Shown: piece after piece, positions 1 to 64,000 of the stretch | Layout: the number at the start of each line of letters is the position of its first letter | How positions within the stretch are numbered: the stretch's first letter is position 1 | Virus record (IMG/VR): IMGVR_UViG_3300032007_000002 | From: a virus | Lineage: Duplodnaviria; Heunggongvirae; Uroviricota; Caudoviricetes | DNA length: 64,000 bases | Strand: one strand, 5' to 3' | Position numbers and translations under genes: made by a program | Notes under the pieces: model-generated | What the model was told of the DNA's origin: nothing | The model's database searches: none | What the model saw: the letters and a program-made list of their open reading frames with translations, nothing else

Positions 1-92
1 ATATCGGTCGCGGGTTGTTGCACATCAGGGTGAGCAGGCCAAACAGCATGCAAAGCCCCGAAAGCACTATAAATGCGGAATATGTTTCGTAT

Positions 93-1547
93 GTGAACTA
101 CCCACAGCCTAAAGGCTGTGTGCTTCGAGTTTTCGCTTCGGCGGAGCCACTTGTACTAACCCAGTAGAACTGGGAGGTATAGAGGCGGCTACCTCAGCGG
201 AGGCGTGTTCCACGCACTCAGCTCTTTTAGACGAGCCAATCATCAAGACTACACGAGCGGAATGGGTGTCCCTGTCCATAATATACCCACAATCACACTT
301 GTAGATTCTATCAGCAAGTGTAGGGTGGTTGATACAACCGCACATCGGGCATAGCTTGGTGGTAGGTTCCCACTTTGAGATTTTGAAACTACGCCCGCTC
401 GCTTCGAGAGCGACAAGTCGTTGTTTCAGTGAACCTAGACAGGAAGACTGTACGGACTTGCCGAACAACCCTTTCTGCCAGTTCTTAATCTGCTCATCTT
501 GGAAGTAGATAACATCATAATCGGTTACTAGCTTGTTATATATCTTGTTGGCAATATCCTTTCGTTTATTAGCCAAATGTTCATACTCCCTAGCCAGTTG
601 ACACCTACATCTCCATCGCCGCTTGGAGCCCTTCTTGTCCTTGTGCCTGTTGAGCATTTTGCTCAGGTACTTTAGGTACTCCGATTCTTGCACTTTGCAG
701 TTGTACTTGTCTCCGTTAGATGTCGTTATGGAATCCTTTATTCCGAAATCAAGACCAACCTCTCGGTTGGTAGGGTTCCTTGGTGATTTCGGTAGCATAA
801 TGCTAATCTTCACATAGTAGCCAGATGCCTCGCGTACTAGCTTGGCATCAGCTATTTCAAACTGCTCAAATTGATTCAGTTGATTCAGTCCGTTGACTCG
901 GATTTTCTTGAACCCTGGAATAGTTATCCTACAACCATCAATTATTTTGGTGAACCCAGTAATAATGGGAATGCAATCTACTTGCCTCTTGAACTTCAAT
1001 GCACCTATCTTCCGTCCATGTGCCTTGGACTTCGCCAAGTTCACGATGTCAGTTTTCTTTTGTGCTACGGTTGCCCTATGAAGAACCGATGGTAAGGTAA
1101 TTCTCGATTGGACTTGATTCTTGTCCTTGTCGTAGTGGACTACATCACGATGTTCAGTGTACTTGTAGTCGAACATGCTATTGCCTGGATTGACTTTGGC
1201 CAAAGACAGCATGTCGTTGATTACCCATTTCGCTTCCTTGAAACATTGAGCCAGTTTCTGGAAGGTTTCTTTCGGATTATGTCTTATGGATACTTTAAGC
1301 TCGAATACCCGGCAGACTTGGGTCTGTCGTCTGGCCTTCGTTGCGGACATGCTTGCCCGTATCTTGGCCTTTGTATCTTCGCTTCTTACAAGTTCCATAT
1401 CTAATTTCTTGACTTCAATTAAAGTTTATAATACTTCAACTCAAATATAATATGATTTGACGGCTCTAGTATGTAATTTATTTCTTACATTCGGTACGGC
1501 GGGTCTTACCCACGCCCTAAAGGGCGTGAGCTTGCGACCGCCTATTT
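93..1547 (-). mobile_element. Non-autonomous IS200/IS605-family (IS1341-like) element carrying tnpB only
   Basis: Related subterminal hairpins at both ends (CACAGCCTAAAGGCTGTG 103-120; CACGCCCTAAAGGGCGTG 1511-1528). On the minus strand the right end reads ...GGGTAGTTCAC, and TGAC (1548-1551) precedes the left end. Lower GC than the flanks; no tnpA. Confidence 0.8.
109..1398 (-). CDS. tnpB: RNA-guided endonuclease TnpB
   Basis: RuvC-I (VGLDFGIK), RuvC-II region (YFQDEQIK), zinc finger CPMCG...CDCG, RuvC-III (DRDTHSA). Confidence 0.92.
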   Translation of the reverse strand: MELVRSEDTKAKIRASMSATKARRQTQVCRVFELKVSIRHNPKETFQKLAQCFKEAKWVINDMLSLAKVNPGNSMFDYKYTEHRDVVHYDKDKNQVQSRITLPSVLHRATVAQKKTDIVNLAKSKAHGRKIGALKFKRQVDCIPIITGFTKIIDGCRITIPGFKKIRVNGLNQLNQFEQFEIADAKLVREASGYYVKISIMLPKSPRNPTNREVGLDFGIKDSITTSNGDKYNCKVQESEYLKYLSKMLNRHKDKKGSKRRWRCRCQLAREYEHLANKRKDIANKIYNKLVTDYDVIYFQDEQIKNWQKGLFGKSVQSSCLGSLKQRLVALEASGRSFKISKWEPTTKLCPMCGCINHPTLADRIYKCDCGYIMDRDTHSARVVLMIGSSKRAECVEHASAEVAASIPPSSTGLVQVAPPKRKLEAHSL

Positions 1548-1573
1548 GTCACCCATCCGACGGCCCTGATACA

Positions 1574-1598
1574 AAATATAGCAATTTTTGCTATATTT
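1574..1598. promoter_or_regulatory. Divergent pair of early-type extended -10 promoters (TGCTATATTT on both strands)
   Basis: AAATATAGCA-ATTTT-TGCTATATTT; the motif recurs upstream of about 10 genes in the window. Confidence 0.7.
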
Positions 1599-1603
1599 AT
1601 GGC

Positions 1604-1990
1604 ATGGATAACAACGAACGCGACAAAAAATTTGAAGAAACCATCAAGTACCTCCAGTCGAAGGATACCCACTGCTCGGCAAATTACTACGACTGGAACG
1701 AATACGACGTGCAGCTGCCCTACGGCGTTGTCGAATTCAGGTTCAACAGGCTCAAGAGCGGGCGCAACTACAAGGACTGCTGTGCAACGCTGCGCTTCGC
1801 ATGGATCGATGCCCGGTACAAGCTGCCCGAGCGTATCAGCATCGGCAATCCCACCAAGGAGCCGAGCCCGGCCTACGTTGACGAGGTCGTGAAAATCGCC
1901 ACGGACATCCACGACAAGGTGATGAAACCCATCCTTGCAATCCCTTCCATGCTCGCGGATTCGATTGCAACCGCAAAATTTGTCAAATAA
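1604..1990 (+). CDS. Hypothetical protein (probably leaderless)
   Basis: ORF with phage-like codon bias; ATG 5 nt after the TGCTATATTT motif. Confidence 0.75.
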   Translation: MDNNERDKKFEETIKYLQSKDTHCSANYYDWNEYDVQLPYGVVEFRFNRLKSGRNYKDCCATLRFAWIDARYKLPERISIGNPTKEPSPAYVDEVVKIATDIHDKVMKPILAIPSMLADSIATAKFVK

Positions 1991-1999
1991 GGAGACACG

Positions 2000-2668
2000 A
2001 TGAAAACCAGTATCAACTCCCGTTCCGCCGTCTTGAAGCGGCTTTTCGAACACATGGACGGCAAGGTGTCCGGTGCCGACACCCTCACCTGGCTCGCCGA
2101 CCACGGCTTCCTCAACATGTCCGCGGTCCACCGCAGCTTCGACGAAGTGCTCTTCGATCCGAAGGCGCCCTGCATGGGCGCAATCACGGTAGACGACAAC
2201 CTTTTCATCCGCTGGAACGAGCATGTCCAGCGCACTGACGAGACTGACCCGCTTTCCCCGAAGGCCCTCATGACCACGGTGTCAATCGAAGGCAAGCTGC
2301 CGGGCATCGGCGAAGACCCGAACGTCAATAAGTTCGCGATGACCACAATCTCCCGCCACCCGGAAGACAAGCCGAACCGCCAGGAAGCTATCGCAATCGG
2401 CGTGATGAAGATCCTCCGCAGTCTGTATGCGTTCGGCGGTCATGGCAGCGCAAAGAAATTCTACGAACGCATCGTCAACGGCAAGTGCAAGGACTGCCGT
2501 GCGGTAAAGCTCATGGCTGAAGGAACCCACATCTATAACCGTTTCTTCGGTCCGGGCTTTTCGGCATCGCCCACTACGAACATGAACGTGGTAGACAAGA
2601 ACATGCTCCAGGATGCGATGGTTGACGCGCTGCAAACCGAAATCGCGGAGGAAGTCAGTAAGGCATAA
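2000..2668 (+). CDS. Hypothetical protein
   Basis: AGGAG RBS; 222 aa ORF with consistent codon bias. Confidence 0.8.
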   Translation: MKTSINSRSAVLKRLFEHMDGKVSGADTLTWLADHGFLNMSAVHRSFDEVLFDPKAPCMGAITVDDNLFIRWNEHVQRTDETDPLSPKALMTTVSIEGKLPGIGEDPNVNKFAMTTISRHPEDKPNRQEAIAIGVMKILRSLYAFGGHGSAKKFYERIVNGKCKDCRAVKLMAEGTHIYNRFFGPGFSASPTTNMNVVDKNMLQDAMVDALQTEIAEEVSKA

Positions 2669-2708
2669 GCCTCATTGGCATCTACTTTGCTCCCGATACC
2701 TATATAAA

Positions 2709-2738
2709 GGGTCCGCGCTACGGCGCGGGCCCGTTTTT
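2709..2738 (+). terminator. Intrinsic terminator
   Basis: GGGTCCGCGC-TACG-GCGCGGGCCC followed by a T run. Confidence 0.7.
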
Positions 2739-2779
2739 CGTAAAACCTAGTTTTCGGACGTAACAATGACCCCCGCGAC

Positions 2780-3745
2780 ATGGAAAACACCATCACATGC
2801 TGGCTTGGCGTGAACGAGAACGGTTCATTTACCCCGCACAGCATATTCGACTACCCCGACTGCATCCGCCACAAGTCGATAATCAACATTCTCGACTGGT
2901 CATTCGCCGTTACACTGAAGGAGACGTCCAACCGCGGGTGGAACTACATGTCGAAGTTCATTCAGAAGGTAGTCTATTCGGACGATCCGCTGGTGCTGTC
3001 CGAGGTCATCCGGCAGTCGTCCGGCTACGAAATCGGGAACATATCCGTATTCGCCGACACGTCCGTGTTCAACGAGATGATAAAGGCCGGCATATTCTGC
3101 CCGCTGGAAATCGTGTCGCCGCTGAAGAAGGTCGCCGTACAGCTCTACAAGACAACCGGCACCGAACAGCTGGCCGACAACAGATACCTGCACCACCTGG
3201 TACCGGTAAGCCTCGCGGATGACATAGATAGTGCGATCAACACCGCAATAGCGGTGGAAGAGATGGGGATGAACCGGGATGAACTGACCAAGCGGGCACA
3301 AAACTCCGTAACCAAGCAGCTCACCGAGCTGGAACGGATCAGCCGCGAGAACGAAGATGACGCATTGACATTCGACAGCGACGGCGACACGATGGTGGAG
3401 GAGAATACAAACCGGGCCCTCGTCAGGCTTTCCGACATCGTGGACGACGTGTGCGTCGATGTTGACCGGATGGAAGACGTAATCAACGGCTACGAGCCGA
3501 AAATCAACGAAATTTCAAAGAGGTCCTCCGCCGCGCTCACCCTAGCAAACTCCGCCATAAAGAAGCTCACCACGATGAAGGTGGCGTCCAGACAGAGCGT
3601 AGAGGACCTCGCTGAACATGTCGGGACGATTGTCACCGAGAAGACCGACCTGGAACGGAGCGTGTCCCGCATGCGCAAGGCACTGTATGCAATAACGGCA
3701 GTCGCCGGGGTGGCGATTGCCGCATTGTTCTATCTCGTATTGTAG
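2780..3745 (+). CDS. Coiled-coil protein with C-terminal membrane anchor
   Basis: Heptad-rich C-half ending in the hydrophobic ALYAITAVAGVAIAALFYLVL; AAAACCTAGTTTT motif upstream. Confidence 0.75.
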   Translation: MENTITCWLGVNENGSFTPHSIFDYPDCIRHKSIINILDWSFAVTLKETSNRGWNYMSKFIQKVVYSDDPLVLSEVIRQSSGYEIGNISVFADTSVFNEMIKAGIFCPLEIVSPLKKVAVQLYKTTGTEQLADNRYLHHLVPVSLADDIDSAINTAIAVEEMGMNRDELTKRAQNSVTKQLTELERISRENEDDALTFDSDGDTMVEENTNRALVRLSDIVDDVCVDVDRMEDVINGYEPKINEISKRSSAALTLANSAIKKLTTMKVASRQSVEDLAEHVGTIVTEKTDLERSVSRMRKALYAITAVAGVAIAALFYLVL

Positions 3746-4045
3746 CTACTTGGAAGCGTTGAATTCCTTCTTCCACTCAGGCACCAGTTCGGGGTGCCCG
3801 GCAAAGTTGAGCAGCGTCTCGATACCCTTCATTCTTCCCATCCAGAATTTCAGGACAGTGTTCATGAGGAACAGGCGGACTTCCGGCCCGGTTGTCCTGT
3901 CGTCAATGACCTTCTGCGCATCGTCGTAGAACTTCCGGCACATGAGCCAGCCCTTGTGGATGCCTTCCAGGTCCCCGAGGACGTTGTCGTAGATACGTTT
4001 CTGTTCCTCGGTAAACGAACGGATAATGTCATCGCGCAGTGGCAT
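3746..4045 (-). CDS. Hypothetical protein
   Basis: GGAGG upstream of the ATG at 4045; last gene of a coupled minus-strand run. Confidence 0.65.
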   Translation of the reverse strand: MPLRDDIIRSFTEEQKRIYDNVLGDLEGIHKGWLMCRKFYDDAQKVIDDRTTGPEVRLFLMNTVLKFWMGRMKGIETLLNFAGHPELVPEWKKEFNASK

Positions 4046-4487
4046 CGCCGACCTCCCATCCTTTCTGGCGGATAAAGACATTCGCCACATGGAACCCTTC
4101 CGGGCAGTCCTTTTCCGGGTCGAGACCGAGTATCTTCGCGCCTTTCAGGTTGAGCGGGACCAGGTCCTCGACCTTGTCCTCGACGGCGTGGGTGATGGCG
4201 GAATCGACGACATCGTCGTCGGCCATCTTGTCAACCTTGGTCTCCTTTCCGAAGACCTTCTGCATCTCCTTCCTGAGACGCGCCATGAGGAACGGATCCG
4301 CGCCGTATTGCGGGGTGTCCCCGTCGCCCTTGCGGGCTTCCAGGTACTTGTCCACGAACCCGCGGAGTTCCTCGTCGATTTCGATGTCGAAGAGCTTCTT
4401 GATCGTGACCGGCGGGCGGAACATCGGCAGGTCGGTCGCGTCGGACTTCAGCATCGTCTGTGCTGTGAACGTAGTTGTTATCTGCAT
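4029..4487 (-). CDS. Hypothetical protein
   Basis: ORF overlapping both neighbours in the minus-strand operon. Confidence 0.7.
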   Translation of the reverse strand: MQITTTFTAQTMLKSDATDLPMFRPPVTIKKLFDIEIDEELRGFVDKYLEARKGDGDTPQYGADPFLMARLRKEMQKVFGKETKVDKMADDDVVDSAITHAVEDKVEDLVPLNLKGAKILGLDPEKDCPEGFHVANVFIRQKGWEVGDATAR

Positions 4488-5290
4488 ATAATTTTCTCGA
4501 TGTCGGACCACTTCACCTTGCTGTACTTCATCACGTTGGCAAACGAGGTGTAGATGTTCCTGATGCGCTCGACCGTGCCCGGATGGGAGTCCATGCCGTC
4601 ATAGTTCTCGCGTTTCTTGCTGGTGAACATGAGGGACGCCATCTGGCATACAAAGGCTACGGCACCCAGTGCGCCGGTCCCGAGGGACTGAAGGACGGAA
4701 CATGCAAAGATGTCCGCACTTCGCTCGTCGTTGCGGTTGGTTGCGCCCGGATCGGCGCCCTGTCCGCGGAGCGAGTGCCACAGGCATACATGCCCCGCCT
4801 CGTGGGCGAGGACGCACGTCACCATCATCTGGAACATCCTGCGGGAAAGGTCGAGAAAGTAGCCGTCGGTCGGCAGGTTGAACTGGGCCATCATTTCGTT
4901 CATCACGTCGCCCGGGGAATTGAGGATAGAATCCACATGGGCGCTCTGGAACCTGAGCATCTTCTTCGCCTTGCCGGTGTTCCCGCCCATGAACAATACG
5001 GACGCGAACAGCGCGGAAACCCGGAGCCAACACATGATGCCGCGGGTAAACCTGATGGTCGGGTAATATTTGTGGGTCTTCTCGTCGACACGGAGACCGC
5101 CGTATGCGTTGATTACATCGGTCTTCTCGTCGTCATATTCGAACTGGCAATGGCTTGCGGGTGCCGCATGGGCAGGGTTGGCCATGATATAGGGGCTTCC
5201 AAGGACGAGCGTCCTTGCGTCGTAGAGAACCCGCATGAAGGATTTTTCGATCGCTTCGGAATCGTAGATTGGTTCAACTAGGCAGGGCAT
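4478..5290 (-). CDS. M48-like zinc metallopeptidase
   Basis: VLAHEAGH (HExxH), downstream E..AD (DERSAD) and SHPGTVERI motif typical of M48. Confidence 0.8.
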   Translation of the reverse strand: MPCLVEPIYDSEAIEKSFMRVLYDARTLVLGSPYIMANPAHAAPASHCQFEYDDEKTDVINAYGGLRVDEKTHKYYPTIRFTRGIMCWLRVSALFASVLFMGGNTGKAKKMLRFQSAHVDSILNSPGDVMNEMMAQFNLPTDGYFLDLSRRMFQMMVTCVLAHEAGHVCLWHSLRGQGADPGATNRNDERSADIFACSVLQSLGTGALGAVAFVCQMASLMFTSKKRENYDGMDSHPGTVERIRNIYTSFANVMKYSKVKWSDIEKIICR

Positions 5291-5538
5291 GCGTCAATCC
5301 CCTTTTCCGTGAGGAAGTTGACAATGTATGCCTGGAGTTCGGTCGACGGGCGCTTTTCCTTCATGAAGAGGGAAATCTGACGGGAGATTTCGCCCTTGTT
5401 CACGGATAGCCATGTCTTCCACTCCTCGTCCGTCATCGAGCCACGGTCCACCTTGAAGTAGCCGTTGTAGTCGCCGGACCATTTCGGGACGACAATCCGC
5501 ATCCCCTTTTCCTTCATCGCCGCGATGGTTGTAATCAT
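5278..5538 (-). CDS. Hypothetical protein
   Basis: ATG at 5538 with AGGA upstream; early and late motifs upstream. Confidence 0.65.
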   Translation of the reverse strand: MITTIAAMKEKGMRIVVPKWSGDYNGYFKVDRGSMTDEEWKTWLSVNKGEISRQISLFMKEKRPSTELQAYIVNFLTEKGIDACPA

Positions 5539-5652
5539 TTCAGTTCCTTGAATATAATAGTTTATGGAACGGCACGGGCCGCCCTTTAATGGAAATATAG
5601 CAAATTCCTCCCCGAAACTATAAACTATGAGCAAGATTTTACGGCAAATATC

Positions 5653-6345
5653 ATGGATTGGAGCGTTTACAACACCATCGACGGCATGAAGCAGGGCGCT
5701 GACCTGCGCAAGGCGGTCATTCTCGAAAGCGTACAGGAAGTCATGCTGATCTCCGCGCACAGCAGGGGAGAAATCCCGCAGGCCCAGTTCGAGAGCCTCC
5801 AGGACAAGCTGACCACCCTGAAAGACGGCGTCGCCAAGGCGGGCAAGTTCATGCGCACCCTCCTCGCGGCGGGCGTCCTCGGGGCATCCCTAGCGGCATG
5901 CGCCGGGAACCCGGGCCTCCAGGTGGACCCGTTGAAGACCGCGGAGTTCTCCGTCCAGGCCGACCGCGGCATGACCGACGAGCAGATTGCCGAGCTCGGG
6001 CAGGAATGCCTCGTGCTCATCACGCAGGAACTCGACCGCGACCAGGCGGACAACCCGAACCCGATCAACACGGACGGGTGGCGCAAGGCGACCGACCTGT
6101 ACAAGAAGATTGCCTCCGGCGAGCTCCACAGCCCGGCCTTCGAGAAGGCGCAGAAGGCACTCGCCGCGGCAAAGGACACCAACGACACGGCCGCGATTGA
6201 ACAGGCCGAGGCCGAACTCAAGCAGGCCAAGCAGCGCTCCATCGGCGCTCTCGTCGCCCCCATCAACAAGATGTATCACCAGAAGCTCGCGATGGCCCCG
6301 GACTTCCAGACATGGTTCGAGACCGACTCCAACATAGGCGGTTAA
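5653..6345 (+). CDS. Hypothetical late protein with an internal lipobox-like hydrophobic segment
   Basis: TATAAACTA at 5619; LLAAGVLGASLAAC segment; ILES/FES motifs. Confidence 0.7.
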   Translation: MDWSVYNTIDGMKQGADLRKAVILESVQEVMLISAHSRGEIPQAQFESLQDKLTTLKDGVAKAGKFMRTLLAAGVLGASLAACAGNPGLQVDPLKTAEFSVQADRGMTDEQIAELGQECLVLITQELDRDQADNPNPINTDGWRKATDLYKKIASGELHSPAFEKAQKALAAAKDTNDTAAIEQAEAELKQAKQRSIGALVAPINKMYHQKLAMAPDFQTWFETDSNIGG

Positions 6346-6974
6346 TGATGAACGACCCACTCTACGATTACGACAGCGCGAACAACCTCGCCGCGGCATG
6401 TGACGCCGCGTCGGAGCAGTCCGAGGAAAAGCAGGAGAAACTTGACCCGAACCGGTTCAAGGCCTACGTCGAGACCCCGGACAAGATACCGGAAGAGCGG
6501 CTGAACCAGCTCGTCGCAATCATCGACGGGAAGTATTCGTCCACGCCGAAGGATGCCGAGGTGGCGACCCGCCCGGTCCCGGCGACGCTCGACCGGCTCC
6601 TCAACTCCGACACCGTCGTGTATATATGCGACGAGGAGAACGGCGGCAACCCGGTGGCGGTCGCGACAATCGTCGACCCGACGCAGGAATCCTACCAGGG
6701 CTTCCGCCCGGTGGAGATTTATTCCCTCCTCACGGACAAGAACTTCGACGGCATGCTCCAGCAGGAGTTCTTCGCCGTTGACGAAGGCTACCGCGGCATG
6801 GGCCTCGGGACGGAGCTCCGTGCCCAGATAGCGAAGCTCGGCATCACTACGTTCACCGTGGTTGACGCGGATGACCGCGAGACCATGGTCGGCATGATCA
6901 ACAACGGTTACGAGATGGTCGCGGTAGTCCCCGACGACGGTTCCGGCCACCCCGTCCAAATCTGGGTAGGATAA
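6345..6974 (+). CDS. GNAT-fold acetyltransferase-like protein
   Basis: FAVDEGYRGMGLG resembles acetyl-CoA-binding motif A. Confidence 0.6.
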   Translation: MMNDPLYDYDSANNLAAACDAASEQSEEKQEKLDPNRFKAYVETPDKIPEERLNQLVAIIDGKYSSTPKDAEVATRPVPATLDRLLNSDTVVYICDEENGGNPVAVATIVDPTQESYQGFRPVEIYSLLTDKNFDGMLQQEFFAVDEGYRGMGLGTELRAQIAKLGITTFTVVDADDRETMVGMINNGYEMVAVVPDDGSGHPVQIWVG

Positions 6975-6976
6975 CA

Positions 6977-7327
6977 ATGAAAAAGCCTCCTTGCAGATGC
7001 AATCCCTCGCCGAACCCGTACCAGGACATCATGAGCCCGGCCTCGATGCCGTTCCTGCCGCCCGGCGCCTACGAGGAGGAAATCAACTTCGGCGTGAAGA
7101 AGTTCGTCGAGGTCCACGCGACCCCCGACCACGCGTTCGAGGCGGTCAAGCTGGCCGACGGGACCAACCGCCTCATCGCCCACGCCCACTGCCCGGGCGG
7201 GCATTGCCACAACAACGGCCCCCTGTTCATGCCGGGCAACGACGCCCACGGGGAAATATCCAACAGCGAGGGTATGGACGCCCCGAACTACTGGTTCAAC
7301 AATTCCGACTGCGGGCAAAATTTTTAA
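6977..7327 (+). CDS. Hypothetical Pro/Cys/His-rich protein
   Basis: Follows the previous gene directly, with AGGA RBS. Confidence 0.65.
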   Translation: MKKPPCRCNPSPNPYQDIMSPASMPFLPPGAYEEEINFGVKKFVEVHATPDHAFEAVKLADGTNRLIAHAHCPGGHCHNNGPLFMPGNDAHGEISNSEGMDAPNYWFNNSDCGQNF

Positions 7328-7438
7328 CGCCCGGACCCCGGAATTCTTGGTTTTTCGTATCAAAAAACCTATTTTTAGACTCAAGAGTCCCGCCGGGACC
7401 CATGGCTTTAACGACTTTATCGGAGTTTTTAGATCTTA

Positions 7439-7993
7439 ATGCGTTCACGCGACGAAATCAAGGCTTTCCTTAAACGAATGAACAGGTTCGACGGAAGCAT
7501 GGTCCAGAAGGCATGCGAGTTCGCGACATTCGCGCACGAGGGCCAGCTGGACAAGAGCGGCCAGGAATATGTGCAGCACCCGACCCGGGTGGCCAATGCG
7601 CTTGACCGCCAGTATGGGGACGACTCAATCACCGCAATCGCCTATCTCCACGACGTAATAGAGGAAGGGAACATGACCACATCGGACCTCATGCTCTATT
7701 TCCCGGAGGTCGTGTGGAAATGCGTGGAAATCCTCACCAGGCGCAAGAGCCTCGGCAGGGACGACTACATCAAGAAGGTCGGCGAGAACCTCATCACGAC
7801 GAAGATCAAGCTGGCCGACCTCGAAGACAACATGTCGATTGTCGGCAACAACTTGAAGAGCGACAAGGACTACGAGCGCTACGACAGGTACCAGAAGGAG
7901 TTCAACTACCTCAGCAGCCGCCTCGCGGAGTTCCGTGCAACCCTTTCCGAGGACGAACAGGCCACCGAAATGTATGCAAATTTCTTCATGTAG
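7439..7993 (+). CDS. RelA/SpoT-type HD-domain hydrolase (small alarmone hydrolase-like)
   Basis: FAHEGQLDKSGQEYVQHPTRVA, YLHDVIEE and IKLADLEDN match SpoT/Mesh1 hydrolase motifs; no synthetase domain. Confidence 0.85.
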   Translation: MRSRDEIKAFLKRMNRFDGSMVQKACEFATFAHEGQLDKSGQEYVQHPTRVANALDRQYGDDSITAIAYLHDVIEEGNMTTSDLMLYFPEVVWKCVEILTRRKSLGRDDYIKKVGENLITTKIKLADLEDNMSIVGNNLKSDKDYERYDRYQKEFNYLSSRLAEFRATLSEDEQATEMYANFFM

Positions 7994-8066
7994 GGGCCTA
8001 TTTCTTACGGGAAACTTACACAAAACTTATTTATTTATTATTTCTTCAAAATGGGGTCAAAAACCC

Positions 8067-8095
8067 TTGCCGGATGAAAAATAAATTGCTAAACT
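8067..8095 (+). promoter_or_regulatory. Sigma70-type promoter of the tRNA operon
   Basis: TTGCCG-17 bp-TAAACT with extended TG and an AT-rich upstream region. Confidence 0.7.
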
Positions 8096-8118
8096 TAATG
8101 GCAGAAAAGGAAAACACC

Positions 8119-8220
8119 ATGAAGCAACTATTTTCAGCATATCTCTCGAATGAACGCTTGGCATCCAGCAATGCCAGCCGTCATTTCGCATGCTATGCCG
8201 AAAGTGGCCTGCCCGGGTGA
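8119..8220 (+). CDS. 33-aa leader peptide of the tRNA-operon attenuator (MKQLFSAYLSNERLASSNASRHFACYAESGLPG)
   Basis: AAGGA RBS; composition matches the downstream tRNA set; 3' end overlaps the antiterminator strand. Confidence 0.8.
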   Translation: MKQLFSAYLSNERLASSNASRHFACYAESGLPG

Positions 8221-8265
8221 TAACCTCTTCTTCTTAGCCTTACTCGAAGAGAACCCCGGTGCAGG
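8208..8265 (+). promoter_or_regulatory. Antiterminator hairpin
   Basis: CCTGCCCGGG (8208-8217) pairs with CCCGG-t-GCAGG (8255-8265); CTCTTC (8225-8230) pairs with GAAGAG (8246-8251). Confidence 0.75.
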
Positions 8266-8290
8266 AAAACTGAACCGGGGTTCTTTCGTT
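8250..8290 (+). terminator. Conditional intrinsic terminator (attenuator) before the tRNA array
   Basis: AGAACCCCGGT-g-CAG-GAAAA-CTG-a-ACCGGGGTTCT with U-rich tail TTCTTTCGTT, 15 nt before the first tRNA. Confidence 0.8.
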
Positions 8291-8305
8291 AGGCGGCAAA
8301 CATTT

Positions 8306-8379
8306 GGGGGTGTAGCTCAGTTGGAAGAGCGCCTGATTTGCAATCAGGAGGTCATGGGTTCGAATCCCATCACGTTCCA
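8306..8379 (+). tRNA. tRNA-Ala(UGC)
   Basis: Cloverleaf; loop TTTGCAA; G3:U70; extra base in the 3' acceptor strand. Confidence 0.92.
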
Positions 8380-8389
8380 CTAAGACATT

Positions 8390-8463
8390 GGGGGTGTAGC
8401 TCAGTTGGAAGAGCGCCTGGTCCGCAACCAGGAGGTCATGGGTTCGAATCCCATCACGTTCCA
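8390..8463 (+). tRNA. tRNA-Ala(CGC)
   Basis: Same body as the first tRNA; loop TCCGCAA (C33). Confidence 0.85.
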
Positions 8464-8475
8464 CTAAGACATTTT

Positions 8476-8549
8476 GGGCCATTAGCTCAGCTGGTAGAGC
8501 GCCTGCATGGCATGCAGGAAGTCATCGGTTCGATCCCGATATGTGTCCA
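8476..8549 (+). tRNA. tRNA-Ala(GGC)
   Basis: Loop ATGGCAT; G3:U70; bulged acceptor stem. Confidence 0.92.
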
Positions 8550-8557
8550 CTAAAATT

Positions 8558-8631
8558 GGGGGTGTAGCTCAGTTGGAAGAGCGCCTGCATGGCATGCAGG
8601 AGGTCATGGGTTCGAATCCCATCACGTTCCA
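8558..8631 (+). tRNA. tRNA-Ala(GGC), second copy
   Basis: Body of the first tRNA with the anticodon arm of the third. Confidence 0.92.
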
Positions 8632-8635
8632 CTAT

Positions 8636-8708
8636 AGTTGCGTAGCTCAACTGGAAGAGCATCTCGCTACGAACGAGAAGGTTGTGGGTTCGACTCCCGC
8701 CGTGACCA
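8636..8708 (+). tRNA. tRNA-Arg(ACG)
   Basis: TCTCG-CTACGAA-CGAGA; A1xC72 mismatch. Confidence 0.9.
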
Positions 8709-8721
8709 CTAAGAAATTTTC

Positions 8722-8794
8722 GGGGCTGTAGCTCAGCTGGTAGAGCGGAGGATTGAAGATCCTCGCGTCGGTGGTTCGATTCCACCCGGCCCCA
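8722..8794 (+). tRNA. tRNA-Phe(GAA)
   Basis: GAGGA-TTGAAGA-TCCTC. Confidence 0.93.
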
Positions 8795-8807
8795 CTAAAA
8801 CATTTTT

Positions 8808-8880
8808 GGCCCATTCGTCTAGTGGACTAGGACAGTTGGTTTTCAGCCAAGGAACGTCGGTTCGAATCCGGCATGGGCTA
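8808..8880 (+). tRNA. tRNA-Glu(UUC)
   Basis: TTGG-TTTTCAG-CCAA; acceptor GGCCCAT/ATGGGCT. Confidence 0.9.
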
Positions 8881-8891
8881 CTAAAAATTAT

Positions 8892-8964
8892 TCCACCTTA
8901 GCTCAGTTGGTAGAGCGCCCGACTGTTAATCGGATGGTCCCTGGTTCGAGTCCAGGAGGTGGAG
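8892..8964 (+). tRNA. tRNA-Asn(GUU)
   Basis: CCGA-CTGTTAA-TCGG; U1-A72, G73. Confidence 0.93.
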
Positions 8965-8968
8965 CTAT

Positions 8969-9052
8969 GGAAGCGCAAGAGACTGGCGACTCAAGCGGTC
9001 TTGAAAACCGTGGTTCCGCAAGGGCTTGGGGGTTCGACTCCCTCCGCTTCCG
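8969..9052 (+). tRNA. tRNA-Ser(UGA)
   Basis: GCGGT-CTTGAAA-ACCGT; long variable arm; G73; atypical D arm. Confidence 0.85.
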
Positions 9053-9064
9053 CGAAGACATTTT

Positions 9065-9153
9065 GGGTAGGTATGCAAGCTGGTTTGAAGCAGCCTGACT
9101 GTAAATCAGGTCCCTTTGGGTAAACATCACAGGTTCGAATCCTGTCCTGCCCA
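9065..9153 (+). tRNA. tRNA-Tyr(GUA)
   Basis: CCTGA-CTGTAAA-TCAGG; long variable arm. Confidence 0.92.
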
Positions 9154-9164
9154 CTAGACATTTT

Positions 9165-9253
9165 GGAGACATGGCCGAGCTGGTTTAAGGCGCGGCGGTG
9201 CTAACGCCGTGGGGCCCTCAAAGCCCCCGCAGGTTCGAATCCTGCTGTCTCCT
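9165..9253 (+). tRNA. tRNA-Ser(GCU)
   Basis: CGGCG-GTGCTAA-CGCCG; long variable arm. Confidence 0.9.
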
Positions 9254-9284
9254 CTACGAATTTTCTTACTAACGGAGTATCCTC

Positions 9285-9410
9285 ATGGTACGCGACAACA
9301 TCACATTCTGGCTACTGCTCCTCACGGTCATTTCCCTGATCGTGCTTGGCTTGCTATTACCGGGCCATTGTTGTCATCAAGTTACCGGAGCTCCGATTCT
9401 CCTACAATAA
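9285..9410 (+). CDS. 41-aa single-pass membrane peptide inside the tRNA array
   Basis: GGAG RBS; MVRDNITFWLLLLTVISLIVLGLLLPGHCCHQVTGAPILLQ fills the gap between two tRNAs. Confidence 0.65.
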   Translation: MVRDNITFWLLLLTVISLIVLGLLLPGHCCHQVTGAPILLQ

Positions 9411-9426
9411 AAACATCGGCACTTAT

Positions 9427-9501
9427 GGTGCGCCGTAGCTCAACTGGTGGAGCCCTGCCCTGTGAAGGCAGCCGTTGCGGGTTCGAGTCCCGTCGGTCAC
9501 C
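9427..9501 (+). tRNA. tRNA-His(GUG)
   Basis: CTGCC-CTGTGAA-GGCAG; G-1:C73; bulged C in the 5' acceptor strand. Confidence 0.9.
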
Positions 9502-9507
9502 CTACGC

Positions 9508-9591
9508 CTCGTCGTGGCGGAACTGGTAGACGCGCAGGTTTGAGAGGCCTGTGCCCGAAAGGGCGTGTGGGTTCGAGTCCCACCGACGAGA
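9508..9591 (+). tRNA. tRNA-Leu(GAG)
   Basis: CAGGT-TTGAGAG-GCCTG; variable arm; A73. Confidence 0.92.
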
Positions 9592-9595
9592 TAAT

Positions 9596-9677
9596 CGGCT
9601 ATTGGCGGAATTGGCAGACGCGGACGATTTAAGATCGTCTGTCGCAAGACGTGTGGGTTCGATGCCCTCATGGCCGA
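9596..9677 (+). tRNA. tRNA-Leu(UAA)
   Basis: GACGA-TTTAAGA-TCGTC. Confidence 0.9.
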
Positions 9678-9682
9678 CTAAA

Positions 9683-9766
9683 CGGCAGGTGGCGTAATTG
9701 GTAGCCGCGCCGCACTCAGGATGCGGTGTCCGAAAGGGCGTGCGGGTTCGAGTCCCGCCCTGCCGA
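9683..9766 (+). tRNA. tRNA-Leu(CAG)
   Basis: CCGCA-CTCAGGA-TGCGG. Confidence 0.92.
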
Positions 9767-9774
9767 CTAAATTT

Positions 9775-9845
9775 TGGGCCGTGGTGTAATGGTAGCACTA
9801 GGGGCTTTGAACCCCTCGGATGACGTTCGAGCCGTCACCGCCCAA
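9775..9845 (+). tRNA. tRNA-Gln(UUG)
   Basis: AGGGG-CTTTGAA-CCCCT; U1-A72. Confidence 0.88.
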
Positions 9846-9848
9846 TAC

Positions 9849-9930
9849 CCCTTCGTGGCGGAACTGGTAGACGCGCTCGGTTCAAACCCTTGTGCTGAAA
9901 GGCGTGGGAGTTCGACTCTCCCCGAAGGGA
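9849..9930 (+). tRNA. tRNA-Leu(CAA) with disrupted anticodon stem
   Basis: Leu-type body; CTCGG-TTCAAAC-CCTTG has two stem mismatches. Confidence 0.75.
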
Positions 9931-9940
9931 CTACATCTAT

Positions 9941-10014
9941 GCACTCGTAGCCAAGTTGGTCAAGGCAGGGGCCTGCAAAGCCCCCATGCGAAGGTTCGAG
10001 CCCTTCCGAGTGCT
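9941..10014 (+). tRNA. tRNA-Cys(GCA)
   Basis: GGGGC-CTGCAAA-GCCCC; U73. Confidence 0.92.
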
Positions 10015-10392
10015 CTACATTACCTTAGTGGGATCAAGACCGTTGATGTATTCGACGGTCTTTTTCAACGGCTTGTCATAGAGCGACACGATCATGTCGA
10101 AGTCCGTCACGCTGCCGTAATGGCCGTAGAAAGCGCCGACCAGCTTCGAGACGACAAGGTCGCCCTGGATGCTGGGGGGCACCCCGAGCGCGGCCCGCAA
10201 CGCGTTGAAGCAGACCGTGCGCATGCGGTCACGGCAGAAACTGTTCATCTTCGCCGGGTTCATTTCCCCATAGAACATGAACGTTTCGGATATTATCTCA
10301 TGCGGGGTCTTCTGCGGCTCGGCATCGGTGCCGATCGGCGGGCTGGAAATCTCCCCGTGAAACCTGTCATAGCCGGTAATTTCCCAATCCAT
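10015..10392 (-). CDS. Hypothetical protein
   Basis: AGGAGG RBS; end of a minus-strand operon. Confidence 0.7.
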   Translation of the reverse strand: MDWEITGYDRFHGEISSPPIGTDAEPQKTPHEIISETFMFYGEMNPAKMNSFCRDRMRTVCFNALRAALGVPPSIQGDLVVSKLVGAFYGHYGSVTDFDMIVSLYDKPLKKTVEYINGLDPTKVM

Positions 10393-10393
10393 A

Positions 10394-10939
10394 CTAGAAC
10401 CTCCTGTAATCGGACACCCTGTAACGGCATCCCCTGAAATAATGTTCCATGAACTCGTTCGGATATAGATCCTTGTTACTTATCCCCCGATAGTCACGGG
10501 AAACCGCGCCGCGGGCCATTTCCTCGTTGGCGCGTTCGCTGCCATACCGGATGACCCTGATGATGCGTTCGATGATGTCATCGTCCGTATACTGCACGCC
10601 GCGGCATTTCGACAAGTATTTCGCTGCCTGCTCGATGCGGAAAAACTTTTCGTCCTCGTCCGTATCGTCAGTGGCCTCGATAATGTTCAATCCAAGCGCA
10701 TCATCCAGGTAACTCGCGACGCTCCGTTCGTCATAATAGCTATGCTCGTCGCCTTCGCCGTCGTAGCAATCGTAGTCCAGCCGGACCTGCAGCAAGAGGA
10801 CATGCGGATTGCGCGTGGCCAGCCGCTGCTGCCTCCTGGCCTTCTGGTTCTTTGCCTTTTCCTCGGCAACGAACTTCTGGAAGTCCGCAAGCGCCTCGGC
10901 GCCATACTTCTCGCTTATATATCGCTCGGAAAGCGTCAT
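10394..10939 (-). CDS. Hypothetical protein
   Basis: ATGA overlap with the upstream gene. Confidence 0.75.
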   Translation of the reverse strand: MTLSERYISEKYGAEALADFQKFVAEEKAKNQKARRQQRLATRNPHVLLLQVRLDYDCYDGEGDEHSYYDERSVASYLDDALGLNIIEATDDTDEDEKFFRIEQAAKYLSKCRGVQYTDDDIIERIIRVIRYGSERANEEMARGAVSRDYRGISNKDLYPNEFMEHYFRGCRYRVSDYRRF

Positions 10940-12840
10940 TTGTCACCCCCGAGAACCTTCTGGACATGCTCGGCGGTAATCAGTCGGATTACTTTAAAGA
11001 CATTGTTGAACTGGACGCTCGTCGGGCGACGGAGCGAAACGTCTTCCATGATGCGCTTGCCGAGTTCCGCGGAGATTTCCGATTTGAGGAGCATGGCCTT
11101 CGACTTGGAAATCTGAGTAAAGATGCTAATGTCGTCGATTGCCTTTTTGACCATCGCATGGAACGGGACCGGAAGCTGGAAACATGCCCCGGGCTCGACG
11201 GCTGCAGTGACCATGCCGACATTGAGACGGCACTTCGCCGTAAATGTGGCGGTGACATACTTCTCGTCAAGAACGGCAATGCGGCCATAGGTCTCCTCGG
11301 TCACATCCTTGCCGAGCATGTAAAGGATAATCTTGCGGGAATATAACGTGGCATACCCGAACAGGCACTTCTTGGCAAACTGGTCAAGCGGAAGCCTGGT
11401 CTTGGCATCTTTCAGCGTCTTCGTGTAGGTCTGCAATTCCGGCATGACGACAGACATTACCCTGCGCGGTTCGATTGCAAAGTCAAACTCTTCCTGGGTA
11501 AGCATCCCGTCATCCACATGCGGACGCAGCTTCGCGGCTACCATCCCGACGAGACATGCGGTAATACGTTCATTGGCGACCGGGAGGCCGGCCATGATGT
11601 CGTCATGGAGACCTTCGTCGGTGCAGGTGCGATATGCCGCCTGCAAGTCCGGGACGCCGGGCGCGGACTTTTCTGCATCGGCGATACTGCCGAACAGGAC
11701 ACCGAACACCTCGCGCCATGCGTAGAGCGTGAGCTTATTCAGGTCATGCGTGGCGAGTACGTCTTTTTTCGTTGCGAGTTTTCTCGCAAGGTTGCCGCAT
11801 GCGCAATAGACGATACCCTTGCGCAGGTCGCCGGACATCGAATAGCCCGGGTCGACATACTTGTCGAGCGCGTATTTCACGATAAGGTGCATCGTGTTGC
11901 CGAGGACCGGATCCACCGGGGCTTCGTCGGTAAGGGTTGCCAACATTCCGAACACCTTATCAACATTTTCCGTCAGGACCGGATGGGTAAGCATGTCGAT
12001 ATACTCGGTCTCCCCGCGGTCGATGATTGCGGCATTCACCACTCGGGTGACATAGCGGTCGGTAACTTCATACACATGGCGGATTTCGATGACGCGGTAG
12101 GTGGCCTTCAGCTGGGCGAGGGTAACACGCATCAGGCGGATGGTCGTGTTGATGAACATTTCCCGGTCCTTCTCGGTGGCGCGTGTAAATGCGTATACGC
12201 GGGCCACGCCGTCGGTAATCGCCATCATGAGATTGCCTTTAAGGTATTCCTCGACATTCTTCACCACGAGCTCGATTTCGCTCTCCATCCCGAGATGGAT
12301 GACTTCGCCCGCCCTCATCTTGATGGCCGGCCCGACAGCCTGGTTTTCGTCGCTCTGGGTGCTGACGACGAAATGCTTGCTCAGCCCGTTAAGCGCGGAC
12401 AGCCAAATCGGGAAGGACTGCTTGGTAATGAACGGAACCACGGACATTCCCGGGTTCGCTTCGGCGGCCCTTTCGCAGATCTGCTGGGCAAATTCATCGG
12501 CAAGGGTCTTGGCCGTGTCGTTCAGCCACAAACGGAACTTCCCGACACCGGCCTTGGCACGCTTTGCGCGTCTCGGGTCGATGCCGTTCTTCTGTAATGC
12601 GGCGATTTGTCGCTTTGACGTGAACCTGGTGAACTCGGGGCATGCCTTGCGCCCCGTAAAACGGTCAATCAGCTTGTGGGCGAACTGGTGGTCGCGGATG
12701 GAAAGGCGAACCAGATTCTCCTCGCAGTCCTTGCCACCGTCCCCGATCGGGATGATGTGGTGGAGGTTGGAATACAGTTCCGTTGTCGGATGAGCCTTTC
12801 TGTCGGCAACAAAGATGTCGTATATTCTCTTGTAGTCCAT
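10936..12840 (-). CDS. Protein with N-terminal HNH endonuclease domain and large uncharacterised C-terminus
   Basis: MDYKRIYD...LHHIIPIGDGGKDCEENLVRLSIRDHQFAHKL is a Mob-type HNH signature. Confidence 0.75.
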   Translation of the reverse strand: MDYKRIYDIFVADRKAHPTTELYSNLHHIIPIGDGGKDCEENLVRLSIRDHQFAHKLIDRFTGRKACPEFTRFTSKRQIAALQKNGIDPRRAKRAKAGVGKFRLWLNDTAKTLADEFAQQICERAAEANPGMSVVPFITKQSFPIWLSALNGLSKHFVVSTQSDENQAVGPAIKMRAGEVIHLGMESEIELVVKNVEEYLKGNLMMAITDGVARVYAFTRATEKDREMFINTTIRLMRVTLAQLKATYRVIEIRHVYEVTDRYVTRVVNAAIIDRGETEYIDMLTHPVLTENVDKVFGMLATLTDEAPVDPVLGNTMHLIVKYALDKYVDPGYSMSGDLRKGIVYCACGNLARKLATKKDVLATHDLNKLTLYAWREVFGVLFGSIADAEKSAPGVPDLQAAYRTCTDEGLHDDIMAGLPVANERITACLVGMVAAKLRPHVDDGMLTQEEFDFAIEPRRVMSVVMPELQTYTKTLKDAKTRLPLDQFAKKCLFGYATLYSRKIILYMLGKDVTEETYGRIAVLDEKYVTATFTAKCRLNVGMVTAAVEPGACFQLPVPFHAMVKKAIDDISIFTQISKSKAMLLKSEISAELGKRIMEDVSLRRPTSVQFNNVFKVIRLITAEHVQKVLGGDK

Positions 12841-12910
12841 AAATACCTATAAAAATAATGTGCGACTATCTGCCGCACATTGAAATATAGCAAAACCGTA
12901 TCTGGCCGTG

Positions 12911-13519
12911 TTATTTCTTGGTCTGGAAGGCGTCCCGGCTTTCTGGCGTGGCACTGCCGTATGGGAACTTCGTCTTCTTTGGCTCGATACTGTATTCCCA
13001 GGGAATCTTGCCGCTGAATGCCTTGGACATGACTTCGGCATACTCCTTAAACTCCGCGAACGCTTCCGGGGCGTCGATCGTTGCCAGGTAGGAGCGGAAA
13101 TACAGTTCCTTCCCACGAATAGATACATCCCTCCCGACAGCCAAACGGGCACGCGTCACTCCTCGGTTACCCAGTGCAGAAAACGTCACCGCAGTCAGTG
13201 TATGGAGATATACACCGCCGTCTGGCGCCTTCTCCACGTGATACACATAACTGTGTATCGGGTGACCGGGTTTAATATACCGGGTGATGGTGCGATGTTC
13301 CAGGTCCCGTGCCACGCGCGTGAACTTCTTGAAATCGGAACCGGCACGGGCCTTGTCATCGGCTTCGCGGGCTACCTGGTTGAGACTGTTCGTCGCCTCG
13401 ATGATTTCCTGGTCCGTTTTGGGGTCCAGCTGTTGAAGACGGCGGAACTCGTCCAGCACGGCCGGTGTAAGACCGGAAACCTTGTCCGGCTTGTTCTTGG
13501 TGGGATATTTCTTGCTCAT
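12911..13519 (-). CDS. Hypothetical protein (probably leaderless)
   Basis: ATG 5 nt after TGCTATATTT. Confidence 0.7.
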   Translation of the reverse strand: MSKKYPTKNKPDKVSGLTPAVLDEFRRLQQLDPKTDQEIIEATNSLNQVAREADDKARAGSDFKKFTRVARDLEHRTITRYIKPGHPIHSYVYHVEKAPDGGVYLHTLTAVTFSALGNRGVTRARLAVGRDVSIRGKELYFRSYLATIDAPEAFAEFKEYAEVMSKAFSGKIPWEYSIEPKKTKFPYGSATPESRDAFQTKK

Positions 13520-13583
13520 GTCTAAAATATAGCAAAACCCGGCAGTCGCCTGCCGGGCCGTAGCATGAAGAAATCCTTGCGGA

Positions 13584-14135
13584 CTATGCTTCTTCGGGTT
13601 CCACTTCCGAAATTTCGGTATAGACAATCGGATTGCTGTCGCGCTTCCAGAACTCGAACTTCATCGGTACGAGGAGTTTCTTGCCGGTCTGCGGATTGGT
13701 TTCCTTGAAGTTGAGGTAGTGGCGGACCTTGCTGTCTTCCACGCCGTCTTCATTCTTCAAGAGTTCCATCGTGGCGTCAACGGTATCTTCCACGCCATCG
13801 CCGACATCCTTGACTGTGTGGCGGAAGCTCACGCTGCGGAGCTGTGCACTGAACGTAGCGACAGTTTCGAGCTCGGTACCGAACGTGACGTCAAGGTAAA
13901 TCTGGTAGTCTTCGAGCGGGAGCTTGACAGGCTTGTACTGGCAACGGGATGTCACCATCGAGAAGGCATCCTCGACGCCGAACTTGTTTTCAAGCACCTT
14001 GGCAAGTTCCTTCGCGTCGCTGGAACTGTTTACCTTGAAGTTGAACTTCGTGAGGGTAGTGTCCTTGATGGACACGCCGCTGCTGGACTTGAGCGTAACG
14101 ATCAACGCAGCGAGGGATTTTTCTGTTTCTTCCAT
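13584..14135 (-). CDS. Hypothetical protein
   Basis: AAGGA RBS; codon bias. Confidence 0.75.
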   Translation of the reverse strand: MEETEKSLAALIVTLKSSSGVSIKDTTLTKFNFKVNSSSDAKELAKVLENKFGVEDAFSMVTSRCQYKPVKLPLEDYQIYLDVTFGTELETVATFSAQLRSVSFRHTVKDVGDGVEDTVDATMELLKNEDGVEDSKVRHYLNFKETNPQTGKKLLVPMKFEFWKRDSNPIVYTEISEVEPEEA

Positions 14136-14161
14136 GATTTGGTCCTTTTGTTAATGAAAAT

Positions 14162-14614
14162 TTACGAATTGGGTAACTTGATTGCGTTCCTGGGCTCGAA
14201 CGAAACGTAGCACAGGCAGTAGTTCCTGATTACGCCATTCTCGCCAAGCGGCTCGCGTGTATAGCCGACGGGAAAGAAATAGAGGCCGCGGATGCCGTGT
14301 GTGTCCAGCGCGGCCTTGAAGCGCTTCCCATACTTGGTGGTGCGTATCTCGAACGTGACCCACAGGACACCATCTTCGAGACGACAGGACACCGCATCGG
14401 CCATGATGCGTTCCTTCCAGACTTCGGTTTCGGAAATCCCCTCTACCTGCCGCGCAATCGGGTCGATTTCCTCCAACGCAAGCCCCTTGCCGGCGTTGAT
14501 GTCGTCGGCGATACGTCCCAGCGTTTCGAGGTCGTAGAAATGGCCGCCCTCGGTGGGCTTGCTGTTGAACAAGACAATCTCGAAACTTTCCTTCGGTTTC
14601 TTGGCCCTCGGCAT
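14162..14614 (-). CDS. Hypothetical protein
   Basis: Directly follows the rtcB stop codon. Confidence 0.7.
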   Translation of the reverse strand: MPRAKKPKESFEIVLFNSKPTEGGHFYDLETLGRIADDINAGKGLALEEIDPIARQVEGISETEVWKERIMADAVSCRLEDGVLWVTFEIRTTKYGKRFKAALDTHGIRGLYFFPVGYTREPLGENGVIRNYCLCYVSFEPRNAIKLPNS

Positions 14615-15820
14615 TTATCCCTCCGACGCCTTGAAGTTGTAGATCGGGCGGATGCGCTCGACGATGTCGGCGGTCGGCTCGATGTTGCGCATAATTTCAT
14701 CGAACGGCTTGTAGGCCATCGGGCTCTCGTCAATCGTCCCGGTCGAAACGCAGGTCGTGTAGATGCCTTCCATGGAAGCCTTGAAGTCTTCCATCCTGAG
14801 CGTCTCCTTGGCCTTGGAACGGGACATGAGACGGCCTGCACCGTGCGGGCCGGAACAGTTCCAGTCGGGGTTGCCCTTGCCGCGGACGATAAGGGAACCA
14901 TCACGCATGTTCATCGGAATTAGTGCAATCTCATCCTTCTGCAATGAGATTGCTCCCTTGCGCAAAATCCTATGTTCCAAGTCAACGTAATTGTGCATGG
15001 TACACCACTTATCCAGCACATACCTTGGCTTGATACCCAGGCCGTCAACCAGCACGTCCATCATTGCCTCGCGGTTCCAGATGGCAAACTCCTGCGCAAT
15101 CTTCATGTCATGTAGGTAGTCTTCCATGAGGGCGCCTTCGAGATAGGCGAGCTCGTTCGGGATTGCCGGACGGTCCGCGTTCATCTTCTGCAAGGTTTCC
15201 TCGATTTCGCGCTCGCGACCAGCCTTTTTCAGCTGCTTGATGGCATCCTGCATCGCCGCACGGTCGTTGCGGTGATACTTGATCGCGAGGTCCTGGTAAT
15301 AGCGGCATACCTCGATGCCGAGGTGCCGGGAACCGGAGTGGATGACGATGTAGTGGTTGCCTGCATCGTCTACGTTGATTTCGCCGAAGTGGTTGCCCCC
15401 GCCGAGTGTCCCGATGGACAGTTTCAGCTTGTCCACGTTCACCGGGGCAATCATGCTTTCGAGGTCAGCCTTGTCAGCATACTTGTGCTTGGACTTGCGG
15501 TGGTTCATACCGGACGGGATGTCACGGTGCCAAATCTTGTCCACCTGCTTCAGGTCGAACGCGAACGACTTGTCCACTTTGAGGACAAGCATAGAACACC
15601 CGATGTCCACCCCCACCAGGTTCGGGACCACCTTGTCGGTAATCCTTGCCGTGAGGCCGATAACGCAACCCACGCCCGCGTGGCAGTCGGGCATGATTGC
15701 GCAGTTGGAACCCGCCGCGAACGGCTGGTTCATCAAGTTCATTATCTGCTTAAGCGCGGCCTCCTCGACATTGTCGGTATAGACCTTCGCCGTGCAGTAT
15801 TTTCCCGGAATTTCTATCAT
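14615..15820 (-). CDS. rtcB: RtcB RNA 3'-phosphate/5'-OH ligase
   Basis: MPDCHAG, VGVDIGC, GTLGGGNHF, HSGSR, HNY, RKGA, HGAGR, DESPMAYK motifs. Confidence 0.96.
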   Translation of the reverse strand: MIEIPGKYCTAKVYTDNVEEAALKQIMNLMNQPFAAGSNCAIMPDCHAGVGCVIGLTARITDKVVPNLVGVDIGCSMLVLKVDKSFAFDLKQVDKIWHRDIPSGMNHRKSKHKYADKADLESMIAPVNVDKLKLSIGTLGGGNHFGEINVDDAGNHYIVIHSGSRHLGIEVCRYYQDLAIKYHRNDRAAMQDAIKQLKKAGREREIEETLQKMNADRPAIPNELAYLEGALMEDYLHDMKIAQEFAIWNREAMMDVLVDGLGIKPRYVLDKWCTMHNYVDLEHRILRKGAISLQKDEIALIPMNMRDGSLIVRGKGNPDWNCSGPHGAGRLMSRSKAKETLRMEDFKASMEGIYTTCVSTGTIDESPMAYKPFDEIMRNIEPTADIVERIRPIYNFKASEG

Positions 15821-15893
15821 AATGCAAGAAATATAGCAAAAAATCTGAAACGTGTTTTGTAAACTCTATACGATAGAGGTGAAAGGACCTAAC

Positions 15894-16322
15894 ATGTGCG
15901 AACCGTGCAGACATCATGCTATGCGAAGGGGATATGCGGACCCGTTCTCCCCGATTACCCGTCCGTGCATATCGTACCTCCACATGATCCCCAAGGGACC
16001 GCTGTTCATACCGATGCAGCCGAAGCCGAGTGGCCCGTGCCAACCCCGTGAACCGCAGGCGGGCCCGTGGGAATACGTGCCTTCCCATCTCTACCCCGAT
16101 TTTTGGAACCACCGCCCGGGAGACCCGGTGCCGTTCTGGTGGGGCCATGCCTGGGGTCCGTGGACACCGCATCCGTGGCCGACGGTCCCCTACTGGTGGC
16201 TCCCGAGGGGCTGGATGCCCGGTCCGCTGTGCGGGTGCATGCCGAGGCAGGCGCCCGTCCCTCCGCGTTGCTGCTGCGGACCTAAACCGCCGAGGCAGCC
16301 GCCACCGCCCCGCAGGAGATAA
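15894..16322 (+). CDS. Pro/Trp/Cys-rich late protein
   Basis: TAAACT motif at 15860, AAGGA RBS, terminator right after the stop. Confidence 0.6.
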   Translation: MCEPCRHHAMRRGYADPFSPITRPCISYLHMIPKGPLFIPMQPKPSGPCQPREPQAGPWEYVPSHLYPDFWNHRPGDPVPFWWGHAWGPWTPHPWPTVPYWWLPRGWMPGPLCGCMPRQAPVPPRCCCGPKPPRQPPPPRRR

Positions 16323-16326
16323 CAGA

Positions 16327-16352
16327 AACGCCACCCAGTTACGGGTGGCGTT
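16327..16352. terminator. Terminator hairpin between convergent genes
   Basis: AACGCCACCC-AGTTAC-GGGTGGCGTT. Confidence 0.7.
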
Positions 16353-16371
16353 CTGTTATGGCTACGTAATC

Positions 16372-17712
16372 CTATCGCTGGATGCACATGAGGTCAACCG
16401 ACCCCTTGGCAACGACGTTCTTGCCGTCGGTAACGAACACGAAGCTGGATGCCGGGTAACTGCTGTGCAGGTTATGCACGGAGTATTCGCCGGGGCCGAC
16501 GATGCTCGGGTTGAGGTACACCGGGGTGTTCGTGCCGGAAAGTGCCATTTCGCCACCGATATGCCAGTGGCCCATGATGACCGCGTCGAAATCCTGTTCC
16601 TCGTTGCCGGAGAACATGCCCTTGTCCTTGAAGTTATCGCGGACGACCGTCGAGAACGGGGACACGAACGCGGAACCGCCCTTGTAACGGTCACCGTGCT
16701 CCAACTTCCAGAGCTGCCTGCCGACACGGGCGAACTGCACCGTGCTTTCCGTCAGGTTTACTGTCACGTTGCGCGGGGCGCGTTCGCTCGCGTAGTAGTT
16801 GCGCATGAAGGCATAGAGGATGTATTCGTAGGAATCCTTGCCCTTGTTCTTGAACTGGAACTTTTCCGTGTTGCGGGCATGGTTGCCGACGACGCAAGAA
16901 ATCGTGATCTTCTTGTAGAGCTTGGAATATTCGTCGATAAGGCCGATGATGAAGGAGTAGTAGTCGGTCACGCACTCGGTAATCACGGTCTCGTTCGTTT
17001 CGCGGAGCTCGGCATGGATATTGCCGGAGAAGATGTCGCCAAGCATGAAGATGTGGAGTTCGTCGCAGCCATATACCGAGGCAAACTCGTAGTTCTTCTT
17101 GAAGAGCAGCATGTGGCGCTTCTTGGAAATCGCCATGTTGTAGTTGTTGATGCCGTTAATTGTGCCGCCATTTACCACTTCGCCGTAGTGCACGTCGGAA
17201 ATCGGCAGGATGTTGAAGAACTTGCCCTTCACGCGCCTGCTCTTTGCCGGCTTCTCGACATTGATGGTGACGTTTGCGGGCTTGACCGTCTTGATCGAGC
17301 GTTCGAGTGCCTCGATTACCGTCTGCGCGATGAACTTGTCGGTCTTGGCCTCGTCGAGCACCTTCTGCTGCTTGGCGAGTTCCTGGCGGAGAACCGCAAT
17401 CTGGCCTTCGGAAGCGAAGTGGATGCTGGAAAGTATATCCTCGTCCTCGGTCTCGGAGACGTTCGCCGTGTCCTTCAGGCGCTTGCATTGCTTGCGCACG
17501 TTGGAGCGGAATGCGTCAGGTGCGTCCGTCACCCATCCGAGTTTCTTCAAGACAGCGTAATACGGATATACCTTGTTGTTGTCATAGCCGTAATGTTTGA
17601 GGAGTTTCTCGACCGGCGGAAGGTCAGTCTTTGTATATTGAGTGCCCGGGGTCGGTTTCCCGATAAGCGCCAGCAGACGCTTGTCGGATAGTGCGGTTTC
17701 ATGTTTGCTCAA
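16372..17712 (-). CDS. Calcineurin-like metallophosphoesterase
   Basis: SDVHYG, GDIFSG, GNH, EHGD, GHWH motifs after a coiled-coil N-terminus. Confidence 0.88.
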   Translation of the reverse strand: MSKHETALSDKRLLALIGKPTPGTQYTKTDLPPVEKLLKHYGYDNNKVYPYYAVLKKLGWVTDAPDAFRSNVRKQCKRLKDTANVSETEDEDILSSIHFASEGQIAVLRQELAKQQKVLDEAKTDKFIAQTVIEALERSIKTVKPANVTINVEKPAKSRRVKGKFFNILPISDVHYGEVVNGGTINGINNYNMAISKKRHMLLFKKNYEFASVYGCDELHIFMLGDIFSGNIHAELRETNETVITECVTDYYSFIIGLIDEYSKLYKKITISCVVGNHARNTEKFQFKNKGKDSYEYILYAFMRNYYASERAPRNVTVNLTESTVQFARVGRQLWKLEHGDRYKGGSAFVSPFSTVVRDNFKDKGMFSGNEEQDFDAVIMGHWHIGGEMALSGTNTPVYLNPSIVGPGEYSVHNLHSSYPASSFVFVTDGKNVVAKGSVDLMCIQR

Positions 17713-17816
17713 TTTACACCTGCGCGTTTTATGTAGTGATTATGCTACTAAAATATATTTTTTGAAATTTCATTCCAAGCGTTTTGGAAAAATATTTGAA
17801 ATTTGTATATTATTCT

Positions 17817-18656
17817 ATGACAGAACTGAATGGTTGCACAATGCAAAAACCCATTCTAGGCGGCACGCCGAAGACAATCTTTGCGGAACTCCACGCATGC
17901 AAAATCCTCGACGACGCCACCGAGCGCGAAATGTTCAGGATATACAAGAAGAGCAGGAAGCGCTCCTACCGCGAGACCCTCAAGCTCCGCATAATGCAAT
18001 CCCACCTGAGATTCGTTTTCCGCATGGCGACAGACTACGCCGCGCGTTACCAGCTACCGGTGACGGATTTTTACGCAGCCGGGAAGCTCGGCCTCATGAC
18101 CGCCCTCAACACGTACAACCCCGACGAGACGACGAAGTTCGGCAGCTACGCCGTGTGGTACATCCGCTGGCAGATGCAGCAGTTCATCGACACGTCCGAC
18201 CCGATACACCTCCCGCCGAAGGTGCGCCAGCGCGTCATCAAGGCCAAGAAGGAAGGCAAGCCGGCAAGCAGCGTCATGTTCGGCGAGGAAGCCGAGGCAG
18301 TGCTCTACAACACCTGCTCCACATACGACAGGGTGACGGAGGACGGCAGCGTGACGATAGAGGACACCCTCACCGACACGTCGGATGCCGAGGTGGACAC
18401 CACGTTCCTGGATCCGGCAGTCAGGGAAACCCTGCTCGCCGCAATGAAAGAAACCCTCGACGAGCGCGAGCTCAGCGTGGTCTGTTCGTCCTTCGGGTTC
18501 AACGGTTACGACATGACGTCCAAGGACATCGCGGCCTGCACGGGAGTTTCCAAGGCCCATGTCAGGACGATCAAGATGGCAGCCCTCGAAAAACTGCGTA
18601 AAAACGCAAATTTGCAGGAACTGTTCGAAGAATGTACCGGGATCGTAAAAACCTAG
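17817..18656 (+). CDS. Sigma70-family RNA polymerase sigma factor
   Basis: SHLRFVFRMA, GKLGLMTALNTYNP, KFGSYAVWYIR (region 2); LDERE...TSKDIA...GVSKAHVRTIKMAALEKLR (region 4 HTH). Confidence 0.9.
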   Translation: MTELNGCTMQKPILGGTPKTIFAELHACKILDDATEREMFRIYKKSRKRSYRETLKLRIMQSHLRFVFRMATDYAARYQLPVTDFYAAGKLGLMTALNTYNPDETTKFGSYAVWYIRWQMQQFIDTSDPIHLPPKVRQRVIKAKKEGKPASSVMFGEEAEAVLYNTCSTYDRVTEDGSVTIEDTLTDTSDAEVDTTFLDPAVRETLLAAMKETLDERELSVVCSSFGFNGYDMTSKDIAACTGVSKAHVRTIKMAALEKLRKNANLQELFEECTGIVKT

Positions 18657-18693
18657 TTTTCGTTCAAACCAACTAACCGCTCATGGTACAAAT

Positions 18694-19683
18694 GTGTCAG
18701 TTTTCACCAAATTGCTCAACCTGTTCGGGTTCGGCAAGAAGCCGGACAGCCATGACGCGCACGGGAGCGAAGAAATGCCTACAATTTTCCAGGACACGCT
18801 AGACGTAGACGGTCTGACCGGGATGCCGCTTGGTGGTGTCTCATACGGCGGTGACAACAATGGCCCGCGCATGGGATGGAACGAAACCCTCAAGAACTCT
18901 CGCATCAACCAGGACTACGCCGACACGTTCGTAATCCCCGGACAGGTAAACGCCAGGAGACCAAACATGCAGCAACCTATGCAACCCATGCAATACCCAC
19001 AGGGATACCCGCAACAGCAGCCGGGCTATCCGCAACAGCAGCAGATGCAGTATCCGCAAGGCTATCCGCAGCAGCCGGGATTCCAGCAATATCCGCAGCA
19101 GGCGGCCATGCCTCCGCAGCAGATGCGCTATGCCCAGCCCCAGCCCCAGCCGCAGCTGACACCGCAGCAAATCCAGCAGATGCAGATGCAGCAACAGCAG
19201 ATACGCATGGCACAGCAGCAACAGGCGCAGGCCGCCCAGATGCAGCAGCAACAGGCCCGGGCGCCTGCCCCGCAGCAAGTGCAGCCCGCGGAAACGCAAC
19301 AAGTGGGAACCGAAGACGGGGAACCGTTCTATGAGATGATTCTCTTAAATAACACCTACCACTTCTTCGTTGACCTTCCGGGAGTGAATAAATCCACGGT
19401 CGATGTCCAGTATATCGACGGCGCCGTGGAAATCAGCGGTGTCAGGGAACTCCAGTCAACCCTCATGAAGAAGACGGCTAAGGGTGAAAAGGGGCGCAAA
19501 CCGGTATTTGAAACCCAGATTACCGTCCCGGAATACCTTTCCGGTAAATTCAAATTCTCGTTCCCAGCGTTCAATCTCCCCATTGACGAAAATTCGATCG
19601 ACGCCACATTCAAGGACGGCATCCTCCACGTGACGATGAACCTCCGGCCAAGTGCTACAGGCGTGAAGGTCGTAGTCAAATAA
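18694..19683 (+). CDS. Hsp20/alpha-crystallin protein with long Gln/Pro-rich region
   Basis: VDLPGVNK...ISGVR...GKFKFSF...IDATFKDGILHVT. Confidence 0.85.
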   Translation: MSVFTKLLNLFGFGKKPDSHDAHGSEEMPTIFQDTLDVDGLTGMPLGGVSYGGDNNGPRMGWNETLKNSRINQDYADTFVIPGQVNARRPNMQQPMQPMQYPQGYPQQQPGYPQQQQMQYPQGYPQQPGFQQYPQQAAMPPQQMRYAQPQPQPQLTPQQIQQMQMQQQQIRMAQQQQAQAAQMQQQQARAPAPQQVQPAETQQVGTEDGEPFYEMILLNNTYHFFVDLPGVNKSTVDVQYIDGAVEISGVRELQSTLMKKTAKGEKGRKPVFETQITVPEYLSGKFKFSFPAFNLPIDENSIDATFKDGILHVTMNLRPSATGVKVVVK

Positions 19684-19731
19684 CCATTACACATTTCCGG
19701 GCGGCCTTCACGGGCCGCCTTTTTTGATGCC

Positions 19732-20097
19732 ATGAAAGAAGAGCACAACCTGATACTTACACTGGACCAGCAGGAATTTTGCGACCAGTGCACCCGCTTC
19801 GTAAAAGAAAACCTCCACGGTGCGACCATGGAGGTAAAGCTGAATGACAAGGGCGTGCGGGGCTACCGCTATTCCGACTTCGTCGTGACCGTTTGCGCGG
19901 ACAAGACGAAGGACTATTTCGAGGTCACCCGGAACCGCGACGGCATGCTGGTCCTGGCGGTATATAACCGCGTTCCGGTCAGCATAAACTGGGAGTTCAT
20001 CTTCGTCCAGGAGCACATAAAGTCGCTCCTCGCGCCGCTACCTGACGAGGGTAAGGGTGCGCTGGCCGAGGTCAAGGGTGATCTTACCGTAGCGTGA
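19732..20097 (+). CDS. Hypothetical protein
   Basis: ORF with codon bias, converging on the next gene. Confidence 0.6.
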   Translation: MKEEHNLILTLDQQEFCDQCTRFVKENLHGATMEVKLNDKGVRGYRYSDFVVTVCADKTKDYFEVTRNRDGMLVLAVYNRVPVSINWEFIFVQEHIKSLLAPLPDEGKGALAEVKGDLTVA

Positions 20098-21069
20098 CAC
20101 TATCTTCCTGTATTCGTCGTAAGTCTTCGCGTTCGTGCGGGTTAGCGGTATCTCGGTAATGCCGGTCCCGTAGAGTGTCTGCACGAGCTCGGATTCATAC
20201 TTGTAGCAGCAATCCCCGTCAATCATCAGGCCCCAGTATTCATGGAGCGGCGTGTAGTAGATGCCGTCCTTCGCGAGCGCGAGCAGCTTGGGGCATGCCG
20301 TCTGGGTACAGGTCATCTTGATGCGGTCGAACTGCCCGCAGACATAGTCGAAGAACTGGTCAACGCGGTTGTCCATGATATAGACCTCGCGGGAGTCGTC
20401 CTTCATCTTCACGAACGCGCCGACGGCCTCCGGGCGCATCTCCATCTGGTCGATGGCGCACCTGGCAAGCATCTGCGAGGCGATTTCCTCGAACGGGATG
20501 TTCGGCCTGGCGAACGCCTCGTCGAAATTCTCCCCGAAGTGTTCCAGGGGCATCTCGTAGAGGTAGCCGTACATCGTGAGCGACGACAGCGGGATGCCGC
20601 GCCAGCGGGTCAGCTGCATCGGGCGTATAAACGTATCGACGAACTCCTGCGGCATGTTCTTGCGCATGGCGGAAATGAGCATCGAGGGCGTACCGGACTT
20701 GTCCCCGTAGGCCTTCTGGATGTCCGGGTGCTGCATGGCCTCGGCGAACTTCTTCCCTTCCTCCGGCGTGAACGTGCACTTGGAGAACGGGAGCCTGAAT
20801 ATGCCGTTGTCGCGGTTGGTGACGCTGACCTTGGAGAACGGGAGGTACATGTGCCTCGGGTTCCTGTAATACTTGTATTCCAGGCCCGGTAGGAACTGTT
20901 CCAGCACGGCGGCGTAATTCGTCGTCACCATGTCGTGGTAGGAGTCCATCGGTTCCGCCAGGACGCCCGTCCTGACGAATGTCACATCCTTGCCCTCCAC
21001 GGCCAGGATGCACGCGTTGATTACCGCGTCGAGCGAGTAACCGATAACGTATGTCTTTTGTTCTGCCAT
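20038..21069 (-). CDS. Divergent UDP-galactopyranose mutase (Glf)-like flavoprotein fold
   Basis: N-terminal YVIGYSLDAVINACILA (degenerate Rossmann); LTRWRGIP, ARPNIPFEEIASQML and RVDQFFDYVCG parallel Glf motifs. Confidence 0.55.
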   Translation of the reverse strand: MAEQKTYVIGYSLDAVINACILAVEGKDVTFVRTGVLAEPMDSYHDMVTTNYAAVLEQFLPGLEYKYYRNPRHMYLPFSKVSVTNRDNGIFRLPFSKCTFTPEEGKKFAEAMQHPDIQKAYGDKSGTPSMLISAMRKNMPQEFVDTFIRPMQLTRWRGIPLSSLTMYGYLYEMPLEHFGENFDEAFARPNIPFEEIASQMLARCAIDQMEMRPEAVGAFVKMKDDSREVYIMDNRVDQFFDYVCGQFDRIKMTCTQTACPKLLALAKDGIYYTPLHEYWGLMIDGDCCYKYESELVQTLYGTGITEIPLTRTNAKTYDEYRKIVSRYGKITLDLGQRTLTLVR

Positions 21070-21503
21070 TAGAAAATGCTCGCGTCCGACTGGAAGTAGG
21101 GGAGGATATTCTGCTCCAGCCACTTGACCTCCGGGAACATGAAGCGCTCGTCGATTATGCGCCCATGCTCGTCGCAATAGAGGAATAGCGGCAGCTTGGT
21201 TATCTCCCTGTCTCCCAGGATTCTGTTATTTTCGGGCTTGGTTTCGATTACGAGCCTGGCTGCCCGGGCCGGGTTCTCGAACAGATCGTACTTGTTGAAC
21301 CACTCGATCATGTCCGCAAAGTCAGAACGGCACTTCTGACACATGTTCTTCTCGTCAATCCAGGCGAAAATCCACATGATGACCCGCTGTTCCTTTTTCA
21401 GGTCAGCGTATGCTTCCTGGCCATATTTGAGAAGCCGGGCACTCAGCGAGGAGTCCCCGGCCGTGATTATGGCCTTTCCGCAGCAGAAGTCCTTTCCGGC
21501 CAT
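21069..21503 (-). CDS. Thioredoxin-fold protein
   Basis: CQKC motif and cis-Pro-like ITKLPLFL. Confidence 0.6.
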   Translation of the reverse strand: MAGKDFCCGKAIITAGDSSLSARLLKYGQEAYADLKKEQRVIMWIFAWIDEKNMCQKCRSDFADMIEWFNKYDLFENPARAARLVIETKPENNRILGDREITKLPLFLYCDEHGRIIDERFMFPEVKWLEQNILPYFQSDASIF

Positions 21504-22156
21504 TACTTAGCCTTCTTGGTGGTCTTCTTGGCCGGCGCAGACTTGGCGGTCTTTGCCGTCTTCTTGGTGTCAGCGGCCTTCTTCGGAGAAGACTTGGCCT
21601 TCTTCGGCGCAGTCTTGGCCTTCTTCGGAGTGTCCTTCGTGACCGTCCTTGCCGGGTTCTTCGTCTTGGCGAACGGTGCCTTGGCGGGAGCCTTCCTGAC
21701 GCGCTTGCGGACAGTCTTAACCGGAGCGGTTTCCACGGCAACCGTTTCTTTCGGTTCCTCAACCGGCTGGGGTTCCGCAGGGGTCACGGGAGTAAGTTCT
21801 ACAGGCATTTCTTCAACGGGTTCGGCAAGGGCAACATCAGGGGTAGTATCAGCAGGGGCGGCATCGGCGGGCGGCGCATCCACGGTAATCGGCTCGGATG
21901 CCAGTATACGCTTGGCGTAAGGGAGCGGGTCTTCCGGGAGGATTACCACGGTCGGCTTCACGTCTGCCGGGGAAATGCTCGGCTGTTCGTCAGCGAGCAC
22001 CGGCTTCGGCTCTTCCGGCGCGATGTCGATCGGGAAACCCGAACCGCGCACAATGCGTTTATGGACCAGGCGCCACACCACGAGAATCACGATTACCGCG
22101 ATGGCACCGATGATGAGACCAACTTGTGCATTGGTCAATTTTTCTGCAAAGTTCAT
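21503..22156 (-). CDS. Membrane-anchored protein with histone H1-like Lys/Ala/Thr tail
   Basis: N-terminal TM helix, acidic Pro-rich linker, KKA/KTA repeats. Confidence 0.75.
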   Translation of the reverse strand: MNFAEKLTNAQVGLIIGAIAVIVILVVWRLVHKRIVRGSGFPIDIAPEEPKPVLADEQPSISPADVKPTVVILPEDPLPYAKRILASEPITVDAPPADAAPADTTPDVALAEPVEEMPVELTPVTPAEPQPVEEPKETVAVETAPVKTVRKRVRKAPAKAPFAKTKNPARTVTKDTPKKAKTAPKKAKSSPKKAADTKKTAKTAKSAPAKKTTKKAK

Positions 22157-22253
22157 TTTTGCCTCGTTTGTAGATTACTGACCGTAAACTAGGTTTTATG
22201 ACGCTGCCCGGGCACTATAAACTAGGGTATAAAACACCAACAGGAATTGCAAG

Positions 22254-22739
22254 ATGTCCGAAAAAACCAAGCTCCTCGTCGAATCGATCCAGCGTATCGG
22301 AGTGCGCATCCCGCTAGGGGAACATGAACGCGTCGAACAGATTGCCTCGGCCATCTTCGAGGCACAGGACGACACAGCCCCTCTCGCCTCCGAACCGGGG
22401 CCTACCCCGGAACCGGACCCCGCAGCGGCAGCCAACACCGCCCCGACCCCCGCACCGCAGGGAACCAACACGGAAGAACTCCGTGACAAGAGCATCTCGA
22501 CCGGCACGATGCTTGCGGCGGATCTCATCCCCAAGTTCGTCGCGGTCCTGAAGCAGTACAACCCGGAAGAAGCCAAGCAGTATGAAGCCATCGACCCGGC
22601 GACCATCCCTGACCAGAACCTCGGGGACATCCTTGAAGACCTCTTCAAGTCGATGGACACCATCGCGCCTGAAGGATGCTACTTCGGTGCCCACGAAGGC
22701 GACGGTGCCGATTTCGGCTTCTGGACAGTCGAGGACTAA
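22254..22739 (+). CDS. Hypothetical late protein
   Basis: TATAAACTA at 22216; C-terminal APEGCYFGAHEGDGADFGFW. Confidence 0.75.
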   Translation: MSEKTKLLVESIQRIGVRIPLGEHERVEQIASAIFEAQDDTAPLASEPGPTPEPDPAAAANTAPTPAPQGTNTEELRDKSISTGTMLAADLIPKFVAVLKQYNPEEAKQYEAIDPATIPDQNLGDILEDLFKSMDTIAPEGCYFGAHEGDGADFGFWTVED

Positions 22740-22802
22740 CCAGGCATACATCCGTTTACGGCAAACCCGCGGGCGCACCGCGGGTTTTGCTATATTTCAG
22801 CC

Positions 22803-23231
22803 ATGGCTGAATATCAAGAATGTGACTTTTCCGAAAAGACTGACTTATTGCCCCCGGGCAAGGACCCCATCCCGGATGGACCGAAACCGCCGGTATTTGT
22901 AAACCACGACCCCGAAAGGCGGTTCCTTCCGTGCGATTTTTGCAATTTCTACGCGTCCTCGATGTGCCAGGGATGCGATTATTACAGTGCATGTGTCGGT
23001 TCGATAACCGGCGACAGCTATGGCGGGGATCTCACCAGGGAAGAGGCTACGGCATTTGCCGACCGCATATATGACGATTGGGAACGTGACAACTACCGCA
23101 AGGACTATCCGCGCACATGGCGCATCCGACTGGCACTGCACAGGCTGTACGGGCGTGTGTTCCGTGTCTGGTACAAATACCGGTCATGGAAGATAAAGCG
23201 GGAATTGGCTAAAAAATTTAAGAACGGTTGA
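22803..23231 (+). CDS. Hypothetical Cys-containing protein (probably leaderless)
   Basis: ATG 5 nt after TGCTATATTT; CDFC...CQGC. Confidence 0.65.
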   Translation: MAEYQECDFSEKTDLLPPGKDPIPDGPKPPVFVNHDPERRFLPCDFCNFYASSMCQGCDYYSACVGSITGDSYGGDLTREEATAFADRIYDDWERDNYRKDYPRTWRIRLALHRLYGRVFRVWYKYRSWKIKRELAKKFKNG

Positions 23232-23742
23232 TATACGGGATTGGGCGCCGGTAAGGTTTGGAACTCTTTCGCTTGGGGCTCTCCGTAATACGGGGCATGT
23301 GCATCACATCCTTGTAGATGTCATGGACGAAGCAGTTTCCGCCGAGCTTGAAATAAACGTCACATAGGCCTATCAGGTTCTCGCGACCCTTGTCGGTCAC
23401 TCCGCCTTCGTCCAATGCCCTGTAATATCCCGTCGTGATGTCATTCCTCAGAGAAGCGACGATTGCTGCCTTCATGGCAACCATTTCGGCATCCCTGTCA
23501 ACCATCTTGACATTTACGTGGTCCAAACCGTCGTTCAGTTTCTTTACGTCAGCCAAGATTAAGTCAATCTTGTTCTTTTCCGTAAATTTTTCTTTTATTT
23601 TTCTTATGAACCACTCACGAATCGGCTTGATCAATGCGCCGACAGTCGTCACCAGAACCGTCACCGATGCAATTAGCGCCGTGTACTGCGTGATCGTCTG
23701 GGTTGCCACCTCAATACCGTTCATTACACTCTCCAAAGTCAT
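23218..23742 (-). CDS. Putative holin-like membrane protein
   Basis: N-terminal TM helix, coiled coil, YFKLGGNCFV motif of phage holin-like proteins. Confidence 0.55.
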   Translation of the reverse strand: MTLESVMNGIEVATQTITQYTALIASVTVLVTTVGALIKPIREWFIRKIKEKFTEKNKIDLILADVKKLNDGLDHVNVKMVDRDAEMVAMKAAIVASLRNDITTGYYRALDEGGVTDKGRENLIGLCDVYFKLGGNCFVHDIYKDVMHMPRITESPKRKSSKPYRRPIPYINRS

Positions 23743-23768
23743 GACTTCAATACAAAGTAGTTTAGACC

Positions 23769-25010
23769 TTAGTTAGCCACAGCCATGCGCTGTCCGCCGT
23801 GAGAATAGGCATTGCGCCACTTCTCGGTGCGCTGGAAGTCGTCCCAGGTATAGATGCCATGCCTGGAAATGAAGTCCGCGATGATGTTCATTACGGTCTG
23901 GAACGAGCTGGCAACGCTCTCGCCGATCACATCATTGAGAGCGGACTTGGCAGGAGCCATGACGGCCTCGCCAAACGGCTCGACATCGCCTTCAAACGCG
24001 TCCCCGACATCATCGGAAAAGCTGGGGTCGATTTCAAGTTTCATCTTGCACGGGCCGCCCTCGGCGAAGTCCACCCGGGCAGCGGAATTGGTGAAGTCGA
24101 TGAACACATTGGCACCGCCGAATTTCGACGGGTCAAACTTGTTCTCCGTCCAGGCAGACTGGCTCTTATAGTCCGAGATAGAAAGGTTCTGGAAGGCCTG
24201 CTCCAGTTCCTCCAATTTCTGCTGTATTCCTGCACCGAATCCAGTGTCCGTTAGGGTAGCGCAGTCAGCCCACTTAATTTGCCTGTCAGGTATTGTCAAA
24301 TTTATGTGCCCCGTGTACCGAGGGGTGTCCCCGAGCGTATCGACGATTGACCAGTCGGGGCCATGGCCGTTTCCGGCAAAGGATATGTCGGCGTCAATGA
24401 TGTAAGAATCGAAATCCGGCCGGTAAGTAACCTTGACATTCTCCGTCCAGACATCCTCGAACGCGATTTCGTATGCGGCGAGTTTGCCTTCCGACATCGC
24501 CAGCGTCGCACGTTCATTCGCTTCAAGGAATATCTGGCCAACCTTGACGGCGATGTCCCTGTCCATCCGCTTCGCCGCACTTTCAAGCATGGCGGCAAAC
24601 TGGCGCCCGGCCACGATGGACTCGATCATCGGGTTCTTCCTGAGACTGTCGAGCCTGCGGCCTTCGGCACATGCCTTGCGGAACCTTTCCGACGACGCGA
24701 TACGGTTGTACTGGGTGGGGCCATAGGTTTCCACAAGCTCAACCAGGTCCTGCAAAGCGTTCATGTACTTGTCGAGGTCGCCGTCAAGTGTCCGTTCGTC
24801 CTCGGCAATCTTCTGCCGGTCATGCGGGGTAATCTGGATTGTTTGGGCAGCAACCTTCGTCGGGTCGCCCATGAGGAAATCGTGCCCCCTGTGCATCGCG
24901 TTACCGAACCAATTCTCGATAAGCGCACAGCCGGAGTCTATCGCCTCCAGCATCGCGGCGTTCTCGCCGGTCTTAATTTTTTCAAATTCCGCGGACATTG
25001 ACGATTTCAT
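23769..25010 (-). CDS. Hypothetical late protein, possibly an internal head protein
   Basis: Late motif at 25039-25047; repeated MLEA/MIES/MLES/FLEA. Confidence 0.7.
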   Translation of the reverse strand: MKSSMSAEFEKIKTGENAAMLEAIDSGCALIENWFGNAMHRGHDFLMGDPTKVAAQTIQITPHDRQKIAEDERTLDGDLDKYMNALQDLVELVETYGPTQYNRIASSERFRKACAEGRRLDSLRKNPMIESIVAGRQFAAMLESAAKRMDRDIAVKVGQIFLEANERATLAMSEGKLAAYEIAFEDVWTENVKVTYRPDFDSYIIDADISFAGNGHGPDWSIVDTLGDTPRYTGHINLTIPDRQIKWADCATLTDTGFGAGIQQKLEELEQAFQNLSISDYKSQSAWTENKFDPSKFGGANVFIDFTNSAARVDFAEGGPCKMKLEIDPSFSDDVGDAFEGDVEPFGEAVMAPAKSALNDVIGESVASSFQTVMNIIADFISRHGIYTWDDFQRTEKWRNAYSHGGQRMAVAN

Positions 25011-25076
25011 GTCAGATTACCTTTCAGGTCTTAACCCGTAGTTTATAATTCGCCAGTTTTTGCTATATTTCGTAGC

Positions 25077-26462
25077 ATGAAGAAGACCATCACGAAAAAG
25101 GACCTGAACGACGACCAAACCGCCGCTCTTGACTATATCCATAAATTCATCAAAGGCCCCAACCGGCAAATGATACTTACCGGCCCTGCCGGTACCGGCA
25201 AGACTGCACTGCTCAACGTAGTGCTTTCCGAACTCGGCAACAACAAGAACTATCCGATCGTGTGCACTGCCCCGACAAACAAGGCAGTAAGCGTCATTTC
25301 CAGGGCAACGAAGAAGAACTATAACAAGACCGTCTGCGGGTTGCTCGGCCTCGTCCTCATCGACTACGGCAACGGCAAGCCGTACCTCAAGCAGCAAGGC
25401 GAAAGCACCATCCACCAGTATAGCCTGGTGGTGATTGACGAATCGTCCATGCTTGACGAAAGCATGATCATGCAAATCCAGTCCGCTCTCCTGGCGCACC
25501 CGAAGACGAAGGTCATCTATGTCGGCGACGCCTGCCAGCTCCCGCCGGTGTCCGACGAAATGCGCGGTCTTACCCAGTCCAGGGTGTTCGAGCTGCCGCT
25601 TCGCGTGAACCTCACCAAGGTCATGCGTGTTGCCGACGCGAACCCCATCCTCGATGTCGTGACGACCATCCGACAGAACATGGCTTCCCCGGAAGACCTG
25701 TTCAAGCACGAAACCCATCTCACTGAAGACGGGCGCGGAATCGAGTTCGTCACCAACCAAGACGAGTTCTACGAAAAGGCATTCGCCGCGTTCGATACCG
25801 ACGAATACAAGGCCGACAGCTCCTATGCGGCAATCCTCGCATACACGAACGCGATGGTCAAGGAAGCGAACACCAAGGTCCGCGAGCACATCTACGGCAA
25901 GGATGCCGACGGGTATGTCAAGGGCGAGGAACTCCGTGTCGCGAAGCCCTACATCATGGAAAATGCCAACGGAAAGGGCTCCCATGTGGTCTACAACACC
26001 GAAGACCGCATCAAGATCGAGACAATCACCGCGATGGACGACCCTAGCTACGGGCTTCCCTGTTTCAAGGTCCGTGTCCACGCGACAGAATCGTCCAGCA
26101 GGACCCAGAGCTCCGTCACGGCATACATCCTCCGTCCCGACCCGACCGCGGAAAGCATGTACATGACCCTGCTCGAAGAAAAGCGCAAGGAAGCCCTCGA
26201 CAAGGAAAAGGAATGCCGTTTCGGTGGCAAGTTCTACTCCAAGAAGGAAGCCTGGGCCGACTACATGAAGCTGAAAAACTTCTTCCTCTGGGCGGGCTAC
26301 GTCTATTCGCAGACCATCCACACGGCACAGGGTAGCACGATTACCAACGTGTTCTGTATCGAAAGCGACATCAACCGCCTCCGCGAGAACCACTTGCAGC
26401 GCAACAAATTGAAATACACCGCGTTCACCCGTGCCGCGGAAAGACTGACGGTACTCACATGA
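25077..26462 (+). CDS. dda: Dda/RecD-like SF1B DNA helicase
   Basis: GPAGTGKT, APTNKA, IDESSM, VGDACQLPPV, TIHTAQGST, YTAFTRA. Confidence 0.9.
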   Translation: MKKTITKKDLNDDQTAALDYIHKFIKGPNRQMILTGPAGTGKTALLNVVLSELGNNKNYPIVCTAPTNKAVSVISRATKKNYNKTVCGLLGLVLIDYGNGKPYLKQQGESTIHQYSLVVIDESSMLDESMIMQIQSALLAHPKTKVIYVGDACQLPPVSDEMRGLTQSRVFELPLRVNLTKVMRVADANPILDVVTTIRQNMASPEDLFKHETHLTEDGRGIEFVTNQDEFYEKAFAAFDTDEYKADSSYAAILAYTNAMVKEANTKVREHIYGKDADGYVKGEELRVAKPYIMENANGKGSHVVYNTEDRIKIETITAMDDPSYGLPCFKVRVHATESSSRTQSSVTAYILRPDPTAESMYMTLLEEKRKEALDKEKECRFGGKFYSKKEAWADYMKLKNFFLWAGYVYSQTIHTAQGSTITNVFCIESDINRLRENHLQRNKLKYTAFTRAAERLTVLT

Positions 26463-27367
26463 TAAAGGTGCTGCTAGTAATCCCGGCCCATGGTCAGAAC
26501 ATCTTCCTCCCGAAGATGCTGGACCGGCTGTCCAAGCTGAGCGTATACCCGACCGAGTGCCGGTATGTCATCGACCGGCCGCAGCCAGGCGAATACGAGG
26601 AAGCCCTGGATATATATGCCAAGGCCAACCGGATAGCTGGCGGCAATCTCGGTTTCGTCAAGATACTCAAAAGCGATGGGTACCCGGAATGGGTGGGACA
26701 CCCGCAGATGAACGCCGGCTCGGACTACTTCCTTACCGGCTACGTAAGAAATGCACAGGTAGAATACGCAATCAAGAACGACTTCCACTACGTAATCTTC
26801 ATCGACGGGGACTGCGTGCCGGAACCGCACCTGATTTCGGCGCATGTCGATACCCTGTCCGAGAAGAGCTCCCCGATCGCCACGGTAGGCCGTCGCAGGG
26901 AAATCATCTGGAACATGGAAGACCAGCGCATGGCGAGCCCCAAGTCCGTATGCCACCTGTTCGCGAACACCCCGCGGCTCATAGACAACGAGTTCTGGTT
27001 CGTTGACAGCGGTGTCGTATGGACCTGCAACTTCGGCCTGAACATGTATGCCATCAAGCAGCTATGCAGCATGAACGCATCCCTATACGGCCGGGAAGAA
27101 GTGTTCTCCTCCGAGTTCACCGGGACTTGGGGAGGGGAGGACGGGTTCCTCGGCCTGGAGTGCTTTTACAGCGGGATTCCGGTCTATGCCTTGCCCAATG
27201 GCGAAAACGGCATCATCCACCAACCCCATGTGCGGCCGATGAACAAGTATGACCACCCGCAGTTCATTCCCTACCTGGAAGCGATGCGGGAAGACCTGAT
27301 GGCACGGATGCACCTGCATGGATGGCTGTCAAAGGAATTTGTGCCGCGTTTGCGCATGACGAAATAA
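26459..27367 (+). CDS. Family 2 glycosyltransferase
   Basis: LLVIPAH, RN...IFIDGDCVP, WTCNFG, WGGED. Confidence 0.85.
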   Translation: MIKVLLVIPAHGQNIFLPKMLDRLSKLSVYPTECRYVIDRPQPGEYEEALDIYAKANRIAGGNLGFVKILKSDGYPEWVGHPQMNAGSDYFLTGYVRNAQVEYAIKNDFHYVIFIDGDCVPEPHLISAHVDTLSEKSSPIATVGRRREIIWNMEDQRMASPKSVCHLFANTPRLIDNEFWFVDSGVVWTCNFGLNMYAIKQLCSMNASLYGREEVFSSEFTGTWGGEDGFLGLECFYSGIPVYALPNGENGIIHQPHVRPMNKYDHPQFIPYLEAMREDLMARMHLHGWLSKEFVPRLRMTK

Positions 27368-27369
27368 AT

Positions 27370-27392
27370 AAGGCCGCTCGATGCGGCCTTTT
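27370..27392. terminator. Bidirectional terminator
   Basis: AAGGCCGC-TCGAT-GCGGCCTTTT between convergent genes. Confidence 0.7.
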
Positions 27393-27393
27393 C

Positions 27394-28839
27394 TTATGCT
27401 GTCCTGGAGCCGTCACTTGTCGGCGACAGGTCTATCAAGTCGGTATCGGAGATCGTCGTCGCAACGTTATCGACCTTTACCGAATTATATTGCATCTGTG
27501 ACTTCAACGAATTGAGCAGTCTCGCTGCATTTGGATTGCCTGACGGTGTCACCGTAAACCCGGAAACGTCCGCGCCCGAATTAGACCACGCGTCGGCGAG
27601 GTTGTCGAAGTCCTGGTTGGTCGGATTTGCCCATTGGGTCTGGACTACGGGTCTTCCGGCCCGTGCCTTTGGCGGAACGGTTTTCGATGTATCGAAAAGG
27701 TCCTGCACTTCCGGCTTCACCGAACGGATGCGGTCGATATAGCATCCCTTCTGCCCGGCAAGCGGGGTCAGGTGGTTGGTAAACACAAGCTGGCGCAGTT
27801 CGGCGGAACACATGTTCATGATGTCATAATAGTTTTCCGCGATGGCAGTCAGGGTAATCTTCTTTTTGAGCGCAGGCTCCCCCTCGTGAAGGAGGTAGCT
27901 GTGGATGTCGGTAAGCATGCCGATTGCACGGGTAGGATCCGTCTTGACGACCTCCTCGATCACCTTCATGGCCTTGTCATGTTCCTCAACGCTCATGTTT
28001 TCATACGTGAGGACTTTAATCACGTCAATCTTGGACAGTACCTTCATGTCGAGGTAAAATGTCGCAAAGCTGGTCGCAAGGAGCGGGCCGACAAAGCCGG
28101 CGCCGAGCGTTTCCAGGCGCCTGCGCGTAGGCGGATTGCCGTCACCCATCTTTCGCTCCATGTTGTTGAGGGAACGGCTGTACATGTCCCAGGAACGCGG
28201 CGTGGAGAGCACATTTCTGTAATGCTCGCGGCTCATCGCGTCGTTTGCGAGCTTCGGGTCGGAAAGCTGGTGGAGATACTCGGGGTACTTGCGGATGAAC
28301 TCGACCACGGCAGAGTTGAAATGCTGCGGCACGGCGATGCGGTCAAGCCAGTATTGGGCGTCGCACATCACCTCGGCGACGTAGAAACGGTCGGACTGCG
28401 CGAGGTCGAACGGAACGATGTCATACATCGGCCCCAGGTCCGGATTCGCTGCCGATATGATACGGGAACCTTCCGGCATCTTGAGCTCGGCGATTGCCCG
28501 GTTGAGGACAAGGCCCATGCAGCCGCGGACGATTGAGTTCGAACCTGCGCGGTTGATTTCGTCGATAAAGAGGATAGTCTTTTCCGTATCGGAAAACCAT
28601 GGCGGTGGATTGAGTACGGTGCGCCCGTCAACCACGCTGTTGCGTCCCAGGAAGTCGCCTATGTCAAGGACTTCCGCGACATTCTTCTCGTAATAGCGAT
28701 ACCCTTCCTGGCGTGCAGCCCAGGCTTTGGCAAACGAGGATTTGCCGATACCGGCCGGGCCGACCAGCAGGACGGCCACTTCCGGCGGGATGAACTCCAA
28801 GTTTTCTTCGAGTTCGGAAAAAGTTACTGTTTCTACCAT
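27394..28839 (-). CDS. MoxR-like AAA+ ATPase
   Basis: GPAGIGKS, FIDEINRA, SAANP, DRF, STPRSW. Confidence 0.85.
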   Translation of the reverse strand: MVETVTFSELEENLEFIPPEVAVLLVGPAGIGKSSFAKAWAARQEGYRYYEKNVAEVLDIGDFLGRNSVVDGRTVLNPPPWFSDTEKTILFIDEINRAGSNSIVRGCMGLVLNRAIAELKMPEGSRIISAANPDLGPMYDIVPFDLAQSDRFYVAEVMCDAQYWLDRIAVPQHFNSAVVEFIRKYPEYLHQLSDPKLANDAMSREHYRNVLSTPRSWDMYSRSLNNMERKMGDGNPPTRRRLETLGAGFVGPLLATSFATFYLDMKVLSKIDVIKVLTYENMSVEEHDKAMKVIEEVVKTDPTRAIGMLTDIHSYLLHEGEPALKKKITLTAIAENYYDIMNMCSAELRQLVFTNHLTPLAGQKGCYIDRIRSVKPEVQDLFDTSKTVPPKARAGRPVVQTQWANPTNQDFDNLADAWSNSGADVSGFTVTPSGNPNAARLLNSLKSQMQYNSVKVDNVATTISDTDLIDLSPTSDGSRTA

Positions 28840-28861
28840 GGTAGGTGAAATATAGCAAAAA

Positions 28862-31800
28862 CTACTGCAGGCAATCCTCGTCAATCGGACCGTCAACGAG
28901 TATCACGTCCTCGCCCGCCGTAGAGGCGAACGGGCTGCTGCCCGCAGACAGCGTGCCACCGTGGACAGACAGGCTGACATCGACGTTGAACGTCGCGTTG
29001 ATGACGATGCAGAGCTTGTCGAACACCACGTCGATAGGCTTGATTACCCGGATGATGTCCTTCAAGTAGTCCATCGAGTTGATGCCCACCAGGCTGCGCC
29101 CGGTAGCCGTCTCGGCCTGCACTTCGAGGTCGATGTGCGGTGTCGGGACCCACTTGCTCTTGATTTCGCCCTCGGTCTCGATACGTTCGGCGACCTCGTC
29201 CGCGGAAAGCAGCTCGACATACGGCTGGCTCGTCTCAGTCCATTTCGTCAGGACCTTGCCCACGACGCCGAACAGGGACATCACGGCACACACGCCGGCA
29301 TCCGTGCCGGAGTGCGAGTAGATGTCCGGGAGGTTCTCCACGACAGACCTGACGGCCATGCGGCGCATGGCTTCCGTGTTGTAGAGGGGGTTCTCGTTGA
29401 TGTTGTCGTCCATGCCGGAGATGTCAAAGCCCATGAACCTCGCGAGATACCCGATGAGGTCATAGTCGATTACACTCGCGTCGCGGAGGTAGGCGAGACG
29501 CTCGATCTTTTCAGCAAGCGGATAGCCCATGTCGGGAACGCCCTTGAAGGACGAATCCATGTTGCGACGGGAAGCGACGGAACCGTAGTCATACTTCGAT
29601 GAATACTGGAGCATGCCGTTGCCGGTAGTGTCGATGTTTTCGAGCGCCTTGTTGTCGAAATTGTAGTTCCGTGCGAACCCGCGCGGGACGGTATAGGTAG
29701 AATCCTGCGTCTCGGCAGCCTTCATCACGCTGACGTGGTCGTGCGGGATATACAGGTATTCCGGCACCCCATCTTCCGAACCGGCTTCGAGGTATGCGGC
29801 GTTCTTCATCATGTCCACCGAGATGTCGCGGATCTTCATGACGCGCTTCGTGCGGACGGGAATCCAGCTGGCATTTGCGGACACTCGCCATCCGATACGC
29901 TCGTCCGGCCTGGACTGCGCAAGGGAAACCACGATGTCGCCATCGGCAAAGCGCAGCACCTGCCCGTAGCTGACGGAATTGAACGCATAGGCACCCTGCA
30001 GGTTGCGCAGGTTGTCCCCCGCCTTATCAAGGACATAGCCCTTGAAGACGGTGCTCGTGCCGGCTTCGCATGCGGGCACATAGTTGCCATACACGGCGAA
30101 CGTGCAGTCGCCCGTAACCTTCATGACATAGGCCCTGGCGAGCCTTACCGCAGTTCCGCTCTTCATGTCGGCCACGCCGGTGCCCGCATAGTCAACCACG
30201 ATGAAATCGTGCTCGGAGAACCTGTGCGGCGCCTTGGTGGTGATATAGGTCCATGCCTCGTTCTCCCCGTTCGCCGCGACACCCGCATGGGCCTCCACGA
30301 CCACATTCTGCATAGAATAGGTGGTGCAGTGGGAAACACGGTCCCATTCAAGGCTCTTGATGGTGTACTTATACCACGTTCCCGGGCGGAGTTCCATCAC
30401 GCGGTTATCCACCGGGTTGCCGTCGAGAAGCGGGGTTCCTGCCTGGTCGTTCACGCGGATCACGATGAACCCGGCGCCCATAATTTCCTCGACAGTATGC
30501 CAGCCGTTATATTCGGTCGGATAGACATTGGAGATGAACACCTCCATGCTCCCGTTCGCATACTTGGCATCGGACTTGCTGAGATACGGGACGGACTTCG
30601 CGAGCTCGACGAGGGCGCGTCCGTCACCCATGTAGCGGATGGAACGGATATTTACCGCCTCGCCCATGGAGTTCACCGGATTGTCGTCGGACGTGTCGAA
30701 CAGGTTCTGCCTAGAATACAGCGTGCAGGGCGTGAGGATGGCCTTCGGGTCAAGTTCTTCCCATGCGCCCGGGCCTACCCTGTAAAGGGTTTCCCCGACA
30801 GTGACGATGTCGCCTTCTTCCGGGGCTATCCTGATGGCAGCGCCGGAAACGGGCGTTCCCTGCTGCCCATGGACATCCACGCCGAACGAATACTCGATGC
30901 AGGCATACTTGTCCGTGTTGGAGCTGCCCGCAGCCGGGTCGGAAATAATCTCGTGCGTCCCGGTAAGTTCGACCGGTTCAAGGAGATTGGGGAACTGGAT
31001 AAAGCACTTGTCGAAAGTGAGCGAGCGGCCCACATGGAGCACCCCGTCACCGTTCACCGCCTCCACGCGGAGAAGGTAGGTATTGCCGGAAACCTGTTCG
31101 TCGCTGACGCGGACGCCCGCCACTGAATACCTGTATGAACGGTCATAGACCATCACTGCATCCTGGTCAGAAATCTCGAACACGCGGCGGGTAAACACCT
31201 CATCGGTTTCCACGGTGTAGCTCACGGTGTCGTTATCCACGACATGCACGGCCACGCCGGAAAGATTGAACAGGATGTCGTTCGCGAGCACATCCTCGCT
31301 GTCGATACCGGAAATATCTACGGTAACGCCGTCAACGAGCCCGTGCGCGGCAGAGGACACGGTAACTGTCCATGTCCCGTCGTTGTTATCGACGGCCATC
31401 ACGGAGTCGATGTCGTTGCGGATTTCCTTGTCGGCACCATAGGCAACCACAGGATAGTCGATTACGGCATCCCGGAACTTGGTCAGGTCGCTGTCAACGA
31501 TGTCGGAATACTGGCCGGCGGACATGAACTCCACGAAGCCGTTGCGGTCATCGGCAGCGATATTCAGTTCCGACGCGTGATAGAGCCATTCCCTATCCTT
31601 GTAGCCAAATTTCAGGCCAGTCGTGTTCACCTTGCGGATGTAGGTCAGCGAGGTAAGGACATCGTGCGGGAGGGAGTAATCCGGCTCCTCGCCGAGTTCG
31701 AGCGTGTCATACTGCCCGAAGAACGGGACAAACTGGTTACGGATCGAGATGAAGTTGAACGCGCGGCAAGAGAGCTTGTCGGCATAGCGCATCCCGTGGC

Positions 31801-33838
31801 GGACCTCGTCAATCTGGTCATCGGCCGGATCGTAAACAAGGTCCCCGTCAAACAGCTGTTCGCCGTCGGTCTTGACGCCGGTCGTCATGACGAGGAGGGC
31901 CTTGCCTTCCGTCTCGCGGTCAGTCGCGACGAGCCACTTGGCCGTAGTAATCTTGATGCCGGTACAGAAATCGAGCACCGCGGAGGTCTCGTCATCGCCA
32001 TAGATATAGCGGACAACGCCGTTCGCGAACATGCTCTCGTCCTTGACGAGCTTGGTGACGAAATAGCGCTTGCCGATTGACAGGGTGCTGCAATCGAAAA
32101 CCACCGTGCGGACTGCCGCGCTGGAGACCTGCATGAAGTGCCGGTCCATCGGGTCATCGACCGCCGTCAGCAAAAGCAAGTCCCCCGCGGAAGGCATCGT
32201 GTCGCCGGAATAGACACAGTCGGCGTTGCTGTCCGAACTTGCGGTGATGATACCGCCGCGGACGCGGGTGATGTTGACCTTCTTCCCGTATGAGGAACGG
32301 GCCACGCGGACACCCTCGCTGAGGAAATACTGCGTATATTCGATACCGTCGATAAACACTCCGGTAACCTTGTCGCGGATCATAGCGACCCCTTCCCACA
32401 TGAGGTCGTCGGAATACACCGGGTCGCCGATATTAAGGTCGCCGTGGTCCAGATAGAAGCCGTCACCGCCGCAGAGGCGAGAACTCGGGACATATCCCTC
32501 ATACACGACATCGTTCACGATGTCGGCATCGCGGTAGCCGCGGAAGGAGGCCTTCCCGGAGCTTATCGTCCCGTGACCGCAGAGAGGAACCTGCGCGTTC
32601 CACTTGACCACCGTCTTCGGGTGTTCGTAGTCGAGGGACCAGTAGCTCTCGAACAGCGGATATTGGGTGAAATCGTACTGGGTGATGTTCTCCACGATTG
32701 CCGTCATGTCGCAGGCGCGTGTGGGCACGAGCGTGAGCGTGACGAGACCGTCCACCGCCATCGTCGAAGACGGGTCGGGGAAGCTCATCTTGAACTCGTA
32801 GTAAACGTCCTTGTTCTTGCGGTGGACGAGATAGCAGTATGCCCCGTCCGCGATTGTCGGGAGCTGCTTGAACGTAAGGCGGAGCACGCCGGAAGTGTAT
32901 TCGGCGGTCGCGATTGCGCACTTCTCGGTGACATCGGCCTGGGACGGGTCCTTCGCCATGTCCCCGCCGTCATCGGAAAGGTTCACGATGTTGGCCGTGC
33001 TCATGTCGCGCATGTAGAACATGCCGGTCGGGAAACCGTTCTTCCATGAATATACGGAGCTGTCGGTAGATACGAGGGACGTCCTGATGTGGTCGCCCGG
33101 GTTCACGACGTAGTTGAGGTAGTCAACCACGAGGTTTCCGTTCTCGCCGCTCTCAACCGTGCGGGAAACCGACGACACATGGAAGCGGAAATAGACTTCG
33201 TAGTAGTTGATCCCGTTTACCGTCTTCAGGTACCGGGCATAGACGCTCCCCACCTCGTCAACGACGAAGGAAACCACGCTGTCCGTGGTATTGTCGGTCC
33301 CGTCGAACGGGTCCTGGGAATTTCCCATCGGGTCGGGGCGGAGACTGTCGGAAGCCTTGTCATAGTAATAGGGGTGGACATCGCCACCGGCAAACTCGAC
33401 ATAGACTACCTGGCCGTCGGCAACGCCGGTCCCGAGACCCCTGATCGAGGCATTGGGAACCACGTCCTCCTTCTCGGTCTGGACGCGCATGGTGACCGGA
33501 TATTCCGCGTTGACATTGCCCAGGGCGGCGTTGCTGCGCACGTTGTTGCGCGGCGCGGAAAGGAGCAGGATGGGGGATGCCCTGTGCATGGCGTGCTCGA
33601 ACATGTCCTTCAACTTGGACTGTGTCTGCTTGACACGGAACACGTCGGTTTCGGAACACACCCGGACAATCTCGAACTCGGTGGTCGTCCGCAGGTTGCG
33701 ATATGCGTTGTTGATGTAGTCGCTCATCACCTGGACGAACTCTACAACGTCGGGCTCCGTCTTCAGGAAGTCCGGGAGGTAGGCGACAAAGTCGCTGTGT
33801 CTAAACTGACCGCCGTCGTTATACGGTATCGCTCTCAT
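28862..33838 (-). CDS. Large baseplate wedge or tail protein (gp7-like position)
   Basis: 1658 aa, coupled to the gp6-like gene; N-terminal YLPDFL; C-terminal YLARFMG...IYSHSGT...IKP pattern of wedge proteins. Confidence 0.65.
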   Translation of the reverse strand: MRAIPYNDGGQFRHSDFVAYLPDFLKTEPDVVEFVQVMSDYINNAYRNLRTTTEFEIVRVCSETDVFRVKQTQSKLKDMFEHAMHRASPILLLSAPRNNVRSNAALGNVNAEYPVTMRVQTEKEDVVPNASIRGLGTGVADGQVVYVEFAGGDVHPYYYDKASDSLRPDPMGNSQDPFDGTDNTTDSVVSFVVDEVGSVYARYLKTVNGINYYEVYFRFHVSSVSRTVESGENGNLVVDYLNYVVNPGDHIRTSLVSTDSSVYSWKNGFPTGMFYMRDMSTANIVNLSDDGGDMAKDPSQADVTEKCAIATAEYTSGVLRLTFKQLPTIADGAYCYLVHRKNKDVYYEFKMSFPDPSSTMAVDGLVTLTLVPTRACDMTAIVENITQYDFTQYPLFESYWSLDYEHPKTVVKWNAQVPLCGHGTISSGKASFRGYRDADIVNDVVYEGYVPSSRLCGGDGFYLDHGDLNIGDPVYSDDLMWEGVAMIRDKVTGVFIDGIEYTQYFLSEGVRVARSSYGKKVNITRVRGGIITASSDSNADCVYSGDTMPSAGDLLLLTAVDDPMDRHFMQVSSAAVRTVVFDCSTLSIGKRYFVTKLVKDESMFANGVVRYIYGDDETSAVLDFCTGIKITTAKWLVATDRETEGKALLVMTTGVKTDGEQLFDGDLVYDPADDQIDEVRHGMRYADKLSCRAFNFISIRNQFVPFFGQYDTLELGEEPDYSLPHDVLTSLTYIRKVNTTGLKFGYKDREWLYHASELNIAADDRNGFVEFMSAGQYSDIVDSDLTKFRDAVIDYPVVAYGADKEIRNDIDSVMAVDNNDGTWTVTVSSAAHGLVDGVTVDISGIDSEDVLANDILFNLSGVAVHVVDNDTVSYTVETDEVFTRRVFEISDQDAVMVYDRSYRYSVAGVRVSDEQVSGNTYLLRVEAVNGDGVLHVGRSLTFDKCFIQFPNLLEPVELTGTHEIISDPAAGSSNTDKYACIEYSFGVDVHGQQGTPVSGAAIRIAPEEGDIVTVGETLYRVGPGAWEELDPKAILTPCTLYSRQNLFDTSDDNPVNSMGEAVNIRSIRYMGDGRALVELAKSVPYLSKSDAKYANGSMEVFISNVYPTEYNGWHTVEEIMGAGFIVIRVNDQAGTPLLDGNPVDNRVMELRPGTWYKYTIKSLEWDRVSHCTTYSMQNVVVEAHAGVAANGENEAWTYITTKAPHRFSEHDFIVVDYAGTGVADMKSGTAVRLARAYVMKVTGDCTFAVYGNYVPACEAGTSTVFKGYVLDKAGDNLRNLQGAYAFNSVSYGQVLRFADGDIVVSLAQSRPDERIGWRVSANASWIPVRTKRVMKIRDISVDMMKNAAYLEAGSEDGVPEYLYIPHDHVSVMKAAETQDSTYTVPRGFARNYNFDNKALENIDTTGNGMLQYSSKYDYGSVASRRNMDSSFKGVPDMGYPLAEKIERLAYLRDASVIDYDLIGYLARFMGFDISGMDDNINENPLYNTEAMRRMAVRSVVENLPDIYSHSGTDAGVCAVMSLFGVVGKVLTKWTETSQPYVELLSADEVAERIETEGEIKSKWVPTPHIDLEVQAETATGRSLVGINSMDYLKDIIRVIKPIDVVFDKLCIVINATFNVDVSLSVHGGTLSAGSSPFASTAGEDVILVDGPIDEDCLQ

Positions 33839-36471
33839 TAGGTATCCATCGAAGTCTTAAGTGAGACATTGTAATCGACAGAAAGCTCGATGCCCTCGGT
33901 AGGAATCACTATCTGCACGATTTCGTTGCGGTTGGAATAGTTGGTGATGTTGCCCTGCTCGTCGATGAGCGACGCGCACACGTAGTATTCGAGCACGTTG
34001 CGCACCAGCTTGATATACTCCTGGCCATAGCGCATGTAGCTGTAAAGGCCGGAACCGTTGATTTCGGCCATGCCGACCACATTCTCGGTGTCCTTGAACG
34101 TAAGCCCGTCAGCTTCCATGCTCCATCCCTTGATGGCGTTGATTACGTCATAGAGACGCCCGGCAGTGGCCACGTCGCCGGTAGTGCGGGCCTCGGTCAG
34201 CGCCGCGTAAACCGGGGTGAAAATCTCCTGCATCACCTGTTCCCAGATGTAGGCGACGAACGTATCGATCTGCTTGTCGGACAGCTTGCCGGCAGCGAGT
34301 TTCGGCGCAACGTTCTGCTTGTAGAACTCCTGGATGCGGGTCTGCATGCTGCCCTGGTCCATATCGCCAGTCTGCTTGCGCATCTTGAATACGTCCTGGT
34401 GGAGGGAAGCGGATGCCTCCCCGGCATAGCGATACTGCAAGGTGAACTCGTTGCCCTCGTCATCGACGGAATCCGGCGTGATGTACTCGTAGGTCAGTTC
34501 GCCGAGCCACGGGAGGGTGGCAAGGTCGAGGTTGCGGAAGCCGTCGTCAACCGGCTCGAAACGGACATCCACACCGGCCACCTCGACCATCTGGTGGATG
34601 AGCGCCTCGATACGGGAGCGGTAGATCGGGACGGAGAATTCCGTGTTGTCCTTCAAGTAGGCATAGACCACGTTCTTGATGCGGTCGCGGATGTCCGTGA
34701 ACTTGTTGCCCTTGTAGAGGGTAACGTCCATGAGCAGCTGCATCGTGTGCACGGACGGATAGACGTAGGAGTGGAACCCGCCACCGACGGTAAGCATGCC
34801 GCGGCGGTTGAGCGCGACCATGATGGAGTGCAGCTCGGAACCCGGCTCGACGAAATCCATCGGGCTGAGGTTCGCATTGAACACCTTGTAGTCAAGCGGG
34901 TATTTCGGGATAAGGGCGGTAAGGTAGTTCGAGACGATTTCGTTGGCGAAGCCTTCCGGGTCAGCCGCGCCGTCCACCCAGCGGCTGCCGAGATGGTTGG
35001 CGGCAAGGTCGGAAGCCAGCTTCGCACGGATTGCCTCAATCGTATTCCGCAGCTCGGTCTGGTTCACTGCGCCGATCGAATCGACATCCTGGTAATCGTA
35101 TTCCCAGGTGTACATGAGGCCGTTGACCTTCGCGCCGGAAAGGAAATACTCGTCGGAAGTGGTCGGGTAGTAAGTGCCCTCGCGCTCGCGGTAGAGGTCC
35201 TTCAACGCGGAGAAACGCACCTGGTTCATGTACTTCACGTTGATGCCACCGTTCCTCAGTTTCGTGTTGAGGATGTCCTCGCCGAAGGCAATCGCATACT
35301 TCACGTCCGCATAGCGGCGGAGGAACACGCTGTAACTCGTGCCGTTGATGAGGTGGTCGAGGGTGTTGTAGATTTCCGGGGAGTTGTTCTTGATGGACTC
35401 GGCGCTTTCCATCGGCTGGCCACCGCTGATGTCGGTAGTGAGCGCGATGTTGAGGTCGTTAATCGTGATGTCGCTCTCGGAACCGTCGGCCTGCGTAATC
35501 GTGATGCTGGATGCGGATGTCGAGAGGGTGGAGCCGGAAACGTTGGTCAGGTTGCCCGCTTCGCCATGCGTGGAGAAGTAGGTTACGGAGATGACGCCGT
35601 AAGGGATTGCCGCCTTGAGGCCGTCGCTGAACTTCATCTGGACGTTGCCGTCGTTGGACGTGTTCAGGATTACGGTATAGTTGGTCGTGTAGCTGCCGGA
35701 ACCCGGGACAAAGCCGGAAAGGTCGTTGGCGGAAGAATCCTTGGACGGATCCGTGAAACCGCGGCGCGAAATTCGCCAGTAGAGACGGTCGGCCATGACG
35801 GAATCCATATCGACCCCGTCAACGAGCGTCGCGTCGGAAGTCACCGTCGTGAAACCCGACGCGCGGTGCGAGACATTGCCGTCATCGGCATAATTCGGGT
35901 CGCTTTCGCCGAAATAGTCGGCAAACGTGGGGTCGTTGATGATGAATACCTGGTGCTGCTTGCCGGAAGACACGAAGTTCACCGTCTTGCTGATGCCTTC
36001 CGCGAGGACGGCATAGCCGCTTACGAGCGTCATGAGGCCCGTGTGGTTCGCGTCCAGATTGCGGTCATAGGAGAACTCCATGTCGGACATGGCGGTAAGC
36101 GTAAGCCCGCCGAGGGCAAATTCGCAGCCCTTCGGGATGAACACGCGGATCGTGTCATACTGGCCCGTCGTCGTGGTCTGAATACCGACACCCGCCTTTG
36201 CAGGGACGGGGCGTCTCGGGCTGTAACCGAGCATACGGCCACCGGCATAGATGGACCCGAGGTTGGTCGCCGTTTCCAGGAAAGCGTTCTGGAAGGACGA
36301 TTCCGCATAATACGCCATGAGGTCCGCGGTGCCCGCGAACAGGTCGAGGAGGATGCGACCGTATGAGCTGTCGGAGAGGTCAGCGAGGGGTCCGCCCTTG
36401 GCCTTCAAAATGGTCATCAGTTCGGACTGGATGTCCTCGAACCGTATTTTAGTATATTTCCTGGCTGCCAT
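33838..36471 (-). CDS. Baseplate wedge subunit (T4 gp6/baseplate J-like)
   Basis: FEDIQSEL...LLDLFA...AFLETA...LGYSP, FSDG, GG..MESAESIK. Confidence 0.85.
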   Translation of the reverse strand: MAARKYTKIRFEDIQSELMTILKAKGGPLADLSDSSYGRILLDLFAGTADLMAYYAESSFQNAFLETATNLGSIYAGGRMLGYSPRRPVPAKAGVGIQTTTTGQYDTIRVFIPKGCEFALGGLTLTAMSDMEFSYDRNLDANHTGLMTLVSGYAVLAEGISKTVNFVSSGKQHQVFIINDPTFADYFGESDPNYADDGNVSHRASGFTTVTSDATLVDGVDMDSVMADRLYWRISRRGFTDPSKDSSANDLSGFVPGSGSYTTNYTVILNTSNDGNVQMKFSDGLKAAIPYGVISVTYFSTHGEAGNLTNVSGSTLSTSASSITITQADGSESDITINDLNIALTTDISGGQPMESAESIKNNSPEIYNTLDHLINGTSYSVFLRRYADVKYAIAFGEDILNTKLRNGGINVKYMNQVRFSALKDLYREREGTYYPTTSDEYFLSGAKVNGLMYTWEYDYQDVDSIGAVNQTELRNTIEAIRAKLASDLAANHLGSRWVDGAADPEGFANEIVSNYLTALIPKYPLDYKVFNANLSPMDFVEPGSELHSIMVALNRRGMLTVGGGFHSYVYPSVHTMQLLMDVTLYKGNKFTDIRDRIKNVVYAYLKDNTEFSVPIYRSRIEALIHQMVEVAGVDVRFEPVDDGFRNLDLATLPWLGELTYEYITPDSVDDEGNEFTLQYRYAGEASASLHQDVFKMRKQTGDMDQGSMQTRIQEFYKQNVAPKLAAGKLSDKQIDTFVAYIWEQVMQEIFTPVYAALTEARTTGDVATAGRLYDVINAIKGWSMEADGLTFKDTENVVGMAEINGSGLYSYMRYGQEYIKLVRNVLEYYVCASLIDEQGNITNYSNRNEIVQIVIPTEGIELSVDYNVSLKTSMDT

Positions 36472-36557
36472 TCTCTTGATCCAAAACTTATCCCTAGTTT
36501 ATAGTCCCGGAGGGGTCGCGGAGCAGTTTTCGGACCGCCGGACTCTAAACTATTGGC

Positions 36558-37571
36558 ATGCCCGAACTCATACTCGACATCAAGGCGAACGTCCGCCACA
36601 CATCGCGGCTCGTTCCCAATTTCAGCGTCCTAGCGAACGTATCAATGCCGTTCTGGAACAAGCGTGCCCAGGGTTTCGTCGAGCGCCCCGAAAAGATACA
36701 GGCCAACCAGCCCGAGTTCGAGCATACGGAAGACAAGGGCTACACCTACCACTTCCGCCAGCACAACTCGTTCCGTGACCAGAACCGCTACGACGTCATG
36801 ATCAAGGCGGTGATGAAGCGCCAGGCCGGCACGAAGTTCGCCTACTACACGACCACGTTCAACGTCGACTCGGACCCCCTCCACAAGGAGGACAACAACC
36901 GCACGATAGACCGGTACTTCGAGATACCGGCACTGGTCGGTTTCAACCCGCAGAACGAGCTTTACAAGCGCTTCGGGCTCCAGTACACGGCAAAGCAGGA
37001 AATCTACCTCCACATGCCGCTGTTCCTGGAAAGGAACTACGCGAGCCTCCGCAGGGAAGGCGTGATGCCGAAATGCGACCCGAAGGAGCACAACCCCATC
37101 TGGTGGCAGCGCGGTTACGAGGAATTTCGTTACTTCGGATATACGGCGGACCAGATTTTCCCCAAGGCGGGGGACAAGCTGAAACCGCTCTACGACAACA
37201 AGCTCTATAACGTCAGCAGTGTCACCGACGAGATCCCGGAATACGAATACAAGTGGAGAAAGTATTTCTGGAAGCTCTACCTCGAAGTCGCACTCGACAA
37301 CGGCATGCAGGTCTCCGAGAGCGTGAAGAACGACCCGGAGCAGCGCCACTTCATCGACAACCTCCTCGGCCTGAACAACCTTCAGCCGGGCACCACCGGG
37401 GAACAGCAGGCCACGAGCATCACCCCGGGCTACGCCTTCGATGTCTCGGACATCGTGGACGAGATGAAGAAGGACGTCCTGTTCCACCCGCCGGAAGTCA
37501 AGAAGTGCGTCAAGAACGTCACGCAGGACCCGGACTGGTATGCCTGCAGCAACAAGTTCGGCATGTGGTAA
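36558..37571 (+). CDS. Neck/head-closure protein (T4 gp14-like)
   Basis: LHKEDNNR, ELYKRFGLQ, PKAGD motifs; late promoter motif 5 nt upstream. Confidence 0.65.
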   Translation: MPELILDIKANVRHTSRLVPNFSVLANVSMPFWNKRAQGFVERPEKIQANQPEFEHTEDKGYTYHFRQHNSFRDQNRYDVMIKAVMKRQAGTKFAYYTTTFNVDSDPLHKEDNNRTIDRYFEIPALVGFNPQNELYKRFGLQYTAKQEIYLHMPLFLERNYASLRREGVMPKCDPKEHNPIWWQRGYEEFRYFGYTADQIFPKAGDKLKPLYDNKLYNVSSVTDEIPEYEYKWRKYFWKLYLEVALDNGMQVSESVKNDPEQRHFIDNLLGLNNLQPGTTGEQQATSITPGYAFDVSDIVDEMKKDVLFHPPEVKKCVKNVTQDPDWYACSNKFGMW

Positions 37572-37575
37572 CGCA

Positions 37576-37604
37576 AAAGCCCGCGGTTTCCCGCGGGCTG
37601 TTTT
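37576..37604. terminator. Bidirectional terminator
   Basis: AAAAGCCCGCGG-TTTC-CCGCGGGCTGTTTT. Confidence 0.75.
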
Positions 37605-37630
37605 ATTCGGATTCCTATTATGGCAAATTC

Positions 37631-39439
37631 TTACTGCATCTGGCCGGGGAACGGAGTATCGACCCCGAGCGTAGCATGCTTTATGGGAAGATTATACGGA
37701 GGATCCTGTTCCGGCTTCGGCATGTTGTTCCAGAAGCCAGGCTGCCCGCCGCTCCCATCGTCAAGGAAGTTGGTATGGGATGCCGCGTTACGCTGCTCGA
37801 TGACAGTGAAGGTTTCCATCAGCATCTCCGGCGTGTAGGTCCCGGCAAACGTACCGTCGATTGCCACATGCGAGAAGATGTTGTAGATGTCCGCCGGGGT
37901 AAAGTTGCGGGCGATGATGGCATCCTTCACACCGTCGAACTCCGGCGCAGTAAAGTCAGTCTTCGACTGCCCATTCACTGCGGCATCATACGTCGGAAGC
38001 AGGTAGTTGAGCTGTTCCCGGGTAAGTTTGCCAATCGTTTCCACTTCGTCAATGCGGCCGCTGCGGCGGATGATGGTGCTGTTTACCACGCTCGGGTCGT
38101 TCATCGTGCAGCAGAACAGGTACGACACCCCGTCGCTAGTATGGAGCTCGTTCAGACGGTCAAACACCTCGATCCACTTGGAAATGTGGCGGTCCTTCGC
38201 ATTGTCCTTCTTGACCCATCCGTCAAGGTCGTCGCAGAGAATAATCACGTTGCGCATCACGCGGATGAACTCGTACATGTTGCGGAGCGCCTGGGGGCGG
38301 TCCAACATGTCCGGTTCCAGGCGGATTGTCATGTATTCCGGGAAACGGTCGGAAATCTGGCGCATAAGCGTGCTCTTGCCGCAGCCAGGACTGCCGACGA
38401 AGCAGATACCACGATGCAGGCCCTTGTCGAACATCGTCCTGAAGGACTTGACATAGGCACCGAACTTTTCCGGCAGCGGCTTGTAATCGACAACTGCGCG
38501 TTTCTGCGGGTTCAGCGCACCGTTTTCCGTAAACGAATACACGAACTTCTTGGTGTCGAGGAACTTGCGGGTAATGCTCATCATGATCGTGCCCGGCAGG
38601 TCTTCGGGGAGTTTCTCCTCGCCCATGTTGGCAATGATTACCGAAATGGGACGCGGTTCGTTCATGCCGTTCCGCATGATCTCGGCCTGCTGCATCATAC
38701 GGTTGTATTCTTCGGTTCCCGGTGCAGGCGGGTTCGATGACTCGTAGTGAACCGGGGAATCAAGACTCATCACGAACGCGATGAAACTGTCGCCAACCTG
38801 GACACATACATACGGGTCGAACGAACCTTCGTATTCGCGCTTCGACGTAATCCTGAGCAAAGCCGAGTTCACCGGAATGCATTCCTCGATGTTTGTCGCC
38901 ACGGGGCGGACCTTATAAGTCTTCCCGTTATGGACTACATCCATCGGGACATCGGAATCGCCAAACCTGAACAGGAAATTCTTCTCGCGAGAGCTTGCCG
39001 CCACGATTGAGCGGGACACCAGATTGATTTTCGTGATGGGGATATTTTCATACTTGGTCCCGACAAGATCAGTATGCTGGATATTATACCACACTCGCTG
39101 GTTCGGCGTGCTGGAGAACGAGAACAGCTTATCGACACCGCGGGCAATGGTATATTCGGCGAGGACGTTCCGGGCGCACGAAAGATATGCCGCGATGACC
39201 GGGTGCCCGCTACGGGCGGCAATCGTGCACATGACATGGGACACGGAAAGGAGAGCACATGTACCGCGATACCCCATTGCTGCGCTGCTGGTGTCGGCAG
39301 TCACAAGCGCCTTTGCCGCGCGTTTGAGATTGTCCTTGACCGACAGACGACGGCTGAACTTCGGCATGCCGAGTGTGCTTACTATCCTGTCGATGTCAAA
39401 GATAAGGTTCGTTGCGGAGGCTTCGTCATACTTCATCAT
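37631..39439 (-). CDS. AAA+ ATPase
   Basis: GSPGCGKS, ILCDDLD, TMND, IRRSGRID. Confidence 0.85.
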   Translation of the reverse strand: MMKYDEASATNLIFDIDRIVSTLGMPKFSRRLSVKDNLKRAAKALVTADTSSAAMGYRGTCALLSVSHVMCTIAARSGHPVIAAYLSCARNVLAEYTIARGVDKLFSFSSTPNQRVWYNIQHTDLVGTKYENIPITKINLVSRSIVAASSREKNFLFRFGDSDVPMDVVHNGKTYKVRPVATNIEECIPVNSALLRITSKREYEGSFDPYVCVQVGDSFIAFVMSLDSPVHYESSNPPAPGTEEYNRMMQQAEIMRNGMNEPRPISVIIANMGEEKLPEDLPGTIMMSITRKFLDTKKFVYSFTENGALNPQKRAVVDYKPLPEKFGAYVKSFRTMFDKGLHRGICFVGSPGCGKSTLMRQISDRFPEYMTIRLEPDMLDRPQALRNMYEFIRVMRNVIILCDDLDGWVKKDNAKDRHISKWIEVFDRLNELHTSDGVSYLFCCTMNDPSVVNSTIIRRSGRIDEVETIGKLTREQLNYLLPTYDAAVNGQSKTDFTAPEFDGVKDAIIARNFTPADIYNIFSHVAIDGTFAGTYTPEMLMETFTVIEQRNAASHTNFLDDGSGGQPGFWNNMPKPEQDPPYNLPIKHATLGVDTPFPGQMQ

Positions 39440-39546
39440 ACGATGTCCCCCCTGAACTTGCGCACCAGGTTATAGATGAAACGCCCCGCGAAAAACGCGA
39501 TTGCGACGAGCTGGATGCAGTTGATGATTTTCTGATGTGTTTTCAT
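39427..39546 (-). CDS. 39-aa membrane peptide overlapping the AAA ATPase start
   Basis: MKTHQKIINCIQLVAIAFFAGRFIYNLVRKFRGTSYDEV; AAGGG upstream. Confidence 0.5.
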
Positions 39547-39564
39547 GTCAAACCCTTGAAAATG

Positions 39565-39857
39565 CAGTCGCTTCGGTTCCCCGCTACCATATCCAACGGG
39601 ACCCGCATTTGGCTTCCGGTCTAGTCGGGCATCGCACGGACCAAGCAGTATAGGGAGTGACTGTTGCGAACGTTGTAACTTTAAGAACTTTACGAACGCC
39701 CTCGGAACACTTTCCTGTCGCCGTGCCGTACCTGAGCTGAACGGAACTAGCCGGACCGGTCGACACCAAATTTCCTCGTAGCGTTTTGCACATACCGTGC
39801 AGCAACGATCTTCTTTGGCGTGCGACGTGGTGGCATTGACCGGAGCCGTTGCGACCG
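39565..39857 (-). ncRNA. Candidate structured noncoding RNA
   Basis: Four nested long-range helices close the whole intergenic region (see findings). Confidence 0.5.
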
Positions 39858-40427
39858 TTAATTAGTGGCTTCTTCCTTCCCCAGACCGATCTTCTTGGCG
39901 ATTTCTTCATCGAGCGGGAACTGCACAACGGTTTCCGCATTATATGCAGAAAGGGCGTCTTCGAGCGTGTTCTTCTGGTTGATGTCTGTCATGATACGCT
40001 TTTCGAGGAACTCCGTGGACGGAGCGGTGCGCTGGAGCTGCGTAATGATGTAGTTGCCATGAACCTGGTCAAGGACACGTTCGGAAGTCTTGGCGTCCTT
40101 TGCTCGGGTAAGCATGCTCTGTTCGATGCGGAGGGCAGCGTCAACGCGGGCGATGTCGGCAAGAAGGTGCTGGCCCTTGCCGTTCACGTCCTCGATTGCC
40201 TTCACGATAATCGACTTGGCGTAAAGAAGCGCGTCATAGAACGCAAATTCTTCCTCGATACTGGACTTGTTGAGACGTCCATTGACATCGGCAACGGCTT
40301 CGTCATAAGCATAGGTAGGGAACTTGATGAGCAAGTCCTCTTCCTTGCGGATTAGGTCGCAGAGCTTCTTGCGGATGCTGAACGCCTTGGCAAGGCTCAC
40401 GCTATGGATAGTGGTTTCATTGGCCAT
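39858..40427 (-). CDS. DIP1984-like coiled-coil protein
   Basis: SLAKAFSIRKKL start and LSAYNAETVV end resemble the DIP1984 family pattern; early motif upstream. Confidence 0.55.
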   Translation of the reverse strand: MANETTIHSVSLAKAFSIRKKLCDLIRKEEDLLIKFPTYAYDEAVADVNGRLNKSSIEEEFAFYDALLYAKSIIVKAIEDVNGKGQHLLADIARVDAALRIEQSMLTRAKDAKTSERVLDQVHGNYIITQLQRTAPSTEFLEKRIMTDINQKNTLEDALSAYNAETVVQFPLDEEIAKKIGLGKEEATN

Positions 40428-40459
40428 AATTTTACCTCTGCGGTAAAATATAGCAAAAA

Positions 40460-40741
40460 TCACCGCGCGTATTTCAGTTTGCAGTACAAAAGGATAGAAA
40501 GGAGGGTAGTCGCAATCCCGTAGTTGAAATACAGGGGCAGGTGCAGAGTGCCGTTCACGACGTCGCCGTATGCGACATATTCGGCAGTAGCGAGGTTCCC
40601 GACATAGGACAGGGCCAGGAAACCCCAGGAAAGCTGGCTCGCGTCCTTGGCACGGAGACAGGCGATAACCTGGGGCAGGAGACATACGGCAAATGCGACT
40701 GAACCGCAAATGCCGGAGAAATTGGAGAACAGTTCGAGCAT
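40460..40741 (-). CDS. PQ-loop/SemiSWEET-family membrane protein
   Basis: Three TM helices; LLPQVI...KDASQLS; LPLYFNY. Confidence 0.85.
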   Translation of the reverse strand: MLELFSNFSGICGSVAFAVCLLPQVIACLRAKDASQLSWGFLALSYVGNLATAEYVAYGDVVNGTLHLPLYFNYGIATTLLSILLYCKLKYAR

Positions 40742-40796
40742 AGTCCAAATATAGAAAAATGGACCGGGACCCGGTCCATCTTTGGCTGGAATGTTG

Positions 40797-41555
40797 TTAG
40801 GAAAGGTCCGTCATCATCATGGCGCCAGGCGCCTGTTCAAGCATCAGGTCGAAGAACTTGTCGAAGCGCTTTTCAGCCCTGTCGTAAATTCCCTTGCCGT
40901 CAATCTTGACACCGCCAGGCATCGTGAAGTCGTCCTTGCTGAGGATTTCGCCCAGCTGCATCTGCGCCTTTGCCACGCACATTTCGCGGAAGTACGGGTT
41001 GCAGAAGATTTCGGACATCTTCGCCTTCATGAACACCTTCGCAATGGCCTTCCTCGGGGCTTTCGGGGTCGGGTAGATGCGGACGATGTGTTCCGTCGGG
41101 TAGAAGTGGATGTCATACTGCGTGCCGATAATCTTCTTGTAATCCTGCAACGTCCGAAGCGAATTGGCATAGGTGACAAGGTCGAACTGGCCGAAATTTC
41201 CGATCGTCGCCCCGCCGACGGCCATTAGCGATTCGCCCGGTCCGACGTCCCACGCCATCATCGGGGAGAAGGTGTTACCGTATGACGGGCTGATGTCGAT
41301 GAACTGCATGCACTCGTCCGGGACACGGTATTCCATCACGCCCGGTTCGAGGTGGATGACGAGAATGTCCTGGTAAGAGGATTCATCGACGCTGGATTTC
41401 CAGAAGAAGTCAAGACAGTCCTGGATGGCCATGTGGATATGGCCCAGGCCGTTGTCTTCGTCGACCACCATTTCAATGTCCGTCAACGGGGCACCGAGAC
41501 GGCGCTTGACCCAGGTCGCCATGTCGTCGCGTGTCATCAAACGTCCGCTACTCAT
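40797..41555 (-). CDS. Neck protein (T4 gp13-like)
   Basis: VKRRLGAPL, QLGEILSK, MPGGVKIDG. Confidence 0.88.
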   Translation of the reverse strand: MSSGRLMTRDDMATWVKRRLGAPLTDIEMVVDEDNGLGHIHMAIQDCLDFFWKSSVDESSYQDILVIHLEPGVMEYRVPDECMQFIDISPSYGNTFSPMMAWDVGPGESLMAVGGATIGNFGQFDLVTYANSLRTLQDYKKIIGTQYDIHFYPTEHIVRIYPTPKAPRKAIAKVFMKAKMSEIFCNPYFREMCVAKAQMQLGEILSKDDFTMPGGVKIDGKGIYDRAEKRFDKFFDLMLEQAPGAMMMTDLS

Positions 41556-41558
41556 AGG

Positions 41559-42056
41559 TTATCCCTCGAAGCGCTTGTACTTGTAGATGATTGTGCCCAT
41601 CTTCTCGTCGAAGTCGGAGAAGATGTTGCCGATTCCGCCGAACTTCGCGAGGTCCGGGTGCTCGGTGAACGCGTCGTCCATGCCCTTGAGGATGGTCTCC
41701 ATGCGGGAAAGGATGGTCTCCTTGCCCGGGGCCCATTCCTTGCGGTCTGTCCCGAAATTGCCTTCCGGGACGAACGAGCCGACATCGGAAATGGACAGGT
41801 AACGCTCGGCGAGCCTGTCGGACGTGTCACGCATGAGGTCATAGACCTCGCCCATCAGTTCGTGCTCGAAATTGTTCTTCGCGTTCCAGTGATATACATG
41901 GAACTCGTTGGCATACCCGAGCAAGTCGCATGCGGCGTTTTTCAGGACGTCCGTATCGCTGGTCTTGGGGGCGCCTTCGGCACTTTCGGTCATCGGGACC
42001 GCATGTCCGCCGAGACGGGCCAGCCCGCGATCCATCTTTTCAAAGTTGTTGTCCAT
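41559..42056 (-). CDS. Ferritin/Dps-like protein
   Basis: HVYHWNAK...EHELMGEVYD...DRLAE. Confidence 0.7.
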   Translation of the reverse strand: MDNNFEKMDRGLARLGGHAVPMTESAEGAPKTSDTDVLKNAACDLLGYANEFHVYHWNAKNNFEHELMGEVYDLMRDTSDRLAERYLSISDVGSFVPEGNFGTDRKEWAPGKETILSRMETILKGMDDAFTEHPDLAKFGGIGNIFSDFDEKMGTIIYKYKRFEG

Positions 42057-42222
42057 TTTTTCTTTCGTACTCCTCTCGGAAAACTTTTGCGTATTTCGCC
42101 ACCCAATCCCTGGCAGCGGCCTCGCCGAGGTCCCGTCCCGCTTTCTCGGATTCAATCCACTTGTACCGCTCGATTTCCTCTCGCTGGGCATCAAGGAACT
42201 TCTTCATCTTCTCGCGATTCAC
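42040..42222 (-). CDS. Small conserved protein (DUF4032-like)
   Basis: EIERYKWIESEKAGRDLG..AARDW. Confidence 0.7.
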   Translation of the reverse strand: MNREKMKKFLDAQREEIERYKWIESEKAGRDLGEAAARDWVAKYAKVFREEYERKNGQQL

Positions 42223-42245
42223 GGGGACCCCCGTCGCTGGCTACG

Positions 42246-42848
42246 TTACTGCATGCTTTCCACGAGACCGCCAATCGGGTTGGTAGCCTCGGCAGCCTGC
42301 TTGGCCTTGCGGCTCTTCTTGGTAGTGACCTTGGCCGGTGCCTCGGTAACTACCGTTTCCGGTTCAGCCGGGGCTTCGACAGCGGGCGCTTCCTCGGTCG
42401 TGGCTTCGGGTTCGGCAGCCACACCCATGCTCACCTGGGCGGTACCGCCCTGGTCGGTGCCGCTGAAGAACATCGGCCCGAAATCGACGTTGATGCCGAA
42501 CTTCTTGATGGCTTCGGCATCGCCGGCTTCAAGGGCCTTCATGAACTCCTGGTAGTCGGCAGTTTCGGCAACGACGCTGAAAGAGCTGGCTGTCGGCTTC
42601 TTGCTCTCCTGCTGGTGGGCCATCATCGCGGCAATGCGTTCATTTTCGTTTGCCGCTCCGGTCGGCTTCACGACAGGCGCCGGTGCGACGACCTGGCGCT
42701 TCGCTGCGCTCTGTGCGGCGAGAAGGCGGGAGATTGCGGCCGGTGCATCGGATGCTGCCGCCTTGCGGGTAATCACCGGGGCGACGGATGTGCGCCCGCG
42801 GCTCTTGGAACGGGCCTGGATGGCAAGGAGTGTAGATTCTACGGTCAT
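42246..42848 (-). CDS. Hypothetical Ala-rich late protein
   Basis: Late motif at 42887; codon bias. Confidence 0.7.
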   Translation of the reverse strand: MTVESTLLAIQARSKSRGRTSVAPVITRKAAASDAPAAISRLLAAQSAAKRQVVAPAPVVKPTGAANENERIAAMMAHQQESKKPTASSFSVVAETADYQEFMKALEAGDAEAIKKFGINVDFGPMFFSGTDQGGTAQVSMGVAAEPEATTEEAPAVEAPAEPETVVTEAPAKVTTKKSRKAKQAAEATNPIGGLVESMQ

Positions 42849-42904
42849 TTGGTTATTCCGGTTAAGTGTTAAACAGTAATATCCTACAGTTTATAGCAAG
42901 GCGG

Positions 42905-43351
42905 CTAGGCCATCACGGACCGCACCATGCCGTCAACGCGGCTGTTCGCTGCCTTGAAAATCCCCATCGGGTCGGAATCGTCGTCATCGGAACTGTCGTT
43001 GCCGACATATTCCTCGGGCTGTTCCTTCGCAAGCTGTGCGCGGATAAACGCGGGATCGTAGGCGCCCGGGCCGGTGAATTTCCGATACCCGCCTTCCTGC
43101 CCGCCCGAGTTCATCGTGTCGAACATGGCATCGAATACGTTATCAGATGCTTCCGGCTCCTTCCCCGGGGTCTCGATGCGGTCATTCTCGTATTGACGGT
43201 CCTCGATAAACGCCTGCATCATCTGGTCGGGCGTATGGGGCTTCGGCATCACGAACTCGGGACGTTTCGGGGCGGGAACGGACGCTGCCGCAATCCGTTT
43301 TTCCATCACCGCCTTCTGGTGGGCAAACATACGCGCTATACTAGGATCCAT
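42905..43351 (-). CDS. Hypothetical protein
   Basis: Overlaps the end of the gp15-like gene. Confidence 0.65.
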   Translation of the reverse strand: MDPSIARMFAHQKAVMEKRIAAASVPAPKRPEFVMPKPHTPDQMMQAFIEDRQYENDRIETPGKEPEASDNVFDAMFDTMNSGGQEGGYRKFTGPGAYDPAFIRAQLAKEQPEEYVGNDSSDDDDSDPMGIFKAANSRVDGMVRSVMA

Positions 43352-44981
43352 CGGTAACCTCGAACGTGTTCACGGCAACCATCGTGTCGGAGAAGTTTGT
43401 CTTGACGCCGAACGCTCCGTTCTCGCCGTGGTTGTAGAGCACAAAATAGAACGAATAGATGGTTTCCGTGTCGAAGTCGTATTCGTCCGTCCTGAACGTC
43501 TTGTGCATGGTTGCGGTATGGAACGTGAAGTAGAGACGGTTGTCCATCACGCCCCAGTCGAACCAGACGGTACCCTTCGGGATTACCGTGCCGTCGTGGG
43601 CGGTGGTGTCCTCCGGGTTGTAGAGATACTGGAAGACCGTATCGCCGAGTTCCTTGAACTGCAACGTGGCCTTGAACGTATATGAGGACTCGATGAGCCC
43701 GCCCTCATTATCGCCGAACCAGTCAAGTATCTGCGACCATTCCTTGCGCTCGCCGGCGACGCCGGTATTCTGCAGTCCGTCCGAAGCGTACCCGCCCGGG
43801 GCGTATGAGCCGTTTCCGGGAGGGATGGACGGGACGAACTCGCGGCTTGCCGCATTGATTGCGACGAAGTCACGGCCCATGCCGCTAAAATCCTTCGCGA
43901 CATCGGAATCGTCATCGAACGTAAGGTGGAGAAGGTCAAATTCCGGGACCTCGGTAGGCCGGGCGACATCATCGACCACCACCTCGGTAAAGTCATAAAT
44001 CGGGATGCGGTCGCCATTCTCGTCAAGGACATACTTGCCGTTATCGTCAACCTCGTACCCGACCAGCTGCGGGTTATACCCGTTCTGCGGGTTCCCGTTC
44101 TCGTCGAGGCCAAGGACCTGTGGGGCGGTGAGGAAGATGCGGCGGAGCGTCACGTCCTTCCAATATTCCTCGTTGTCGTCGGCATACTGCTTGACGAGCG
44201 TCCTCGTAAACGTCTTCAACAGTGAATAGCCTTCGCGGCGGGACGGTTCCACGGTTTCCCACAGCTGCTTCTTCTGCTGCGCAATCGCGTCCGGGTAAAC
44301 GAACACCTGCAGGCTGTCGATTAGGCGCTCGTCGATGTTGAAGTCCATCTGCGCATAACGGATCATTTCCGGCAGCTCGTAGGGACGGTGATAGACGCCG
44401 TGCGCCTCGATATTGTATTTCGCATGGTAGAACTGGTATTCGTTGGAATTCAGTTCCTTCTCGTCGTCAATCTGGTCGCCCGGAACGCCAATCGTGAAAG
44501 GAATTTGGCGTTCGAGCTTGGGAGCGAAATCGAACTCCTTGATGCGCAGGGTGCGGTAAGTGTTGAAATACGGTTCGATGTTTTCCTTCACCTGCCGGAA
44601 GTCGGACAGGTTGTCGCAGAGGATTTCCAGCTCGAACTTGAAGATGTAGGGCGTCGGCTGGATGTCTTGAATCCACCGGTTCAGCGGCTCGTAGAAAATC
44701 CTGCGGGTATAGGTCGGCTGCACGCGGCGTGCATCGTCGGGAGCGGTTCCCGTGCAGCGGAGACCCGCGACGGGAATTGGCTGGGCGACCTGCTTCGCGC
44801 GGACCGTAGTTACCCAGTTCGCAAAGTCGTCATTCGTGTGGGTGACAATCGGGATGCGCACGGTACGGTCATAAATCTGCCGCTTCGTATCCTTGTACTT
44901 GTTCACACGGAGATTGTTGAACACGTCAAGGAGGGCTATCTCAATCTTCTCGATTTCCCTTACGTAGTAGTATGGCGTCAT
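43341..44981 (-). CDS. Tail sheath stabiliser/terminator (T4 gp15-like) with C-terminal extension
   Basis: YYY..IEK...DVFNNL, RIPI, PTPYIFKFEL, QVKENIEPYF. Confidence 0.8.
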   Translation of the reverse strand: MTPYYYVREIEKIEIALLDVFNNLRVNKYKDTKRQIYDRTVRIPIVTHTNDDFANWVTTVRAKQVAQPIPVAGLRCTGTAPDDARRVQPTYTRRIFYEPLNRWIQDIQPTPYIFKFELEILCDNLSDFRQVKENIEPYFNTYRTLRIKEFDFAPKLERQIPFTIGVPGDQIDDEKELNSNEYQFYHAKYNIEAHGVYHRPYELPEMIRYAQMDFNIDERLIDSLQVFVYPDAIAQQKKQLWETVEPSRREGYSLLKTFTRTLVKQYADDNEEYWKDVTLRRIFLTAPQVLGLDENGNPQNGYNPQLVGYEVDDNGKYVLDENGDRIPIYDFTEVVVDDVARPTEVPEFDLLHLTFDDDSDVAKDFSGMGRDFVAINAASREFVPSIPPGNGSYAPGGYASDGLQNTGVAGERKEWSQILDWFGDNEGGLIESSYTFKATLQFKELGDTVFQYLYNPEDTTAHDGTVIPKGTVWFDWGVMDNRLYFTFHTATMHKTFRTDEYDFDTETIYSFYFVLYNHGENGAFGVKTNFSDTMVAVNTFEVTDGS

Positions 44982-44993
44982 CCCGACCCCCGG

Positions 44994-45278
44994 TTATTCC
45001 TTCGCCGGAAGAACGATGTTCGCGTATGTTTCCAGACCGCGGAGCGCGTAGTCGCGTTCCGAACCGGATGCGCTCTCTACAATGCCGGCGAGCTTGCCGA
45101 TAAACGCGCCCCTGTCTTCGCCGCACTGACTTTCGAGGAAGTTGATTGCCTCAACGCGGTTCCTGTCGGCCGTCTCGCAGACGACGAACGCGTCGGCAAC
45201 ACACTCGGTCAGCGCCGGACCCTTCTCGCGCATAATCTCGCCGAGGTCGTCGATAAACTTTTGCTTCGGATCATCCAT
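44994..45278 (-). CDS. Hypothetical late protein
   Basis: Late motif at 45306. Confidence 0.6.
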   Translation of the reverse strand: MDDPKQKFIDDLGEIMREKGPALTECVADAFVVCETADRNRVEAINFLESQCGEDRGAFIGKLAGIVESASGSERDYALRGLETYANIVLPAKE

Positions 45279-45390
45279 ATTGTAACCGGCTGTTTCCTTT
45301 CCGTCTAGTTTATAGTTTTCCGGTGGTTTCAAAACGAAACAAGGCCGGCGGAATTACCCGCCGGCCCCTAACCAATCAGGATCGCACTCG

Positions 45391-45786
45391 CTATGCGATA
45401 GTCAGCTTCCGCGGCTCGGCAGAGACCTTGTTCGGGATGCTGATGGTGAGCAAGCCGTCCTTGTAGGCAAGCTCCGCCTTTTCGCAGTCGAACTCGTCCC
45501 TGACCTCAAAGTCGAGGGTGTAGGTCAACTTCTGGCCGAACACGTCGCGAGGGGCGCTCAGCTTGAAATTGTTGCCTTCGAACGTGCAGGAAATCGCTTC
45601 CTTGGCCACGCCCGGGAGCTCAACGACGATTGTCGCGCCCTTGTCCTTGTCAACATGGCTGTAATTGGACGGGATTGCCTCCGTGGCAACCTTCACGTCC
45701 TTGTTCTGGTCAGACGCGTCGGCAAGCATGTTAATGACGTTGTTGAAGAAGTTGAAACCGAAATTGGAGTTGAACGGTTGAATCAT
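45391..45786 (-). CDS. Hsp20/alpha-crystallin small heat-shock protein
   Basis: VELPGVAKE...AYKDGLLTISIP...RKLTI. Confidence 0.88.
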   Translation of the reverse strand: MIQPFNSNFGFNFFNNVINMLADASDQNKDVKVATEAIPSNYSHVDKDKGATIVVELPGVAKEAISCTFEGNNFKLSAPRDVFGQKLTYTLDFEVRDEFDCEKAELAYKDGLLTISIPNKVSAEPRKLTIA

Positions 45787-45828
45787 AGTTGTTGTTTCCT
45801 CTTGTTGATTTTTGTTCTGCACCCTACT

Positions 45829-45844
45829 AGCAAAAACCGTGCCA
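45829..45844 (-). promoter_or_regulatory. Sigma54-type -24/-12 promoter of hsp20
   Basis: TGGCACGGTTTTTGCT matches TGGCAC-N5-TTGCW exactly. Confidence 0.7.
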
Positions 45845-45919
45845 AAACGAAAGACCCGTGCCTTGCGGCACGGGCCAGGTGAGGTACAAGCCAAAGGAGA
45901 TTAAAACGCTAACCTCACC

Positions 45920-46405
45920 TTATCGCAACTTGATCTGGTCCTTGTAGTCTTCCTGAGTGATGGGAGCGGTGCCGTAGGACGTGGCCGTCGTGCAGATGGT
46001 GTAGCCGTTCTTCTTGAAGTAGTCCAGCATGGCGTTCTTGTCGATTTCCGTCTTGGACTCGGCTTCCTTCCTGTCATTCTCGGCAGACTTCCCGTTGGGG
46101 TTGTCCTTGAAGTCATACTCCATGCGGTTGTAGTTCTTTTCGCCACGACCCGGAGTATTCATCCAGTAGTTTTCCTCGATAAAGTCCTCCTGCGCCTTGG
46201 AGAGAAGCCCGTTGGTGTGGAGCTTCTGCTGCTTGTAGGCACGGTTGAGGAACTTGTCGGCCTTGCCGCTCTTGATGTCCCCCACGGTAGGGAACACGTC
46301 CTGGCAAGCGACAAAGATGTCGCGCTTCCAGCTGTTCTGCTGGTTGAAATTGTAGCCCATCATGTTCAGGACATTTCCAGGATTGATATTGAGCGCCATC
46401 GCCAC
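45920..46405 (-). CDS. Hypothetical late protein
   Basis: GGAG RBS; late motif at 46427. Confidence 0.7.
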   Translation of the reverse strand: MAMALNINPGNVLNMMGYNFNQQNSWKRDIFVACQDVFPTVGDIKSGKADKFLNRAYKQQKLHTNGLLSKAQEDFIEENYWMNTPGRGEKNYNRMEYDFKDNPNGKSAENDRKEAESKTEIDKNAMLDYFKKNGYTICTTATSYGTAPITQEDYKDQIKLR

Positions 46406-46425
46406 TCTCCGTAGGTTTTACGGAA

Positions 46426-47187
46426 TCAGTTTATAGATCTGTGCCGCGCATCCCGGACGAGGTCGTCCAGTTCGGCATGTTCCTTGCCGAAATCCGGGCT
46501 TTCGATGTTGTCCGGGTCATGCTTCTTGTCCGGGAAGGCCGCTTCGAGCACGCCGACAGCATTGTCGATTTCTCCCATGGAGCCGACTTCGGCCACGGCA
46601 GCGCTCTTCTTCTTTTCGGAATCTTCCTTCACCACGCCGGCATACTGGTCCAGTGACGAGCAGGTGGACAGCAGGTTGTCGTTGAGGCTCGTGAACTTCA
46701 TGCGGGCAGCCTGCTTCTTCTTCTTTTCCTTGATGGCCACGAAGGCCCAGGTGGCGGCGTTCGCAAGGTAGTAGTAAGGGTCGCACTTGCCGTTCTTCGA
46801 CTTCGCCTTCATCTTCTCGGGGTCGTAGTTGTGGCAATAGAGGATCATGTTCTCGATTGCGTAAGCCTCCATTTCCTCCTTCCAGTCGGCGGAGTAGGAG
46901 TGCCAACGGCCGTCGCAGATGGTCTTGGTAACGACAATCTGGATAATCTCCCCGAGCCAGCGGTTGACGGGGGCGGTCTGCAGTGCGTAAAAATTCGGGT
47001 TCGGGTTGCCCATCGCGACCGCCTTCTGGTAGGCGGCATTGTGGTCGGCCTTGTGTTCAAGGAGCAACCTGTTCAAGTAATTCGGGTCGATATGACCATA
47101 AATCATCGACTGGCGGGTCTGGTGCCCGTCCTTGTCGAACTCGGGTTCCATCTCGACTTGTACAGACTTTTCGCTATTCTTGGCCAT
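46426..47187 (-). CDS. Late-transcription sigma factor (T4 gp55-like)
   Basis: WHSYSADWKEEM...AIENMILYCHNYDPEK...DPYYYL...AFV parallels gp55. Confidence 0.82.
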   Translation of the reverse strand: MAKNSEKSVQVEMEPEFDKDGHQTRQSMIYGHIDPNYLNRLLLEHKADHNAAYQKAVAMGNPNPNFYALQTAPVNRWLGEIIQIVVTKTICDGRWHSYSADWKEEMEAYAIENMILYCHNYDPEKMKAKSKNGKCDPYYYLANAATWAFVAIKEKKKKQAARMKFTSLNDNLLSTCSSLDQYAGVVKEDSEKKKSAAVAEVGSMGEIDNAVGVLEAAFPDKKHDPDNIESPDFGKEHAELDDLVRDARHRSIN

Positions 47188-47228
47188 AATTGGTGGTCCT
47201 TGTTGCTGCATGAAAACTAGGTTTTAGC

Positions 47229-49625
47229 CTAGTGGCAGGCTGCCGAGTTGTACATCTTGGCAAAGTCGGCTGCGGACATCGCGGTCTTGTAATACCGGAA
47301 GCCCCACACACCGCGCATGCCGACGATGCCGTCGTCAGTCCGGTTGCAGAGGAACTTGGTGCTGTCCGTGATGCGCCAGCTGTCGTAGAGGCTGTCCGGG
47401 CCGAGGATGGAAGTATATTCCATCGGGACCTTCTCGCCGTAGCCGTCACGGACCGCGAACGACCAGTTGTCGTCAACGAGCCCGAAGCCGTCGGCAAGAA
47501 TGTTTTCGAGGCTCCGGTTGTAGGCCATCTTGTTCTTGCGAACATTCTCGGAATCCTCGGGATAGATTTCCTCCGGGACCGCATGCGGGATGAACCACGC
47601 ATCGTGCGTAGTGTGCTCGATTGCCTGCCCGTTGGCATCCTTGACAGTATTGCCGTTCCCGTCCAGCTCGACTACGGTAACTTCCTTGTTGTATTCAACG
47701 TCATCGGCAACGGCCGCGCCGGCCTTCTTGAGGTGCATCACATAGTATTCCATGCCGATGCGGAGATTTCCCGTCCCGACATAGCCATACAGGTGCCACC
47801 CGTCGTCGCGACGCTGCCAGAACGCAATAGTAAAACCGTTCGTGTCGGAGCTGGCAGAATATTCGTCGGTCATCTTGACCGTGTAATGCCGTTCGCAGTC
47901 GCAGTACGCGCGGCAGTCCGGGGACACGTCGCCCTCGGTATAGGAACAGTCCTTGCGGATTTCCGTGGTCTCCATGGAGAACTTGCGCTCGTAATTCTCG
48001 TCAACGAGGACGCAGTCATCCAATACCGGATCTCCCGGCGTCCCGGAAATCGCCTTAATCAGCTCGTCGTTCGCGCCGTCGCTAATCCTGTAATCGGTGA
48101 TGATTACCTGGCGTTCGCCGTTCGGCACCACCGACGCGCCACCGCACATGACCTTGACGGTCCTGCGGGCATGATTGAGATAGCAAGACGAGTTGAGGTA
48201 GTAATAGTCGATGTGGAAAATTCCGCCGCACTTGCAGAAGTCGATGTCGGTCTGCACTGTCACCGCACGGCTGAGGTCAACCGTATTCCCGTTGAGTTCA
48301 AAGTCGTTCCCGAGGAACTCCCAGTCGCCACAAGTAACGCGCCAGAGGCCGTCACAGTTCTCGCCAGGTTCGCATACCTGGTTGGTAAGGACAACGAGGT
48401 CGCCCGGCTTAACGGCAACGCCGCACACGGTCTGCGAACCGTTCTTGACGGGGACATCGTCGGAACAGACAACCTTGACGGTCTCGTTCACGCGGACACC
48501 CGGATCGATGAACACGCCGCAGTCAACGGGCAGCGGGGGATTGATTGCAAAGCACGGGTTGGCGCCTTCGCCATACACCGGTTCGCCGAGACCCTGCCAG
48601 TCGTCCTTCCTCACTTCCCAGAGACCGTCGGTACCGTCGAACTGCGCGGCAAGCCACACGATGTCGCCCTCGCGGAGGGAGACGCCATCAAGCGTCATCT
48701 CGCCCTTGCGGTAGTCGAGGCGGGTATTGTAAATCAGGCGGACGTAGTAATACTTGATATTTTCGCACGGGCAGTCATAGCTGATGTCCTTCACATAGAT
48801 TTCACTCCCGAAGCCGTCACCGGCGCCGGTAGAAACGTCATTGTTCGCGGTCCCTACTTCGGACGTAGTAAGGGAAATCGGGCTCGCGAACCAGCAGTTT
48901 CCCTCGCCAACGTAATCGCTGTTGCCTGTTGTCGGCTTGTTGTCCTCATCGAACTTATACCTGATTAGGGACAGGTTTCTTGTCGTCGAGGAATTTTCGA
49001 GTAGCGTCGCATTGGCGCAAGTATCGCCATACCCGAGGTAGATTGAGTAGGTGGCGCATGCCTCGTCGTTGCCGAACTTGTCCGGCGTAAGGATGATGGT
49101 TGCAGTCTGGTCTGCAGTCGAGCACGCCTCGTCGGAAAGCCCTTCGTACTGGATGTCTTCCGGCGCGATGCGGATGCAATTCCCGTCCGCATACAAAAAG
49201 ACGGCAAGGTTCGCGACGTTCGCCTCCGTCAGATTGTGACAGTGGAGCACGACCTCGGCAACCTCGCCTACGCGGCTTGCAAGATTTTCGATGTGGTGGA
49301 TTTCCGGGAGGCACTGCGCACCCGTAGTGCCGAACACGCGGAACTTGGGAAGCGCACGCATGCGCTGGCCGTTGATTGCGATATACTCAATCAGGACTTC
49401 GAGGTCGAACGCGACATTCGGGTCCGGCATTTCGGCACCACCGAGATACCGGAGTTCCCAGACCCCCTCGCTGACATTGGCCAGCTCGAAAAGATCCGTC
49501 TCGGTGTCGAGTTCGGCTTCGAGGATTTCCCTCACCTGTTCTTCGTCAGGGACGATTACTCCGATTGCGAGCGGGGTATTTCCGTCCGCCTTGAAAACTG
49601 TGCTGGTGAGGGTGAACTTTTCCAT
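47229..49625 (-). CDS. Cys-rich virion structural protein (fibre/decoration-like)
   Basis: Two copies of DGV..GD.V.L..Q....DGLW, as in phage fibre proteins. Confidence 0.6.
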   Translation of the reverse strand: MEKFTLTSTVFKADGNTPLAIGVIVPDEEQVREILEAELDTETDLFELANVSEGVWELRYLGGAEMPDPNVAFDLEVLIEYIAINGQRMRALPKFRVFGTTGAQCLPEIHHIENLASRVGEVAEVVLHCHNLTEANVANLAVFLYADGNCIRIAPEDIQYEGLSDEACSTADQTATIILTPDKFGNDEACATYSIYLGYGDTCANATLLENSSTTRNLSLIRYKFDEDNKPTTGNSDYVGEGNCWFASPISLTTSEVGTANNDVSTGAGDGFGSEIYVKDISYDCPCENIKYYYVRLIYNTRLDYRKGEMTLDGVSLREGDIVWLAAQFDGTDGLWEVRKDDWQGLGEPVYGEGANPCFAINPPLPVDCGVFIDPGVRVNETVKVVCSDDVPVKNGSQTVCGVAVKPGDLVVLTNQVCEPGENCDGLWRVTCGDWEFLGNDFELNGNTVDLSRAVTVQTDIDFCKCGGIFHIDYYYLNSSCYLNHARRTVKVMCGGASVVPNGERQVIITDYRISDGANDELIKAISGTPGDPVLDDCVLVDENYERKFSMETTEIRKDCSYTEGDVSPDCRAYCDCERHYTVKMTDEYSASSDTNGFTIAFWQRRDDGWHLYGYVGTGNLRIGMEYYVMHLKKAGAAVADDVEYNKEVTVVELDGNGNTVKDANGQAIEHTTHDAWFIPHAVPEEIYPEDSENVRKNKMAYNRSLENILADGFGLVDDNWSFAVRDGYGEKVPMEYTSILGPDSLYDSWRITDSTKFLCNRTDDGIVGMRGVWGFRYYKTAMSAADFAKMYNSAACH

Positions 49626-49626
49626 G

Positions 49627-50334
49627 TTACTGTGCCGGCTGCTGCGCTTGCGGTTGTGGTTGCTGTTGCTGCGGCTTGTTCTGCATCAACGTAAGTTTAC
49701 TGGAATACTTTTCGATTGCGTCAGCCAAAGCCTGGCCCGCGACACGGTAGCCTTCAACATACTTCGGGTTACTGACATACATTTCGGGAATCCAGAGCTC
49801 TGGCTTGCGCATGCTGGTCACGACCTGGGAAATCATCCAGCGGAACTTGTCGATTGTGTCGAGCATCGGCTTGGCCGACATCATGGCGTCATCCGACTTG
49901 AGGATGTCGATCATCTGGTCGAGCTGCTTCTTGTTCGCCTGAGCCTCTTCGGTCGTCATGTTGAACTTGGCGCAGTCGTTGTCCTGGTCATACTGGGCCT
50001 TCAGGCTGTCCATGTATGCCTGGCGCTGGCGATATGCTTCCTGTTCGTTGGCGGCACCCTGGTTCAGGTGATAGCCGGCCGCCTGTGCCTGCTGCTGGTA
50101 TTGGTAGTATGCCTCGGTCCCAAATTCAGGAACCGGGCCCAGTGGCTGGGCAGCCTGTGCAGCAAACCCCGGAATGGCCTGGGGTGCAGGTTGGACCTGC
50201 GGTGCCGGTTGGGGCTGCGGCTGATAGACCGGCTGTGCCGGTTGGGGCTGGATGAAAGCGGACTGTTGAGCCTGCTGTGTGCGGGCAGTAGGGGCGAAAG
50301 CGCCCGGGCGATGAGCAAATGCTTTTGAAGCCAT
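49627..50334 (-). CDS. Hypothetical Gln/Pro/Ala-rich protein
   Basis: GAGG RBS; AAACCTAGTTT motif upstream. Confidence 0.7.
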   Translation of the reverse strand: MASKAFAHRPGAFAPTARTQQAQQSAFIQPQPAQPVYQPQPQPAPQVQPAPQAIPGFAAQAAQPLGPVPEFGTEAYYQYQQQAQAAGYHLNQGAANEQEAYRQRQAYMDSLKAQYDQDNDCAKFNMTTEEAQANKKQLDQMIDILKSDDAMMSAKPMLDTIDKFRWMISQVVTSMRKPELWIPEMYVSNPKYVEGYRVAGQALADAIEKYSSKLTLMQNKPQQQQPQPQAQQPAQ

Positions 50335-50377
50335 GGTTTACCTCGTCTTTACGGCGTGAAACTAGGTTTCACCGCGA

Positions 50378-51223
50378 TTAGACGAACCCCATGCTACCCA
50401 AGCTGCCCATCTGGGAGATTGCGCTTGCGACGTCCGGGTCGATGCCGTGCGGCATGGTGTCCGCGGCTTCGCCGAGACCGTAGGAAACGTTCGGGGTATG
50501 GAGGTCATACTTCATCGGGCTCGCCTTGGCTCCGCGGGAATATTCAATCGGCGCGTTCTCGCGGGACGGATATTTCGGGTTGTCGAGCTCGAAGGCGTGG
50601 TCGATGTCGTTGAGGGCGCTGTTGACCTTGTCCATGTCAAGATCGCCGTTTGCTTCCGGGTCAACGTCCATCATGTACGTACCGCTCTTCCCATGCAGGA
50701 AGTCTGAAATGGCCTCGGAAGTGATTTCGCGGATGTCGAAGTTGATGAAGTGGTTCATCACGGCATCGACGACTTCCGGGCGCATGCCCTGGACGGACTT
50801 GTAGATGAAGTTCTTCTTCTGCTGGTCGTTGAGTTCCTGCTTTACGTGCTCGCGCTCGGCATAGGCCTTCTTCAAGTTGATGTTGCACTGGGCAAGCTCC
50901 GCCTTCAAGCGCTTCGTGTCCTCGGAAACCGGGATGCCGGCGCTTTCGAGAAGGGCGGCCATGTCATGGACCAGCTTATACATCTTGTCGGTAAGGGCAT
51001 TGCCGCGCATGGTGTCCACGCTCTCGGTAATGGCCTGGTCAATCTTGCTCTCGGCCTTCGCGGATATGCTCTCGATAAGGGCGTTCAGCTTCTTGCCGGA
51101 CTTCTTGCGTTCGGACTCTATGGCGGCATTCATCTCCGCGGCGAACGCGGCTTCCAGCTTGGGCCCCACGGACTCGGGGAGCTTCGACATTTCTTCTTCT
51201 GTAAGTATGTCCTTCAATACCAT
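50378..51223 (-). CDS. Prohead core scaffolding protein (T4 gp22-like)
   Basis: Follows the protease; coiled coil with many (I/L)ES sites. Confidence 0.65.
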   Translation of the reverse strand: MVLKDILTEEEMSKLPESVGPKLEAAFAAEMNAAIESERKKSGKKLNALIESISAKAESKIDQAITESVDTMRGNALTDKMYKLVHDMAALLESAGIPVSEDTKRLKAELAQCNINLKKAYAEREHVKQELNDQQKKNFIYKSVQGMRPEVVDAVMNHFINFDIREITSEAISDFLHGKSGTYMMDVDPEANGDLDMDKVNSALNDIDHAFELDNPKYPSRENAPIEYSRGAKASPMKYDLHTPNVSYGLGEAADTMPHGIDPDVASAISQMGSLGSMGFV

Positions 51224-51237
51224 TTCGGATTACCACC

Positions 51238-51984
51238 TTATCGAGCGCTCAAGGCTTCAATCAGCACGTTCTTGTCGAACGTATTGAAACCGGTGCGGAG
51301 TTTGTAGTTCTTGCAGAATTCCCTGCGGAAGTTTCTTGCACAGTCAACGGATTCCAGGAGAACCTGCTTGTCGCTCTGCATTGCGGCAACGGACTCCATG
51401 TAGGAATCGAAGATTGCCGCTTCGCCATAGGACGGGTTGCCCACGACGTCCACAGTGACGAGCGTATAGTCGTCGTTGACCTCGACCGGCCCGTCCTTCT
51501 TCTTGGGGTCGATGAGGTGGGCAGTCCCTGTGCCGCGGATAGAATAGCCCGGATGGTAGCCGGTACGGAGAAGGCCAGCAAGGCAGTCGCCAGCGGGCGT
51601 CCCTTCCGCGACGACCATTCGGCAAATCAGGTTCGGCCCTTCGAAATGGAGGTCCTCGATGACCGCGCAGGTCTTCCAGAGGTTCATCTCCATGATCGAG
51701 TAGTCGATAGGAATATTCTTCTTGTTGAGACGCGGGTGGTTCAACTCGGCGGCAAGACGCCCATACGGCACCTTGGTGCGGACGAGATATTCGACCTCGC
51801 GCTTGATAATCGGCAACGGGTACTTTCTGCCGTTGATGCCGATAGTATCACACACCAAACAGACACCATTGAGGATGATGCGCTTGCGGGGCTTACCGTC
51901 AAGGCCAATGCGGGAAAGCTCCTGCACCGTAACCGGGCGGTCAAGCGACTCGACAAAGTTCGTTGGTTTCAAAATCTGAGGCAT
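51238..51984 (-). CDS. Prohead core protease (T4 gp21-like)
   Basis: NGRKYP, ELNHP, GYSIRGTG, DVVGNPS. Confidence 0.92.
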   Translation of the reverse strand: MPQILKPTNFVESLDRPVTVQELSRIGLDGKPRKRIILNGVCLVCDTIGINGRKYPLPIIKREVEYLVRTKVPYGRLAAELNHPRLNKKNIPIDYSIMEMNLWKTCAVIEDLHFEGPNLICRMVVAEGTPAGDCLAGLLRTGYHPGYSIRGTGTAHLIDPKKKDGPVEVNDDYTLVTVDVVGNPSYGEAAIFDSYMESVAAMQSDKQVLLESVDCARNFRREFCKNYKLRTGFNTFDKNVLIEALSAR

Positions 51985-52022
51985 CTTTCTGTCCGTTCAG
52001 GATTCGCCTGATAGTTTAGAAA

Positions 52023-52454
52023 CTAGGTTTCCGAATTTCCGCCCAGCATCGAGCAAAAGCCGTCGATTGCGTCGTCCGACGGGTTGTCTATGATGCCGTC
52101 GGCATCCGGGGTGTCGATTTCGGCAGTACCGAGGCCATCATCCACGGGAGCGACGGGTGCCGGCTCGGACGGGAGCCCGGGAGCGCTGTCGTTGAGTTTC
52201 TCGCTGCGGAAGATGTTTTCCAGCTCTTCCTCGCCGGGCTGCTTGCCCGGATCGACGTTGGCGTTATTGGCCACGTCGTGAATATCCGAGGCCGGGCGCT
52301 TGTATGAATTTGTGCCGACCTGGTCATGCAGGCGTCTCACGGCCTCATCGGAAGCCGACTCGAACTTGATGCGCTGTGCGTCGAGGACGAGACTGGCTAT
52401 TTTCGGCGACTCGGAAGCCGCCTCGATAAAGATGTCGAAACTTGAACGGGCCAT
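52023..52454 (-). CDS. Hypothetical acidic late protein
   Basis: Palindromic late motif upstream. Confidence 0.7.
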   Translation of the reverse strand: MARSSFDIFIEAASESPKIASLVLDAQRIKFESASDEAVRRLHDQVGTNSYKRPASDIHDVANNANVDPGKQPGEEELENIFRSEKLNDSAPGLPSEPAPVAPVDDGLGTAEIDTPDADGIIDNPSDDAIDGFCSMLGGNSET

Positions 52455-52478
52455 GGTTTACCTTTTCGTTTGCACCCA

Positions 52479-52492
52479 TAGTTTATAAACTA
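52479..52492. promoter_or_regulatory. Palindromic bidirectional late promoter TAGTTTATAAACTA
   Basis: Perfect palindrome between divergent head-region genes. Confidence 0.7.
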
Positions 52493-52515
52493 CGTGCGGA
52501 ACAAGGAGTTAAATC

Positions 52516-52686
52516 ATGGACCACAAGACCCAGAAAAGGCTCATTACCGCCATCCTCAACGACGACGACAATGCCGTCCGCGAGATTGTTGACGTCTGTG
52601 TCGAGTCCGCATACAAGACCGCCGTCGCGAAAGCAGACCAGGCGTTCTTCGAGTCTATCGGCACCAGCGCCGCGCAGCCCATGTAA
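52516..52686 (+). CDS. Small prohead-core-like protein (56 aa)
   Basis: AAGGAG RBS; MDHKTQKRLITAILNDD...AFFESIG; absent from the ORF track because it is under 60 aa. Confidence 0.65.
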   Translation: MDHKTQKRLITAILNDDDNAVREIVDVCVESAYKTAVAKADQAFFESIGTSAAQPM

Positions 52687-52748
52687 ACCGGGCTTTTCGG
52701 CCTCCCACTTCTAAACTATTCACATCAAACACCAAAGTGGTTACGCAA

Positions 52749-53459
52749 ATGGCTATACCTGAACTCCCAATGTATGAAATGCCGACCGAAAGCGAGGTGT
52801 TCGCAATGATGGAAGCTGCCAAGAAAAAGGAATCCGAAGCAGCCAACACGAACAACGAACACCTTACCGATCCGTTCTGGTTCCCCGGCCAAAAGAAACT
52901 TGGCAGCGGCCCCTATACCGTGAACTCCATGCAGGGAGCGGTAAAGGTCCCGAAGGCCAACCTCCAAGGCAAGAATTACAACATCTTCCATGAAGATGCG
53001 CTCACCGACTGGCAGACAATCCTCCGCCGTCTCAAGGACAAGGCCAAGACTGTCAAGACCGGCTCCCCGAAGACCGATCCGTTCGGCACCGTCACCGTCG
53101 AAATCGGCGGCAAGACCGTTTCTGCGGCAAAGGTCGCCGAACAGTTGAAGGCTCTCCGCAAGACTTCCGTCACCGACAAGTCCGGCAAGACCGAGACGAC
53201 TACCGAAGAACTCGGCGTCCCGCTCAAGACCCAGGGCAAGACCAACACGCTCCCCGACAAGAGCGGCGCGGTAAAGGTGAAGGAACCCGGCAAGGAATGG
53301 GGCAACAACAAGGAAAAGAAGCTCGACTTCTTCGACCAGAAGAACGTGAAGACCTATACCAACGACGGGAAGGTAGTCACGGGCGAGTTCCCGGCAAACA
53401 AGCCGGTAAAGCTCCATGACAACAGCGGAGCGGTCAAAGTCCCGAAAGCAAAACTCTAA
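52749..53459 (+). CDS. Lys/Thr-rich late protein with GAVKV repeats
   Basis: Late motif at 52712; three GAVKV(P/K) repeats. Confidence 0.7.
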   Translation: MAIPELPMYEMPTESEVFAMMEAAKKKESEAANTNNEHLTDPFWFPGQKKLGSGPYTVNSMQGAVKVPKANLQGKNYNIFHEDALTDWQTILRRLKDKAKTVKTGSPKTDPFGTVTVEIGGKTVSAAKVAEQLKALRKTSVTDKSGKTETTTEELGVPLKTQGKTNTLPDKSGAVKVKEPGKEWGNNKEKKLDFFDQKNVKTYTNDGKVVTGEFPANKPVKLHDNSGAVKVPKAKL

Positions 53460-53474
53460 TCGGCTGGAGGGGCT

Positions 53475-54149
53475 ATGCCGGTAACAGATACCCGCAGCAG
53501 GCCACTTGCCAGAAACCCGATGCTAGTGCACCAGGGGTTCTGGCGCATATTCATCGGCCCGCTTCCCGTGTCATACAAGGAAACCCGCAAGTCCCCCACC
53601 GACCCGTACACCTCCCCGGCAGCAGAATCGGTCAACGCGAACATCAAGAAGTTCGTGGCCCCGGGTCTCTCGCTCCATTACCAGAAGGAGCACCACTACC
53701 TGTTCAGCACGCGCATACCGGTCACCGAGAACAACCAGTTCGACAAGGTGCTCACCGTGAACATGTTCTGTGACAACAGGTACGAGAACTACTGGGCAAT
53801 CGACCGGTATTGCCGGACGGTCCAGGGAGGGCAGATTGGCGGCAATCCTATCAAGGACGTGAACCACAGGGTGTATAGCTTCGACAAGCGATACCGCAAC
53901 CGCCTTACCTGGATCCCCTTCGTGGAAATCCACGCCGCGGACGACGTGGCGCAGGAATACATGATATGGCGCTACGAGCGCTGCCGCATCACGGAGCTCA
54001 GCGACATCGACATCACGCCGGGCAACCTCGACGTGGCGACGTTCACAGTCTCGATGCAGTATGAAGACCGGAGGCTCATCAGGCTCCCGGAACCGAACGA
54101 ACTCATGACCGCGATATGCGTGTCAAACGGAACTGACAGGTACACATAA
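53475..54149 (+). CDS. Tail tube-fold protein (gp19/gp3-like)
   Basis: APGLSL...FDKVLTVNMFCD...YERCRITELSDI...ATFTVSMQY. Confidence 0.55.
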   Translation: MPVTDTRSRPLARNPMLVHQGFWRIFIGPLPVSYKETRKSPTDPYTSPAAESVNANIKKFVAPGLSLHYQKEHHYLFSTRIPVTENNQFDKVLTVNMFCDNRYENYWAIDRYCRTVQGGQIGGNPIKDVNHRVYSFDKRYRNRLTWIPFVEIHAADDVAQEYMIWRYERCRITELSDIDITPGNLDVATFTVSMQYEDRRLIRLPEPNELMTAICVSNGTDRYT

Positions 54150-55468
54150 TGGCGGATAGAGGCCCACAGACCAATTCAGCAACCGGCAGCACCGGTGGAA
54201 GCGCGGCATACGCAGCGTCACAGGCCGCTACGCAGTCTGCCAATGCGCAGACGCTCAACTCCTACCGTCCGTTCCACGAACATTACTTCGCCGCGTTCTA
54301 CAAGTATGCACGCGGCCACATCCTCAACCGCTACAACGTAAGCCTGCAGGGCCCGTATGTCGAGGAGGCCCTCCGCGTGATGGACCTCAACACGAACATC
54401 GACCGCAACACCAAGGCAAAGAAGCTGGCCCACGGCCAGTTCCCGTTCAAGCACGAAGCCTTCAAGGCATGGCTCGACCTGCACTACGACTCGAGGAACC
54501 ACCTTCTCAACATGCTCTGGGTAAGCCAGGACGTTGACATCGGGCAGGCGAAGGCCAAGATAGACAATTTCACAATCGACTCGATCAAGAACTCCATGCC
54601 ATACCCGCTCATCACGAAGTATGAGGGGCCGGGCGTCCTGAAACTGAAAGTCATCGACGACCCGTATTTCATGTGGTATCAGTTCTTCAATGCGCTCTTC
54701 AACGTCCAGTTCTCCACGCGAGTGCTGAAAGCACGCAGCACCTTCCAGAAAATCCTGGTGTGCGTTGACGTCTATGGCGAAATGACCACCGCGATAGGTC
54801 CGGCGGAAAACGAAATGCAGCGGACCAACAAGGTCTATTACACATCGGACGACCTCGCCCAGGCGTTCGAGTTCAATTCCTGCGTCCTCGAAGCCGCGCC
54901 GAAGATGGGAACCCTCAAGAACCAGGAAAGCGGCGACTTCTACCAGTTCGACATTTCGTTCAAATACCCGAACACCTTCCAGGGTACGTCGAAGTGCGAG
55001 CTTCGCGGTCTGCGCGACAACACCATCGAGGGAAGCCTCGCCGTGGGCGTACAGGGCGTGGAGGAAGACGTGGGCTGCTTCAACCGTTCCTTCTTCGAGG
55101 AAAGCCGCCCGAACCGCAAGACGAACATCAACACGAAGGACGAGAACTCCTCGCTCAACGCGATTAGCCATACGTACTACGACAAGTCGTTCAAGGAAAA
55201 GCTGCTCCCGGCGTTCGGCAAGTTGCCGGCACAGCTGCAGCAATACCCGGAGAAACTCCCGAGCGGGCAGCCTGTCAAGAACAGCAAGCCGCAGGACGAC
55301 TCCAAGAACCCGCAGACGGACTGGCAGAAGAAGGCCCGGGACGCTTTCCCGGAATACCAGGTGGAAGACTGGGATCCGAAACGCCGCGACCCGAAGGTCT
55401 ATGCGCCGGGCAAGGCGCCCGTTACGCAGAACTCAGCCAGCCAGTGGGCGGGCGTCCCATATCCCTAA
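54149..55468 (+). CDS. Baseplate/tail tube initiator-like protein
   Basis: Coupled to the tube-fold gene; FDISFKY strand. Confidence 0.45.
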   Translation: MADRGPQTNSATGSTGGSAAYAASQAATQSANAQTLNSYRPFHEHYFAAFYKYARGHILNRYNVSLQGPYVEEALRVMDLNTNIDRNTKAKKLAHGQFPFKHEAFKAWLDLHYDSRNHLLNMLWVSQDVDIGQAKAKIDNFTIDSIKNSMPYPLITKYEGPGVLKLKVIDDPYFMWYQFFNALFNVQFSTRVLKARSTFQKILVCVDVYGEMTTAIGPAENEMQRTNKVYYTSDDLAQAFEFNSCVLEAAPKMGTLKNQESGDFYQFDISFKYPNTFQGTSKCELRGLRDNTIEGSLAVGVQGVEEDVGCFNRSFFEESRPNRKTNINTKDENSSLNAISHTYYDKSFKEKLLPAFGKLPAQLQQYPEKLPSGQPVKNSKPQDDSKNPQTDWQKKARDAFPEYQVEDWDPKRRDPKVYAPGKAPVTQNSASQWAGVPYP

Positions 55469-55998
55469 ATAATCGTAGATTGCTTGAAGAGGTCGCCCAT
55501 GTTGGCCTCGGTCGCAACGAGCCAGTTGACTCCTTGCGCCTTGCACCACAGCATAGCGGCTTCCCATTTGGCCTGGTTCACCAGAACATCCATGTTCTTA
55601 CGGTCGAACGCGGCCATTTTCTTTTGGAACCGGGCCATCTTCTTGGGATCGGTAAGTCCACCCTTCGGAGGAGTTGGCGGTTTCGCTATGGTCGCATAGC
55701 TGTCCGGCTTAATCTCTATCAGATACCGGTCAACGAAACCGTCCTGATACTTGCACTCCAAATAGATGTCCGGCTTGTAAATCGACTGCCTCATATACAG
55801 AGGGGAGTAGTAGGAAATCCCGAACGGTTCGTAGCCCCACAGGGTCACGAAAGGGTTTACGTCACAGAGTATGAAGAACTTCTCCTCCCATGAAGACTTG
55901 AACACGGGAGGATCGATGTCGGGCATATACTTCTGCGGATTGCGCAGCTTGTATTCGCCCTTCTTGCAGTCGGTGTAGTAATTATGCTGTGACGACAC
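55465..55998 (-). CDS. Head completion nuclease (T4 gp4/TnsA-like)
   Basis: NPQKY, KSSWEEKF, YKPDI, LIEIKP, NQAKWEAA. Confidence 0.9.
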   Translation of the reverse strand: MSSQHNYYTDCKKGEYKLRNPQKYMPDIDPPVFKSSWEEKFFILCDVNPFVTLWGYEPFGISYYSPLYMRQSIYKPDIYLECKYQDGFVDRYLIEIKPDSYATIAKPPTPPKGGLTDPKKMARFQKKMAAFDRKNMDVLVNQAKWEAAMLWCKAQGVNWLVATEANMGDLFKQSTII

Positions 55999-58000
55999 TT
56001 GAATACCTCCGAGCATAGAACGCGCTCCGGGAACCCGCCTTCACGGAATAACCGGCAAATGCTGACGGAGAACTCAGCCTAGCCACACGGGCAGCGTCAT
56101 AGTCATCTTCAACCGTATAGGACGCAACGATTTCAGTCTCGTCAATTTCGAGATCCTTCCTGCCACCGGTAATAGGCATGTAGTCACCGGTGTCGCGGTA
56201 GGAAGTATCTACCGTCTCCATCATCGCCAGCAGCTCGTTGGCCTTCTCCAAGAACTTCGGGGAAGTCGCATACACGTTCATCAGGCGGATAAGCTGATAG
56301 AACTTCTCGACATAGAACGGCTCGCCGGCTGCGTGCATGTTTTCCATCATGGCGATGACCGCGTTCTCCGCGTTCACGTCCATCGGCTCGTCGCCGGAGT
56401 TCACCTCGTTCTCGGTGTCGGTATTGCCGTCAAGCGCAACGATGGTGGAGACCGGGTCCGGGGCGTTCGGCGGGAGCTCCCCGTTGTGCTCGGCCTTATA
56501 CTTCTCGATTTCGTCTTCAAGCGCGGCAGTGCTCTGGAACGCGGCCTCCTCGTCGGCAACCTCCCTGTCCTTCTTGGACTTCTTGATCCAGCTCATGATG
56601 AGGTCAATCGGGCTTTCCGGGTACATCGCGCGGAGCGTAGAATCGCGCGGGCTGAGGCCTTCGAGGTCGGCGTTAATGCACATCATGTAGATGTCGATTG
56701 CATAGGCGCTACGCCAATACTTGTCATCCAGGCGCAAGTCCTTGTAGATTTCCCTGCTCCGGCTCTTTACCTTCTCGCTGAAATTCGGGCAGGCATGCTT
56801 GAAGCAGTTGATCCATTGGCGGAACGAGTTAATCATGTCGATTACGGACATGCCGTAATACTTCTTGCCCTTCTTGTATTCCTCGGTATAGATGAGGAAG
56901 CACGCGAAGTTGCCCAGCGACTTGATGAAGCCGGTGACATCAATCTTGTAGCGGAGCATCTCGGCATACTTCTTGATGAGGCAGCGGAGCGGCTTGATGA
57001 GCTTGTTGTACACATAGACTATCCACGATTCGAGGTAGCCGAAGGCCATGTCCACATACTTCTTCAAGTAGTTCCGATACATCTTGTCAACGGCGTTGGT
57101 CAGGTTCACCGGCGTAAGGAACGGGAACTTGTCCTCGATACACTTCACGATAGCGGCCGGGTTGTTCCTGATGTCGTTGCCGAAGTCGTCTTCCTGGCAC
57201 CCGGTCAGCGCGGCAATCACTCGTGCGACGCACGGGCAGTCCTGCATAAGCTCGATGAGAGAACTCCAGTCGATGCTGATGCCGATGATGGCAGCACGTT
57301 TCAGGAAACCGGCAAGGTCGCGAAGGACATCCAGTATGCAGTTCTTGACCGCTTCCGACAGGTTGATTAGCGTATTCTCGACACGTTCAAGCATTGCGTC
57401 GATGCGCTTGAAGATGACGAACGCCCCCTTCACGACAACCTCGATATAGCCGTCAACGGTTCCCCAAATCTTGGCAAGCATGTCACATATTTTCTGGACG
57501 AAGTCGGAACCCGCCATGCCGGTAGAAAGCGACACGCCGGTACTCAACCCGTTCATGAAGTTGACACCCTTGTTGAGGAGCGACACAGCCTGCTTGAACA
57601 TGGGGACATTGTCCTCCATGAACTTGAACACCACGTCGCCGCAGTCCACCGCGTTAATCGCGTCGGTGGCATTGTTCATTGATTTAATTGCAGCGCTGTT
57701 CTCGACAGACTGCGCAAACGAATCCAGATACTCGTAAAGGTTCTTCCCGGTCTTCTTCGTCTCGGCCTTCGCGGTCGCGCTTTCCGTCTTGCCGGAAGTT
57801 GACGACGCGGTAGAGACGGCAGACGAGCCATCGCTGGACTTGACCGCAGCGACGGACGCGGATGCGCCCACGCCGGCAGACACGCCGGAACCGGACGAGG
57901 AACTGCGCGTCCTCGCGGCACGCCCGGAAGCACCCGCCTTGCCCGAAGCGGAAGCCGCGTTCTCCTTCGGCAAACATCCTTCGTTCTTAGTTCCTGCCAT
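55982..58000 (-). CDS. Hypothetical baseplate-region protein
   Basis: 672 aa in the structural operon; Ser/Ala-rich N-terminus. Confidence 0.7.
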   Translation of the reverse strand: MAGTKNEGCLPKENAASASGKAGASGRAARTRSSSSGSGVSAGVGASASVAAVKSSDGSSAVSTASSTSGKTESATAKAETKKTGKNLYEYLDSFAQSVENSAAIKSMNNATDAINAVDCGDVVFKFMEDNVPMFKQAVSLLNKGVNFMNGLSTGVSLSTGMAGSDFVQKICDMLAKIWGTVDGYIEVVVKGAFVIFKRIDAMLERVENTLINLSEAVKNCILDVLRDLAGFLKRAAIIGISIDWSSLIELMQDCPCVARVIAALTGCQEDDFGNDIRNNPAAIVKCIEDKFPFLTPVNLTNAVDKMYRNYLKKYVDMAFGYLESWIVYVYNKLIKPLRCLIKKYAEMLRYKIDVTGFIKSLGNFACFLIYTEEYKKGKKYYGMSVIDMINSFRQWINCFKHACPNFSEKVKSRSREIYKDLRLDDKYWRSAYAIDIYMMCINADLEGLSPRDSTLRAMYPESPIDLIMSWIKKSKKDREVADEEAAFQSTAALEDEIEKYKAEHNGELPPNAPDPVSTIVALDGNTDTENEVNSGDEPMDVNAENAVIAMMENMHAAGEPFYVEKFYQLIRLMNVYATSPKFLEKANELLAMMETVDTSYRDTGDYMPITGGRKDLEIDETEIVASYTVEDDYDAARVARLSSPSAFAGYSVKAGSRSAFYARRYSSVVTA

Positions 58001-58007
58001 ATTCTAC

Positions 58008-59204
58008 CTACATGATATGCCGGGCCATCGTAAGGCTCGGACTGGGAATGCCATCAAACGAATCCGGGGTCACGAGAGGCAAGCTCCCGTTGCCGGAGTT
58101 CTTACGGACATGGTTTACAATGTCCGCGACTATCTTCTTCTGGTAGTCGGTGTAATTGTCCATCGCACCGCCCACGACCTGAATGACCACGGCGCCCTCA
58201 TTGGCCTTGTCGCCGCTAATCTTGTAACTGCTGAACATGCCGGCATCGTTGCCGATTTCGACCAGCTGGACGAACCCGTCAGTACCGGATCCATCGGCGT
58301 CGTCGAGAGAAATCTGCCCCTCGTTCTTGCCGACGATGAAATGCACACAGGAATTGGTCTTCATCGAGTCCGTGATGGCCTTGCCGATACCGGCACCCTG
58401 CGTGTGGCAAATGAGGATGCGCGTATATACCTTGTCCGTGCGCTTGATATAGCGCTCGGTAGCGTGTAACTCGACCTGGACCGGTCCGTCAACGCCGTCG
58501 ATTGTGCGCAAGTCGGCCTCGCTGCTCAGCTGGGCTTCCTCCGGCTTCGGCTCCGGCGGAGGTTCCACCGTCCCGGTCCCGTTGAACGTATCGACGGTGA
58601 GCTGCGAGATGTGAGAAATCCCGAGATACTCGGAACCCTGCCCGATGCCGGTGTTCGCGCGGTTGTTGCCTACGGGCATGCAGGTAAAAATGTCAATCGT
58701 CGCTTCGGTCAGGACCTGCTGCACATTGGCGCCATTTCCTTCCTTGGCGCCCATGCCCGCCTGCGCGTATGCGGTATTGCACTCCAGTTCGACCATGCCA
58801 GCGGCATCCCACGTCACCCGCGTATCGTTTCCCGCGTTCCTGATTTCGGACACGTGCGTGTTGCGGTTGTGGGTGTAGAAGTAATTGTCCTCGCCGAGGT
58901 TAGCCACGGCCACGTCCGGGTATTCGTTCACATAGTCAACGGGAAGTATGCTCGGGGTCGCCGACATGCCGTAGTAACGGCCACAGTTGATGTCCCCGCG
59001 GTCGAAACGGACGCGGAGGAAATAGCCCTTCTGCGGAACCTGCTGCATGCCGCCAGTGAGCGCAGGATAGACATACGGCTGCTCGGAATCGTCCCAAGCA
59101 TCCGTAATGCCGCAAACCTTGACGCGGACCGCGCCACGGTGCATCGCGTCCTGGCTTCCGCCGACAACTTCGCAGATGTAATAGTCTTCTTCAAGTTTCC
59201 GCAT
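58008..59204 (-). CDS. Baseplate hub/spike protein (gp5-like OB fold) with amidase-like C-terminal domain
   Basis: QDAMHRGAVRVKV.G...VPQKG..LRVRF..GD (gp5 OB); ILICHTQ...VHFIVG...VQLV...AN (amidase_2-like). Confidence 0.72.
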   Translation of the reverse strand: MRKLEEDYYICEVVGGSQDAMHRGAVRVKVCGITDAWDDSEQPYVYPALTGGMQQVPQKGYFLRVRFDRGDINCGRYYGMSATPSILPVDYVNEYPDVAVANLGEDNYFYTHNRNTHVSEIRNAGNDTRVTWDAAGMVELECNTAYAQAGMGAKEGNGANVQQVLTEATIDIFTCMPVGNNRANTGIGQGSEYLGISHISQLTVDTFNGTGTVEPPPEPKPEEAQLSSEADLRTIDGVDGPVQVELHATERYIKRTDKVYTRILICHTQGAGIGKAITDSMKTNSCVHFIVGKNEGQISLDDADGSGTDGFVQLVEIGNDAGMFSSYKISGDKANEGAVVIQVVGGAMDNYTDYQKKIVADIVNHVRKNSGNGSLPLVTPDSFDGIPSPSLTMARHIM

Positions 59205-59208
59205 CAGT

Positions 59209-60552
59209 CTATCCTATGACCCCTTCCGGGATCAGCTTGGCCTTCTTCAAACTCTGTATCAGTGAATTTAGGTCCTCGATGACGCTCTTGTCACCGGACC
59301 CGTTGGAAACGAGCATGAGCCGCGTAACCAGAGTAGGTGTCTCGTCCGGGTTTGCCGATCCGAGCATACCGCCGGATGTCACCGTCTTGCGCTCGACGTG
59401 CTTGGAAACGACAATGTAGCGGTCGGTATAGGTGTAGTCGGTCATCGGGCCGCTGGAACCAAGATCGGGCATCATCGTGTATATGCCGAGGCACGACCCG
59501 ACAACCGGGCCGATGTCATTATACAGCTCAATCTCCATCACCTTGCCGTATTCCGCGGATATGCGGTCGCGCAGCATGGTGGCCACCGGATAATACTTGT
59601 GCGTATTTGCCGGGAAGTCGGAGACCACGGTAAGCTCGCCATAGACGTCCCTGTTGTCACCGTTCTCGTTGCTGCCGAGGTCGTAGTCGGCACGGGCGCT
59701 GTCGGTGTCCTTCGCACCAACCTGGGAAGCGAGCTCGCCGAAGCAGTTGGACTTGCACGAAGAAATCTCCGCCTTGCCACCGGTCACGGAAGATGTCACG
59801 ATTTCCGGGAACATCGCGGAGCGGAGGTCGCCCTGGATATTCCCCTTGTGCTCGTTGCTATACATCCACAGCGTCTTACCGGAAGCCGGGTCAGTGATGC
59901 AGTTGCCGCCCGTTGCCTGCTTGGCGTTCGGGCTGTACACGCAGTAATCGGCACATGCCTTCCGGGCAGCGGAATATCCGGTAAGGAACACCTTGCCCGT
60001 GCGCTCGTCATAACCCCATACGGCGTATTCCTGTGGGATGCAGGAGTGCTCGATGATGTCGTTTCCGATCTCCACGCTGTCCGCGTTGACGAAACGCCAT
60101 ACCATCGAGTCCACCGGGGTGACGCCGGTCGGGGAAATCCTGTCCTCGAAGTTCTCGATGCCGAGGGTCTTGAACGCCTCGCGGAACGCATCCACGGAAG
60201 TCGCCGCGGGAACGGCGAACGTGTGCTTGCTCATCATTGCGGGAACGCCGACAACAAACCGGCATGTAATGTGCATCTCGGTATCGTTGACAATCATGCG
60301 GTTGATTGACGATATATAGATCGGAATGGAGCTGTTCTCGAAATAGGAATGGCCACTGTCGGTAAACGTAAGCGCACCGTAAATGCCGCTTTTCAGCGTC
60401 GCGTTGAACGCAGTCGGGACAGCAAGGGTAAACTCCCCGCGCGGCAATCCGTTGAGCGGGAAATCCATCGCGAAATTGACAACGCCGTCAACTGCCGACA
60501 GGTTGCCCACAACTACGCTGATGCCTATGCTGGTTCCGCCAAATGCGTCCAT
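59209..60552 (-). CDS. Probable baseplate hub protein (gp27-like position)
   Basis: Position between the gp53-like and gp5-like genes; size. Confidence 0.45.
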   Translation of the reverse strand: MDAFGGTSIGISVVVGNLSAVDGVVNFAMDFPLNGLPRGEFTLAVPTAFNATLKSGIYGALTFTDSGHSYFENSSIPIYISSINRMIVNDTEMHITCRFVVGVPAMMSKHTFAVPAATSVDAFREAFKTLGIENFEDRISPTGVTPVDSMVWRFVNADSVEIGNDIIEHSCIPQEYAVWGYDERTGKVFLTGYSAARKACADYCVYSPNAKQATGGNCITDPASGKTLWMYSNEHKGNIQGDLRSAMFPEIVTSSVTGGKAEISSCKSNCFGELASQVGAKDTDSARADYDLGSNENGDNRDVYGELTVVSDFPANTHKYYPVATMLRDRISAEYGKVMEIELYNDIGPVVGSCLGIYTMMPDLGSSGPMTDYTYTDRYIVVSKHVERKTVTSGGMLGSANPDETPTLVTRLMLVSNGSGDKSVIEDLNSLIQSLKKAKLIPEGVIG

Positions 60553-60980
60553 TATACACCTTCCCCGCTATACTTGGTAACGAAGTCCGCGGCGCTTTCC
60601 ATGTCGGGAATACCGAGGACCGTATTTGTCTCCACGTCGGTAATAGTGCCGGATGTGCCGACGGATTCATAACTCAGCCAGTCGCCCTTGCCGACCGCGA
60701 GTTCGCCCATGACCGCGCTGACCGCCTTGTCGAGCTGGCTGTCGGGAACCCCGCGCATTTCCAGTTCCGTCCTTATCGCCTCGTCGGCAGGACGGATGGT
60801 CGGACGCAGCGTGAGGACGTTGCGGATGTTGTTCGCTGCAGCAAGCAACATGTACATGCCCGGGTCGCCCATTATCGCATTGGCGACAAGGTCCATGCGC
60901 CCGGCAAGGCCGTCGTCAATCCTGGCCGTGCCGGAGAGCTTGAAGTTGGTGTCCCAGAGACGGGGGAACTCACGTGCCAT
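60552..60980 (-). CDS. Baseplate wedge protein (gp53/LysM-like)
   Basis: GRMDLVANAIMGDP..YMLLAAANNI. Confidence 0.7.
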   Translation of the reverse strand: MAREFPRLWDTNFKLSGTARIDDGLAGRMDLVANAIMGDPGMYMLLAAANNIRNVLTLRPTIRPADEAIRTELEMRGVPDSQLDKAVSAVMGELAVGKGDWLSYESVGTSGTITDVETNTVLGIPDMESAADFVTKYSGEGV

Positions 60981-62119
60981 TACTTCTTCCCTCCTTTATC
61001 CTTTCCTGCATACTTGCCGAACATCTCATGGCCGAGGAACGACATATACTGCTGGCCAGGGCTCGGGATGAGCCACGGTTCGAGCTTGATGCTCGCCTTG
61101 ACCCACAGCGGGAGGTGCGCACCGCAGACTTCGGAAATGAACTGTTCGGACGACGTCTCGAAATTCACGTTGGTAATTACCATCGGCTGGAGGTCGAGGG
61201 TGTGGCCAATGCAGAGACGGACCGGCAGCGGGGCAATCGTGTAATGGGTGCCCCACAGGTTCCCGGTAAACTTGTCAATCGTGTCCGCGGCGGACTTGGC
61301 GAAATCGCTGCCGGACGCACCGGCAACCGCGCCTGCCGCCGAAGCGGAAATGTTGTAGCCAGCGCTCGCGAGCTCGTTCTGCCCGGTCGTGGCAACATCG
61401 GTCATCAGCTGGCGAATGTTTTCCGCGATGCCCTTCTCGGTCGCGCGGAGATAGGTCATCCTGACAAGGCGCTCGACACCGACCATGCACGGGATTTCCT
61501 GCTCGGGGAGATACCACTGCACCTTGATGTCGTAGCTCAGGTTGATGTTGCCTTTCTTGAAGCTCTTCAACGTGGACGTTCCTACGCCGTTGCTCATGAT
61601 ACCGGCCTGCTCCGCGACATGGAGTGCCGTCCTGCGGGCGGCATCCACGTTAGTAAGGGCGGCAGTCCCGACCTGGTTCAGCGTGCGCCCGATGCCGGTC
61701 TTGTCGGCAAGCGCAGTGACCGGGGAAGCCATCTCCCTCAACAGCTGGACAGCGCCGGCAAAACCGCCTTCGCTGCGGTTTCCCCATTCAGCGGTAACGC
61801 CAAACGACGGGTTGGCGCCTTCGGTCATGATGCCGTAGAACGGGAGATACGCGTCGGCGCCTGCGTTGGCGTTCGTCACGGCAGCGCGGACACGGTCAAA
61901 GATACTGTAAAACGACCCCAGGTATTCCCTGCGGACGCTGGACGGGAGCACCTCGATACGCACCACGTTGGGCTTGGGCGTCCTGTCGGAAAGCGCGTTG
62001 CGTTCGCCGGTGTATTCGTCACCGGAGAGAGACCCATTAGCCCTGTCATAGGCAGCGTTCTTGACGTTGTCCCTGGCCTGGTAACGCATGCCTCCATCAT
62101 ACAAATCACTTACGCGCAT
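60980..62119 (-). CDS. Baseplate/tail tube cap-like protein
   Basis: APLPVRLCIG...MVITNVNF...LPLWVKASIKL tube-fold pattern. Confidence 0.5.
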   Translation of the reverse strand: MRVSDLYDGGMRYQARDNVKNAAYDRANGSLSGDEYTGERNALSDRTPKPNVVRIEVLPSSVRREYLGSFYSIFDRVRAAVTNANAGADAYLPFYGIMTEGANPSFGVTAEWGNRSEGGFAGAVQLLREMASPVTALADKTGIGRTLNQVGTAALTNVDAARRTALHVAEQAGIMSNGVGTSTLKSFKKGNINLSYDIKVQWYLPEQEIPCMVGVERLVRMTYLRATEKGIAENIRQLMTDVATTGQNELASAGYNISASAAGAVAGASGSDFAKSAADTIDKFTGNLWGTHYTIAPLPVRLCIGHTLDLQPMVITNVNFETSSEQFISEVCGAHLPLWVKASIKLEPWLIPSPGQQYMSFLGHEMFGKYAGKDKGGKK

Positions 62120-62120
62120 A

Positions 62121-63995
62121 TTACATTCCCGTCATTTGAGTGTTCAACTGTCTTCCGATTACGCTCATATCCTGGCGCATCATTTCATGGTAACGCGGAT
62201 CCATCAAGGATGCCGTCATGCCGCCAAACACGGACTGCTGCATGAGGGACGCGTCAAACGGAGCATTGTACTCGTGGTCCTTCTCGATAATGTCCTCGGA
62301 ACCCTCCACCTTGCCGGCCGTAGCGGCAGCCTCGACCTGCGCGGTCTCCTGTTCCGCCTGTATGCGGGCCTGGGTCTCGAATACCCAGTCGTGCATCTTG
62401 TTCGGGTCGTAGGTGGACGCGAACTCGGCCATGAGCTTGAGAACATCGTCCTGCGCATCTTCGAGCTTCTTGTAGGCCTCCTCGGAAGAGTCTCCCCAGA
62501 ATTTGAGCTGCCCGCCAAGGCTATTGGCGTCGGCATAGTTGTCGGATGCTTCCTTGATGCGCCCGATAGCATCCTTGGCACGGTCAGTGCTGAGGAACTT
62601 GTCGAGGACAATGTTCGAATCGCCGATGTCCGGGCGCTGCTTGGCAATCTGCTTTGCCTGGCTCTGAAGACGACGATGGATGGCGCTGTCGAGCATCTTC
62701 GCCGTATTTTCCTTCTGGTCGGCAAGACCGTCGCGGTAGTCGAGATAGCCCGAAATCGCCTCCCCGATAGAGTCCGGGGACCCCTCGTTGATGAGACCCA
62801 TCTTCTTGCCGATGAAGGTGGTTCCGCCAAACGCCAGCTGTCCGGCAAGCGCACCCCAGCCAACAGGGCCGGCTGCAAGGCTTGTCGCGCCAAGGGCGGC
62901 ATCGACGCCACCACCGATGAGCGTATTCTTTGCACCACGGGTATCACCGCTCTGGTAGCGGTTGAGCGCTTCCAGACCGGATGCGCCTGCACCCACGGCA
63001 ACACCGAGCGGGCCGAGAACCTTCCCGACCTTCGCCACAGCGGCGCCAGTCTTCGCGAGCGGGCCGGTAGTCAGCTTCGCTATGCGCCCGGACTGGGACG
63101 CGGCGCGTTTTGCTGCATCGGCAGCCGCCTTCTCCGCCTCGTCGGCAATGCCGGTGGCCTTGCGGGCCTTGTCCACTAGGGCATTGGACTTCTTGAGGTT
63201 GCTGCCCTTGTAGTTGTCCACCTTGGCCTGCGCGTTTGCCGCCCTGATACGGGCGCGTTCCGCGGTGGCCTGCTTGGCGTTCTTGGCATATTCCGGGTTG
63301 AGCATCTGGAGGGCGTTGCCGCCAGCCTTCAACCCCTTGCCTTCGAGGACACTGACCGTATCGCCGAACTTGCCGAGAAGGGCATGGTTGAGCAATGCGA
63401 GCCCGCCTCCGAGAAGAAGGGCACTGCCCCATCCGAAACCGCCGTTCTTGGGCTGTTCGGTCTCCTCGCCGGTCTTCTTTCCAAGGTCCAGCTTACCGTC
63501 GTCCCAATCTTTGAGGAACTTGTAGAGAAGTTCGTCCTTCGGGCGACGGACCCGGTTTTCAAAATCAATTCCGCGGAACTGTTCGTTGCGCAGTTCAGTT
63601 TCCAAGGTCTGGTCGGCAACCGACTTCACCCTGGCGGTAGGCTGCTCAGTGCGTTCAGCGGACGGTTTCTGCCGGGTCGACGCGTCCAGGCCCAGCATGG
63701 CAGCGAGCCTGTTGGCAATCCGCATCTCCTCGGTGCGCCGACGGTTGGTCCCGGCCAGCATACGGTCATAGTATTCCCTCGGGTCCTCGATTGACGCGGT
63801 GGCGCTATGGATATGCTGTTGCTGGGATGCCCCGATAAACATGGTCGGGACCTGCGGGACGGACTCCACCACGGACTTGTGCTGGGTCGTTGTCTCGCCT
63901 ATCTGCGGGCCGAAAGACGCCTGCTGGATAGCATCGGGCGCCTGCTGGGGCGGATTGATGGGCAGGGTAGGGGCAGGTTCAAGCAGCTTCGCCAT
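62121..63995 (-). CDS. Probable tape measure protein (may be incomplete at the window edge)
   Basis: Ala/Gly-rich helical protein with KVLGPLGVAVGAG-type segments, upstream of baseplate genes. Confidence 0.55.
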   Translation of the reverse strand: MAKLLEPAPTLPINPPQQAPDAIQQASFGPQIGETTTQHKSVVESVPQVPTMFIGASQQQHIHSATASIEDPREYYDRMLAGTNRRRTEEMRIANRLAAMLGLDASTRQKPSAERTEQPTARVKSVADQTLETELRNEQFRGIDFENRVRRPKDELLYKFLKDWDDGKLDLGKKTGEETEQPKNGGFGWGSALLLGGGLALLNHALLGKFGDTVSVLEGKGLKAGGNALQMLNPEYAKNAKQATAERARIRAANAQAKVDNYKGSNLKKSNALVDKARKATGIADEAEKAAADAAKRAASQSGRIAKLTTGPLAKTGAAVAKVGKVLGPLGVAVGAGASGLEALNRYQSGDTRGAKNTLIGGGVDAALGATSLAAGPVGWGALAGQLAFGGTTFIGKKMGLINEGSPDSIGEAISGYLDYRDGLADQKENTAKMLDSAIHRRLQSQAKQIAKQRPDIGDSNIVLDKFLSTDRAKDAIGRIKEASDNYADANSLGGQLKFWGDSSEEAYKKLEDAQDDVLKLMAEFASTYDPNKMHDWVFETQARIQAEQETAQVEAAATAGKVEGSEDIIEKDHEYNAPFDASLMQQSVFGGMTASLMDPRYHEMMRQDMSVIGRQLNTQMTGM

Positions 63996-64000
63996 GAACG

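Follow-up and report, generated by a model that had tools for sequence, protein, structure and literature searches.

Introduction

Why phages carry tRNA genes and when they need them has been debated for decades, with codon supply, decay of host tRNAs, and escape from tRNA-cleaving defenses as the proposed reasons. Enterobacteria regulate several operons with leader peptides that sense amino acids: the ilvGMEDA leader senses Ile, Leu, and Val, the thr leader senses Thr and Ile, and trpL and hisL are further leader-peptide attenuators of this kind. The pheST attenuator of E. coli, with its pheM leader, controls phenylalanyl-tRNA synthetase. The attenuation of amino-acid operons has been treated theoretically (PMC1183508), and stall-sensing leaders are also described for resistance genes, including ermC and vmlR (PMC9226507) and the whiB7 uORF, which responds to alanine (PMC10274678). 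Phage tRNAs, seen as counter-defense or codon supply, replace scarce or cleaved host tRNAs (PMC10264068, PMC11464382, PMC11555353); in the main text of PMC10264068, the words attenuator, leader, and terminator never occur. No description of phage tRNAs under the control of an attenuator or leader peptide emerged from full-text literature searches, and an initial sequence-only reading of this DNA, which knew of no such system for phage tRNA arrays, is upheld to that extent.

Here, we analyze a leader that precedes a tRNA array in a giant rumen phage. The window is the whole 64-kb stretch examined. We consider it likely that the leader is a ribosome-mediated (leader-peptide) transcription attenuator controlling the phage tRNA operon. 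The phage would then probably make the array tRNAs only when ribosomes decode the sensor codons slowly, a read-through response that we infer.

Like ilvGMEDA, thr, trpL, and hisL, the phage locus has a promoter-proximal mini-ORF whose regulatory codons correspond to the operon's own products, a predicted intrinsic terminator, an exclusive antiterminator overlapping the end of the ORF, and a hairpin within the leader, and its decision would be a kinetic one set by ribosome position. Unlike the enterobacterial attenuators, it is phage-encoded and would regulate tRNAs instead of enzymes. Its leaders would sense 7–11 amino acids through 1–6 dispersed codons each, with no tandem runs, and its ORF hairpin and antiterminator are compatible rather than exclusive. 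With pheST it would share leader-peptide attenuation of a component of the translation apparatus by the decoding speed of cognate codons, but pheST is a cellular system with one sensed amino acid and a protein-coding target. T-box riboswitches, which precede aminoacylation-related genes, likewise read tRNA status and choose between terminator and antiterminator; a T-box is bound directly by uncharged tRNA and works without translation, whereas the conserved element in the phage is an ORF whose translation is inferred. In the ermC, vmlR, and whiB7 leaders, as proposed here, stalling of a ribosome within a short ORF 5' of the gene changes the fold of the RNA that follows and so turns the gene on, but those leaders sense drugs or a single amino acid, and their alphabet does not mirror a set of tRNA genes. 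Between 7900 and 10200, neither the Rfam leader families (His, Trp, Leu, Thr, and Phe leaders) nor the T-box riboswitch gave a match at E <= 1.

Anatomy of the locus and its relatives

The leader ORF is preceded by a sigma-70-like promoter and followed by a strong hairpin that carries a U tract (Table 1), and a gap of 16 nt separates the predicted terminator from the first tRNA of the 18-gene array. Each element named by the sequence-only reading was recovered. For the promoter claimed at 8067–8095, the −10 block is invariant and the 17-nt spacing is kept in all three related lineages (A, the lineage of the window, B, and C, which are mutually related by descent). The window version scores just 8/12 against the consensus, which is why a consensus scan did not list it; the −35 of lineage C is a perfect consensus. 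The ORF proposed at 8119–8220 does start with ATG, has 33 codons, and is preceded by an AAGGA RBS. In A, B, and C alike, the leader ORF is exactly 33 codons long and the RBS lies 7–8 nt from the start; blastn aligns only ~60–80 nt of the A and C leaders, at the promoter-proximal end. The terminator, placed earlier at 8250–8290, consists of a hairpin of 12 + 3 bp and a U-rich tract. It was missed by the scan tool because loops are limited there to 3–8 nt. All lineages retain it, and the U tract is strongest in C. An attenuator should carry an RBS and a short ORF between promoter and array, which is the case here, and a terminator between the ORF and the first tRNA, for which the 15-bp hairpin and U-rich tract qualify by prediction only.

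Table 1. Features of the leader and the tRNA array, with positions in the window
Feature	Position	Strand	Details
Promoter, sigma-70-like	8067..8095	+	-35 8067-8072; TG 8087-8088 in 17-nt spacer; -10 8090-8095; read from sequence
Translation-initiation region, candidate anti-antiterminator	8103..8126	+	pairs with 8210-8231; nascent-RNA fold
RBS AAGGA	8107..8111	+	7 nt 5' of ATG
Leader ORF	8119..8220	+	33 codons + TGA; ATG start; second in-frame stop TAA 8221-8223
Sensor codons 3-29	8125..8205	+	alphabet = 11 amino acids served by array
ORF-internal hairpin, candidate pause/timing hairpin	8128..8207	+	MFE folds, all lineages
Antiterminator hairpin	8208..8265	+	outer helix 8208-8217/8255-8265 (T8260 bulged); inner helix 8225-8230/8246-8251
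Intrinsic terminator (predicted)	8249..8290	+	stem 8249-8285; GC core 8254-8260/8274-8280; U-rich tract 8281-8290
tRNA array	8306..10015	+	Ala x4, Arg, Phe, Glu, Asn, Ser, Tyr, Ser, [mini-ORF], His-like, Leu x3, Gln, Leu, Cys (ARAGORN + Rfam)
Second mini-ORF, inside array	9285..9410	+	rich in amino acids of downstream tRNAs His, Leu, Gln, Cys
His(GUG)-like tRNA	9427..9502	+	Rfam 43.7 bits; 1-nt insertion in 5' acceptor strand

ARAGORN found 17 tRNAs, and Rfam added the His(GUG)-like gene that ARAGORN missed, which bears out the earlier count of 18 tRNAs serving 11 amino acids. Alignment with the His tRNAs of lineages B and C, which are intact, places an insertion in the acceptor stem of the His-like gene in the window and in L001, and the His-like tRNA of the window's lineage (also in L001) may be defective. 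The second mini-ORF is possibly a nested sensor, with unknown output. No tRNA array other than this one occurs in the IMG/VR record (213 kb, ~56% complete). Nearby genes encode, among others, an RtcB RNA ligase and an HD-type hydrolase.

Further relatives were scarce. Homologues of the HD protein (46–64% identity) have no adjoining tRNA array, a neighboring protein of 634 aa has almost no homologues, a search of a phage collection gave no close relative, and DNA-pattern scans returned only the known lineages and chance matches. Metatranscriptome contigs cross the leader hairpin into the first tRNA in three of four runs; these contigs are assembled and could include DNA, and they give neither 3' ends nor expression levels and cannot prove an RNA origin.

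The leader alphabet matches the array repertoire

Residues 3–29 of the window leader are confined to the 11 amino acids served by the array, and all 11 are present, as had been claimed from inspection. This run of 27 is the longest in-set run across the six frames of the 64-kb window, where the next is 20, and it is the sole in-set run that uses all 11 amino acids. The in-set fraction is 0.56 by the phage's own amino-acid usage, giving a chance value of 0.56^27 = 1.6e-7.

The same match recurs with different alphabets in the other lineages. The arrays of A, B, and C serve 11, 10, and 7 amino acids, respectively, and each leader uses every amino acid in the set of its own array. Lineage B has no tRNA-Arg in the array and no Arg in the leader, and the eight residues by which its leader differs from that of the window all stay in B's set. 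The lineage C array serves Phe, Glu, Ser, Tyr, His, Leu, and Cys only, and codons 4–25 of its 33-codon leader use exactly these seven. The corresponding chance values (f^n) are 1.6e-9 for B and 1.3e-11 for C. Out-of-set residues are confined to the first 2–3 and last 4–8 codons. The sequence-only reading had suggested checking whether leader content co-varies with the encoded tRNA set, and it does: the sensor alphabet equals the lineage's own repertoire in 3/3 lineages, the only ones available. Little of the peptide sequence is conserved between A and C, whereas the RNA pairing persists.

At the level of codons, the picture is weaker. Synonymous codons are indeed sampled broadly, as noted earlier, but no more so than expected by chance. 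Reading of the sensor codons by the array anticodons, and sampling of the array anticodons by the leader, were each no better than in synonymous-codon shuffles (P = 0.13–0.6 over both tests). The leader–array match holds at the amino-acid level and is not demonstrable at the codon level. Regulatory codons cognate to the operon product, a further hallmark of attenuators, are thus present in A, B, and C at the amino-acid level only.

When one script was applied alike to all genomes, it found the leader in every lineage: P was 1.6e-4 in the window, whose tRNA-His escapes ARAGORN, and ~1e-7 in B and C. It detected no matched leader 5' of the arrays of three unrelated tRNA-rich phages, Rctr197k, Microbacterium Big4, and Stenotrophomonas Bhz51 (best P ~0.02). 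The matched leader is not universal among tRNA-rich phages.

Alternative folds of the leader RNA

The whole leader is strongly structured (z = −5.8). The ORF-internal hairpin is part of the MFE fold in all lineages, and RNAalifold identified 10 pairs that changed on both sides yet were kept, mostly in this hairpin. One compensatory pair in lineage B alters two codons, both of which remain in the set. Before region 3 emerges, the nascent-RNA fold in A, B, and C is a pairing of the start region with the antiterminator strand. Its sequences differ on both strands among the three lineages, with 74.5% of cells paired against 30–51% in slid controls and three pairs changed on both sides.

The two antiterminator helices proposed by the sequence-only reading form the MFE fold of the nascent RNA in the window (−24.0 kcal/mol; energy z = −2.7). 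Lineages B and C have a two-helix antiterminator as well, at −20 to −22 kcal/mol. The inner helix of lineage C has a different sequence, and in L001 the formerly bulged U gains a partner through a C-to-A change. Overall, 86% of cells are paired, against 31–52% in slid controls. A column-wise covariation count gave 0 pairs changed on both sides for the antiterminator; the helix replacement in lineage C receives no formal count because MAFFT sets the inner helix in another register. Support for the predicted antiterminator, as far as sequence comparison can provide it, consists of conserved pairing and a helix replacement invisible to alignment.

With a modeled ribosome on the nascent RNA, the antiterminator is the MFE fold for A-site codons up to 26–28, and it is lost only when the ribosome occupies the last 5–8 codons or the stop. 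This boundary matches the end of the in-set run (codon 29, 29, and 25 in A, B, and C). In the model, the locus therefore has a further element expected of an attenuator, an antiterminator that is exclusive with the terminator and whose 5' strand would be masked once a ribosome reaches the end of the ORF. In equilibrium folding with the full terminator present, the terminator wins at every ribosome position. Switching at equilibrium was thus ruled out, with the terminator forming wherever the RNA was masked, and only the nascent-RNA model switches. Since the terminator always wins at equilibrium, the switch must be kinetic, as in the trp attenuator; this rests on folding models and is untested here.

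A proposed mechanism of attenuation

Based on these results, we propose that host RNA polymerase would start at the promoter and a ribosome would load on the 33-codon leader. A fast ribosome would reach the last codons or the stop and cover the antiterminator 5' strand (8208–8231), upon which the terminator would form and transcription would stop before the first tRNA. If the ribosome were delayed anywhere in codons 3 to ~28, the antiterminator strand would stay free and pair with the terminator 5' arm before the 3' arm was made, and polymerase would enter the array. The output would be tRNAs on demand, with negative feedback from the array's own products. Because the codons at which delay counts are written only in the served amino acids, the circuit would measure the charged-tRNA supply for the set that the phage can replenish. 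Leader translation, termination at the hairpin, the kinetic competition, and the physiological trigger are all inferred, without direct evidence. The proposal builds on what we could establish, namely the anatomy, the statistics, the co-variation of alphabet and repertoire, and the conserved alternative folds. The attenuation logic first read from the window gains support from the alphabets of three lineages that track their arrays and from the modeled ribosome, which breaks the antiterminator only at the ORF end.

Candidate triggers are a mismatch in codon usage, host tRNA decay or shutoff, and tRNA-cleaving defenses. PrrC and PARIS AriB, which the sequence-only reading had invoked, target tRNA-Lys. 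The link to these enzymes is weak and unsupported because the array has no tRNA-Lys, and the leader's Lys codon lies outside the sensor run. The earlier expectation that translation shutoff would give read-through is uncertain: the antiterminator is possibly the MFE fold without a ribosome, but the conserved pairing of the start region with the antiterminator strand could instead favor termination in the absence of any ribosome.

Alternative explanations

The leader might sense translation competence, such as global shutoff or ribosome availability, without specificity, or time the infection, with the restricted alphabet conferring no specificity. The antiterminator remains the nascent MFE fold after any stall and possibly also without a ribosome, and at the codon level the leader does not match the anticodons significantly. 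We nevertheless find this doubtful, as it leaves unexplained why the alphabet equals the tRNA repertoire and shifts along with it in three lineages, and why out-of-set residues fall only within the first 2–3 and last 4–8 codons. That the region is merely the structured 5' leader of a tRNA precursor, acting in processing or stability, is unlikely. The ORF would then be untranslated, the hairpins would provide RNase or RNase P context, and the terminator would be a processing or protective stem. The strong structure (z = −5.8) fits, the compensatory changes in the ORF hairpin require no translation, and contigs from RNA libraries run across the hairpin into the first tRNA, though they leave their RNA origin unproven. 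Structure alone, however, cannot account for the conserved RBS or 33-codon frame, the stop codon just 3' of the antiterminator strand, or the alphabet that tracks the array, and the compensatory pair in lineage B changes two codons that both stay in set.

A functional micropeptide whose composition reflects its own activity would agree with the conserved 33-residue length and RBS; it is distinctly unlikely given that the A and C peptides have diverged in sequence while the RNA pairing stays, and such a peptide would have no reason to follow tRNA gene content. Finally, the pattern had already been seen when the window and the hypothesis were selected, so a chance match or post hoc selection had to be weighed. 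This is very unlikely in view of the in-set run, which is unsurpassed in length in all six frames of the 64 kb, the independent alphabet shifts in lineages B and C, and the three control phages, which show nothing comparable.

Implications for phage tRNA supply

An attenuator that reads the codons of its own tRNAs would show that the phage regulates its tRNA supply according to demand. The reach of leader-peptide attenuation would grow from enzymes to RNA genes and from 1–3 to 7–11 sensed amino acids, and the leader would be a natural, compact sensor reporting how fast a chosen set of codons is decoded. The co-variation provides a purely computational handle, in that the alphabet of a leader can be checked against the content of its array in thousands of uncultured phages.

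Going beyond this locus, we lean toward the broader idea that giant phages run a self-tuning codon audit for each tRNA block, in which the alphabet of a mini-ORF is kept equal to the repertoire. The window would hold two nested auditors, with the 5' leader covering the whole array and the mini-ORF at 9285–9410 covering the His/Leu/Gln/Cys sub-block. If this is true, leader alphabets could predict tRNA content and vice versa, and they could reveal which host tRNAs become limiting during infection.

Leader anatomy and amino acid alphabet

The source of the window is an uncultured giant phage found in ruminant guts; gut runs from bovine, sheep, and goat hosts contain near-identical DNA, and related contigs span 213-473 kb. 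Downstream of an HD-domain hydrolase gene, an AT-rich spacer carries a promoter, which is followed by a leader ORF and a tRNA array (see table). ARAGORN called 17 tRNAs in this array and Rfam supplied one more, the His(GUG)-like gene. The amino acids served are Ala, Arg, Phe, Glu, Asn, Ser, Tyr, His, Leu, Gln, and Cys.

Features of the leader, the tRNA array, and their surroundings (window positions unless a contig of a relative is named)
Feature	Position	Strand	Remarks
M48-type peptidase	4478-5290	-	Relatives' homologs labeled Peptidase_U49
HD-domain hydrolase gene (HD_4, (p)ppGpp-hydrolase type)	7439-7993	+	Directly upstream of leader
Sigma-70-like promoter	-35 8067-8072; -10 8090-8095	+	17-nt spacer with TG; from sequence
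AAGGA ribosome-binding site	8107-8111	+	From sequence
Initiation-region pairing	8103-8126 with 8210-8231 (ORF end and post-stop segment)	+	From folding
Leader ORF, 33 codons	8119-8220	+	Second in-frame stop directly after
Long hairpin within ORF	8128-8207	+	Recurs in all lineages
Two-helix antiterminator	8208-8265	+	-20 to -24 kcal/mol across lineages
Hairpin and U-rich tract (predicted terminator)	8249-8290	+	16 nt before tRNA array
tRNA array	8306-10015	+	ARAGORN and Rfam
Second mini-ORF	9285-9410	+	Own GGAG ribosome-binding site; 40-42 codons across lineages; conserved in all three
Second mini-ORF, L001	from 7635
Second mini-ORF, L003	7878-8006
Second mini-ORF, L005	from 7759
Second mini-ORF, L007	from 7302
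His(GUG)-like tRNA	9427-9502	+	1-nt insertion in 5' acceptor strand, lineage A
RtcB-type RNA ligase	14615-15820	-	E = 4e-63; 4.6 kb from array

As the sequence-only reading had claimed, leader codons 3-29 contain all 11 of these amino acids and no other. With a set fraction of 0.56, taken from the amino acid usage of this phage's long ORFs, 27 in-set codons in a row have a chance value of 1.6e-7. Across six frames of the 64-kb window, this was the longest in-set run (the runner-up had 20 codons) and the only one with all 11 amino acids. The alphabet fits the whole downstream array, not just its first block. Codon-level tests of leader against array were not significant; the match is at the amino acid level. 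The same script applied to three unrelated tRNA-rich phages gave a best P of about 0.02 and no matched leader.

Co-variation across lineages

Relatives were gathered by following HD-protein homologs to contigs with the same synteny, with the addition of one IMG/VR contig and two metagenome contigs, and they fell into three lineages. ARAGORN and Rfam agreed on their array contents. The window and contigs L091 and L001 make up lineage A, with 11 amino acids served. In lineage B (L003-L006, L074, and L090), whose HD protein is 91% identical, the array is the same except that tRNA-Arg is absent. The HD protein of lineage C (L007-L009) is 82% identical, and the array there consists of Phe, Glu, Ser, Tyr, Ser, His, Leu x4, and Cys alone.

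A check proposed earlier was whether leader composition co-varies with the tRNA set in related arrays, and it does in lineages A, B, and C (11, 10, and 7 amino acids). Arg is absent from the lineage B leader, and all eight of its residues that differ from lineage A fall within B's 10-letter set. Codons 4-25 in lineage C use exactly its seven amino acids; Ala and Asn persist solely within the final eight codons, and Gln solely at codon 2. Every lineage's sensor run includes each amino acid of its own set, and the in-set runs have chance values of 1.6e-9 in lineage B and 1.3e-11 in lineage C. The leader alphabet co-varies with the tRNA repertoire.

The 33-codon ORF and its ribosome-binding-site spacing are kept in all three lineages. 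Leaders of lineages A and B end in TGA then TAA, both in frame (8218-8223 in the window); that of lineage C has just one stop codon, a TAA located 3 nt farther downstream.

Inside the array, the second mini-ORF shows enrichment for precisely the set carried by the tRNAs 3' of it, namely His, Leu, Gln, and Cys (P = 1.8e-4 for lineage A, 1.7e-5 for lineage B, which has a 13-residue run, and 0.018 for lineage C). Lineage C, which has no tRNA-Gln, has no Gln codon there. Peptide chemistry is unconserved among lineages, and the start region pairs with the mini-ORF's own 3' end. This mini-ORF showed no visible terminator.

RNA structure and modeled switching

The leader folds at -79 kcal/mol (z = -5.8), and four RNA elements are common to all lineages: the ORF hairpin, the initiation-region pairing, the antiterminator, and the terminator. 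RNAalifold identified ten pairs that changed on both sides yet were kept, mostly in the ORF hairpin; one such change in lineage B alters two codons, both of which remain in-set. The initiation-region pairing is retained in lineages A and C although their sequences there differ. The lineage C antiterminator has an inner helix of different sequence, and the new A of a C-to-A change in L001 pairs with a formerly bulged U.

We modeled the ribosome footprint on nascent RNA in which the terminator 3' arm was not yet made. With the A site at any codon through 26-28, the antiterminator was the best predicted fold; it was lost at later codons and the stop, consistent with the earlier suggestion that a ribosome at the leader end would cover the antiterminator strand. 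The in-set run stops (at codons 29, 29, and 25) within about two codons of this modeled boundary. Once the full terminator is present it always wins, so the switch must be kinetic, as is attenuation in the trp operon. Without any ribosome, the antiterminator would be favored thermodynamically by 7-12 kcal/mol, but as the RNA is made the start-region pairing is the first to form.

Array variation and genomic neighborhood

The His tRNA is intact in lineages B and C, unlike lineage A. The four tRNA-Ala genes (8306-8630) have an apparent bulge in the 3' acceptor strand and retain G3:U70. In their place, L001 (5870-6170) has three tRNA-like genes that carry Ala anticodons and have aberrant D arms; neither ARAGORN nor Rfam called them. 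CTA, not an encoded CCA, follows the tRNA genes (8378-10017), so CCA would need to be added after processing. ORFs are inserted at differing sites within otherwise collinear arrays (L001 6430-7226, L004 7368-8057, and L006 7239-8270). The one in L004 has endonuclease-associated domains (DUF559, MTES_1575), and those of L001 and L006 were assigned no family. Their differences among close relatives suggest mobile elements targeting tRNA clusters.

The RtcB ligase, HD_4 hydrolase, and M48-type peptidase look like a translation or RNA-repair neighborhood. A small hairpin (8053-8066) lies just 5' of the -35 element, and its G-run and C-run arms are apparently exchanged in lineage B relative to lineage A. 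It may mark where the HD gene transcript ends, or it may be a minus-strand terminator.

Proposed mechanism

Judged by analogy, the leader is a leader-peptide attenuator in its logic, and the closest likenesses are the multivalent ilv and thr leaders and the pheST leader. Rfam leader and T-box models gave no match. A full-text literature search, including one key phage-tRNA paper, returned no description of such control of tRNA genes in the portions of the sources available.

A link to the anti-phage tRNases PrrC and PARIS AriB had also been claimed. PrrC targets tRNA-Lys, which the window array lacks. The same target is given for PARIS (PMC11464382). The claimed link was not supported: with this tRNA absent from the array, defense is only context, as is the RtcB ligase.

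A leader-peptide attenuator of the tRNA array remains the most likely mechanism; we observed its anatomy, statistics, and co-variation, and we infer translation, termination, and timing. The signal sensed would be the supply of charged tRNA for the array's amino acids. With fast decoding, the ribosome would reach the antiterminator strand early enough for transcription to stop; slow decoding at any in-set codon would leave that strand free and allow the array to be transcribed. The phage tRNA products would then make decoding faster and so turn the operon off once more.
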